A DNA stretch of 54,805 bases, filler included, from Asterionella formosa (taxonomy: Eukaryota), in the NCBI GenBank assembly GCA_002256025.1. It is 4 parts of 4 records of this genome, joined end to end, with 100 filler letters (N's around TTAATTAATTAA, not from the genome) between each part and the next. Parts side by side here need not be neighbours in the genome. Positions count along the whole stretch, not along the records: positions 41,185 to 54,805 come from NKIB01006565.1; 3 more parts are not named here. One strand, given 5' to 3'. Positions within the stretch are counted from its first letter, which is position 1. Every line of letters begins with the position of its first letter. Of this stretch, positions 1 through 54,805 are shown one piece after another. The notes beneath the pieces were generated by a model. The model did not search any database and was not told the origin of the DNA. It saw nothing but the letters and a program-made list of their open reading frames with translations. A program made the translations under genes and the position numbers.

Positions 1-1510
1 AATTATGAATTCAAAGTGAGCATCCGTGTCCAGCAGGAGTGTGTTGGAGAAAATATTTTAGGAAAGAAAATCCCGGTATAAATTACCTACTACATATTGA
101 ATCGAATGAATCAAGAAAGAATATGGTACCAGAGAATTCGAAAACAATCTACGCCAACAGTAAAAAACCCATAATTCTATTAAAACTCTTAGGAACGATT
201 ACAATCGATCACGGAGACATCGTTGTTATATCAACAGCCTATTTGGTCCCTGACGTGTCCTTACAGGATACAAGAAAGCATAGAGTGCTTCGGGACGCAA
301 TTTCAACATCTCAGGGACGGAGACGCGCGCATCAGTTTTGAAGGCATCTCGGAATTCATAGATGAACAAAAGTTGCACTAAATATTATCATGGCCTTTTT
401 GACCTTTTTGGACTGCACATGGATTGTTTGGAAGGCATTCTGTAAGAAGCACATTCATCTATCTCTTTATTCTTTGGTTTTCATCAAATCCTCTTCAGCT
501 GAATGCTGCAAGCTTCCAAGAATGGGTCCAGTTTTGTTTTCTGGAATCACCTGGAAGAAATTCCCATTGCCTATCCCTGGCCTGCAGAGACCTGGTCACT
601 TCGCCTCATTTTATTTTACTATAGGAAATCCAATGATTCATCATTCATCAATAAATTGAGAATGCTGGATCTCATTCAATCAGTGATCTGCAAGCTTACA
701 CAGCTGCACAAGCTCAGGACTTCATCATCTGCTGTGCTTGTTCCTAACCTACTAATGTAATTTACTCCCATTAAGTAATATAAAAATCTAGTGTAATTTT
801 AAATGCAAGTCTACACACATTAACATCATCACTGCATTGCACTGCCCTGTCATAGTTCATTTGGTTTTGAGGAAGAGGGGATTCATTTGACTGTGCATTG
901 TCAAGTGTTACTCCTGTGGTGTGGCAGCTTTTTGCATTCAAATTCATCAAAATACCGTCACCATGTGCTGCGATGGACCCCAATACATCTCATTGGGATT
1001 TGAGGAATGCAAGAAGCGGAAATTGTCCCTAAATTAATGGAGGATGTTAAGTAAAATGGTGTGCATTAATAAAATAGACAACAGGACTTCTATACACCTT
1101 TGGTACATGTTACACTTCAACTATAGTTGCAACCAAAATTTAGGTTGCTGCCTCGATTGAAACAAGCGCAAGCTCCGATAATTCTTTGGAAAACAGCCAT
1201 TCCAGAAAATGCTCCTGACCCCCCCCCCCATTTTACCCTGTCCCAGTGATGACCAAAGAGCATAAAAAGACGGAATTGAAACTAGAACAACATCAATATA
1301 TATTCGATTTCTTGCTCCTAGTTTGAAAAGCTGGCCATCCATGTCAAAGGTCTCGCCAAGAGCCTGTAAGTCAGATTCGATATCCCACCGGCACTTAGAG
1401 AAGATGTATTTATATGTAGAACATATATATATTTTTAAATATGCACCACTTTATTTGGAATAATTTTTAAATAGAGGAGCTGTTAGGCGGAGAATGCAAA
1501 AAGGGTGCTT

Positions 1511-3271
1511 TCATTAGGCTGACTTCAGTCTCTCTTTGAGGCTCAACATGCAAATCTTTTTGTTACTTTCCTTTAACTGTAGATACATCGTTGGATAGTA
1601 ATTTTTCTCCTGAATAAAAGGGCTATAAATTTTAAAAACAAATAATGGGAATTTGAACTACTCATTTTTAGTTGTGTGCCAGTCACAACATGAAAAAGTC
1701 CATAGACACAGTTCAATCTAGACTGGAAGGACTCGCTCGCTCAATAATGCTTCAATGGAATGATTTAAACAACAATCAACATATCGAAGCACACCCATGG
1801 AGCATACACAACATGTCTAAGTCATTATTTTCAAGTCTGCACATGTACTTTGGAGGTGGGAACTGTCAGTATCCACAACCTCTGTCTAGAAATTTATTTG
1901 CCTTTGGGAAGCCCAAGAACTCTCCTGTGCTCAGCATCTTCGGTCAATTTTGACAAGCTTCTCAGCGATTTCTCTTCTTATTCTTCTTTGTAATTAGGAA
2001 TATATACCAATGCATCCACAAAGAAAAGCTTGCGAAAATGGAGCATGACATAAACCTCCTCCTTATAGAAGAGTTTAGATGCAAGCATGGCAACTTCTGC
2101 CATTACTGAAAGGAGCAATGCTAATACTCTATTTAGCCACCATTTCGCTGCCCATCTCACCTCCAAAGGAATTTGGGAAGGCCTCTTTGTGTCATGGAAA
2201 TCCAAAAGCATGTCGAAATTTGTAGTGGCTGTAGAAAACCTCAGTATATATCATCTGTTTTTGCGATTCATGATGAGAAGGGCGCCCATTTTTCTTTACC
2301 ATACTAAGCATTGGACCATTTTTTGAATCCATCTGAGTAGCTCCTCACCATGGGTTACATGTTTGCCCTCTGCCTTTTGATAAATGATAAACAAAATAGA
2401 ATCGTTCCAGAACTCCGAAGGAAAGAATAAGTCAATTTATTGGAGGGCAGTGGGCTTCAAATGAATTGGAAATGATGAAAATATTGGTTTTGCTCGCTCT
2501 TTGATGCATTCAACTGTCTCCTGTCGTGACTTCTTGACTTTCCACATTTCATTATAAAAAAATTGCTTGCAAATTCATTTTGAAAAAAATTCTGATGCTG
2601 GGGCATTGTCAATACCAATATCAACAAATCCAGCTGGAATGGCAACATCATCAGAGTCATGAACTGCGCCAGTACACTTAACAAGTTCGAGAAGCTCTGA
2701 AGGATCACTTTACCTTCTTCTGCTGCCTCTTTAACTACATTATCGCCTTCATCATAGTAACATGTTTCTGCATTGCCATCAGAAATGACCTAGAAATGAT
2801 TTTCAAGGGGACACAGCTCAGTTGTAGCAGCATCATCCACAGTCCTGGGAGCTCTGACTGCAATGGCCATCACCTCCTCTTTACTTCTGATTTCCTTGAA
2901 CTCCCTCCCTCCACAGAACTGTCGTTCTTTCAAGTCAGTGATCTTTTGCAATGTTCACATGATGATTTTGGACCCACAGTGATGGGTGAATGTAATTGGA
3001 AAGGCATGAAATGATGGCACCTTTGCCCATTGTCAATTTGCGTTTTCGCGCCATCCTGCACAGATATTTTAAAGATGATTGCAGCAGGCAGACTTCTCAT
3101 GTATCTGAAAAAAGTTATCTAGAAACTTATTGCCATGGATACCTGCAGAAACCTACAGCTCTGCAGAATATCAACTGTTCAGAAATGAAATATCCAATAA
3201 ATTGAGGTGGGGGCAAGGGATTGAAAACCTAGACTGAATCCAGTCTGTTAGACTGAATTCAGTCTAGCAGG
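1511..3271 (-). mobile_element. Decayed, internally deleted piggyBac-like DNA transposon
   Basis: Minus-strand fragments broken by stops and frameshifts read DLFFPSEFW..VTHGEELLRW (~2320-2440), YTEVFYSHYKFRHA (~2205-2250), PLEVRWAAKWWLNRVLALLLSVMAEV..LHFRKLF (ORF 1978-2211) and a Cys-rich tail TCCVCSMG..DCCLNH (~1760-1820). These resemble algal piggyBac-family transposases as recalled. The ends share a near-palindromic motif, TAGGCTGACTTCAGTCT (1515-1531) and TAGACTGAATTCAGTCTA (3249-3266). No TTAA target duplication is visible. Confidence 0.65.
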
Positions 3272-3467
3272 AAACAAACCGACAAGGATATGAAACGTAC
3301 TCCAGAGAAGGGAACAGTTTGTGTTTGACTTTGCTCCCTATGATATACCAGTAGTGGGCGGTTTCATATTATACCATTGGCTTAACTATCGCAATCGTCA
3401 TACTCTCTATCGCACTCGTTCTAGAGGCAAATATATTTTATTCCAGCTTAGCAACCAACTATCAATC

Positions 3468-4388
3468 ATGGAATGGTCGAGTGCACAGCAAGCAGGCCAA
3501 CATGAATACCTTTTTGGAGAAAACGACGATTGGAAAGTGAGGTCGGTTCAATTAATCGGCGGCACCAACACAATCAAATCCATGACAAAGTCACACCCTA
3601 CCAAACCAATGATTCAGATCATTGTCAGTGATGGCGACGACGACGAGGGCAGTGCTTCTTCAGAGGACGACGAGCCACCACCCCTTGGGTCGACAACTCA
3701 GCGTGAACCGCCGGCCATGACGTTGCTAGAAGAAATGATAAAAGAAGCGAAGCAGGCCCAAGCCGCGAAGATGCCACCAGGCACAAATGCGGCTACCGGT
3801 AGGAAGACATCATCAAGTGGTGGAATTAGAAGGGGGTTTCTCCTTTCGTCTTCAACTGCCAAGAAGTCGGTAGCCCCAACAAAGGTAGAAACCAAAACAC
3901 CAGACTATCAAGTCGTATCAAGGACACCGCATAATTCTCTGAAATTACCTGAAGTACAAGAATCTTTACAGCAATCTACGTCGATTACTCAAAACGTATT
4001 GGATTCAATTCAAAGCCATCCCCACTTAATACAAGCCTTGCAAGACCCTGAATTTTCGCGGGCCCTCGAGAAGATTCGACGAGATCCAAGTCAAGCAAAG
4101 TCGATACTTGAGAAAAATCCATCTGTGGGAAGTATGATTCAAGAATTTTGTGGGCTGATGGGCACTCCAGAAGTGGAAAAAACTCAACAGGTTCCCGAAC
4201 AAGATCGTGTGGACAAATTACTCGCTGACCAGTATATTCGAGCAGCATTGTTAGATCCTGACATGCAAAAAATCATGGAGGAATGCAGGGCTTATCCAGG
4301 TCGTTTCCAAACCTACATGACGCATCCAAAGTATGGTCCAGCGTTAAAATTACTACTGCAGCATGGGCTGTTGCAGGTTCAGCGGTAG
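3468..4388 (+). CDS. STI1/HOP DP-repeat co-chaperone-like protein
   Basis: Long ORF (track 3321-4388); first ATG at 3468, alternative ATG at 3582. Acidic low-complexity N-terminus, then two STI1-like helical repeats: HPHLIQALQDPEFSRALEKIRRDP and LLDPDMQKIMEECRAYPGRFQTYMTHPKYGPALKLLLQHGLL. Confidence 0.7.
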   Translation: MEWSSAQQAGQHEYLFGENDDWKVRSVQLIGGTNTIKSMTKSHPTKPMIQIIVSDGDDDEGSASSEDDEPPPLGSTTQREPPAMTLLEEMIKEAKQAQAAKMPPGTNAATGRKTSSSGGIRRGFLLSSSTAKKSVAPTKVETKTPDYQVVSRTPHNSLKLPEVQESLQQSTSITQNVLDSIQSHPHLIQALQDPEFSRALEKIRRDPSQAKSILEKNPSVGSMIQEFCGLMGTPEVEKTQQVPEQDRVDKLLADQYIRAALLDPDMQKIMEECRAYPGRFQTYMTHPKYGPALKLLLQHGLLQVQR

Positions 4389-4532
4389 CTAGCACAAATT
4401 TCCTCTAGCTTATGTAGAAATGCGCCGACTTCGCTTTAGGTTTTGTTATGCTGTGCCCTTCATTTCGAGTGAATGACGCAACCATGTACGTATATGTGAC
4501 AAAAATAGCCAGTAACACCCTTGTTTGATTGG

Positions 4533-5135
4533 TTAGACCTTGAACTTCACTTCGTTCTTGAATGAATGGCCACTGGTCGCCGCATCGTTATGTAGCTGAA
4601 AGGTCAAATGAGTCTTATTCAACCCCAAGGCCTTCTTCCAGCGCTCCCCAATTTCCACACATACCTTTTGATCACTTGATTTCAACCATAATGCAATGCG
4701 ATCTTGGGATTTTCTAATGCTCACAACGGCTCCACAGACTTGATTTCCATTGATATCCAAGGCTTCGCCCACAATACTTAATAACGTATACAACCACCAC
4801 TCATCACACCTTCCCGCCTTGCTGTCTTTTTTCGGAATGGTCAATACAAACTTGCCGCCCAATTTGTTTTCTGGGTCTTCCCACATTGGTACCACTCCCT
4901 GACGAAAGACGTGGTAGTTGGAATTGATTGCCAAGCTGGAGGCAGGCTTGATGTTGTTGAAAATCCTCCAGAATTCTTCCACTGTACTGAATTCACCGCA
5001 CTTTTTTAGGTTGTCTTTCCAGTCAGTACCTTCCGCAGCGATTCGAGGATTATCGTACCATATAACCCACGTGTTGTGGAGCCGAAGGGGCGATGAGGAT
5101 TCCGCGGCGGGGGCTTCCAACTGTTCCGACGACAT
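4533..5135 (-). CDS. eIF4E: Translation initiation factor eIF4E (cap-binding protein)
   Basis: Intronless 200-aa ORF with the family Trp pattern: LHNTWVIW, WKDNL, STVEEFW, PMWEDPEN..GGKF, DEWW, VCGAVVSIR, IALW. Confidence 0.95.
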   Translation of the reverse strand: MSSEQLEAPAAESSSPLRLHNTWVIWYDNPRIAAEGTDWKDNLKKCGEFSTVEEFWRIFNNIKPASSLAINSNYHVFRQGVVPMWEDPENKLGGKFVLTIPKKDSKAGRCDEWWLYTLLSIVGEALDINGNQVCGAVVSIRKSQDRIALWLKSSDQKVCVEIGERWKKALGLNKTHLTFQLHNDAATSGHSFKNEVKFKV

Positions 5136-5584
5136 GACGGGTTCCGAGCGTTTCTATAGCGCTTCTTTCGATTAGATCGAGCTCTGTTCGTCTCTGTGAT
5201 GACAGATGAGCAGCACAGCAGCAACAGACAACTAGAAGAATGCGAGGCCAGACAAAGACTAGCTAGGAATAATGATATTGATATGTTTGATGGGCAAGCA
5301 AAGCATCACCCATCATACATATGCATAGATGGAGTATCAGCGAATACTGTAGGTCCTCATGCTCAATTCAGCCGAAGTCATGTTGCATAATACCTACCGG
5401 CATGGATAGAACTACTATGTGCTACTCCTAGTATCATGCTGTTTTCTGAGGTCATTGGAGGGCAACCGTCTGTCGGTCTGCTGGCACAATCAATTTGTCC
5501 TCTTGTCTGAAGCTTGCTTGCGAACAAACAGAGTCATAGGTAGAAGTTCCAGGTACCTGCTACGGTACCAGGAAACCGTATTCG

Positions 5585-6443
5585 TCATTGTCCTGGACCT
5601 CCAAATGTACACTGCCGTGACTGAATTTGACTGATTTTACTTAAGAAGGGTCCAGGATAATGAAGAGATTTCCCTAGTACTAGACCTAAGTAAGTTTCAT
5701 TTGTTCTACAGGATAGCGCACCTTTTTCTAAGATGTATTGATACAACAATTATTTCCGTGATGTGAAAAATGAGAGAGTTCTTCACCTTGCAAAAAAACC
5801 GACTTCAAGTTGTTATCGGCAATCTCAATTTTTGTTGTCATTATTTGTGTTATTACTTAACTTCTCTTACGATTGTTTTTTCTTTGTCTTTCTTAATACA
5901 GGTAGCAAGTAGCAAAGCGTATTTCTCAATTTTCGTGATGATAATTCATATTTTCATCATTATGGTCAAGGTTACAACAACATCATGATGAAGGATTCTC
6001 CAGCTGCTCATACCCACTACCTGTCATCTCTTGTGTTTTATATGTACAAAAGAATAGCAACATGATAGCTAAATAATTGAACATCTCAATTTTCGTTGTC
6101 ATTATTAGTGTTATTACTTAACTCCTTTTACAATTGTTTTTTCATGTCATTCGTAATACTGGTAGCAAGTGTAGCAAAGCATCGTTCTCAATTTTCGTGG
6201 ATATAATTCGTATATTCGTCATGGTCGATTTTCTAGCTGCTCAAACCCACTACCTGTCGTCTCTTGTGTTTTATATGTACAATAGAATCGCAACATAGTA
6301 GCTAAATAATTATGTACCAGTGCCTACGAGGACCAAAAGAATTAGAGCACCTTAAATTGACAACAAAATTATTGGGTATTGGTCCCACCTCAAGAAAAAT
6401 GTACAAGGGGTTCCAGAAACCTCAGGGGGGTCCGGGACAATGA
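5585..6443. mobile_element. Non-autonomous TIR element
   Basis: Inverted repeats TCATTGTCCTGGACCTCC (5585-5602) and GGGGGTCCGGGACAATGA (6426-6443), plus a third inverted copy at 5648-5663. AT-rich interior with no credible ORF. Confidence 0.5.
5822..6310. repeat. Diverged tandem duplication, period ~260 bp
   Basis: 5822-6078 and 6083-6310 both run ATCTCAATTTT..GTTGTCATTAT..GGTAGCAAGT..ACCCACTACCTGTC..TAGCTAAATAATT. Confidence 0.9.
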
Positions 6444-6450
6444 AGTACAT

Positions 6451-6770
6451 GGTACCTGCAAGTTGCGGTAGTTTTGCTGATTCACGTTAGCGGCAGATAA
6501 GCAGGTACATGAATTCAAACATAAATGAGCTGGAGCGTGAAGCAATGGTTACATCAATAATGCTTGGCACAGACCAGTAAAATCGGCGTTCACCAAATCA
6601 ATTTGAGTGAAATGCTTCGTTCCTAAATATTTCATTTAGATGAACCATAGCGTAAAACGGTTAATTTACGAGAATTTAAGATATGATATGTACAATTATT
6701 ACATTAGTCACATACAAATCATTTCAGACATCAGCAAAATACTTTCAGACATCAGTAAAATTATTTCAGA
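6451..6770 (+). repeat. End of a DNA-transposon family (TIR GGTACCTGCAAGTTGCGGTA), copy 1
   Basis: Begins with the same terminal sequence as the MITE at 18218-18321. Aligns colinearly with 37175-37465 (TTTTGCTGATTCACG..TCAATTTGAG..GTAAAACGGT..CACATACAAATCATTTCAGACA). Contains three short TTTCAGA repeats. Confidence 0.75.
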
Positions 6771-9159
6771 TGATTTCTTGTCAGGCAGGCAATTTTCTGT
6801 CAGACAATTCTCGCTTTTTGTCACTTCACATGATACAACAATGCCCGTTGTCAAACTTTTCCAGTTTTCCAGGTTCGTTGTTAAAGCTACAACTTGTTTT
6901 GCTAGTTTACCCAAGTTTTTTGATGAGGCTTGTCAATTAAACCGTATAGTAATTTTCAAGACTAGTTTATAGTAATTATCGGTCAAAAATAGATTTGATG
7001 CCCCTAAAAATCAATTAACACGACAAACCTAGTGACTTTCAAACGACCATGGCGATAACTTTAAAGACCAGCACTATGGATTCAAAAAAACCTTTAAAGG
7101 CAATAGGCGTGTCTATTTGGATTAATTAGAGACTATGAATGATTGCTACAGCAAACGGGTGAGTTTTTCTATACAAAAATAGTGACAGTATAGTGGGACC
7201 AGAATTTACTAGCTTTGTCGCTTATTTTTCATGTATCATGGTGTGACAATATGTCATATTCGCTAGTAAAGCTGTACTAGCTATTTCTAGTCGAATATCA
7301 ATCAAACAGTCAAATCACCATTGAAGCTAAGAATGTATTTCTTAATGAAATCTTAGATGTGATTATCATTATGCCTTGTGTTAGTTCTTGGCAGTGAGAT
7401 CTTCCACTTCCATTGTGCTTGTTGGTAATTGTGTATCGTGGGCGTTTTTGTGTTGTGAAAACAGTCTTGTTCTTGATTTCGTAAGTGTCATTGGTGTTGC
7501 CGAGCTCATTATTCCTTGTGTTGGTTGTTGGCAGTGAGATCTCCCGGTATCATTGTCACTGTGATGCTTGTGTGCTTGTTGGCTGGTTGTTGGTTGTTGT
7601 GGGCGCTTGTTTTCACTGGTGTGCACTGAAAACAGTCCTCTAGATATCTTTCTTTGCTGTTGTGGCACTTGTGATAGCATTTGATGCTTTGGTGGGTGAC
7701 ATTTCCATTGCGGCACTTGTTGGTTGTTGGATGAAGAGGGTACTTTCAAACCATTGATTGTCGTTTCCACAAGCTGCATTCAATTACAGGCAACTCTTCG
7801 ATTCATGTCTGTAAATTGGTAGCGCTCATGGCACGACATTAGCGTACTTCGGGGTCCACAGTACTATGGAAAAGCGGAGCAAAGCATCACAGTAAGCTGA
7901 CTTGAATCAAGTTCATCATTGTGACAATCTTTTGTATATATAAGTACCAGTAGTTTTTCTGGCTTCATTGTGATGAAACTACTTCTGCATGCTATTTCTA
8001 TGATATAATATAATTTAGTTGCATAATTTCACGATTGTCAGCCACTGACCATGTCGACTTTAATCAGGTCAAATATGAATATGGCTTGTGCCGCTAGCAG
8101 ATTGATTATGAAATGAAATCGAAATCAGTGCCTTGTGCGATGAGCAAGTCGTGACAACGAAACAGCCATATGCAAGTTGCAAGTCCCCTAAAGCGAATTA
8201 GCAAGTTATAGCCATAGTCTTCTGCCCTTGTGATTATGTCTTTATGTATATAGACTATTTCTTGTTAAGATCGCAACTGCAAGATATGTTTAAACATTTG
8301 GTCTCAACATTTTGTTACCATTTGCAGCTTGTTTGCTTTCCGTTACAATCAAAATTTCTTAAGCAATTATAGGAGCATCAATTTCACCCCTTTTGGTACG
8401 CTGTTGATCAATTCATTATAGATATTCGCAACCACAATCACACTAAATGTGCCATCATCATATTTCTTTGTATCTCCTGGTCATTTTCTTGGCTGCCACC
8501 ATAGCGCCATGCAACCCGAAGCATGATAAAGACGATATTCTACCACTGAAAAATAGAATCCAGCGAAACTCTCTTGGCATTGTAAGCTTCTTTGACAAGA
8601 TTGAAAATTGAGTCAAGAGTGTTGTCACCTCCATTCTTCGCATATGCCTTGATTAAAATATTATACTAACTGATGGCATCAGGAACAATATAATCAAAAT
8701 CTTTCATTTGGTCAAAAAAGCTCAAATTGCAGCATCTTGCTTAGGACCGCTTGCAGTGGCTACCAAGACAAGAAGATTGATTGCTTGGTCTTATGTTGTT
8801 GTTGTCACCCATTTGAGCAGCCTTAGCGAGGAAGGGATGCCATCTCTGTCATCCCTTCTTCCTTTGAACCATACTTACCAATTTTGGTCAACACGAAAAC
8901 AAATTTTGGGGTTATGAGTAGAACTTTTTATGTTGTTACACATTTTTTTACAGTGTATCGGCATAAATATATATATGTACGATGTAAGGCAAATATTTTT
9001 TTGGTTTCGAATCGCGCCCACAAACCCCCAAAAGCTGTGTACCTGTATTTGTGTCAACGGTAAGTTATACCTAGCACCGGCATCATGATACAAACATAAA
9101 AAATATCCCAGAGCTATATCCAATCATATATTTCTTCAAACATTTCTCTGGCCGGTATC

Positions 9160-9984
9160 ATGTCGTCAGCGGCTTCTGTTCCTCTCACTGACGCTTTGCC
9201 ATGGGACGATGACGGAGACGACAAATCAGCATCCACTATCCTTGTCTGCGACCTTATCGAAACAGACGGACGATTTCTCCTGTATACAGTTGCAACCAGT
9301 CCCAAGAAAGTTGTGCTATGGCTGGGCTGTGGAAGCGTTTCCTCCAAACAGATTGCCACCGCTCTCAAAAAGATGGGTTCAGATGCAGCTGCTTCCATAT
9401 TAAAACGAAACGAATACTCTTCTCGGAAAATTCCACTGCATATTCATAGTTTATCTGTGGAAATGGCTGAACGATTGTTGAGACAGGATGGTCGGACCTT
9501 TGACGGACAGTTGTATCTAAAGGAAGTCTACAACCGCATCAAGACTTGGATACAATTAAGATCTTCCGAGGAATCAGCATTGCTTTCTTGCATTATTTTG
9601 GACGATGTATCAGCACTTGCCACGTTACTTGGTAACGCTCTGGTGTATTGCTTCGTCGCTTCAGTGCGAGCACTTTGCCGGTCACGCAACAACGCTAGAC
9701 TATTTATGCGTTGTTCTCACGACGCCGAATACCTTGCACGTGAAAATTCCATCATTCCAGCATCGTGGATAGGTGCAGGAGGACAAGATCATGCAATTTC
9801 GTCACTTTCTTCTCAATTGGTGGAATTGGCAGACTATGTGGTGGACGTTCTGCCTCTGGCGAGTGGGTACAGTCGGGAAGCACACGGAAGGCTCATCTTC
9901 ACGTCATCAATCAAAAAAACGCCGCTCATGTTGAATTATTGCTTACACGAATCAAGTGTTTCTGCCATTCGTCTACAGAACTAG
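9160..9984 (+). CDS. ELP6: Elongator complex subunit ELP6-like protein
   Basis: 274-aa ORF with ELP6-like motifs: ILVCDLIETDGRFLL, ALKKMG, IILDDVSAL, LVELADYVVDVLPLASGYSREAHGRL. Confidence 0.85.
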   Translation: MSSAASVPLTDALPWDDDGDDKSASTILVCDLIETDGRFLLYTVATSPKKVVLWLGCGSVSSKQIATALKKMGSDAAASILKRNEYSSRKIPLHIHSLSVEMAERLLRQDGRTFDGQLYLKEVYNRIKTWIQLRSSEESALLSCIILDDVSALATLLGNALVYCFVASVRALCRSRNNARLFMRCSHDAEYLARENSIIPASWIGAGGQDHAISSLSSQLVELADYVVDVLPLASGYSREAHGRLIFTSSIKKTPLMLNYCLHESSVSAIRLQN

Positions 9985-10017
9985 GTACTAGTTTATTTAC
10001 AAATTGTTCGTCTAGCT

Positions 10018-11499
10018 TCAGTTCAAATGCCTCTTACTTCCCAGTGTATGTTGCTCTGGCAACAAGAGCAAGAATCTCATTGCAACGGCGCAAATTACCC
10101 AATGCACGGCTGACGATACAACCCACATGGAGGGATCTGGATCTCCCACCATTCCTGTTTCCCCACCAGGACCCAAAAAGGAAAAGAGCAATGTGCGGTA
10201 AAATGGAACCGTCACAGCGGTGGCGTTTTGAAGCACGTCCAAGGCTGCCAAGACAGACCCCATCGATTCTTTGGGCGTCACATGCGTCAACAATGACTGC
10301 AAGCTTAAGCCCAATACGGCCACGGATACGGAAATTGCGGGGCAAAGTACAATCAAGAAAACTGGGAGTGACCGCTGGAGTTCCATAAAGGTGGAGGTTG
10401 CCAATAGCAATGCAGAATAACATGCTGCCTGTCGTTCACCTCCGCTCCAAGTCATTATAGGACCGACCAAGAAGGATTGAATAAAAAAGGATAAGATAGA
10501 TTGATAACTAGACAAGTACCCCCGGTGATGGGGTTCCATCCCGTACATTTGTTCGTAATAGCTTGCCATCGTTGCATACGATGTGGCTCTAGTAAACCAC
10601 GAAAACAGGAGAAGAGATATAACGGCCGATGCTAGGGATTTGGAAGAAAAACATGTTTGGAGATTGGAAAAGAACGACGCTTTGCGTTTTGGATCACTGT
10701 CAGCTGCACTGACAAGTGGCACTACAGGTTCATCCTTCGCAGGAAGTAAAAATGCAGCTAGACCTGTATTAAGGACAAATAGGACGCATGCCAAGAGAGC
10801 TGGTGCTCGATGATCCACTTTGGAGTAGAGCAAAGCTCCCACAGATGGTCCAACAATCCAAGCAGCAGTCGAACTAGCACTAAGCCGTCCCATGTGCTTG
10901 GCCCGGGTTTCTTTAGTTGTGTACCTAGTAATCAAAGTGGTCGTCACTGTCGTGGTCTGTTTGACGAGTCCTACCAAAACTCGACTAAAAATGAGAGCAT
11001 TCAGACCCCCCAAAACAATCAGAGAATATGCCAGTGCCGACCCCAGAAACGATACGAATAGAATTGTTCGTCGCTGTATCATTTCAGCATCTGCCAGGGC
11101 ACCTAGTATTAGACCTCCCACAATCTGGGAAATGGAAAACACCGACGAGAGCAATTCTCGATGGCTGGCAGTCGTAACTCCAGCATGTTTGTAATATTGG
11201 AAAAGCAAAGGAACTACTAGTGATACTGAAAACATGTCTATCATGTTCAGAAGCGGCAACGAAACTGTTGGATGCAATAAAAGTCCTTCAAGTCGGGTCT
11301 GATCTGGACAATCTATTAATTCCAAGAGAGGTGAATCAATTGTGTCTGCTTGATCGATAACTCGCATTCCTAACGGCACAGAATGAGCGGGCATGGCTCG
11401 TTCGAAAAATTCAATCGATCGAGAGCTCAATCTTTTTGTTCCGTTTGTTTTGCTCGAATTGCCATCTCCCAATACGACCACGTTGTAGTCTATTGCCAT
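10018..11499 (-). CDS. Major facilitator superfamily transporter (DHA1/MFSD9-like)
   Basis: 493-aa ORF with about 12 hydrophobic segments, MFS motif A-like GALADAEMIQRR, SRVLVGL, and AWIVGPSVGALL (antiporter motif C-like). Confidence 0.9.
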   Translation of the reverse strand: MAIDYNVVVLGDGNSSKTNGTKRLSSRSIEFFERAMPAHSVPLGMRVIDQADTIDSPLLELIDCPDQTRLEGLLLHPTVSLPLLNMIDMFSVSLVVPLLFQYYKHAGVTTASHRELLSSVFSISQIVGGLILGALADAEMIQRRTILFVSFLGSALAYSLIVLGGLNALIFSRVLVGLVKQTTTVTTTLITRYTTKETRAKHMGRLSASSTAAWIVGPSVGALLYSKVDHRAPALLACVLFVLNTGLAAFLLPAKDEPVVPLVSAADSDPKRKASFFSNLQTCFSSKSLASAVISLLLFSWFTRATSYATMASYYEQMYGMEPHHRGYLSSYQSILSFFIQSFLVGPIMTWSGGERQAACYSALLLATSTFMELQRSLPVFLIVLCPAISVSVAVLGLSLQSLLTHVTPKESMGSVLAALDVLQNATAVTVPFYRTLLFSFLGPGGETGMVGDPDPSMWVVSSAVHWVICAVAMRFLLLLPEQHTLGSKRHLN

Positions 11500-11643
11500 G
11501 GTTTGCAGTTCCTGGTGTGAAAGAAAATGGTGCTCTTTGGGTTTGCTCTCTCAATCAGGATGATTGATTTGCAAAAAGTATGCCCGTTCCTAGGTGTTAT
11601 TCCGACATGATGATGAAACAGCAGTGCTGGTCACGTTAGCTGA

Positions 11644-13560
11644 AGGCAATTCCCGCTCCAGCTATCGTCTTGCCTTTCAGGTACTTCTAAGTAATTTCTT
11701 AAGTAATTCCATTTAAGGGCAATATGGTGCACATCGAATTTTTCGGCAATAAAATTGCCGATTTTAGCATGACAACCAGAACAACGGTAATATGCATAGA
11801 GATGGTACAACAAGCGTAAAACACACGAGAATGATTGTAACATGCAACATCAATGAAAATTGAAAATGATGTTTGGAGTGACCAAAGTATGAAATTCGAT
11901 GTAATAAGTACCATCAAATGAGAAATAGAGAAAAAAATTTGGGTTAGAAATGAAATAAAAAAATAAGAGTTCCAATGGAGATGTATGCATTGTGAATCAT
12001 TGTAGTACTTACACAGGCAACATTGACTTTCCATCACCATACAATCGAAGACCGAAAGAAGAAGAAAAAAAGCTCAACCCAATGTAGACCTGCATCGTTA
12101 TTTAGCTTCAATGGTCTGCTGGTTGCTGCAACCGCCATGCACATCGCTGTAGTAGCCTGACACCAGTAGCAGTATTTCCGCCACAATCATTCCTCTCCGC
12201 CCACCAAACTGGCAACCCTGATCATTCCATTCTGAGCAAGCATGATTGCCATGCTGCTCCAGCACTAATGACTCTCTCTAGCTGAGTATTCATGTAGCTT
12301 CTGATACGATCTCGCAGTAAAATGTAGCAAAGCGCGTTAGTACAAGAAAAGCATTGCTTGGCGGCAATATTGACATCATTGTCAATGACTATGCAAATCA
12401 ACAACGGCACAATACCACATCTTTAATGAGTAGTCATTGATAAATGCATTGGTTCTTATGTAGAAATGTACAATCGAAACAAAACGACAGTGCGTAACGA
12501 CAAACAACGATGAAAGCGATCAAAAGAAACCCCGGAAGCAATCAAATCGGAAAGTCGGCCCGATAAGAAATACAATCTACAATCCACATTCAGTGTTTCA
12601 CTGTTGTACTTACCGATCTGCTTCAACTAGCATAACAAGCAGCAGACGATGGGATAAAAGAAAGACGAACGTTGCCTATTGCAAGCCCGAATAGAGCAAA
12701 GGCAGGCAAGATAGAGTGAGAACTATATTTGTGAGGACGAAATCGGGCAAACTGTACATAAAATCAATGAATATGTGAACGATATAATTCAACATTTCAG
12801 GTCTCGTAAAAATAATACCGAGTCTACAGAGATAATATTATTACGTGTTCAAAGTAAGCGTTGAAGCATAGCTTAAACCATGCATGGTTGTTTTTAGTAC
12901 CACGTACATATGTAGACTAGATGACTGCCGGTACCGGTAGAATATCCGTTAAGCATCATCACACCATGCATGACCGGAGTAAAAACTTGCCACCAACATC
13001 AGATGTATCGATATCATCGTTCGTCCGACGAAATATGGATGATGTTACTACATGAATGCCTCGAGAAGACAAGCAATCCAACAATCAACCGCATCCGTTA
13101 GGCAAAGAATCGCTACTGGCGTCATCGCGGAACTGATTTCGCTTCAAACCGGTCATGATGGACGATGATTGGCATGGTGAAAGGTGAATTGCCGGAGTCC
13201 ACTTTTCAGGAGACGAACGAAAACGAGGTGAATTCCAGATATAAATTATTAAAAAATCTGTATAGTATATAAAATAGTTTCCTTAAGTAGACCCCTTGCC
13301 GATTTCGGCAATCCCAGTGCTGGAAAACCGAGGGGCATTTGGCGTCTGTTGTCTTGCCAAAATGCGAAGATAGGAAATATACAAAATATGTTTTAATGAT
13401 GGGCAATATCGGACCTTTGGCAATTTCCGAGGTGAAGATAGGAAATATACAAAATATATTTAATATGATGGGCAATAGTAGGCTAAAATTGACATTTATG
13501 CTAAATTTGTGGGCAGTAGGTAAGCGAATGACGCGACGATAGCTAGAGCGGGAATTGCCT
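11644..13560. mobile_element. 1.9-kb non-autonomous TIR DNA transposon (possibly PIF/Harbinger-like)
   Basis: 26-bp inverted repeats with one mismatch: AGGCAATTCCCGCTCCAGCTATCGTC (11644-11669) and GACGATAGCTAGAGCGGGAATTGCCT (13535-13560). A 68-bp-period subterminal duplication lies at 13366-13476. No transposase ORF; target duplication unclear. Confidence 0.75.
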
Positions 13561-13630
13561 CAACAATACCCTTCTCGGCGGCTACTTGCCTTCTCGTATA
13601 CATGTGTACTCGACTGGGATGGCACTCATA

Positions 13631-13730
13631 NNNNNNNNNNNNNNNNNNNNNNNNNNNNNNNNNNNNNNNNNNNNTTAATTAATTAANNNNNNNNNNNNNN
13701 NNNNNNNNNNNNNNNNNNNNNNNNNNNNNN
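13631..13730. other. Artificial scaffold linker
   Basis: 44 N + TTAATTAATTAA (stops in all six frames) + 44 N. Confidence 0.97.
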
Positions 13731-14374
13731 ACCGCCCACTCACACACAGTGCATGCTTTGTACGTGCATCATGTTAGTTAACTAGTGCACTAGCTTTCAC
13801 TACGACAAAAAATGGTAGTATTGGGGGTAGAATTAATTGTCAATACTGGCACAGTATGTTGAACTTGGAGTGAAGTTTGATCATTTGAGGGGAGGGACTA
13901 CCGGACGAACGGCCTTTTTTTCTGGTAGCTGTTTTCTCGTGGCATTGTACATATGTAGTAGTTGTCCTGATGGAATCTGTGTTTCTGCACTTCGATGCAA
14001 ATTACGTAAGTATCATGTGTGTATGGGCAAATGTCAATAACCGGTAGGAACCAGCGTCACCAAGCAAAACGACAAGGACTTGGCTATGGTACATATGTGG
14101 TCTCTCACGATAGACCCCTGGTCTCCTGTTCTGCCTGGTACCAGGGTACCATACCATGTCCCTACCGGTGGGATACAGCACTTCGATCCAAATTATGGCT
14201 TGGAGCGCCCCCAAAGTACATCAGTTGAAGTGGCTGCCAGTGGACCCAATCGAGATTTTGCTTTTAATTTATAAATTTATAAACTTTGTCACAATGATGG
14301 AATTATCAAATGAATAAAACAGCATACAGTTTTTTTATGAATTATTTCATGTAAATTGAATTGTTTCATTGATT

Positions 14375-14735
14375 TGAACTCTCAGCAAACCCAAACCAAG
14401 TCTCGCTTTCAATTTGAATCATTAGCCTTCATCATGCATACAATCTTTGATTGTCCAACAAAATAAAGCAGTTTTCAATCAAGTTGACACAAATCTAATT
14501 ATTTTATTTGGTTCAACTCTCAGCAGACCCAAATCGATTTTTCCTTTCCATATGAATCATAAGTCTTCATCGCATAATAACAAACATTATGTATGCAATT
14601 TTCGAACTGGTTGACACAAACCTGACCGAATTGTTGGTTTAAGATTGAATGATCAGTGGATCCAAATGGAGTTTCTTTTTCCATGTACATTCTTCTCTTC
14701 TTTATCATGACAATGCTTTGTCAAACAAACCTCGA
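14375..14735. repeat. Three diverged tandem repeats of ~135 bp
   Basis: Units begin CTCAGCAAACCCAAA (~14381), CTCAGCAGACCCAAA (~14519) and ATCAGTGGATCCAAA (~14652). Each ends with an ACAAA(T/C)CT-like motif. Confidence 0.7.
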
Positions 14736-15159
14736 ACCACCTAGAATTGATTATTAAATAATCTGTATGCAAACGCCAAATCAATTATTGTTATAAACGA
14801 GGGTGAGACGAGAAGAATGAGATGAAGGAATTGGACAGTTAACAAGCCTCATAAGATCAATAGGAGTTTAAAAGGGTTTATTAAAAAGAAGTGAGTTATA
14901 AATTTAAGTAAAAAATATATTCTGCTTGAAGCAGACACATACTCATGTAAACAGTTAGACGATCAGTCACAGTTAGTATAACAGTGGTCGTACTAGTAGT
15001 CATGACCAATTCATAATATCCATCCCATCTCATAGATTGATGAGATAAGTAGAATAAAATTGATTGCTCCTGCAAAATGGGCATGGCTTGGCGATGGACA
15101 CTGTCAATGACTCCATAAACCATCATTGTTTTACAGTAAGTTTAGAACGCTGCATGTGG

Positions 15160-18100
15160 GAGAGCCTTAGGATAATGATCACTTACTAGATTCATAGTAA
15201 AAGAGATTCTGGTGAAGGTAACTCTTCCATGACGGACATACTATTGTATTTTTTGTGTTGTAGTGGCCATATGACACACATTGTGAGTCTTTTTACCTGT
15301 ATGAAAAAAATTGAGCTGCTGTAGGTATTATCCTCGCTTCTGTATAAGGAAGTGATGCATCATCCACATATACCGGTATGCGTAACCATAAAATCAATTT
15401 CGTCAATGTAGTTGCAGCATCCAATTCAGCCTCTGTGGTATTATATGAAGTAGGACTTTTTTATGACAAAGGGTAATCACAGCAGTGCCAGTAATGAGAA
15501 AAAATCCTCCAGAATATGCAAGGCGATCAAAAATCGCACCACCGAAATTCGCATTAGCATAAGCTTTAGTATTACTAGGACCTATACCAGAAAAATGTTT
15601 CTGATCACTTGTGGATTTTTTGATGATACTGATTTCAATGATATCACGAGTGTCTTTACAAAATGTTTGAGTGCTATCGAAGTCATGAGCTTCAACAATA
15701 ATATTAAATATTTAACTTCACTTATATTTAACGCTTCCTGGCGCTGCCAGCCCTGATGATCATGTACATATGTACTTACTTACCAATCTAGGATCATCCT
15801 AACAAACGTGGTGACTTCGGGCGCTGGTACCTGGTACTACGCGGGGATCAGTACCGGTTTTAATTGCTGTCCGTACAGTACAACGGGAGCCTTTCTTTTT
15901 TTAATTCATTAGCCGCACCCCCGGAACCCAAGGGAATACATGAAAAAGAAAGACAGGTGGAGAATGCAGAATCGAAACCGCCACCTATGAAGACATGCTA
16001 ATCAACTAAACAATACCCCTTCAAAAATGATTTGAGTGGGGTAACTGATCCATGGGACAGCTTGGGCTATTGATGATACCATAAATATCGGATGAGTAGA
16101 AATATTTTGTTAAATGCCAATGGCAGATCCGGATGGTATTGTAAATATTTCATAATTTTTAAAAGAGCTAATAAATGCAGGTCCCCAGGAGAATTTTGAT
16201 ATTGCGCCAGTCGTTGCACAGCAGTTTGAATATCAAGACGAGTCCATGACATAGATGTTGAAATTGTCCAAGTAAGGTTCTACCACACGCAAACCCATAT
16301 TTGGCCATAGCATGTTTGAGACCTTCTGAATCATAAGGAATGCATACGGCAAGAATTTCTTCATGTTTAATACCTGCTATCATGGGCACTTTGTTCATGG
16401 ATGAAAGAGTTTTTTGTGACTTTGAATCACCATACACATATGTTAAAACTTCATGCAACAGATGGGTTTGATAGATAATCATGCAGTTACGACTGATCAC
16501 AAAGCGTAGTCCAACAAAGAAATGAGACATCAGACGCATATTATGAACCTTTCCATGAGCTTCCACTGTCGTTACAATGAATTCATATGCTTGTATAGAT
16601 ACACAAGCAAATAATATTGCATCAGTTGCCCTGGCAATAATCACATGATATTTTCCAATCAAACCTTGATAGATTACATTTTTAGCTCTATTTCTGGTAA
16701 ATCCAATTTCGCCACAAATTACCATATCAACCTGTTCTACCCATTCGCGGGAGTCATCTTTACGACCATGTACATGAGCAAACGATTGGATTGGCGGAGT
16801 AGAATCTCAAGTTGGGCATATTCTTGTGAGTAGCATGCTTGAAAACATGATAAATATTCAGGAAAAGTTCGTAACGAAATGAGATTTCCGGCCATTTTTG
16901 GCGGAGCCGGTGTATTTAATCACCTCCTCAAGAATTCCCTGTAAATTTTTAAGAGAGAAAATTCAATTTCATCTGTTCAAACAATACATATGATGCTGTC
17001 ACTATCTCCACCAAACCATCCAAATCGTGATTACTAGTATTGTATTTATAATTTGTTTATTCTCTTTAAAGGGAGAAAAACCATCTGCCAATACACTTTC
17101 ATGAACAAGCGTCAAAGGACACCAACTGTCAAATAACGCCCTAAGCACCTTGTGTATCATTGGCAAGTTATCGAAAAGATGTGGAGCAAGAAATGACATC
17201 AGCAATACTAGATCTAATGTCAGTGACAATTTTTGGGAGATAAGAATTGAAGTAGGAGTAGGGCCTAGATATGTGTGTCACAAGTCATCAAAACCAACAA
17301 TAAATTTTCATGTTGTCGTCCGTGTTACAGCAATGGCAGGGAGGAACAACTCAATCTGGTTTTATATTGAATTTAATCAATAGTATAAAAATGATGCATC
17401 ATGTGATTCATTACAATGTCTCTTCTTAACAGGTCCCTATGTTATGTTGAACAGCATTCAGCTGGTTTGGAGCATCATTTCACCAACAGAGAAAGTAACC
17501 ACCAAAATGCCATGATGGTGCTCCAAAGCTGTACCAGGTGACATAGTACTAGTCAATGTGTGTATCGTAGTAGACATGATAGTGCCCAACTAGAAGAATT
17601 TGCAGCATTGCTTGTTCCAGCCAGCTATGGCCTGCTGCCATGATGCTAAGCTAGCTAACTGAGACAGAAAAAGAGTTAGTGCTAGGGTCATGAGTGGCAG
17701 GAAAACTTCTCAGTGAGGATGAATTACTTTGAGCACTGCCACTGCAAACAACAAAGGAATGGTTACCTCCACTACCTCAACCTCTATGTTGGCCAGCTGG
17801 GTGTTTGCATGTCCACTACTTCACAGGGTTTTGGTAACAATTTCCCCATGTATGTACTCCATCAGGAGTACTGGGCGAGGGTCACAATAATCCATGAAAG
17901 CTCGAGTAGTTGGTTGAACAGTCAGGATTCCTTGGTTCTTGATTAGTAGGATGAGGACCATGGAATGATGTGTGAACAACAACTGACTGAGTCCTATCAC
18001 GGAGGAAGCAAAGCATCCATTGATTGTGTTGAAAGCTGTCAATGAGTAATAATAAGCAGTTGTCAACAAGCCAGGGCACATGAGTATTCCTATGAAGGTG

Positions 18101-18181
18101 CATGCCGGTGTATGATAAACAGATCAGAGGGTATACCGGGAAATTGTATTCATATGTTGGAGTACTGGTATCATATTTCAT
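15160..18181 (-). mobile_element. Decayed Ty1/Copia LTR retrotransposon pol (RT and RNase H, upstream pol remnants)
   Basis: RT C-terminal motif WTRLDIQTAVQRLAQYQNSPGDLHLLALLKIMKYL (16067-16252) and a degenerate catalytic segment IIARATDAILF. RNase H reads KAYANANFGG..DRLAYSGG..GTAV..SYNTTEAELDAATTLTKLILWLR..SDHYPKALP (~15160-15570). Many stops and frameshifts; the 5' limit is approximate. Confidence 0.85.
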
Positions 18182-18217
18182 AGCTTATGCACTGAATCAG
18201 ATTGGTCCCTGGTACCA

Positions 18218-18321
18218 GGTACCAGCAAGTTGCGGTCATTTTGCTTAAATAAACAAATTAATATAGGATAAAGATAGCTAAAGTTTTAGTTTCAGCACAA
18301 TTACCGCAACTTGCAGGTACC
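18218..18321. mobile_element. 104-bp MITE
   Basis: ~32-bp imperfect TIRs, GGTACCAGCAAGTTGCGGTCATTTTGCTTAAA and TTTCAGCACAATTACCGCAACTTGCAGGTACC, around an AT-rich spacer. The same TIR occurs at 6451. Confidence 0.8.
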
Positions 18322-19312
18322 CCTGATACTACTCTTTTCTGATCTCCTATGTAATTATTATGTTTATTTACTCGGAGTATGAAAAACTTAAAATATATCC
18401 ATATCGATATTAGTGGCACCCACATGAAAGAGTTCGGATGTCTCCGTTATATACTGGGATGTGCCGTCATGGCCGACGTGCGTGTGCTGATCATTGCACG
18501 CATTGTTTCCTTGCAAGAATGAATGTTTCCCGTTGGCGAGGCGGCCCTACCCTGCATCGGGCGGCCTCGTTTCGACTGTTCCTGAAGTCAGCCAGTACAA
18601 AGAACTTCGTAGGATGTACGCTCGATCCAAATGGAAGTTGGCACCAATAGAAACTGTCAACCGCAAAGTAATAGTTTGAGTTTGTATTCTTGGCACTACA
18701 TACCGGTACCGACCCCTGCTGCAGAATAATAATGCTAACAGTCTATTCATTGCATTGTAGTACCGGTACTGGTACCAGGAATACTTGGTACGTACATAGA
18801 GTACCAGGTACCTGATACCATGACGCGTAATGGTCCAGCATTAAGAAGTACCAGCAAGTAGACAACAATCAGGTAGACTGTCAGTGCCAGGGTACCAGGT
18901 ACTCAAACATCATCGCAGTAATATACACCCCTCCAAACAGGAACATACATCGTTTCCATTTTCCCTCAATGCTTCGGTGAAGCTTCGTATCAACTGTTTC
19001 TTGCTCCAATTGTTGTGAGTTGTCGAGACTTGATCGACACCTAGTGTACGCCGACTGACGAATAAGGTTCTTGACTGCAAAGCTGGAGGAGGTGATTTAG
19101 CGCGAAGAAAGCAAAGTTTCGAAAGTTGCTCAAGCGCACGTTGATCTATCGTGCGAGCCGAAAGCAAAATAACTTTCGCCAAGGCTCCCGTCAAAGCGGC
19201 CCCCGCCAGAGAAGGCGGTGGCCGCTCCTCGGATTCGACCACGAAGGACTTGAATTCTGTAGAAGAAGCAGATAATAGCTTTTCTAGCCAAGTTTTTCAT
19301 TGGACAAAGAAA

Positions 19313-20799
19313 ATGGCTAACTGCACTGGTGCACTGCCCTCGAGCTTTCAAAGCAAGGATTCATCTAAACCTCCACGGAATCGAGGCTCCTACCGTCAAA
19401 TGGAAAATGATCCCTACAAAGTCCAAAAGAAAATGTCCAACAGCGACGAGTTCGACAATCACACCTTGGCCACTGCTTCTACTTCAGCAGCGACTTCGTC
19501 GTATTCCATGACTGATGATGTCTCGGAAGCGTCAGAACTCGGCATGGAAGTTACTATGTCCCTTCGTGACTTTGCCATTGAAGATGCCGTCAGTTCTACT
19601 CCATATGTTGGCCACTCATTCAAAGCTGGAAAAGAGACTTTCACTGTCGATACACGGTACTCCATGATCCGAACCATTGGTTCGGGCGCTTATGGTACCG
19701 TTGTCTCTGCCAGCGACTCAAAGAAGGATCGCAAGGTTGCCATTAAGATGATCCCTCGCGCATTCAATGACGAGATTGATGCCAAACGTATCCTAAGAGA
19801 GATCAAGTTGATGAAGCACTTCCAACATGAAAATATTGTTGGAATTTTGGACATGATGCCTCCTCAAGTCAATTTCGTTGAAGACTTTAACGATGTTTAC
19901 ATTGTTGGTGAGCTCATGGAAACTGATCTCCACCGAATTATATACTCGAAGCAACCATTGTCAATTGATCACGTTCAATACTTTGTCTACCAGATCTTGA
20001 GAGGAATGAAATACGTCCACTCTGCCAATGTTATTCACCGAGATCTGAAACCTTCAAACCTGCTGGTTAACGCCAACTGTGATCTGAAGATTTGTGATTT
20101 CGGTTTGGCAAGAGGAATCTATGATGACCATGATCAAGGACGAGATCAATCCGTGACATTGACCGAATACGTCGTCACTCGCTGGTACCGAGCCCCTGAA
20201 ATTATGTTGGCGTGTCATGAATATTCCAAGCCTGTTGACGTCTGGAGTATTGGATGCATATTCGCGGAGCTTATCTTGCGAAAGCCCTACTTCCCAGGAA
20301 ATGACTACATTGATCAGGTGAGAACAGTTGAGTTAAATGATCCCCCACTCTGTTGATGGGTCCTGCTAACAAGTTTTGTTTGTTGTAGCTTCAAATCATC
20401 TGCGATAAACTTGGAAATTTGCCAGAAGCGGACTTGGACTTCGTCAGTTCTGAGAAGGCAAAGCGCTTCCTAAGAAAACTACCTGATACTCCCCCTGTTT
20501 CCTTTCGGCAGCAGTTCCCAGGAACTCCTCGCGATGCTCTAGATCTTCTCCGTAAGATGCTACAAATTCATCCGAAAAAGCGTATCACTATTGAGGAAGC
20601 CTTAGCACATCCTTTCTTTGCTCAATTAAGCAGTCCCGGTGACGAGCCTGTTGCCGCACAATATTTCGATTTCAGCTTTGAAAATGAACATCTATACAGA
20701 ACCCGATTGAAGGAGTTGATCTGGAAGGAGTGCGGTGACTTCCGACCATCCTGCATGCCCATCGCCCCTCGCCACGAGCACTGTACTCATGAAGCTTGA
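19313..20799 (+). CDS. Mitogen-activated protein kinase (ERK-type, TEY), 2 exons
   Basis: [44 protein letters not shown]. Exons 19313-20317 and 20389-20799; a 71-bp GT-AG intron joins DYIDQ to LQIICDKLG in frame. The start is uncertain because the frame is open from 19151. Confidence 0.95.
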
Positions 20800-21491
20800 G
20801 TGCAAATATATTATATTCTTTCTTCGTATGCATAGCCCAATTTTCTAATCAGTGAGTTAATTTGACGATCGGAAATGACGGGCAGCAGTGCTGAACTTTG
20901 TAACGGTTTTTGATTTTGGCGTAGCTCTCGTTAGTAGGATAGTCGATTTTTGTTAGGTTAAGAGTTCGACAAAGATTATGCAAGCGGTATTCAATGATCC
21001 TAGCAGGGTATCCTGCTCCTTTTTGCACACGTGGTGGCAAAACGCAAAATGGCAATGCTTGTTGAAAAGGATTTGTACGTCGCAAGTGATAATATGCACT
21101 GTTTTTAATGCCGATAGAGAGGAATAAACAAAACAAACATTTGCTGATAGGAAAGCACGCAAAGAACCTATTTCTTGCTTGCTCAGCAGTGCTGATTTTC
21201 AATCCAAGACTCATCTGATGTCATTTCACATCTCGCCAGCCAAACCTATTTCTGCTAGTGTCTTGTCCCAATATTTCGTGCTTCCATTCAATGTAAAGGT
21301 TGACTCGTTATAGCAGAACCGATCACCAGATAGAGACTGCACTTCTTCTAAGCATTGATGACTACGTACACTAACAACGCTCAAAACGTTTTCTTTCAAA
21401 TTTTTGATGGAGTTGCTTTGTATGTACCAGGTTGTTTACTCACTTATATTCTAAAGCACATGTGCCTTGATGCCGATATTGGTCCCTTATC

Positions 21492-24400
21492 TCAGATCTT
21501 AACAATCTCCGCCTTGACAGGTAGAACAGTCTCATCCACCGCAACTACTTCAGTAGACGTCAACGTAAAATCAGATAAACTGACAGCATCAAATGATGAT
21601 GACGCTTCACCCATAAAGGAAATATGTTCTTCCTCGTTGTTGGCTAGTGGAACCTTTGCCGTTCCTTCATCTTGCTTTCTCAAGTTGATGACATGTTGCA
21701 TCGCGCTTGATCGCATCTGGGTAATGTTGATATTGAGACTAGTGAGACGACTTGACTTTTGTTCGCCAAGCATTTGTGCATCTACAATATTGCTGCTGGT
21801 GGGTTTGGAGAATCGGGCAAACGGGTTCCTCTTTAACACATCCGGTAGCTTCGGGGGTGCGATGGTCGCATTGTCGACACCTAGGTTGACAAGCTTCAGA
21901 CTTTCATTCACTTGCTCCACTCTCTTGTTGATGGACGCCCCGAGGCCGGCAAAACGATTCTTCGTGGGAAGTCCCTCCAGCTCGGGATGGACCTTTTGAT
22001 TGTCCGTGGGCAACGAGTTGGCGGCTGGGGAAATGTGAGAAAACGAACCCGTGAACACAGAAACGATTGGTGTTATTTCAGGAGGGGCATTCGATTTTGT
22101 GGAAGTGTCAGCTGTCGTACCTGTGGATTCAGATCCATCGTGGTACAATCCGAGATCGACAATCTCTTCCATAGATTCGCTCTTGGGTGAAACGCCCCGT
22201 TTCCCGCCACCAAATGGGATCCGGAAGCGAGGAATCTCTACTTTTGCCGAAGGCTTCGCCTCAGCATCTTTTGCTATTTCCTGAAGAGGCTTTGGGACTT
22301 CGCTTCGCAGCTTGGAAACTTGTTTGCCAAGACCTACAAATGCATTCATGACACGAGATTGTTCGTAGCTTGCCGAATTTCGTATTCCTGTCTCAGTTAA
22401 TATCTCGCACTCTGCGCCTTTATCGTCAGACTGAACTATATTTACCGATAGAGATCCTTCGGTCGGTTTCGCCGATTCACCAAACTTTCGCATCTCTGCA
22501 AGTTTGTTGCCCATGCCGGCAAAAGGATTCTTGATAGCACGAGTTTCCATATTTCCTCCAAATGTAGCAATAGTTTCCTCGCTCGTGCTCGTGCCGATTG
22601 GATTCTTAAATCGAGACTCAACACTTTCCGAATTGCTATGAAACGCATCGGTGTCCGGTCGAGAAAAAAACTTTTTGACCGACTCTTGAACATTTTGCGG
22701 ACCTTCACTAGATGTTTCCGATTCTTTCGACGCATTTTCGAATCGTCGCTGGTACAAAGTAATCGAAGCCATGGAACTTTCAAACATATTTTGAATTGCC
22801 CGCTGGGTTCGCACCTGTTGGGCGGCATGTTGGTCTTGATGCTGCCTTTCCAGTCGACCAAAAAGAGAGAGTTCTCCATCATAATCGACCAATACAGAGT
22901 CTGCGTAGAGATGATGGGAGGGACCCTCACGAAGGAGCCAGGCATGTGCGGCAGCAAAACCTCCATCTAGGATAGAAACAAAAGGGAACCCTTTCTTCAC
23001 AAAAAAGAGGGCACAAAGACTCGTTCTGGAATCGTCTTCGCTCATCAGATGTTGCAAATTTGGATTCGGATGAATTCCATAGAGTGTAGGAACAGCGGAA
23101 AATCCTTCGCCCATAACAACAATGTGCACTGCTCCACGAAGGGACTCAAACATATCATCCAAATGACGAATACGATCAGGGTCCATCAAAGCTTCTGGGC
23201 TCATGGAAAGTGCAGTAGGGAAGCGACCTTCCTCCTGGACAGTAACTTCTGCGCGACTATCAACAAGATAAAACTTCAATGCCGATTGTTCATTTGTATG
23301 TCTAGGAAATCCTGAATTGGCGGGTGACGATTCCCTAGTCCAACAAAGGATCGGCAGAACCTCCGTCGACGAAACGGTCACTGTCACAGCATTCTTCATT
23401 TCAAGATTATCCAGCACAGCACGATCCTTCTTTTTTGTATCTTCGATTGATTGCTTTCGACGGTTGAAGCCTTGGTTCATGGTGGACAAAAGTTTGGATG
23501 TACTCTTTGACATAGGACGAGTTGGAGCTGGCCTCAGAACTGGATTGAAGCCATGACCATACTTAACCGTCAGTTTGGCGTCCAACACATCCAAACGGTC
23601 TTCGTAAGTCTTCATAATAATATCAATGTTGGACTCTTTTTCTGGATTGCACTTTCGGTAGTACGAGAGCAAACGTGCTCTGTTTGTTCGCTCACGGCTC
23701 TCGTCGGCCTTTGTGGCTCGCTCTTTTTCCTGGGTTTCGCGATGAAGTTGAGCTTCTTCGTCCAACATGGCTTGTGCCCGCTCTTCCACGAATCTCTGAC
23801 GTGCTGTCAAGGCACCAGCGACAGCATTGTCTTCAGCTCTGCGCAATCGGCTTACCACACTACGAGGGGTGTCTTTCCATAAACTCCGCGCACGCTCGCA
23901 CCATTCCGCCACCCAATCGCCAGCTTCGTCTGCTGATGTATCTTCGTCACCTGCAATGTCAAAGCCTTCAGGAGTGGTATCTTCCTTGAACTCCATAATG
24001 CGATGAAGTTCCTTCAAAAGTTCGCTGTCTGTCAACATAAGGAGAGCATCTGCGTGCTTCTCCAGCAAAGCAAGCGAGAGGAAGAACCGAAGCGAGTTAT
24101 TCGACGACGTCAGAATAAGGTCCCAAAGAGATAGCAACCACATTGGGTTCATTAACGTTCCTTTGCATTCACCCGCCAAATGAGAAATCAACCAAGATTG
24201 TGGAACAACGCCTTGGTTTTCCAAATTGCGACCCTTTTGTGTAGCGCTTTCCTCTTGTGAGCAATCCGCCTCTTCATCGTTCAGTCGTTTTGGCCAGTAC
24301 CAGCCAGGAGCGTAGCGATCTAAATGAAAGACCAACAAGGGAAGATGGTAGCAAGCCAAGAGATAGAAATGAGAATGAAGGGACTTGGCAGATTCGAGTC

Positions 24401-25466
24401 GTTCGGCTGGACTCAAGGCCAGGATGGGCATGAAGGTTGGCATAATATTGTTGAGGATGACAGATGTCACTTCAGGCGATACCCCCGCACTCAAAATTGC
24501 GCATGCAACTGGTGGCAGCAGGTGGTCTATTTCCACTAGATTGGCTTCCTTTTGGTAATAGAACAAAAGAACTTCCTCCAAATTTAGTCTTGCTTGTTCC
24601 AAATCACCATTCGTACAAGCAACAATCCGCTCGCCCAGAATTGAAGACTCTTCTTTGATCCAGATAACAGTGTCGATCTTGTTTTCCGAGACTTTCCATT
24701 GTTGAAAGGAGTCCGTTACAGATGACTTAGTTAAATCATCTAAAGTTTTTCCACAAATGATACGAGCCCATAAATGAGGGCGGCACTCTGTCGAGACCTT
24801 CATATTGTCGCTGATGAAGAGGTCACGAATATCATAAATTGTCGATTGGCTGGACTCCAGTGCCTCCTGGAGAGTCTCAAACACAGGCTTGACAGGAGCC
24901 TGCGGAGGCGGAATTTTCACAATTGTGGGTTTAGGTTCCGGCACAATTGTTACCACCAATGCTGCATCAATTGTTGGTTCGGAAAGCAACGACAGTTCCG
25001 AAGCAGTTCCAGATGACTTTGCTAAGCTCTCATCTATCCCAGGCATTTCCACCATCACTGGTGATTCTGCCTGTGAATGATTAGTAGCTAATGGAGCGAC
25101 AATGGCTGCTGTGGATACAGAATTCGAAACAGAAGTAGCAGGGCTTTGTTCGACGTCAAGCCAGTCCAAGATCTCCTGGGTTTCCTTGTCATCAATTTTG
25201 ACTGCTGAAGTTACCTCTACTCCAAGCATTAAGTCGCCTTCAGGCTTGTTATCATCTAGCATATCTAGGAAAGAATCATCAGATCCAGCACGCTCTCTTG
25301 TTGGATTCTCCAGAATGACAGCAGAACTACTTCCGGTCTTGACTGGCTGGTCTCCGCCTGCTGTGACCTGATGAGCAACAGCCCCGGCATCAACTCCAAA
25401 GGAGAATAAATCGTCTTCGTCATCGTCCTCCCATCCTTCGTCTTGGTTAACTTCCTCTGTGGACAT
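21492..25466 (-). CDS. TBC1D23: TBC1D23-like protein: TBC domain, coiled coil, rhodanese-like domain, long low-complexity tail
   Basis: RPHLWARII, FYLLACYHLPLLVFHLD and LSLWDLIL (TBC); FYLVDSRA..GRFPTA and FVKKGFPFVSILDGGFAAAH (rhodanese-like). Likely start MSTEEV at 25466; the track ORF extends to 25574. Confidence 0.8.
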   Translation of the reverse strand: MSTEEVNQDEGWEDDDEDDLFSFGVDAGAVAHQVTAGGDQPVKTGSSSAVILENPTRERAGSDDSFLDMLDDNKPEGDLMLGVEVTSAVKIDDKETQEILDWLDVEQSPATSVSNSVSTAAIVAPLATNHSQAESPVMVEMPGIDESLAKSSGTASELSLLSEPTIDAALVVTIVPEPKPTIVKIPPPQAPVKPVFETLQEALESSQSTIYDIRDLFISDNMKVSTECRPHLWARIICGKTLDDLTKSSVTDSFQQWKVSENKIDTVIWIKEESSILGERIVACTNGDLEQARLNLEEVLLFYYQKEANLVEIDHLLPPVACAILSAGVSPEVTSVILNNIMPTFMPILALSPAERLESAKSLHSHFYLLACYHLPLLVFHLDRYAPGWYWPKRLNDEEADCSQEESATQKGRNLENQGVVPQSWLISHLAGECKGTLMNPMWLLSLWDLILTSSNNSLRFFLSLALLEKHADALLMLTDSELLKELHRIMEFKEDTTPEGFDIAGDEDTSADEAGDWVAEWCERARSLWKDTPRSVVSRLRRAEDNAVAGALTARQRFVEERAQAMLDEEAQLHRETQEKERATKADESRERTNRARLLSYYRKCNPEKESNIDIIMKTYEDRLDVLDAKLTVKYGHGFNPVLRPAPTRPMSKSTSKLLSTMNQGFNRRKQSIEDTKKKDRAVLDNLEMKNAVTVTVSSTEVLPILCWTRESSPANSGFPRHTNEQSALKFYLVDSRAEVTVQEEGRFPTALSMSPEALMDPDRIRHLDDMFESLRGAVHIVVMGEGFSAVPTLYGIHPNPNLQHLMSEDDSRTSLCALFFVKKGFPFVSILDGGFAAAHAWLLREGPSHHLYADSVLVDYDGELSLFGRLERQHQDQHAAQQVRTQRAIQNMFESSMASITLYQRRFENASKESETSSEGPQNVQESVKKFFSRPDTDAFHSNSESVESRFKNPIGTSTSEETIATFGGNMETRAIKNPFAGMGNKLAEMRKFGESAKPTEGSLSVNIVQSDDKGAECEILTETGIRNSASYEQSRVMNAFVGLGKQVSKLRSEVPKPLQEIAKDAEAKPSAKVEIPRFRIPFGGGKRGVSPKSESMEEIVDLGLYHDGSESTGTTADTSTKSNAPPEITPIVSVFTGSFSHISPAANSLPTDNQKVHPELEGLPTKNRFAGLGASINKRVEQVNESLKLVNLGVDNATIAPPKLPDVLKRNPFARFSKPTSSNIVDAQMLGEQKSSRLTSLNINITQMRSSAMQHVINLRKQDEGTAKVPLANNEEEHISFMGEASSSFDAVSLSDFTLTSTEVVAVDETVLPVKAEIVKI

Positions 25467-27149
25467 TTGGTATTGCCGGTACTCCTTTGGGAAAGAGGAA
25501 GGAGCGTTAAAGAAATAAATGAACAGGTCGAACCTCTGAAGTACTAGGTACGTAGACGAGTCAATTACTGGCACAGTCTATTTTACATATGGTATTCAGA
25601 ATACTCCATATTCCACATTATATATATTGGTCCATTACTCCGATCGTTCATACATATAGGTAAATAAGTTGCTCGGAGTATACCGGTAATTATCATACAG
25701 TACGAGGTTACCTGGTGTATTTATGCAGGGCGGTACCTGGTACCAGGGTACCAGGTAGTCAGTCTGTGGCTCCCGTCTTGTCATGGTGCACTCTGTGCCC
25801 CCAGCATTGTTTTTAGTAATTCATTGAGTACGTAGGTACCAGGGTACTTACTTTTCATTTTACATATTACATTTACATGCTATTCATACATGTATACTAT
25901 ACATACCGGTGCCACATAACGCTCCGTCGACTGACTTTCATGTCATACCAAACTAATTATTCTCTACAGCAGTGGATCGTAGGCTTGTCTTCCAGTCGTT
26001 GTGTTCTTGAAGGTCTGGTACCAGGTACCATCGTGTACATTTTATCCGCACCTTTTCAGTTGCGACACACTCCCAATGATTCGTCTCATGCCTTCCAGAC
26101 GAGCTAGGCCAGCTTTTAATTTAGGAAAACATTACTCATATGGACTGATGACGATTTGCAGAATAAGTCTCTGAACATGACTCGGACTTGCTGACTGATG
26201 AACCTGTTCAGCAAACCGTCTTCTAGCTTTGGAATACAATAGGAATCATATCTTTCGATGCTTAAAACTTTCTGACAATGATTAGAATTTGCTGACAATG
26301 ACTAAGATTGGCTGACTATGACTAGAACTTGCTGACAACGGAAGGGACTTGTGGATACAAATAGATTTTCTGAATCAACCTTATGCCTATGAAGTATATA
26401 CATGAACAGACAGAACCACTACCCCCTGATAGCCTTCTTGCCAATGCTATTTTGGTATTCATTTTTTATTCAACAGCTACCCATAGTGGAAGCTAGTGGA
26501 CTAGTAATTTACTTACACTGTGTACAAAGCTCCCAGTATAGTGATCATCAATGTTTGCATATCAGTACCAGGTACCTGGTATACCTTCAATTTTTTTGTC
26601 ATTTTGCTAAAATTGATAATGTGACACAGGACAGGCGTTTAATTACATAGAAAACATCATCAATTCACTCTTTAAAATCATGTGTATGCATGGTGATCAC
26701 CATTTAGTGATGTACTAGGTTTTATGCTAACTTATTCTTCAAAACAGGGAAACATCAAGAAAACAAAACAATGAACAGGGCAATAGAGGGGCGGCCCAAA
26801 GCAAAAGTAAGCAAATCTTTCTTACTTTGCATTCGTCTCTCCTAACTCAAAATTGTTCTCCTTTTCCAGCCAAAGAGATGAATACAACCAATAGTGAACG
26901 GTTCTATATCAATTGGATTTGAAATATTTGCATCCTAGCATCATCACACATAACAACTAGTGGTGCCCAATATAAAGTGGTAAAAACAACCTATCTTAAT
27001 CAACTGTTTTCAAAGTTGTTGGGATTGTAAATTCATAACTGCTAGCATCATCATAGCAACGACCCGATATAACTGTTTTTGAATACCGGTTTATATTTAC
27101 ATTATGTACACATGGCAGGTATGCATGTATACTATACACTATATCGAGG

Positions 27150-27204
27150 ACTGTCAACTGTCAACTGTCAACTGTCGACTGTCGACTGTCGACTGTCGAC
27201 TGTC
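27150..27204. repeat. 7-bp microsatellite (ACTGTCR)x8
   Basis: Three ACTGTCA units, then four ACTGTCG units and a final ACTGTC. Confidence 0.95.
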
Positions 27205-27359
27205 TGCAAACTAATGAAGATAATAGTAAACTGGTAATTGTATTATGTGTACTACATTGACTCTCGACTACATACATAGTATAATGAGGTCAATACTGGT
27301 AGTAGCAAACAATTTTAATATCTCGTCACCACCATGCGTCCATCATTCTCATTTCACAA

Positions 27360-27459
27360 NNNNNNNNNNNNNNNNNNNNNNNNNNNNNNNNNNNNNNNNN
27401 NNNTTAATTAATTAANNNNNNNNNNNNNNNNNNNNNNNNNNNNNNNNNNNNNNNNNNNN
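27360..27459. other. Artificial scaffold linker
   Basis: 44 N + TTAATTAATTAA + 44 N. Confidence 0.97.
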
Positions 27460-27640
27460 CAGCAATGATGATGAAGAATCCTTCACAATCTCCAAAATTA
27501 TTTCACCTCTGTATATATCATGTACACATTCCTATTTTCGATTTGCTCTTTCAGGAATGCCAGAATTGTCCGCAATCACATCCATCATTGCCTTATTATT
27601 TATTGCATAAATTTTTCAAAAAAGTGAACATTCATTTGCC

Positions 27641-28184
27641 CTACACCTTGGTATGGTCTTCCACTTCCTTCAATCTGGAAATCATTTGATGGATGCAAGC
27701 AAGGACATTGTCATTTATGGCCTGTACTGATTGAGATCCAAGCTTCGCGTCCTTCAACAAGAATCTACCCACCAACCTTTCTTTGTACACAGACAACCAG
27801 TGCTGCTTTGTTTCGCCATCGTAGCTTGTCCTGATATTGAGCGCGTGTGACGGTAGTGTTAATAAATGATATTGCACGAAAGTGTAATTCTGATAGAAAA
27901 TAAATCACCTACCAAATTCTTCCATTTCTTGACGGAAAGTGAATAACAAACGTTCCATCAGGATTCAATCGAAGACCCGTCTCTAGCTTGTTCTGTACAA
28001 TCCAATCTGCATGTTCATTCTGCAAATGCTCCAGAGCTACCTTGGAAAGATGATGTACATAGACTGGATAGAAGCGACGGTCGGTGTCGTCTTGATAGGG
28101 TGAATTCGTTGACATCATTCTCGATGACGATTTGGTGACTTGAGCCAGTTGCATGGAGCAGCAACGGGATAATGAACGAGACAT
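27641..28184 (-). CDS. Hypothetical 153-aa protein, probably mitochondrial, 2 exons
   Basis: Exons 28184-27913 and 27830-27641; an 82-bp GT-AG intron joins GRI-W-TSYDGETKQHWL in frame. The N-terminus MSRSLSRCCSMQLAQVTKSSSRMMST is R/S-rich and acid-free, like a mitochondrial presequence. Confidence 0.75.
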
Positions 28185-30813
28185 TGTTGCACACAAGATG
28201 CAAGCGACGATAGGAACCAAAGTATAGTCAGCAGCACTGACAGAACGAGGAAACAATTGATGCTTTGTTCAATATTATTCTGAAGAAAAACAGACATAAT
28301 GCTGTGATCTACACAAGTAAAAGCTGACGAGAAAAGGATGAAGGTACTGGTACTCTACCAGGTACCACACCGGTATCAAAAACAGACCCAGTAGTCCCAC
28401 CATGAATAGCTATGCCTACATAAATAAACCGGTATAAATTCTCCATATTGTACCTATAATTATCTGATTTAATACCGTACAATGCATGTGTTCACGTTTG
28501 AATCGGTTGATACGAGCTAAATAAGTAGCAATGTAGCGATCGAAAGTATGCATGAAAATTCATGTCCTTAGCTACTTGCTTTGCTGTTGCATAAAATAAA
28601 TGATGTACCGGTAGAACATTACACATCTCATGTCGTGAAGTCAGGTATGATTTTTTCGTTGACAGAAAACCCGGATATTGTTTGAATTTCAATGTTTATG
28701 GTATAAATCTCGTGTTGTTGTGGTTGTTAAATGACGAAGGCAATTCGCTATGTCATTTCAGCTGAATCTTTTTGTTCAGCTGAAATAATATGCATGTATG
28801 AAAACTCAAAATCTGATGAATAATTATGTTTTTTAAATTGAATTAGCTGTAACTATATATATTTCTGATGCAGGACTCATGGTTCATGGTATGTAATTTT
28901 TATGTAATATTTATTCTACCCAAAACCCCTTTTCTCTATCAAAACTTAGATTTGTTTAGATAGCAGCAGGATAAGGGAGTGATAGCAATCTGTTCTGACA
29001 AATTCATGCCTGTATCCACATGTACCTACTTGCGTGAATTTTCAATAGAAGTCAATGCTCAACCAAATCTATTGATTGTTCACAGTTGTTCATCTTGTAC
29101 TTTTATACCGGAAAAGCTCCTCTGATTCAAATGAGTTCTTTGAAGAAGAATTGAAATGAAGACAGTAATGATGAAGAGTGTGTGGTGAGTAGTGCATTCT
29201 CACACATTTCTATCTCTTCATGCAATGATGGCAAAGCCACTGTCAACAGTGGTGGTGCACAGAGAATGAGAGAATCCTTTTGCATGCATTTCAATGCTGT
29301 ACTTTTGGGTTTTAAAATGAAAATTTGGCCTCAGGTACAACTTGAAATGCGGAAACCAGAAAAACAAATCCAACAAGGAATGAAAAGGAGGTGACAGTGG
29401 TAGTAGCAAGAACAAATCCTAATGCGGAAACCGGAACAATGACTGCATCAAGGATTGCAAAGAAAATCTAAAATGCTAAAACAAGAACAAGGAAAATTAT
29501 TGCAAGAACAGCAACAGCAGGAACAAAAAATAAAACAACAGTAACAGACACACTTTCAACACACCAAGTGAACACTGAGCCATTGTTGGATACTGATGAA
29601 CTGATTCTAAATGAAATGGTAGCAAGGAAATTACTTTGTGGGAATGAGAACAAATATGCAAGACATACTATGGAAAGGGCAGTTAAAGAAACTCCAATGT
29701 AATAAAAAAATGCAAGACAAAAATATGGTAGATCACAAAGAGAGAAGGATCAAAGCGAATAAATGAAAGGCAGATATATGCAGTCAAAGCAAAAGGCAAA
29801 TATTGAATTAATAGTTACACTTAACTATCATGAATATAGGATCAAAGGTATCATACGCTAAGTGGCACAGGATTTTTACATAAATGACAGTTTTTGGATC
29901 AAAAATATGATCAATGTATCATATAATTATGATCATGCTGTAAACTTTTACCAAGCTTGAAGTAATACCATTGCATCATATAATTAGTTAAACATGGTCC
30001 TATGATGTGTATTCTTTTGTCATGCATCTATCTTAGCATCATGATCGTAATTCTCATCGATATCACTGTCTAAAATAGGATGAAATGGATCGAAAATTAG
30101 AACTACATTTAATAATGGCTTTATGTTGCTTTCTATACCTTGAGTGGCTACAGAATGTTCTACGATTCTCTCATCAGAATGATTGGTGCTTCAGCTGCTT
30201 TCACTTCCACCATCCCCCCAATCCAATTCTGAAGGCTGTTGTATTGGTTGCATTGCCGTTGTTCCCCTGCTTTGTTCCATTTACTCCTGACGGATCTGAG
30301 TTTGCATTCACGCATTTTCCTACTACTATTGAATCCGTTTCGTTGTTCCAATCAGCCATACTAACAAAGAGAAGCAATTCATTGTAAGCTGTTCATGGTT
30401 TTCTTACACAACAAGATGAATTTCGCTTCTATCTTCACTTACCACAAATTGAGGAAGTATCTGATGCATATTTCTGTAAAATAATGTGTCACTTGAAGAT
30501 TGAATGAGAAAGTATCGATCAATAAATGGGCTCCAACACTGCTGTTTGTAATTTACTTAAACTGTTTGTCTACAATTATCTTGAAAGAAGAAACACTCAT
30601 GTGTCAGTCAGTTTTTCTAACAGTTGTGGATTGATCCAAAGATGATAGCACTTACCGATTTCTTTTGTCCACATTGATGGTTGGCCAGCCACCAAATCGA
30701 AAAGGAGCTTTTGAATCACTGAAAGGGGACAAGTAATTCTGTATTTTTAATCCCAACAATTGATCATCCTGGCATTTGCTCTTGACATGATGCCGTGATA
30801 CTATGCACAGCTT

Positions 30814-31133
30814 GTTGATTCCGCCCTTCTCCATCATATTCACTCCTTCTCAGCCGCATGGTGTATCATTGTGTTGTATTGTCACTTCAGTTTTTCGCAT
30901 TACGTGTTGCTTGAGATCCTTCCTTTCAGGAAGTGGATGCATGACAAGGAACCAAGGAACATGAAAGGCATTTGCTCTTGACTCACCATCAATTGATTCC
31001 GCCCTTCTCCGTAGTCACTCCTTCTAAGCCGCAAGTATCATTGTGTTGTATTGTCATTTTCCTTTTCTGCGCCATCATGTGTGATGATCCTTCATTTCAG
31101 GAGCAAAGTGTATGCATGACAAGGAACATGAAA
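30814..31133. repeat. Diverged tandem duplication, period ~180 bp
   Basis: 30814-30966 and 30993-31133 share TTGATTCCGCCCTTCTCC..CACTCCTTCT..GTATCATTGTGTTGTATTGTCA..GATCCTTC..ATGCATGACAAGGAAC. Confidence 0.9.
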
Positions 31134-34100
31134 ACATGATTTCAAATGTTTCAGCCATGAATGCATCTATACAAAGATTTGTGAGAAGTTTAAATGTATA
31201 TATAGTTGAACATTTGCATTGTTTTAAACACGCTCAATATATGGCACATCCTGTGTATACAAACATCAATTTTGATCATACCTAATTCAAATATATACAA
31301 TGCATGATGAGTTCATAGTTTTCCACGACCTGTTGAATATATTCAATTTGTTATGTGAATTCTTGTACCTATAAGTCAATGGCTGATTTAATTAAGCCCC
31401 TTAATAAACAGGAGTCATCACCAATTTTTCAAATGGTCTAAATCATACATTTATGAATATAGACACATTGACCATATACATTCGAAAAATTCATATGGCC
31501 TACCGGTAGTAGTACTGTATACTTGCTGGGTATTACTTCTATCATGGGAGTACCACAATAGTGCAGCGGAAAACTGAATATGCTCAGGTGTTTAGGATCA
31601 TTTGATCATATTTTCAAGATCAATTACTAATCCTGATTCCTGGAAAAAAAAAATTGGTATTTCATTTTCTCATCAATGACACCATTTATCATATGATCAA
31701 TATGTTATGATCAAAGGTATAGGATGAACAAATCAAAATTTATTGATTAAAGATCATAGTTTATACCGGAGTAGTTACTCATGCATGCAACCCCTTCCTC
31801 CCCTTGTATACAGTATGGAAGTGATAATCCCCAAGCTGCCAAATTTCTATGTCTTGTAAGAATTATCGCAGCATGCATGCATAATACATGACTCCTACTG
31901 GTATTTACAATGCGGAAATGATGACCACCAGAATACCCAGTATCCTATAGGTCTTCTAGAATTGTCGCAACATGATGGCTGCATATCTACTATTGAAAGG
32001 GCGGGAGGAGTCATCCATGCACCTGTATGATATTAAATATGGAAATGATCAAATAAAGTCTACAAAAGGAGCAGTGCATCATATATGCCCTGTTATATTA
32101 ATTCCTATAAAATCTCTTGATCTGTTCTGCGCTTTTTCGCCACAATTGTTTTCATTTTTTCACTGGAAAGCAGCATTCGAATCGATTATGCTTCAAACAA
32201 AGCAATGATCAAAGTCCAACCCATGGCAGAATGTTGAGTCTCAAACTATTTGTCAGCCAGTCGATTAAAATGGGATCATCTTTTGTTTACCCTTGTTGTG
32301 TTTGTTCATTGACTTTGACTTGACAACTGTCAGCCAAGAGCAGCCATGGTATCATGCCACCATATATTGTCTATGCGATTTTCAAATGCATTCAGCTATG
32401 ACAACTTTTGCTCCTAGACACTTTCTCACCGCCCTTGTCATATATGTTTCTTTATCCTTTGGCTGCACAGGTCCAGGTTAATCAATACCTTCATCTGCAA
32501 GTTCAGTCAAGCACGCTGGCGTCAAGAAAACCTCAACCTCGATTTTCCTCACATGGGCTGCTCCACCCATTGACTTCTTCATTGATGAAGACGAGGTAGC
32601 TATATTGATGTCAGGGGGCGCAGGCTTGTGTATAGCTAGATTGATCATGCCGAAAGCACTGCTTCCTTTTCCCGTAGGTACCCCCCTATTTGTCAACATT
32701 GTTTGGGTCAATCCATTCTTGTTCATGCAAGACCAGCAGCAATTATCTCTTTACTTCGTCTCCTCCCAATAACCTTTATTTCTCTTTCACAATTGTCCTG
32801 ATGATGTTTGCAGAGCATTTTTAGTTCCCTTTTGATTTTTCCACTGGTTTCAATCCCTTTTGCATTCAAGTCAAGAAACAAGCAACTCATTGAAATTTCT
32901 GGAGGCTTTGGTCAGTGGCACCATACAGCAACAATCAACAGATCATGGCGGCTGTTCTCCATTTTCTGTAGCAAGTGACATCTATGAAGGTTCTGGGATC
33001 ATTGGGGAGAAAATGAGTAGGCTTCTCTGTGTTTGCCCCCGCCTGTTTGGCAGCCATTCTACCATTGCTTCCTCTCAATCAATACTAGATAGTATAGCTA
33101 ATGAAAACCGTAATTAGATGAAATGTGACTTCCGGTTTCTAATATTTTACATTGTTGCACTACTGAATCTTAAATCCATAAATGGTCATTCAACTTGTGC
33201 TTCCTGCATTTTCGCAGTATAGACTGGCTGGTGGTCGATAGGCCAAAGTGTCTGGGTTTTTTAACATCTACAAAGTACTAGTGCTTTTGTCGAGGTTTGT
33301 GTCTAAATCCAACTGCTGCCATCCATTGAACCATTCCAAATACATCAAATAATATGCCCCTGTTGTTAAAGGTAAGGAACTAGTACAATGACAAAGGAAA
33401 TCTAATGAGACATGAAAATTACGAAACCAGAATCACTCTGTTACTATACATAGACAGACACCAGTCTCCTGCTTCTTTGTGCAAATCGCCTGCTATGCTG
33501 CGTTTCAATTCTATATATATTATGTTCTTGTTAGAGAGACAATGTAACATAGAAGTAGATTATGCTGTTCTATAATGGATGTTGTTTAGCTATGATTGAG
33601 GCTACAACACTGATCGATGCTCCGGTGACAGACCAGAAATATTCATCTTGTGTGATGAGCCATTTCGTTTTCATTGGATTTCTTTTCAAGCTCTGAACGG
33701 ATTGCATACGAACATACTGTGCACTGTAGATGATGATTCATCGAAGACATATGATGACTTGAACGACAAATGAAGATTTTATCATAAACACTTGTTCCTC
33801 TTGACATGGCTGCTCTGTCGTTGTTGCAAGAATCAGAGTGAGGACTGGAGAGGATGATGAGCAAACCCCATACCTTCAGCTGGTACAACATTATCCTACC
33901 AAAAAATTTAAATAAAGGAACCTAAAAGAAACAATACATATAATAATGAAATTTATATAGTCAAAAGAGTTACTATTTAAATTACAAGGACATTTGTCAA
34001 AATAATTAGATGATATAACGAAAAATTATGATCAGATGATCATAATCCTATGATGCATCATAGGAATATGATTGTTTTTTTTTGCAGACAATGGACTGCT

Positions 34101-34681
34101 GAGATGTAAACAACCCAAAGGGATTCCTGCCATTGTGTTTTGCCCTCTCTACAAATGAACTTGGACAAGGAGTACAAGCAGTAACTGATAATGGCATTAT
34201 GCATACTATGTTCTGGAAAAAGGAGAAATGAGATAATATACTTTACCCCTCACAAAAGACACATTGTCCAGAATCCAAGTGAGGCTGTCATTTCACCATT
34301 TTTGGATGAAAAGAGACAAGCCACACTTGATGGAGCTTTCCCTTGTGAAAATTATAGAAAATTGAGTGTGCAGCAAGCTCATGCTTTGTGATATCCTCAT
34401 GATAGCAAGTCAAAATGAAGGTGTAAGTTTATGAAAGAATGAACAAATGCTTGTGGATACTTCAAGGAAAAGCATGGTTGCAGTGTGTCTTGCAAACGTT
34501 CTGCAATATGAATCAACAATTTCAATAAGCAATAATAAGTCATTCTTAAGTAATAATGTTTTTTCATGTTTTTTGTCAAATGAAAATCTGGTTAAACAGG
34601 TAGGTAGGAAGGTGAATCTTACTGAAAAATCTTACAAGTCTTGCAAAGGATTGCATCAATGAGCTCCCTAACTTGGGTACC

Positions 34682-36751
34682 TTACACCGACTGCAACTGG
34701 TTGCCTGTTAGTCGTCGTTCTATATTGTCAATATAATTCACCAGTATTGGTGCCAAGACTCGATCGCTCCCATACTTTTCCAAAAGTCGGGCCAAAGTAG
34801 TTACAACTTCCTTCTTGTGTTCAGAACTGTATGGCCTCCTAGATATTGAATCCATCTCGTCCGTTGTATCTTCCTGTCGAGTCAACTGTTCCGCTTTCTC
34901 CTTCTTTGTCTCTATTCGGTTTATGTGCTCACTTATACTCTCACCCGGTTTCACAGAAGCATCCACTCCTTTCCCTAACTGAATAGTTGATTCACTGTGA
35001 TCATTAATCCAACCTTGGCCAGAGGCATCAACACTGCGATCACCTAACGGCGGCTCAATATTTGGAATTGACTCTGTTACAACCTTATTTTGGTCCTTGG
35101 ATCGAAGTAGGGTATACATGGGTTCTTGTGGTTGTATTGGTGACTTCTCTTCCTGCAATACTCGCTTTCCTTGTTGGAATTCCGAAAGTTGTTGATGTTG
35201 CATTTGCTTGTGGTCGTTCACTACCTTTTGAAGTTTCATTGACGACTGCTGTTCATCCATCACTTCCTTTTGTGGCTGGAAGCCCGTGTGCTTCGGCTGA
35301 TTTGATTGCAGGTGTGTATGCATTGACTGTGGACCTTGTATTTTAATTTGCTGTTCCTCGCTTTGCTTTTGTTGATCGAATTCTGTGTCTGTTTGATGTT
35401 GTGATTGCATGCTCGTTCGCAATGGTTGTGGCTCGTGCATGTGCAATCCCTGATCCCCAATCATTGCATATTTCTGATTCGAGCCCATGTCTTGTTTCTG
35501 TTGAGCTTGCTGGAGGTTTTCCATTTCATGACGATCTGATTGTTGTTGCTCATGGGACTGTTGGAAGATTTCCATTGGATTTTGTCTTAGAAATGAAAAC
35601 TGCCGATCGTTCACAACTTGATTTCCTTGATGCAAACCCAGATCTTGGTGCTGTTGAGTTTTCGGGATATTTTGAATTGTTTCTTGACCAGGCATCGGCA
35701 GCTGCCAATCCTCCATCATTTGATTTCCGTGTTGAGAGTCGGAGTGTTGCGATTCTTTCATTAAATTTGAAGAATCCATCATTTGAATCGGGTGATTGTT
35801 CTCCTGAATCACCACAGTGTTTTGAGGCATTTGTCCTATTATCGTGTCACTTTGCTGAAACGGATTCTTCCTGATAGTTTCCATCGGATTTTGCTGTATA
35901 CCTCCTTGTTGCTGTGGTCGAGGCATCGTTTGAAGCCGTCGTCTCAACTGGTCTTTGACTTCTGTTCTGACTTCGCCTTCGTCTGTAAGAACAGGCCCAG
36001 CGAATTCCTTTGTGACGATTTTGTGCCATACACAAGGAATCTCTTCTGATGGAACTGTCTTAATTCCATCCGATCGACTCAATAATTCTGCAATCTTTCT
36101 TGTCAATTCTGGTCCATACTCGGGTGCGATGAATTGTTCATAGGATATCACTAAGCGATCCATTGGTTTGTACCGATCAACCCAATATTCTAAATGCTTC
36201 ATCCATGTATCCAGTTCACGGGTAAATGAGTGATCTCTCCATTCTATCCAAGAGTCCAATGGCGCAACCTGGACATTATCTGGGTCGTACCCTTCCTCGC
36301 TTTCTGACGCATGGATAATATTGAAATAGGCCGGAAGCGAGTCCATGGGATGTCTGATGAAAATAATCGCCTTTTGAATGTCCTCTGCACCGGGGAATTC
36401 TTTTCCCGCTAAGCATGGATAGTGCGTTTTAACGCCAACAACATTGTGATGTCCATTTGTAAATTGATCGTCAGTTATAGGTATGCCAGTGAGCGCTTCC
36501 ACTATGGACCATTGCAGCTTTGTGCCGGATCCAGGGTAGGATGGAAGGAAGGTGGGTTCGACGCGATGACTTGGAACCTCGACATCCATGATGGTGCAGA
36601 CCGAATCATCAATATGGTATGAATAATATTCCACTGTTGTTACTGGTAAGAAACTGGATCGAAAGGGAGACAATGGGCCTGTGATGTATTGTAGAGTACC
36701 AAGGACGACAACGAAAATGCAGATAGAGACGAATGTAGTATTCATCTTCAT
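34682..36751 (-). CDS. Type II membrane WSCD-like sulfotransferase with a large Gln-rich insert
   Basis: N-terminal signal anchor FVSICIFVVVLGTL, 5'-PSB loop LPSYPGSGT, VGVKTHYP, 3'-PB-like IIFIRHPMDS and LVISYEQF. A long Gln/Met/His-rich region follows, then a C-terminal helix RRPYS..LARLLEKY. Confidence 0.8.
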   Translation of the reverse strand: MKMNTTFVSICIFVVVLGTLQYITGPLSPFRSSFLPVTTVEYYSYHIDDSVCTIMDVEVPSHRVEPTFLPSYPGSGTKLQWSIVEALTGIPITDDQFTNGHHNVVGVKTHYPCLAGKEFPGAEDIQKAIIFIRHPMDSLPAYFNIIHASESEEGYDPDNVQVAPLDSWIEWRDHSFTRELDTWMKHLEYWVDRYKPMDRLVISYEQFIAPEYGPELTRKIAELLSRSDGIKTVPSEEIPCVWHKIVTKEFAGPVLTDEGEVRTEVKDQLRRRLQTMPRPQQQGGIQQNPMETIRKNPFQQSDTIIGQMPQNTVVIQENNHPIQMMDSSNLMKESQHSDSQHGNQMMEDWQLPMPGQETIQNIPKTQQHQDLGLHQGNQVVNDRQFSFLRQNPMEIFQQSHEQQQSDRHEMENLQQAQQKQDMGSNQKYAMIGDQGLHMHEPQPLRTSMQSQHQTDTEFDQQKQSEEQQIKIQGPQSMHTHLQSNQPKHTGFQPQKEVMDEQQSSMKLQKVVNDHKQMQHQQLSEFQQGKRVLQEEKSPIQPQEPMYTLLRSKDQNKVVTESIPNIEPPLGDRSVDASGQGWINDHSESTIQLGKGVDASVKPGESISEHINRIETKKEKAEQLTRQEDTTDEMDSISRRPYSSEHKKEVVTTLARLLEKYGSDRVLAPILVNYIDNIERRLTGNQLQSV

Positions 36752-37174
36752 TATGGAGAGGCGGTCGATTCAGAGACTTCCTTTCAGTTCACCTGATTAA
36801 GAATATGGTTGGAGAGAAGCGTGACGACCGGAACCGCAAGCAGTATTGGAGCGCACGCAGTCGTCAGTCGGAGGATAAGACTGTGCGTTTGCTTCGCTGT
36901 TGCTTTCTCCTTTCACTTCTAGTGACATGTATTACGTTTGTGAAATGTGATACCAGTAGATTATTTGTCACTGTAATTTGGTGCTTTGAAAGAGGATGAT
37001 TCAGTGGTAAGTATTGGGCTTACAATACCGGTATAGAAGTGGGAACATTTATTTAATTCTGATTCAGGTTCTATGCAGTCATGCATCTTTTGGGGGGTCT
37101 TTTGTAAAGGCACAATGCTTATTTTGCCGGCATCTATATAAAATTTTAATCACGCTTTACGGACCTCGACTACC

Positions 37175-37465
37175 GGTACCGGTAGGTCCGTTAATTTTGC
37201 TGATTCACGATAGCGGCTGACGGGCAGACACAGGAATTCAAAAAGAAATGACATACCGGATCGATAGTATCGCTTGTCGCAGACGCGTGAAATCGGTTCG
37301 CCTACCGGTAGTCAATTTGAGCGACATGTTTCGGTCGAAAATGAGTCATTTAGAAGAATATTAGTGTAAAACGGTTTAATTGATGAGAATTTTGGATAAA
37401 ATATTTGCAATTTTTGTTTTAGGCACATACAAATCATTTCAGACACCAGCAAAATTGTTTCAGAC
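37175..37465 (+). repeat. End of a DNA-transposon family, copy 2
   Basis: Colinear diverged match to 6451-6770. Confidence 0.75.
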
Positions 37466-38032
37466 TATTCTCGCTCTTTGTCACTTTAAAAAGCACACCA
37501 GTATGTTGTCGTGCCTGTGTACCCTTGTGATGTATAGCTCGGATGAATCATCATCAAGGAGAAACCAAGGAACCCTGGTGAGCCCATGTACATAATTATT
37601 AAGAAAATTCTTTTCTATATAATCACTTTGTGACGGGTAATCGTGGTGTCTGGCTGGGGAGAATCTTGTGCATCTAGCGGAAATGTCTGCAAAAATCGAG
37701 AACGACGATCCTATTTGATACTTTTTCTGATCCAGTGAAGTTGCAACAAGCCCAGCGACTAAACCCGGCTCGATCCATGTCCTTCAGAGGAGCCCTCAGT
37801 AGAAGCAATATTCAATTCCTACGCGAGACGATGGAGGCCTCGGGTACATCGGTGAGATTAGTATGTTCAGGTGAGTAGCGATACCTGTGCATAGTTTATG
37901 GGTGCTGATTTTCGTTGGCCAGCTTGTGGACCTGTACTCATGTGTGTAATATCGGCTACCGGTAGTACTACCAAAGAGATGCGACTAAATAAACTAACGA
38001 GCATTCAGAAGTCGAATAATATAGCTAGCCAC

Positions 38033-38546
38033 NNNNNNNNNNNNNNNNNNNNNNNNNNNNNNNNNNNNNNNNNNNNNNNNNNNNNNNNNNNNNNNNNNNN
38101 NNNNNNNNNNNNNNNNNNNNNNNNNNNNNNNNNNNNNNNNNNNNNNNNNNNNNNNNNNNNNNNNNNNNNNNNNNNNNNNNNNNNNNNNNNNNNNNNNNNN
38201 NNNNNNNNNNNNNNNNNNNNNNNNNNNNNNNNNNNNNNNNNNNNNNNNNNNNNNNNNNNNNNNNNNNNNNNNNNNNNNNNNNNNNNNNNNNNNNNNNNNN
38301 NNNNNNNNNNNNNNNNNNNNNNNNNNNNNNNNNNNNNNNNNNNNNNNNNNNNNNNNNNNNNNNNNNNNNNNNNNNNNNNNNNNNNNNNNNNNNNNNNNNN
38401 NNNNNNNNNNNNNNNNNNNNNNNNNNNNNNNNNNNNNNNNNNNNNNNNNNNNNNNNNNNNNNNNNNNNNNNNNNNNNNNNNNNNNNNNNNNNNNNNNNNN
38501 NNNNNNNNNNNNNNNNNNNNNNNNNNNNNNNNNNNNNNNNNNNNNN
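38033..38546. other. Intra-scaffold assembly gap
   Basis: Run of N without the linker motif. Confidence 0.95.
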
Positions 38547-39397
38547 TTAAATCAACAAACTTTCTATGTAATATTCTTCTATGTGCTGCAGACGTGCTGA
38601 GAAGTACAGAGTGCAAGGCTAATCGAGACAGTCATTTCAATGGTCATTTGGGGGGTTTATCGACGATGTCTTGTTCACAGTACATACATGAATGCCGGGA
38701 ACGTAGTCGTAAAATGATTAAATTCCGAGTCAATTAAACCCGTAGTGGAAGCTAGTGCTAGTAGTTAGCTGCACAAGCTTGCGACATCAATAATACCATT
38801 GCTGCTTGCTTGCTTCATCGTGTATTTTCCTTCTGCATAATATATAGCGTATGATGGTAATCCTGCCGGTATACCAGGTACCTGGTACCCTTAGTACATA
38901 CCGGGAATACGACTCTTATTACATTTTACGTGTACATTATTGACGAAATTCTACCAAAGGAGTATTTTTCTATAGGGCTCCGGTACCTGGTAGTGTTCTA
39001 GTCTGGACAGGTCAATACTGTCCGGTGCCCCTCCCTTGCTCGACCGTGGTGAAAATATGGTACAGAGAAAGGCAAAAAATCTACCAAGTAGTACTGGTGG
39101 TAGAATTTTTCTTCGCAATTTGGTAGAATATTCTACCAACGGACCGATGGAACCCTGCAGTGTGCCATTGTATTGTCCAAGAAATTCTACCAGGGGTACC
39201 TGGTACCTGGTACCAGGGTACCTGGTACCTGGTGAGCGATCCTGCACATTGATACAGATATATATAGGGTTAGGGTTATATCAAAAAAATCAGAACTCGA
39301 CTAACACCTGTTGTATATTTTGATGTCAACTTGGGAAAACAAGTTGTACATAAGATAAATTAGCTCATATATTCAACGAATTCTACTACTTCTAGTT

Positions 39398-41084
39398 ATG
39401 GATTTCGGAGCTCGTATTAAGACTTTGAACAGGCTACTTCAAATAATGTCTCATCCAGAAGATCAAAACGGATTGTCCAAAGAAGATATGCGGATTATTA
39501 TCATCCGTTCTATGCCCGATGAGCGAGTGGCAACAAGAGTTTGAATTGAATCATGCAAAACTTCAGACCAATCAATTTGCTCGGTTCTCGCTTACTTCGA
39601 GAGTCAACAATCGTTTAAGGATCGAAACAAGCATCTTCCCAAGAACAGTTTTCAAGCAATCACGCAAAATCGTCTTCGTATTGCTGAAGGCAATCGTGTG
39701 ATGCGTCAAGAAAACGAGCGTGTCAGTCGTCAATTCTACAACGATAATTTTACTCCAAGTGGTCGTGGAAGAGCACGTGCTATTGTTAATGCAGCCGGTC
39801 GCGCATGGGATCGTCAGGCGACTGTTCGTCATCAAGCTCTACAAGCCAGTCGTACGTACCATGATTATCGTGGCCCTTGCCCGGTACATCCTGAAGGTAC
39901 AAACACTTGGGGCAATTGTTTTCAGAACTCTTGTACTCAAGGTGGTCGAGCAGGTCGCATGGCTAGTTTCGATAGATGAGGACATTTTGGTGGTCGTGGA
40001 GGCGGTTCACACAGCAATCCTACGGAAAGCGACCATACTGACAATGCTAACCCTGTGTCTGCTCCACATGTTCGTATGCTAAATACGAAATTTCAGTGGT
40101 CACGAACCCTCCTGCTGGTCAGATAGTGATTTTTGTCCCTTCTACACAACAGCAGATTGCAGATCGCCATTACAGAGGTATGTGCGATAATAGCGATGCT
40201 ATTTATAATGACTCATTGAGTATATCTCACGTTAGTCACCACCTGGATAATATTGTTTATTTACAGGTTGAATACACTATGAATACCGCTCTTGCTGTAA
40301 CGCGGGACATGTATAAATGTATCGATGGACATGATGTTCCATATACATATCAGGGCCCCATTCCCGTTTCCTGTTTTACTTCTAAGGATATATTAACCTC
40401 AATTGATTTGATTCCGATGTATCTTTTAGCGCAACAATTGGTGGATGCTATGCCTATTCATAAAAGACTACGAGTATTATTTGATAGTGGAGGATCCTTA
40501 TCCTTAGTACATGAACGAGTTATGCCTCAAGGTATTTCTTTGTCTAACAAGACTTCACAATTAATACATACCATAGCTGGTACTTATTCATCTCATGCCA
40601 GTGTTATTTTACATGACCTGATCCTACCTGAATTTAATCAATCTGCTTGTGTTTTACAACAAAAGTGTCAAGTCTTTAATAGTCGATGCACATTTGATGC
40701 TAGTTTAGGACGTGATTTCCTTCGTCAAGTTGGTTTAACCATTGATTTCGTAAATAACACCATGTCCTGTATGGATATAACTGTTCCTATGCATTCTCTC
40801 ACATTCTTTGATGATGCAGAACGTTTACGTGAATTATTATTATATTTTGATGCACCTATGATTATTGAATCTTCATATGCGCTGGAAATTAAAGCTGCTG
40901 AGTATAATTATGTGAATATTGATACAGTGGCTGGTGAATAAACAGATGCATTTAACAACAATGCAACGGTCATGTTTGCGAACTATATTGGCTAAATATC
41001 AAAAATTATTTGATGGAAAATTAAAAGTTTATCCTCATAAACAGGTACATTTGGAATTATTATCAAATGCCAGCCCTCGTCATC
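39398..41084 (+). mobile_element. Decayed Ty3/Gypsy LTR retrotransposon gag-pol, cut by the scaffold end
   Basis: Gag-like FGARIKTLNRLL..RSMP..WQQEF and degenerate knuckle CPVHPEGTNTWGNC; aspartic protease LRVLFDSGGSLSLV..LGRDFLRQVG; pre-RT segment ILAKYQKLFDGKLKVYPHKQVHLEL. The protease-then-RT order fits Gypsy. Contains stops and frameshifts. Confidence 0.9.
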
Positions 41085-41184
41085 NNNNNNNNNNNNNNNN
41101 NNNNNNNNNNNNNNNNNNNNNNNNNNNNTTAATTAATTAANNNNNNNNNNNNNNNNNNNNNNNNNNNNNNNNNNNNNNNNNNNN
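41085..41184. other. Artificial scaffold linker
   Basis: 44 N + TTAATTAATTAA + 44 N. Confidence 0.97.
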
Positions 41185-41186
41185 GG

Positions 41187-42658
41187 GCGGGACCTCCACC
41201 AACACTACCTCAGCAGGGTTACGGAAATCAGGGTCAATCATATCATCAAGGTCCTCCTCCTCCGAGAGAGCCACCGCCTCCGCCCTTTCCAAGCCAACAA
41301 AATCAACAGCAGGGTTATCGTGAAGAACCAGCGGTGGATGACGAACCTGAATTCGACGAACCGTTTGCAGATCCGACAGCACGCCAGGGAGATTCACAAA
41401 TGGACATGTCGTCGTTTGATAAAGATTTAATTCTCAAAGGGCTAGCTAGATTGTATCGAAAAAAGATTCTTCCTCTGGAACTGAGTTCCAAATATGGCCA
41501 TTTTCACTCGCCACCGTTGAGCCCGTCAGATTTTGATGCTCCTCCCATGGTCATGCTACTCGGTCAATACAGTGTTGGAAAGACTTCGTTCATTAAGTAC
41601 TTGCTAGGCAAGGACTTCCCGGGGATCCGCATTGGTCCAGAACCAACGACAGATCGATTTACTGCTATTTTGTGGGGCCGTACTGACAAGGTGATTCCTG
41701 GAGCAGCGCTCTGTTCGCAAGCCCACCGACCCTTTGGAGGATTGAATCCCTTTGGGAACAATTTCTTGTCGAGAATGGAAGGAAGTGAAGTGGATGCCGC
41801 CATTTTGCTGAACATCACGCTTGTCGATACTCCTGGAATTTTGAGTGGACAAAAACAAAAGTCTCGAAACTATGATTACGAAGCCGTGATGAAGTGGTTT
41901 GCAGAACGAGCTGATTTGATTATTGTCATGTTTGATGCTCACAAGCTTGATATCTCGGTACGTTCTCCTTTATTGAAGAAGAATATAGAATTCAAAAGCT
42001 TTTCCATGTAATTCCTTCTTACTAACCTTGCCGAACAAAACAGGACGAACTTAAAGGAGTAATGGAAATGATGATTCCCCACTTGGACAAAGTGCGGGTT
42101 GTTTTGAACAAGGCGGATTCTATTTCCACTCAGCAACTTATGCGGGTTTATGGGGCCCTTATGTGGAGCCTCGGCAAGGTCATGAATACCCCCGAAGTTT
42201 GTCGAGTCTACATGGGCTCCTTCTGGGACGCCCCGCTTCAAAACCTCGAACAGGCTGAACTGCTGCAACGAGAAGAAATGGATCTGCTCCAGGATATTAT
42301 GAACCTCCCTCAACAAGCCGTGATGCGCAAGATCAACGAATTGGTGAAACGAGCCCGGAGTGTCAAGGTCCATGCCTACCTGATTCACTATCTGCGCAAG
42401 CAGCTCCCGTATACGTGGGGAAAACGAGACAAGCAAAAACGTTTGATTGGGCGGTTGGAGTCAGAAATGCTGGCAGCAGCAAGACGTTATGGACTTCCAA
42501 AGGGTGACTTTCCAGCGATTGGGCCGTTTCGACAGGCTTTAAATGAAATTAAGGACTTGTCTGAGTTCCCCAAGTTGGACAAGAAGCTTGTGCGTGAAAT
42601 GGACAAAGTCTTTTCTGTGGATATCCCCGAGTTATTGGAACGCGCTAGAAATACGTAA
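41187..42658 (+). CDS. EHD: EHD/RME-1 family dynamin-like ATPase, 5'-partial, 2 exons
   Basis: LGQYSVGKTSFI, IGPEPTTDRF, VDTPGILSG, FDAHKLDIS|DEL, LNKAD, QQLMRVYGALMWSLGKV. An 86-bp GT-AG intron lies at 41958-42043. The frame is open from the scaffold start with a Pro/Gln/Gly/Tyr-rich sequence. Confidence 0.95.
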
Positions 42659-42763
42659 CTCAATGAGATAGATGGGACGGGTTGAAATATTATCTTAATG
42701 CTTTGAAAGCTTGTCAACTGAATACAGTTATTATCTTTGTGTAGACTGCGTGAACCAGACTTT

Positions 42764-43289
42764 CTACGCTTCAGACGAGATGGATGCTACCTTCGTTCGT
42801 TTAGCAGCGAGAACAGGAGGCTCATCAGAAACAGTGTATTCTGCGGGCTTGACCATGGAATGTAGAGGATAATCAATGGGTGCTCTGAAAATGTCCGACA
42901 TTCTGCTTTTCTTGGGGCGTTTGTCCTGGGCCCACTTCGCAGCTTTCTTTTGCTTGTGTTTGGCGAAACACGAGCTGTGTACGTATACCAAGAGTAATGG
43001 GGTGGGAGAGTGTTAGAGACCAGGCGAGGTAGTAGATGGTTGTAAACCTCACTTTGTATGCCTCGACACAAATTCTACTTCATTGCAGTCCATGTCACAC
43101 ACTCGGCAGCGTTCTTTCTCCCTCATCCAGCTGATGCAACATCATGCAACACAAGACATGCATTCACCCAGCGTTCATTCTAAATTGCTAAACTCACATC
43201 TCAGTTCGAACTCCAAATAGCTGAGGAGCGAAAGCAGAGGCCGAAGCCACAAAAAGAGCGACAAGAACGACGGTATTTGACTTCATCAT
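42764..43289 (-). CDS. Plastid-targeted 100-aa basic protein resembling plastid-specific ribosomal protein PSRP6 (cL38), 2 exons
   Basis: Exon 1 (43289-43198) reads MMKSNTVVLVALFVASASAFAPQLFGVRTE, a signal peptide plus exact ASAFAP motif. A GTGAGT..CACAG intron spans 43197-42975. Exon 2 (42974-42764) reads ISCFAKHKQKKAAKWAQDKRPKKSRMSDIFRAPIDYP..KPAEYTV. The gene model is solid; the PSRP6 identity is recalled similarity. Confidence 0.75.
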
Positions 43290-43565
43290 GGTTAATACCT
43301 GTTGTAAGTCAAGTTCTTTGGTGACTGCAATGAATGTCAGTATGTAGGAACACGTATTCGGAAATGGAGCACATAAATATTACCGGATGAGGGGATGGGT
43401 GAATGTGAGGCAGCCACCCATTGCAATGACTTATTCGACTAAAATACGTACGTACACAGTCTTGCTCCGCCCTTTTTCTTTCATTCTTGTCCCATCATCA
43501 TATCATAGCCACATTTTTGGTATCAGGATACATCACACCCTTTATTACAAAGAACAGCTTTTGCG
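43290..43565. promoter_or_regulatory. Putative bidirectional promoter
   Basis: 276 bp between two divergent ATGs (43289 minus, 43566 plus). Confidence 0.55.
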
Positions 43566-45000
43566 ATGCGATTCACTCCATCTACTGTTGCCATTGCTCT
43601 GGCCGGAGTGAGCGCCATTGCTCTTTGCTCTCCAGTTTCTGGTAAGTACTGGGACATTGGTGGTAGACGAATTACAAATCGATCTTGCAGCGCGCTTCAA
43701 GTGGCTGCCTGCGGAAACTGATGTTTCGTTTGTTCTGTCAAAATTACCAAGTACTAACGTTTGAGATTCCCGATTCCCCTCCTCAGCGTTTGCTCCGAGC
43801 CGCACATTTGTCCGGTCCTCCACGAAAGTAGTTGAACAACAGCAGTCACACCAAGCAGGTTGCTCGTGCGTTGCTTGCGCTGGCCTTCACGCAGTAAGTA
43901 TCTGGTAATGAACCGGCATAATATATCGATATGAAGCCTCACGCGGAAACGTGTGAAATTTTCATTATTAGTTTTGAAAAGGGAACCATGATGGTCTAAC
44001 AACAGCATCTTTCTTCGCTGGATCACAGATTACTTGCCATTGCCCTTCATGCGCTCGGAGCGGATACACTCGTCTCTTCGCGGATGTCACTGCCGAATCT
44101 GAAGCCGTCGAAATCCCCGCCGAGGTGGAAGCCCTAGATGGCGTAGAATCCACCGACGAGGCCCACAACGTCGAACGACCTGCTCGTGCATCCCTGCAGA
44201 AGAAGCGAGTTGTGAAGGGAAAACCCCTCTCGGAATTCGCCGACGGCCAAGTCGTGAAGGCCACTGTCAGAACCATGACCACCTACGGAGCGTTCTGTGA
44301 TTTTGGAGCTGCCACTGACGGTCTCCTTCACATTTCAAGAATTTCCGACACCTTCGTCAAGGATGTCAAGGAAGTCCTCTCTCTCGGACAAGAAGTCGAA
44401 GTACGTATTGTATCAATCGACGCCGAAAAGGGACAAGTTGCACTTTCTTTGCTGACTGAAGCACAAGAATCTGCTGCCGGCGCTGCTCAAAAAGAACAGC
44501 AAAAGCAACCAAAGAAGACCGGTAACACCCCACGCGGAGGCGGGGGACAGAAGCGTGAAGACAGCGCCGTCTTGGATAAGCTAGTAGAACAGGGATGGGA
44601 CACCTCGAAAATGGTAGCTGGAGTAGTCGCAAGTACTCTTGCTTTTGGAGCATTCGTCAGAGTGGATGCTAGCCAATTGGGGGAAGGAATCGAAGGGTCT
44701 TTTGATGGTCTTGTTCACATCTCTGCCCTTACTGCAGGACGTGCGTCCTCAGTGACTGAATTCGCAAAGGTGGGTGACAATGTGCAAGTCCGTGTCAAGA
44801 GTATTGGAGAAGGCAAGGTATCCCTTAGTATGGTTTCGGAGGAGGACGAGAAGGCTGCTCGGCAGAATTCGCGTAAGTCGGATGATTCAGAAGTGGTTGT
44901 CGTAGGTGCCATCGACTGGAAGGAGCAGCTTGAGGCTCGTGCTGTGAATATGCCTGTTTTCTTCAATGGACCAGCAGAAGTGATTGATAAGCGCAAGTAA
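43566..45000 (+). CDS. Plastid-targeted protein with two S1 RNA-binding domains (PSRP7/PETs N-terminal-like), 3 exons, 384 aa
   Basis: Exons 43566-43641, 43787-43893 and 44029-45000, with GTAAGT..AG introns that keep the frame. Presequence MRFTPSTVAIALAGVSAIALCSPVSA-FAPSR. S1 domains YGAFCDFGAATDGLLHISRISDTFVKDV and FGAFVRVD..FDGLVHISAL. Confidence 0.85.
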
Positions 45001-45235
45001 AGAACTTATACCACTCAAGCAAAATTATTTTTCAAAACGTTATTGACACTTTGCTCTAGTGCCACTTGCTTCAATTGACAAAGTCTCAAAGCAAGTTAAC
45101 ATTGTAGAATGGTAAAATAAGGGAGGCACTTAAAATTAAAATATTGCGTTTTTCGATTCGAATGGGAAATGTGTCCATAAAGATGCACATTTGGCTGGGT
45201 ATTGAGAATGCTTTCGTCAATTAAATCGTTCCTTT

Positions 45236-48200
45236 CTAGTCATCAAGTATGATGGATTTGAAGAATTTCGCTTCTTCTTCATTGACTCGGATTTTCCCAT
45301 TGGTTTTCACCTCTTCGTTCAATCGACCGAATTCCCCAGTAATTCGAGAAAAAAGACCAGCAGGTGTAGCAGACCCCTCGCCATCATCGCCAATGTCTAG
45401 CCGCCCTGATAGAATATTACTCAAGGTAGGATACTTGAAAGATATTTCATTATTGTCTGAGAGAATTTGCTTGGCTGATAAATAATACAAAGAGGCATCA
45501 TTATACTTCTTCAAGTAAAACCGATGTAAATCGCCCACCGTCAATAATGCAAGAATGTAGTCAATACTATTCCTGTCCTTGTTGGCATCCTGAATTCGGA
45601 TATAGTCTGTCAAGGATTTGAGCGCAGCGTCGTATTCACCTAATTGGTACCTCAACATTCCAATGCTTCGATGTTCACGTGAACAATGAACGCTGTCCTT
45701 TCTATACGTCTGCAACTTGATGTTTAGAGCTTTTTTGTAGCAGTCTTTCGCGTCATCTAACCTTCCCAGGTCTTTATTGACATGACCAAGGGGAATGAGA
45801 ATATCACACAATCTCTCGTCAGTTTCTCCAAATTGAGTTAGGAGGATCTCCACACACTTTTCGTAGCAGCCAAGAGCATCGTCCGAGTCACCGGATTGTC
45901 GATAGACGTGTCCGATCTCTTTCATCGTTTCAACCGTGTAACTTTGATCAACCAGAGATTTACGAATATGCAAAGCGTCTAGGAGAAATGATATGGCTCT
46001 ATCAAATTCTCCTTTTTTTCGTGATAAGACCCCAAGGAAGTGGAAGGATTCCCCACAAAGTGGATTGTCCGTTCCAAGGCTGGCTTGCCGACATTCAAGG
46101 CCTTCTACAAAACATTCATAGGCCTTGTCGTACTTGCATTGTTTCATTTGTATCTTGCCCATAAACTCCAAGGTGGCAGCAATATCGGGATGAGGAAGCG
46201 GAAGATTCTGTCTCTGCCAATCGAGACACTCCCCAAACATTGCCAAAGCTTCGGTGTCTTCTCCCATTTCTGCTTTCAACTCGCCAATATTGAAAAGCAC
46301 ACTTGTAACTTTTTCACTGTCTTCGCCATACACTCGTTCCGAAAGCTCTAAAGCTTTATTGAAAAATTTGAGAGCGTCATCCTTTTCGCCCACTGATCTG
46401 TGGAGTTGACCAATCTTTTCAAGGGTCAAAATGACTGTTGGGCTTTCGCCAAGCTTTTTAATTCGGATAAGAAATGACTGTTCAAAGAACTTAAACGCTG
46501 GTTCCGTTTCATTAAGTTGTTGATGAAGGGTGCCCATATCGAAAAGGGCAGATGATCGTTCCAAAGAGTCTTCTTTTCGATCTTCGGTTTGTTTTAAACA
46601 ATCGTCGAATGCTGACAACGCTGCTGCAATATCGCCGTGGTCAATGAGAGTACGGGCGATGCATCTAAAATCGTATGCGGTCCTTTCCATCAATGTCCGC
46701 TTCACTTTTCGCATGGATTTGACCGCCAGATCGAATGATTCTTTGCATCCCTCGAAATCCCCATGTAAGGCGTCGGTCTTTCCATTTAGAATATGAATGT
46801 CGGTTGGATCCGCGTCACTTCGATGTTGCTCAAACATACGGTAAGCCTTGTCGAAATAATCGATCGCTTTGACTTTATCACCGCGCTCCACGCAAATATC
46901 ACCCATGAAACTGTAAATAGATGCAAGGTCACAACTGCTTTCGTCGATTTGAACTTTCCACTTCAAGCACTCGTTGAGGGCAATATAGGCATTATCGTGT
47001 TCACCCATGACATGATACAGGTGCCCCTTGCGACCAAGCGCAATACCGATCTCCACTCGATTGTTTGCAGAATCGTTGAACAGTCGATCCAACGCCAAGT
47101 CGTAAAATTCCATGGCTCCCCTATAGTCGCAATTTGTCATCAATGCGTCGCCTTGGATCATAAGGGCTTCTGCAAACAGAGCTCCTCGCTCATCACATTC
47201 TTTCGTTACCTTAAGGCATTCTTTGATGATTTTGAGCCCTTTATCGTGGTCATGTTTGGCAAGGTAAACTGTACTCAAACTATAAAGAATTTCTCCAGCG
47301 AGCGGGGAATTCTTGGGCGCAAGTTTGATGGCAGCTTTATAATGCGTAATAGCATCCGAATATTTGTTGTGGACAGATAAAGCAAATCCGATGGCATGCA
47401 GAGCCTTTGCAGCTTCGACAGCCGTATGTTGCTTTCTACACTGGGGTGCATTTTCCGCGATAAATAATGCCGTCTTGTTACAGATGGTGACCGCGACTTC
47501 GACTGGATCCGCGGTAATGGTTTCATCATCATCCATGGCAACTCGAAGTTTCTCGCAATCTCGAAGGTGAGTATCTGTTCCTTGGAACCAGCCCATATGA
47601 TCCAAACGCTCGATCAAAAAACGTTCATCGCGAAGCAAGACTGCTACCTTTTGATACATTTCTGCTTTCAGCATATGTTGAAGCAAATTTTCCAATGCAT
47701 AATTGCGGCATGCGTCTTCCACGCCATCACGATTGCTTTCGAATTTTTTTGCCAGATATCCTGAGGCAAAAGCATCGTGCCAGCGGCGAGCCGTCTCGGG
47801 CTGCGGAGAGCTGAATTGCATTTCACGCACCAGTGACAAGGCGAATTCGGCTTGCATTTCGTGATGGATTTCCACGTACGGTGTTCCTCCTTTTTCTACG
47901 ATAGACAAGAGACCCAACGACGTTAAAGCTTCGGAAATAAATCGGACACTTTTGCGCAGTTGATTTGTCGTCAAATTTTCGCCCAATTCATTGGTGGCGT
48001 CGCGCTCGGTTCGCAGCAACTGACCCCAAAGTAAATGAACAGCTTCCAAAGGCACTTCGTCAGGGAAAACTAAAGCCATGGAAGACAAGCACATCTTCAT
48101 CAAGTTAGTAGGTTGACCACCAGCAGCCAACACAGGACTTAACATTAAATTCATGACCTCGTTCAAGATACTGACCGGAAGAAGTTTCGACGACGAGCGC

Positions 48201-49798
48201 GAATGGCGAAGTTTAAGCAAGCAATTACTGAGTTCCTGGTTAAGTTCTTCCAACCCTTTGACGATACCAGCAGTTTCTTGCTTGAGGCGGAACCAACGAG
48301 CCACAGTTCGGATGGTGAGTGGATGGTAACCACAACGTTGAACGATAGTCTTGGTTTCCAAAGAAGTACGCAAAATGTGGGTAGCGGGATAATTTGCTTC
48401 GGTTAAAAATAATTCCAGAGCTTCTTCCTCCACCAATGGTTCTAATTCCAATGTCCATTCCACGTACAGGTTTGGAGATGACGTCGTCACCAACATGGAT
48501 TGGTCTTTAATGAACCAAAACCATTCAATTTCGTGATCGTCAAAAACATCATCCAGAACCAACAAGAGTGCCTTGCTCTTTTGTTGCAAAATTAAAGACA
48601 TATCGCGTTTGACTTGGAACATTTTTTCTTCTTCTTTCTTTTGCACGATTGCTTTCTCTTCCCGACTACGGAGTGGCAAAGGCCAGTCTGGCTTCACCCC
48701 AAGTTGTACACATAACGAATCCAAATATTTGACGTACTTCTGATAATTCATACCAGATCCCAAATCATGGTTGTACTTGCCAAGCCTTAACCACAAAACT
48801 GTAAAATTTGATTGTACTGAAGGATGAGACACGACCATCGCTGCTAGAGTCGTTTTCCCCCAGCCTTGGCCCTGCTGAGCCGCAGTCCTGGTGCAATCTT
48901 CGTGCGCTGATGAAATGGCTACTTTCACGTTCGGTGCATCGTTGAGTTTCGTCAAAATCCGATGAATACAATCGTGGCGAGGCAATGGAGTCGAACGAAT
49001 TTGATGGAAAATCGACTGTACCACAAGTGGAACTTCTGTGTCCGAGACCGAGTCATCGATAATCCCACAAGCTTCTCGCAAACCCTGTGAGTTGGGGACC
49101 CATTTCAACGACATGAGTACGTCGTAGGCTTCGAGACGGAATTCTTTCGGCGAACCAGTTCTTTTTGGACTCTTGTTAGCAGAGTGCCAGATGTCCTCAC
49201 ATTGATGCGAGAGTTTCCAGTGACCAGCATAGCTGGACAAAACCTCCATGAGCGTGACGTAACAGATCTCCGTTCCTTTATTGTTGTTGTCGACCGTCTC
49301 CACCATGAGTTCCAGAAGAACTTTGGACGTTTGCCATTTGGATTCATCCGAAAATTTCACTTGGGAAAAGAGCTTTTCCAAAGCAGGTGCATATTGCAGG
49401 TACACTTTGTGATGGTAAAGCGCCTTGATAAGACTATGAAAGGCTTCCAGCATGTCCTTCCGAGAGGCAACTTCCCTTTCTGCCCCTGCGTCGAGATTTT
49501 CGATATCGCGAATTGATATGGCTCCATTTGAACCAGAATCGTGCGACGATCGACGATTGTTGGCAGGCAAGGAGTCTGCGATTTGACATTCTTCTTCGTA
49601 AGCGTCTTGGACGTCGTTGGCAAGTTCGTCGAGTTCTTCGAGCCCGCTCATGTCTTGCTCGCTCGTCAATGATTTGCACCGTATTGGTATGATTGTGGAA
49701 GGAGAGTAGAATGTAAAGCACGAGTAATGAGAAAGGATAGACCAAGGGAGGCTGCCAATGTCAATTAGAAGCGGCGGCGATGTCGATTGTGAACCCAT
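45236..49798 (-). CDS. NLR-like STAND NTPase: NB-ARC, APAF-1-type helical domain and TPR array
   Basis: Walker A GQGWGKTT (~48849-48872), Walker B LLLVLDDV, RNBS-B-like MLVTTS, EEALELF, GLPL-like CGYHPLTI, MHD-like EIHHE and YALENLLQHML. Roughly 15 TPRs of ~42 aa follow. The start may be MSGLEEL at 49651. Confidence 0.85.
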   Translation of the reverse strand: MGSQSTSPPLLIDIGSLPWSILSHYSCFTFYSPSTIIPIRCKSLTSEQDMSGLEELDELANDVQDAYEEECQIADSLPANNRRSSHDSGSNGAISIRDIENLDAGAEREVASRKDMLEAFHSLIKALYHHKVYLQYAPALEKLFSQVKFSDESKWQTSKVLLELMVETVDNNNKGTEICYVTLMEVLSSYAGHWKLSHQCEDIWHSANKSPKRTGSPKEFRLEAYDVLMSLKWVPNSQGLREACGIIDDSVSDTEVPLVVQSIFHQIRSTPLPRHDCIHRILTKLNDAPNVKVAISSAHEDCTRTAAQQGQGWGKTTLAAMVVSHPSVQSNFTVLWLRLGKYNHDLGSGMNYQKYVKYLDSLCVQLGVKPDWPLPLRSREEKAIVQKKEEEKMFQVKRDMSLILQQKSKALLLVLDDVFDDHEIEWFWFIKDQSMLVTTSSPNLYVEWTLELEPLVEEEALELFLTEANYPATHILRTSLETKTIVQRCGYHPLTIRTVARWFRLKQETAGIVKGLEELNQELSNCLLKLRHSRSSSKLLPVSILNEVMNLMLSPVLAAGGQPTNLMKMCLSSMALVFPDEVPLEAVHLLWGQLLRTERDATNELGENLTTNQLRKSVRFISEALTSLGLLSIVEKGGTPYVEIHHEMQAEFALSLVREMQFSSPQPETARRWHDAFASGYLAKKFESNRDGVEDACRNYALENLLQHMLKAEMYQKVAVLLRDERFLIERLDHMGWFQGTDTHLRDCEKLRVAMDDDETITADPVEVAVTICNKTALFIAENAPQCRKQHTAVEAAKALHAIGFALSVHNKYSDAITHYKAAIKLAPKNSPLAGEILYSLSTVYLAKHDHDKGLKIIKECLKVTKECDERGALFAEALMIQGDALMTNCDYRGAMEFYDLALDRLFNDSANNRVEIGIALGRKGHLYHVMGEHDNAYIALNECLKWKVQIDESSCDLASIYSFMGDICVERGDKVKAIDYFDKAYRMFEQHRSDADPTDIHILNGKTDALHGDFEGCKESFDLAVKSMRKVKRTLMERTAYDFRCIARTLIDHGDIAAALSAFDDCLKQTEDRKEDSLERSSALFDMGTLHQQLNETEPAFKFFEQSFLIRIKKLGESPTVILTLEKIGQLHRSVGEKDDALKFFNKALELSERVYGEDSEKVTSVLFNIGELKAEMGEDTEALAMFGECLDWQRQNLPLPHPDIAATLEFMGKIQMKQCKYDKAYECFVEGLECRQASLGTDNPLCGESFHFLGVLSRKKGEFDRAISFLLDALHIRKSLVDQSYTVETMKEIGHVYRQSGDSDDALGCYEKCVEILLTQFGETDERLCDILIPLGHVNKDLGRLDDAKDCYKKALNIKLQTYRKDSVHCSREHRSIGMLRYQLGEYDAALKSLTDYIRIQDANKDRNSIDYILALLTVGDLHRFYLKKYNDASLYYLSAKQILSDNNEISFKYPTLSNILSGRLDIGDDGEGSATPAGLFSRITGEFGRLNEEVKTNGKIRVNEEEAKFFKSIILDD

Positions 49799-50279
49799 CT
49801 TTCCTCCATGATTAAGATAATAAATTTCATACTATAGAAGAATCAATTTATTAATACATACATAATTATATATATATGAAATTTATATATTCTATAATAT
49901 TTTTTACATCATTTAATATCATGATGTCGTTACCGGTAGTTCACTGTGGTGAATTCCAGGGGGGGCAGTACGACTAAGATAGGGACGGCATTGTATAAAA
50001 CAATAATATTGGAACTGTATATATGATACAGCGAAGAAAACAGCAAAGCCCTCATTAATGCCTGTACAAAGATGGTACCAGGTATTTGGTACCAGATACG
50101 TTAAATTAAATATACAGTTTTCCATACGTAAATATTCCGGAACGGTACTCCCTAACAGTTTACCGGTATGTGTTTATTCAACACATTCATACCGCCATAC
50201 AAACGATACATACTACAGTATTATTAGCATCAAAGCATAATGACACGCTATTTATAGTGTTAATTCACTTAGGATGCCG

Positions 50280-50351
50280 GACTGGATCGTATAGTGGTTA
50301 GTATAAAGCATTGTGGTTGCTTTGACCGGGGTTCGATTCCCCGTCCGGTCA
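50280..50351 (+). tRNA. tRNA-His (GUG)
   Basis: Acceptor stem GACTGGA/TCCGGTC, D-arm GTATAGTGGTTAGTAT, anticodon arm AAGCA-TTGTGGT-TGCTT, T-arm CGGGG-TTCGATT-CCCCG, discriminator A. Confidence 0.92.
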
Positions 50352-50872
50352 TCCGTCTTGCTAGGGATTTCTTTCTGTTTTATTGCTTTTCACTCTGGAG
50401 GCTTCTTATCATTCTGTCATCAGTCCCCATTGGACGTCATTGGTATATCATCTCTGGTTACTTACAAAAAATGATGGTTTGTATCATAACTTTGTGTAAC
50501 CAATAGGTTTTTAGACTGTATGACTTGTCTTATGGCTGTATCAATGATGATGCTGTCATTGATTGCTGTGTATCACATCCATTGTCACTGATAAAATAAC
50601 TGCAAACACACTAGCATCAATCCAATAATGCACAAACTAGTGGCTGCAAAAGGGTGTGCTAACCACTAAGTCATTCCCCTACTGTCATCATCTGTTTTAG
50701 CATCAACATCATGACTGTCATTGATAACAAATGGAGGCAACACATGAATGCCTGCATACAGCTTTTATCTTATTTTTTGATGCAGTTATTGAGCGATTCT
50801 GCCTTCAAAATAAAGGACCATTTTTGAGATTAAGTTACTGATATACCTGTGCTACAATTTCGGTAAGAAGTC

Positions 50873-51339
50873 NNNNNNNNNNNNNNNNNNNNNNNNNNNN
50901 NNNNNNNNNNNNNNNNNNNNNNNNNNNNNNNNNNNNNNNNNNNNNNNNNNNNNNNNNNNNNNNNNNNNNNNNNNNNNNNNNNNNNNNNNNNNNNNNNNNN
51001 NNNNNNNNNNNNNNNNNNNNNNNNNNNNNNNNNNNNNNNNNNNNNNNNNNNNNNNNNNNNNNNNNNNNNNNNNNNNNNNNNNNNNNNNNNNNNNNNNNNN
51101 NNNNNNNNNNNNNNNNNNNNNNNNNNNNNNNNNNNNNNNNNNNNNNNNNNNNNNNNNNNNNNNNNNNNNNNNNNNNNNNNNNNNNNNNNNNNNNNNNNNN
51201 NNNNNNNNNNNNNNNNNNNNNNNNNNNNNNNNNNNNNNNNNNNNNNNNNNNNNNNNNNNNNNNNNNNNNNNNNNNNNNNNNNNNNNNNNNNNNNNNNNNN
51301 NNNNNNNNNNNNNNNNNNNNNNNNNNNNNNNNNNNNNNN
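50873..51339. other. Intra-scaffold assembly gap
   Basis: Run of N without the linker motif. Confidence 0.95.
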
Positions 51340-51980
51340 GATTGGGGGAATGAGTTTCACCTCAAAATAGTCCAAATTTAGTTCAAGGGGAAAACATTTT
51401 GAAAATGATCATACCATGAATGGAATCAACAAGATAGCTGGCACTGTCTGAGTTGGCCAGCATATCAATTTAGGTATGATTGGGTCAGCAGGCATGAATA
51501 TCTAGGATGTCCAAATTGTTGTGTTGGCAAATTTACTGCAACTTGCTGGAAGTGGTGATGCACAAAGAAAATACGCAAGCTATAGCTACATAACAGCAAT
51601 CGCAGTGTTGCTAGCTTTGGGCATGGTCTGTGCATACTAGTACATACTTCGACTTCGAATTCAACTGAGTGATGATGAGAGTTGAATTCTTTATCAATAG
51701 ATGATGTGCAATAGATACCGTTACATTACGCATGCCGGTACATACGGTACGTTCCTTGTACTCCGTATTTTTATTTTCGCTTATTGTATACGGTTTATAT
51801 GGTCCTGGGTATACGACCGGTAGCTGTAATATCCGGGTCTTTCGAGGAATAATTTCAAAAGTCGCTGAGCACGATCGATGCAGGCAGATCTTCCTTCAAC
51901 AAAATGGACCAAGCAAGTGATGAGACTGGTAATGGCGGGTGTTTGCGATTTCTGGATATATCTGATGCGCTAGCGGGTCT

Positions 51981-53762
51981 ATGAAGTGTACCACAAAGAA
52001 GATGATTCGACGATCTGGTGGAAGAATCAGCAACCGAACGATCGGTATATATCTAGTTATTTTGGCAATCGTCCTTCAGCTACAGCTCGGTGTCGCGTTG
52101 AGTACAGGACAACCTTTGAAACAGGCGGCTCGACTGTCAGCATCACATCTACAATCAAGATGGAGACGAGGGGAGATCTATCCCGAAGATGATGACATCG
52201 AAAAGGAGAAACAGGCCGAGCGCCCCACTTTGACTGAAACGGAAACGCGCGGACCAACTGCCGCTCCAGGCGAGCCGAAAATTGTGGTTCTTGGAGCATC
52301 GGGCAAGATTGGTCGTTTGGTAGTCCAACAGCTCATGGAAATCCCAAGCTTAGATGCTACGATTGTTGCATTTGTCCGAGACTATGACAAGGCCTGCCGA
52401 GTCTTTTACGAGGAGGTCCTAGTCCCTCGTACTCAATCCAGACGAGGGCCTAAGTTACAGATTGTGGTGGGAAACCTAGTGCCGCCAGAAGATTTGCCTG
52501 GATATGTCGACAAAGAGGAGGCCTTATGGGAAAGTAAAGCAGAATCTGCCTCCAGATTTTACAACAACAAAAAACACGACTATGATAACCGCGAACTATT
52601 ACCAGATATTAACGAGTCATTGGAAGAAGCCATAAAGGGGTGTACCACGATCATTAGTTGTGTGGGAGCAGTCCGACCTACGAATCTTTGGTCCGACTAC
52701 ATCAAGTTTCCTATCTGGAGGTTGTTTCAAAAGGATGTGAGCAGCTGGTGTCGTGATGAGCGTCATCCTTACTATGTGCACTATGTTAGTACCAGAAAGG
52801 TTTTGGGGTTTGCCGAAAGCGAGCAACGACGACGGGAAGCTGCCATAGAGGAAGAGGACGACAGCCATAAGGATCACGTGATGAAAGACCGAATACGTTT
52901 CATACGGATATCTGACCTTTGCCTTTCGAAGCGGCCCTGGAGTTTTGTTCCGGTGGTGACGAATGTTGTACAATCAATGGTCTTTCGATACCAGGACATG
53001 GCGGAACGCTTGCTCGACGAAAGTACGGAAATCGATACAATCAACGTACGACCAGGTGATTTGACAGACGAAGAACGGGTAAGTGTCAAGTGTGATTTTA
53101 TACATGTTTACTCCTCTCTCATATGCTAGTTTCGTATCTGACGCTTCAACTTTCAGGATGTCAATACAACCAGTTTACAAGTTGATCCAAGTGGAAAGCT
53201 TCCTTATCCAGCCATGGTCAGTCGGGAAGATGTGGCTTCGCTGGCAGTGACAAGTGCATTGTTCAGTGCATCTACCATGACAAATTCGAAAGAAGCGCAT
53301 AAGGTTTCTCCATTCCACATGACACTGGCCGTACGATGGGTTGGTGAGTGTGCAGAGCATCAGCCTAGTCAAGGTGAAAAAAATGACGGAGCTAAGGACG
53401 CAGAAAAGTGTATGGAAAAAATTTTGAAGGGCAATCGAAAGTCTACAAAACGAAGTCGACGACGACGCCTTAAGACAATGCAGGCGTATCATCCAGCATT
53501 GGTTCGATTTATGGAGAAACGAAGGAGGAATCTTAAGCCGTATGCAATCTTCGTGGCTTTCCCGGTCTATTTGATGTTGTGCTTGGCTTTCACTACTATT
53601 CTGCAGCATTTGCCACTGCATCGAATCACAGGCTACGAACGAGCATCTGAAATGGTGAAAAAGCTGCATCATGCATTGCTAACAACCATTTTGTCGACGA
53701 TGCCTCAGATTCAACAGTGGTTCAATTCGCTTAGTCGACAAAAGTCCTACATTTCATTCTAG
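51981..53762 (+). CDS. Atypical SDR / NAD(P)H-binding Rossmann protein (Tic62/NmrA-like) with signal peptide and C-terminal TM helix, 2 exons
   Basis: IVVLGASGKIGRLVV, AFVRD, AIKGCTTIISCVG, NVRPGDLTD and MVSREDVA. A 78-bp GT-AG intron at 53079-53156 joins the two ORFs in frame. Hydrophobic segments IGIYLVILAIVLQL and YAIFVAFPVYLMLCLAF. Confidence 0.85.
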
Positions 53763-53864
53763 AGACACAGCGGACTCTTTTCACCCTTATAGGGATCATA
53801 TGTTGTAGTCAAGCAATTTATCTACAAGCAATGTTTACGTCTCTATAACTATGTACCCATGTCA

Positions 53865-54273
53865 TTACCGGCCTGCTGCTCCCATAGTCTGTTGCAACTG
53901 CTGCTGCTGCTGCTGAATTTGAGCTTCATTCGCCGTCTGCAGGACAAGTCCCACCTTTTCTTGGGCCTCCAAGTATTTGGAAACACAGCGATCGGTACAG
54001 CTCATCTCGCCCAATTGAAGGTCTTGATCTTTATGCTTCCTAGCAGCACACTTAGTGAAGCAGGTTCGAGCAATTTTATTGAATAGATCAGTGTACATTT
54101 CCATCTCAGTCGTCGCTGTGAGAGTGGTATATTAAGCAATCTAGCGATGAATGACATACCGATAGGCAGAACAGACGTGGGCGCATCAGAGAAAAAAGTC
54201 AAATTAACTTACCAGCGAACAAAGGATCTGGGCCTTCAGGCTGTTGCTTTCCTCCTCCTCCGAAAAAGCTCAT
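53865..54273 (-). CDS. TIM10: Mitochondrial small Tim chaperone TIM10, 2 exons, 103 aa
   Basis: Exon 1 (54273-54213) [24 protein letters not shown] intron 54212-54116; exon 2 has [12 protein letters not shown] and twin CX3C motifs ([18 protein letters not shown]). Confidence 0.92.
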
Positions 54274-54642
54274 CGTTACGTGTGTTGAGTGGTATGGGAA
54301 GGAAGGATATTATGAAACTGTTGACGGCGTCAGCTAAGCTAAAAGAGATTGTGACGAACAATTGGGGTCAACGGGGGACAGCAGGGGCAGGCGGCACTAG
54401 CGCAAGGAAAATGCGTACCAAGTAAATTGATCCATCCAGAAATGCAGGATGGGACAGATGTGGGGCCTCTGCCAACACGCAATCTCTCCCTACTAAATCG
54501 AAGACGCCGTTTACGGCACTTTTTCGAATTTATGTCTAAAGTGACGTATTTATGCTACTTTTGGGGGAATTTATTAGGGTAAAACCAAAATTATTATGTG
54601 TTCTAAAACAAAATTTACTTTACTTATCGGGTTCTTTCCGGC

Positions 54643-54805
54643 TCATTAGGCTGATTTCAGTCTCTCTTTGAGGCTCAATTTGAAAACCTTATTGTTACTT
54701 TCCTCGAACTTTTGATACATCCTTAAATAGTACATTTTCTCCTGTATACAAGGGCTATACATGTTCAAGATAAAGAATTGAAAATTGAACTACTAATGTT
54801 TAGTC
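54643..54805 (+). repeat. Second copy of the terminus of the piggyBac-like element
   Basis: Colinear match to 1511-1670 (TCATTAGGCTGA.TTCAGTCTCTCTTTGAGGCTCAA..TTGTTACTTTCCT..AAGGGCTATA..TTGAACTACT). Runs off the end of the window. Confidence 0.85.

Follow-up and report, generated by a model that had tools for sequence, protein, structure and literature searches.

The window, as we call the whole 54.8-kb stretch of Asterionella formosa DNA that was analyzed, contains two genes lying head to head on opposite strands, the features of which are collected in Table 1. The gene on the minus strand encodes a protein of 100 amino acids (database protein P0001) in two exons, and the gene on the plus strand encodes one of 384 amino acids (P0005) in three. 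Both plus-gene introns, each of the GT..AG type, were recovered as joints in RNA contigs from all four runs, and the single minus-gene intron was recovered as a joint, with 223 nucleotides (nt) skipped, in three of the four (X1, X6, and X7). Run X8 held no cover of the minus gene, which is no sign that the gene is silent. A frame-preserving middle exon of the minus gene, encoding CRVCDMDC, was considered and rejected: the RNA joints skip it, and its cover comes from low-depth unspliced contigs alone. At the other end of the locus, RNA contigs of the plus gene continue unspliced past the stop codon to at least position 45100. Read directly from the sequence, each protein has a hydrophobic N terminus followed by a cleavage motif (slash), ...FVASASA/FAPQ in the minus-gene product and ...CSPVSA/FAPS in the plus-gene product. 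The sequence-only reading of this locus had proposed two spliced genes with ATGs 276 bp apart, each encoding a signal peptide followed by an SA-FAP presequence. Its coordinates proved right, its splicing was confirmed by the RNA joints, and presequences of the same type were found in the syntenic orthologues described below.

Table 1. Features of the head-to-head gene pair in the window
Feature	Position	Strand	Remarks
cL38/PSRP6-like exon 2	42764..42974	-	...SCFAKHKQKK...SSEA and stop codon (42766-42764); entire conserved cL38 core; PF17257, spinach cL38 alignment, splice joint 42974/43198
Only intron of the cL38-like gene	42975..43197	-	GTGAGT..ACACAG; contains an unused, frame-preserving pseudo-exon (43053-43130)
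cL38-like exon 1	43198..43289	-	ATG at 43289-43287; signal peptide MMKSNTVVLVALFVASASA/FAPQLFGVRTE; P0001
Divergent spacer, shared promoter region	43290..43565	.	276 bp from ATG to ATG; RNA contigs to 43295 (minus gene, run X7) and from 43515 (run X7) or 43528 (run X8) (plus gene); ends approximate
ACGT-core element TACGTACGTAC	43445..43455	.	Position matching the exact 9-mer CTGACGTAC of 5/6 syntenic spacers
Tandem-S1 exon 1	43566..43641	+	ATG at 43566; signal peptide MRFTPSTVAIALAGVSAIALCSPVS(A); P0005, RNA
Tandem-S1 intron 1	43642..43786	+	GTAAGT..CCTCAG; joint in 4/4 runs
Tandem-S1 exon 2	43787..43893	+	FAP motif, transit-peptide-like stretch, first HxxxCxCxxC (43849-43878)
Tandem-S1 intron 2	43894..44028	+	GTAAGT..TCACAG; interrupts the second HxxxCxCxxC (43888..44052); joint in 4/4 runs
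Tandem-S1 exon 3	44029..45000	+	Acidic linker, EAHNVERPAR (44158-44187), S1 domain 1 (about 44236-44451)
Tandem-S1 exon 3 (continued)	44029..45000	+	Basic linker, S1 domain 2 (about 44608-44832), conserved C-terminal tail, stop codon (44998-45000)

Family comparisons support the minus gene as a true member of the cL38/PSRP6 family. Taken alone, the window protein scores weakly, with 21.8 bits (E 1.8e-4) against the Pfam model PF17257 (DUF5323), whose gathering score is 25, and an E value of 0.08 against spinach cL38, where query residues 7 to 48 were aligned and the core RPKK..SDI.R.P..Y...KPAEYT fell upon spinach RPKKTARWDIKRGPAVYP..PAEWT; the assignment therefore rests on family profiles. 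A starting profile of four diatom sequences yielded 163 relatives (E ≤ 1e-3), and PF17257 was matched by 138 of the 150 relatives scanned (E ≤ 0.01). When the broad profile A2 was run against the PDB, the three matches at E ≤ 1 were all cL38 chains, with E values of 1.6e-11 (spinach), 1.5e-9, and 2.4e-8 (Chlamydomonas), and the same number of matches, again all cL38, was obtained with a profile restricted to diatom-type members (A4; 8.1e-4, 4.6e-3, and 0.01). Four residues (K10, R19, P20, and K22) are invariant across 150 aligned sequences. The PSRP6 identity that had been suggested from the sequence thus holds at the level of family profiles.

The minus-gene protein has in common with the reference chains of cL38/PSRP6 (spinach 5H1S chain h and 6ERI chain Af; Chlamydomonas 9TVU/28JW chain 0) a small size, a basic character, the core K..K......RPKK.R.SD..R.P..Y....P.EYT, a nuclear gene, and a plastid presequence. 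It differs from them in that the presequence is bipartite, consisting of a signal peptide and the ASA/FAP motif, as is suited to a four-membrane plastid. Diatom-type members open the core with FAKH..DKAAKWA, and the window sequence is a divergent one that on its own remains below the Pfam cut-off. After the FAP motif, 81 residues follow, with 16 K+R versus 8 D+E, and removal of the signal peptide and a short transit peptide would leave a basic protein of about 70 to 80 residues. By homology, this mature protein may be expected to belong to the plastid 50S subunit and to occupy the 23S/5S rRNA cleft beside bL21c. A 2026 preprint (10.64898/2026.07.03.736309) describes cL38 as the sole chloroplast-specific ribosomal protein common to all plants and algae that it examined, and gives a determined position in the 50S subunit only for spinach, Sinapis, and Chlamydomonas. 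Nowhere does its text use the words diatom, Rhodophyt-, Ochrophyt-, or Stramenopil-, and its figures or supplements may list the algae covered. Among the relatives recovered with the diatom profile, some carry bipartite presequences (signal peptide and F motif) and others transit-peptide-like N termini, a mixture that fits an early origin of cL38.

The arrangement of the two genes recurs elsewhere. Five independent environmental (metagenome) contigs (L008, L012, L014, L016, and L030) contain the divergent pair too, with presequences of the same kind, and in each of them a cL38-like ORF (E 4e-34 to 7e-30) lies upstream of the S1 gene on the opposite strand. The ATG-to-ATG gaps of the syntenic loci range from 204 to 562 bp, and every partner gene encodes a signal peptide with an A-F cleavage motif. 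In a tree inferred with IQ-TREE, a 100/100 split placed the six syntenic rows (the window and the five environmental contigs) with the named pennate diatoms and all nine nonsyntenic rows on the opposite side; the pair is absent from all nine testable contigs of that other clade. Recurrence in five independent contigs with the same presequence type means that the head-to-head arrangement is more than chance, and the linkage expected in relatives was thereby found within the clade that holds the named pennates.

The spacer between the two genes was then compared among the syntenic loci. In the window, the RNA 5′ ends of the two genes are at most about 220 bp apart, and no gene lies between the divergent starts. 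One contig of the deep run X1 spans the whole spacer, which blurs the positions of the transcript starts. A 9-mer, CTGACGTAC, is exact in five of the six syntenic spacers, and in 200 shuffles no 9-mer was ever shared by at least five. Each syntenic locus that carries it has exactly one copy, always within the spacer and in a central position. The window spacer is the one without an exact copy, having instead TACGTACGTAC, with two mismatches; this element contains NNACGT twice and no canonical TGACGT. The string ACGTACGT has a single occurrence in the window. TGACGT is described as the "aureo box" of aureochrome bZIP factors (PMC4937327), and the spacer 9-mer, which contains TGACGT, resembles in sequence the aureo box or ACGT-core bZIP sites of diatom promoters. 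CTGACGTAC is also present upstream of the S1 gene in L063 and L072, where cL38 is not adjacent, and L070 has TGACGTACGT; the element may therefore serve the S1 gene only. It would probably bind a bZIP factor and serve at least the S1 gene. The earlier proposal of a shared bidirectional promoter region thus stands in its structural sense, given the close RNA 5′ ends, the conserved ACGT element, and the linkage across pennates. Both genes are covered by RNA in three of the four runs, and contig depth does not rank them. For the cL38-like gene, run X1 gave depths of 3,996.7 for a 60-letter contig over its splice joint and 244.5 over exon 2, and X6 gave 124.4; the S1-gene contigs had 1,020.8 and 172.1. 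These figures give no ranking of expression.

We considered whether the adjacency could be without functional meaning, that is, inherited microsynteny in a gene-dense genome in which each gene has its own core promoter and is regulated independently. A further gene, for an unrelated EHD-type GTPase, is linked upstream and co-linear in four of the five syntenic contigs (L008, L012, L014, and L016); the fifth, L030, ends within the cL38-like ORF and so cannot show it. This linkage means that the conserved adjacency of the pair may be ordinary microsynteny. Neighboring genes in the window lie tail to tail at distances of 100 to 240 bp, a spacing that indicates a dense genome. The occurrence of the 9-mer beside S1 genes that have no adjacent cL38, together with the lack of the pair in nine of nine testable contigs of the other clade, points in the same direction. 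Against this, the pair has been kept throughout the named-pennate clade while the gene downstream of the S1 gene has changed: the window has an NB-ARC/TPR gene there, on the opposite strand, and the neighbor in L008 and L012 is not that of the window. Moreover, the spacers have remained short, and the conserved 9-mer stands once, centrally, in each. We regard an adjacency devoid of function as possible but rather unlikely.

On the other side of the spacer, the plus gene encodes what is most aptly named a plastid tandem-S1 RNA-binding protein, as predicted from its domains. It consists of a signal peptide, a transit peptide, two HxxxCxCxxC motifs, an acidic linker, and two S1 domains (PF00575, E 1e-18, two stretches), the second of which (S1-2) is followed by 55 residues. 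The HxxxCxCxxC motifs possibly bind metal; a literature search, judged by title and abstract, gave no paper on this motif. The best NCBIfam matches were to S1 regulators of the GSP13/CvfD type (NF005973, 127 bits; NF040579, 120.1 bits with a cut-off of 117). In the protein atlas, the nearest clusters were stand-alone S1 proteins from haptophytes and chlorophytes at 0.87 to 0.88, under the 0.9 level, and serve as leads only. The protein would be of the general kind represented by the N terminus of PSRP7/PETs, by SRRP1, and by GSP13. In its architecture, it can be likened to SRRP1 (At3g23700), which is described as a chloroplast protein that stands alone, has two S1 domains and RNA-chaperone activity, and acts on plastid RNA (review PMC7352785). 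SRRP1 is not known to have Cys-rich repeats. Bacterial post-transcriptional regulators of the GSP13/CvfD/YabR type are likewise based on S1, and PDB entry 2K4K scored 62 bits against the diatom protein and 82 bits against its profile. They have, however, one S1 domain in about 113 to 130 amino acids, whereas the diatom score sums two domains in a plastid-targeted eukaryotic protein.

Taken to its full extent, the sequence-only reading would make the plus-gene product a diatom PSRP7 (cS25), present in stoichiometric amounts in the plastid 30S subunit, and the pair a coregulated module of plastid-specific ribosome components. Several observations are in keeping with this identification. PSRP7 (the N-terminal product of Chlamydomonas PETs, an S1-S1-EF-Ts polyprotein) also has two S1 domains near its N terminus and a plastid location; JGI labels several orthologues of the plus gene "elongation factor Ts," a name of the PSRP7-EF-Ts polyprotein; and throughout the pennates the gene has a true plastid ribosomal protein gene as its neighbor. 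In addition, the diatom S1 profile scored 85.3 bits against the whole PSRP-7 chain in the PDB (28jw_w, 560 amino acids), above the best single bS1 domain among the matches listed (about 60 bits). This score, however, comes from one stretch (profile 116 to 230, chain 51 to 167), where the first S1 domain of the diatom protein is aligned, and Chlamydomonas bS1c (85.8 bits) and GSP13 (82 bits) scored alike. S1-2 on its own matched PSRP-7 only weakly (E 0.026), and did so on the first S1 domain of that chain. Residues 166 to 375 and 399 to 560 of PSRP7 are reported as ribosome anchors interwoven with the uS3c insertion (PMC13684679), and the arm and beak anchor regions (residues about 166 to 560) have no counterpart in the plus-gene protein, which is shorter (384 versus 560 amino acids), lacks the uS3c- and beak-binding regions as well as the EF-Ts fusion, and carries the HxxxCxCxxC repeats as an extra. 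An EF-Ts domain was found neither as a Pfam match nor in the RNA-supported gene model. A search for longer homologues with S1 and EF-Ts fused gave bacterial bS1, a few probably misfused algal models, and no Pfam domain of EF-Ts, which is weak evidence against such a form. In two 2026 papers (PMC13684679 and PMC13481248), PSRP7 homologues and the ribosomal arm are reported in Chlorophyceae only and not in flowering-plant ribosomes; our literature search found no paper on the PSRPs of diatom plastid ribosomes. What the two proteins have in common is the two-S1 architecture, and membership of the plus gene in the PSRP7/cS25 family is not supported by these sequence comparisons. Of the two identities put forward, the profile searches upheld PSRP6 and left PSRP7 with matches of the S1 domains alone, and we hold the full reading, with a diatom PSRP7 in a coregulated module, to be improbable.

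A plastid orthologue of bacterial bS1 is hardly credible, even though bS1 chains lead the PDB lists by summed score and the Seminavis orthologue carries the automatic NCBI name "30S Ribosomal protein S1": the high scores arise because several bS1 domains all match the same first S1 domain, the protein has two S1 domains only, every NCBIfam rpsA model is far under its cut-off (PRK07400, 70 versus 460 bits; TIGR00717, 75 versus 577 bits), and the related contig L063 has a separate multi-S1 ORF (6591-8393).

We therefore favor, at a probability of about 0.7, a compact locus of the pennate diatom type that carries a divergent, plastid-targeted member of the cL38/PSRP6 family and a tandem-S1 protein that is not demonstrably PSRP7/cS25, with a spacer conserved in the pennate clade. 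According to this favored reading, the locus lies in the nucleus of a freshwater diatom of the pennate type and is transcribed divergently from the 276-bp spacer, and both products would be imported into the plastid. The tandem-S1 protein would most likely bind single-stranded plastid RNA, either mRNA or rRNA precursors, and this binding would most likely be transient, on the 30S subunit or close to it. A more far-reaching version is conceivable, in which the tandem-S1 protein, whose zinc-knuckle-like HxxxCxCxxC motifs vary in number, is the red-lineage functional counterpart of PSRP7, an RNA-recruiting accessory of the 30S subunit that has shared a light- or clock-driven, aureo-box bidirectional promoter with cL38 through pennate history. 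We rate this version as quite improbable. If it were true, accessory proteins of both plastid ribosome subunits would be co-dosed by a bZIP photoreceptor/transcription factor.

Taken together, these results describe a gene pair that is real, conserved in pennate diatoms, and biologically fairly ordinary, and they do not overturn current views. They extend the reach of cL38 to a diatom with a secondary plastid of the red type. They also indicate that the labels PSRP7, EF-Ts, and bS1 are inapt for the two-S1 plastid proteins of diatoms. These labels or their equivalents occur in the automatic annotation of orthologues or in the sequence-only reading. Finally, the short promoter conserved in pennates (204 to 562 bp), with its one ACGT/TGACGT element, offers a small natural test case for bidirectional, possibly light-regulated expression of genes for plastid translation in diatoms.

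Two interrupted reading frames on opposite strands were traced from the sequence and its stop-to-stop ORFs, and their ATGs lie 276 bp apart, as the sequence-only reading had stated. Its claim that both genes are spliced was confirmed by splice joints in RNA contigs, and joining of the exons yielded a 384-residue product of the plus gene (tandem S1), residue-for-residue identical to database protein P0005, and a 100-residue product of the minus gene (cL38/PSRP6-like), identical to P0001. The RNA evidence consisted of Logan contigs from 4 runs of 4 studies, namely one "algae metagenome" transcriptome besides metatranscriptomes of lake and freshwater origin. Joints at the two introns of the plus gene were present in 4/4 runs and at the minus-gene intron in 3/4, the remaining run having no cover there and hence being uninformative. 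Contig ends placed the RNA 5′ end of the minus gene at about 43295 and that of the plus gene, whose mRNA continues unspliced beyond the stop, at about 43515 (run X7) or 43528 (run X8).

Positions of the gene pair, of the flanking genes, and of alternative partners of the S1 gene in two environmental metagenome contigs
Feature	Position	Strand	Evidence or remark
Plus gene, start	ATG 43566, opening MRFTPSTVAIALAGVSAIALCSPVS	+	sequence
Plus gene, intron 1	donor GTAAGT 43642; frame back after CCTCAG at 43787 (AFAPSRTF...)	+	sequence, RNA joints
Plus gene, intron 2	second GTAAGT 43894; frame back at 44029	+	sequence, RNA joints
Plus gene, stop	44998-45000	+	sequence
Minus gene, start	ATG 43289, opening MMKSNTVVLVALFVASASAFAPQLFGVRTE	-	sequence
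Minus gene, intron	donor GTGAGT 43197; acceptor ACACAG ending 42975	-	sequence, RNA joints
Minus gene, stop	42766-42764	-	sequence
EHD-type dynamin-like GTPase gene	41133-42655	+	Pfam EHD_N, Dynamin_N, DUF5600
NB-ARC + multi-TPR protein, 1531-aa open frame	45239-49831	-	tail to tail with S1 gene
Divergent S1-gene partner, contig L072	3566-4174	-	thioredoxin-like protein with WCGSC motif
Divergent S1-gene partner, contig L063	2837-4000	-	low-complexity protein

Inside the cL38 intron, a 78-nt stretch (43053-43130, minus strand) has AG/GT flanks, preserves the frame, and would encode WMREKERCRVCDMDCNEVEFVSRHT. As a candidate middle exon (43130-43053) it was rejected, since RNA joints in 3 runs skip it, and it is covered solely by two low-depth unspliced contigs; it is either a pseudo-exon or an alternative exon that is rarely used. 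In the deepest run, X1, one 6,282-nt RNA contig covers cL38 exon 1, the entire spacer and the spliced S1 gene and runs past 45100 (43198-43640 being the part concerned). Such a contig is no proof of a single transcript and may stem from transcripts that overlap or read through, or from the joining of neighboring genes during assembly.

Both proteins start with a hydrophobic N-terminus followed by an A-F junction (ASA-FAP in the minus-gene and VSA-FAP in the plus-gene product), in agreement with the signal peptide plus SA-FAP presequences proposed earlier; excerpts of PMC4329603 describe this as the motif of diatom plastid preproteins. The signal peptides would bring both preproteins into the ER, and the exposed phenylalanine with the transit-peptide-like stretch would pass them on to the stroma.

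The PSRP6 identity suggested for the minus gene was borne out by family profiles. Exon 2 alone (69 residues) matched Pfam PF17257 (DUF5323) at an E value of 1.8e-4 and 21.8 bits, below the gathering score of 25, and spinach cL38 chains at 0.08 to 0.13; the alignment with the latter (RPKKSRMSDIFRAPIDYP...KPAEYTV versus RPKKTARWDIKRGPAVYP...LPAEWTI) was rated convincing. The protein had no NCBIfam match. A word-based homologue search returned 4 relatives, one with a precomputed PF17257 match, and a profile (A1) made from the window exon and three of them, scored against 1.84 billion representatives, retrieved 163 proteins at E ≤1e-3, of which 63 reached E ≤1e-10. An alignment of 150 sequences was then built from the window exon, two relatives found earlier, and 147 of the 150 A1 matches listed, and 138 of its members matched PF17257 at E ≤0.01 (best, 2.8e-12). 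In the PDB, the resulting profile matched three sequences and no more at E ≤1, each of them cL38/PSRP6 (spinach, 1.6e-11 and 1.5e-9; Chlamydomonas, 2.4e-8). Because this alignment may contain green-lineage proteins, a search was made with the 29 closest, diatom-type sequences alone (A4), and the same three cL38 chains were the only ones found (8.1e-4, 4.6e-3, and 0.01). Presequences among the relatives are mixed, some with a signal peptide and F-motif and others with ordinary transit-peptide-like N-termini. These profile matches assign the minus gene to the cL38/PSRP6 family. The available part of a preprint (10.64898/2026.07.03.736309) puts cL38 in the 23S/5S cleft adjoining bL21c, a place that the diatom protein should share by homology, and it would thus join the 50S subunit.

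The plus gene encodes a tandem-S1 protein that is predicted to enter the plastid. PF00575 was found twice (Pfam, E 1e-18), and the top NCBIfam models were GSP13 (127 bits; cutoff, 148) and the CvfD/Ygs/GSP13 subfamily (120.1; cutoff, 117), these scores being sums over the two domains; all rpsA models of NCBIfam fell far below their cutoffs. An orthologue search gave 5,820 proteins at E ≤1e-3 among 7,999 scored candidates, and the named ones among the best 120 all belong to pennate diatoms (Amphiprora, Synedra, Pseudo-nitzschia, Seminavis, Amphora, and Epithemia). Their source labels vary ("elongation factor Ts," "predicted RNA-binding protein with RPS1 domain," "30S ribosomal protein S1"), and the neighbors of the window protein in the protein atlas, all of them subthreshold leads, are stand-alone S1 proteins of haptophytes and chlorophytes.

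Features conserved in alignment A3, which comprises 53 orthologues, are a block of HxxxCxCxxC repeats at the N-terminus, the motifs LFADV and EVPAEVEAMDGVES.EEAHN.ERPAR, the first S1 domain (S1-1), a basic linker with RRDDSAV, the second domain (S1-2) carrying a 9-residue insertion, and a tail (GAKDWKE...MP.F.N.P..VD.RK.). The window protein has 55 residues from S1-2 to its C-terminal end. The repeats follow the transit peptide and precede the S1 part, at 43849-43878 and 43888..44052, the latter split by intron 2. CxCxxC copies were counted in the 57 orthologues whose N-terminus is complete: 3 proteins had 0, 17 had 1, 24 had 2, 12 had 3, and 1 had 4, the last copy being nearly invariant. Across the 120 proteins taken together, just one motif of this type was found downstream of EAHN, and 2/151 cL38-like proteins contain one. 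These repeats may be metal-binding knuckles; a literature search found no paper on a CxCxxC motif of plastid proteins.

The proposed likeness of this protein to PSRP7 was not supported beyond the two-S1 architecture. In a PDB search with the A3 profile, bS1 chains owe their top ranks solely to several domains each matching S1-1; taken singly, the best bS1 domain scores about 60 bits. The Chlamydomonas PSRP-7 chain (560 residues) scored 85.3 bits as a whole, with one matched stretch at chain residues 51-167, compared with 85.8 for Chlamydomonas bS1c and 82 bits for GSP13. S1-2 with the tail, searched alone, aligned to the first S1 domain of PSRP-7 at an E value of 0.026. In the excerpts available, PSRP7/cS25 derives from an EF-Ts-containing polyprotein, and full-length homologues were found in Chlorophyceae alone, with none in flowering-plant chlororibosomes (PMC13684679, PMC13481248); in the arm and beak of the small subunit, a uS3c insertion is interlaced with residues 166-375 and 399-560 of PSRP7 (PMC13684679). 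The window protein has no counterpart of these two regions, and it lacks the EF-Ts part, a Pfam scan having found no EF-Ts domain. Of the features defining PSRP7, it has "two S1 domains" alone, and by this comparison it is not a demonstrable PSRP7. The bare two-S1 architecture is shared with SRRP1, an Arabidopsis chloroplast protein with RNA-chaperone activity according to excerpts of PMC7352785. The two OB folds would bind single-stranded plastid RNA, perhaps aided by the Cys/His repeats, and the protein may take part in the handling of mRNA or rRNA on the 30S subunit or close to it.

When metagenome contigs were scanned with the A3 profile, 80 loci were obtained, mostly cDNA-like contigs of 1.1 to 1.8 kb; all were translated in six frames and searched with the cL38 family HMM. 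In L008, L012, L014, L016, and L030, a match lay on the strand opposite to the S1 gene and upstream of it (E 4e-34 to 7e-30), and none was found elsewhere in the 80 loci. Thirteen loci extend 1.5 kb or more upstream of the S1 match; of these, 4 were positive and 9 were without cL38 (L047, L052, L063, L064, L066, L070, L072, L077, and L079). L030 was positive with just 0.8 kb, L050 had no cL38 in 1.3 kb, and L019 and L026, with about 0.5 kb, were too short to judge. Every positive locus contains the first exons of both genes, with signal peptides and A-F motifs, and the ATG-to-ATG gaps are 459, 440, 562, 391, and 204 bp.

A maximum-likelihood S1 tree was computed from 31 proteins (21 ORF pieces from the window and the loci, 9 database proteins, and a long-branched Triparma model), with a midpoint root for drawing only. 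A 100/100 split places the six syntenic rows and every named pennate diatom on one side and all nine nonsyntenic rows and Triparma on the other. Since the syntenic rows are scattered within the pennate side, grouping with Seminavis or Pseudo-nitzschia or, in the case of the window, near Synedra, the divergent pair is probably ancestral to that clade. A long stem of 0.86 changes per column, placed near Synedra, carries the window protein together with database proteins P0006 and P0007; in this lineage the S1 protein evolves fast.

The EHD-type GTPase gene lies tail to tail with the cL38 gene, with about 105 bp between the stops, and is co-linear upstream of cL38 in L008, L012, L014, and L016 (75 to 87% identity), which counts against a special meaning of the cL38/S1 linkage. 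A run of N near 41139-41186 appears as 16 X in the translation of its ORF. Weak counterparts of the NB-ARC/TPR gene (about 28% identity) occupy the same place in L014 and L030 alone, and a different gene lies downstream of the S1 gene in L008 and L012. In two contigs outside the pennate clade, a second S1-domain gene adjoins the tandem-S1 gene (L063 6591-8393, minus strand; L047 3334-4257, plus strand); that of L063 has at least 4 S1 matches and could be plastid bS1.

The 9-mer CTGACGTAC was found, on either strand, in 5/6 spacers; in 200 first-order Markov resamples, not one 9-mer was shared by as many as five sequences. It occurs once per locus in those five loci (2.6 to 11 kb each), always within the spacer, 58 to 221 bp from the minus ATG and 138 to 334 bp from the plus ATG. 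The window has TACGTACGTAC at the corresponding position (43445-43455), which keeps the ACGT core and departs from the 9-mer at two positions; ACGTACGT occurs a single time in the 54.8-kb window. The nonsyntenic L063 and L072 likewise contain the exact CTGACGTAC, about 150 bp ahead of the first exon of the S1 gene, and nonsyntenic L070 has TGACGTACGT upstream of its S1 gene. Since the element is kept in L063 and L072, where the S1 gene has no cL38 partner, it belongs at least to the S1 promoter; we infer that it may also drive cL38. According to excerpts of PMC4937327, aureochrome bZIP factors of diatoms bind TGACGT, the "aureo box," by way of its ACGT core. A bZIP factor at this putative site would set transcription of the S1 gene, possibly of both genes.

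Taken together, these data establish two spliced, transcribed nuclear genes, one for a cL38 member and one for a tandem-S1 protein, in a pennate-wide divergent arrangement with a conserved ACGT-type element. A literature search found no paper describing diatom PSRP6 or PSRP7 homologues; many cL38 relatives are already recognized by Pfam, and the S1 protein is routinely, if wrongly, autonamed. What is added is a cL38 member from a lineage with a secondary plastid of red type, a divergent pairing of cL38 and S1 genes that carries a conserved TGACGT-type element and is probably as old as the pennates, and a variable-copy HxxxCxCxxC module ahead of the S1 domains.
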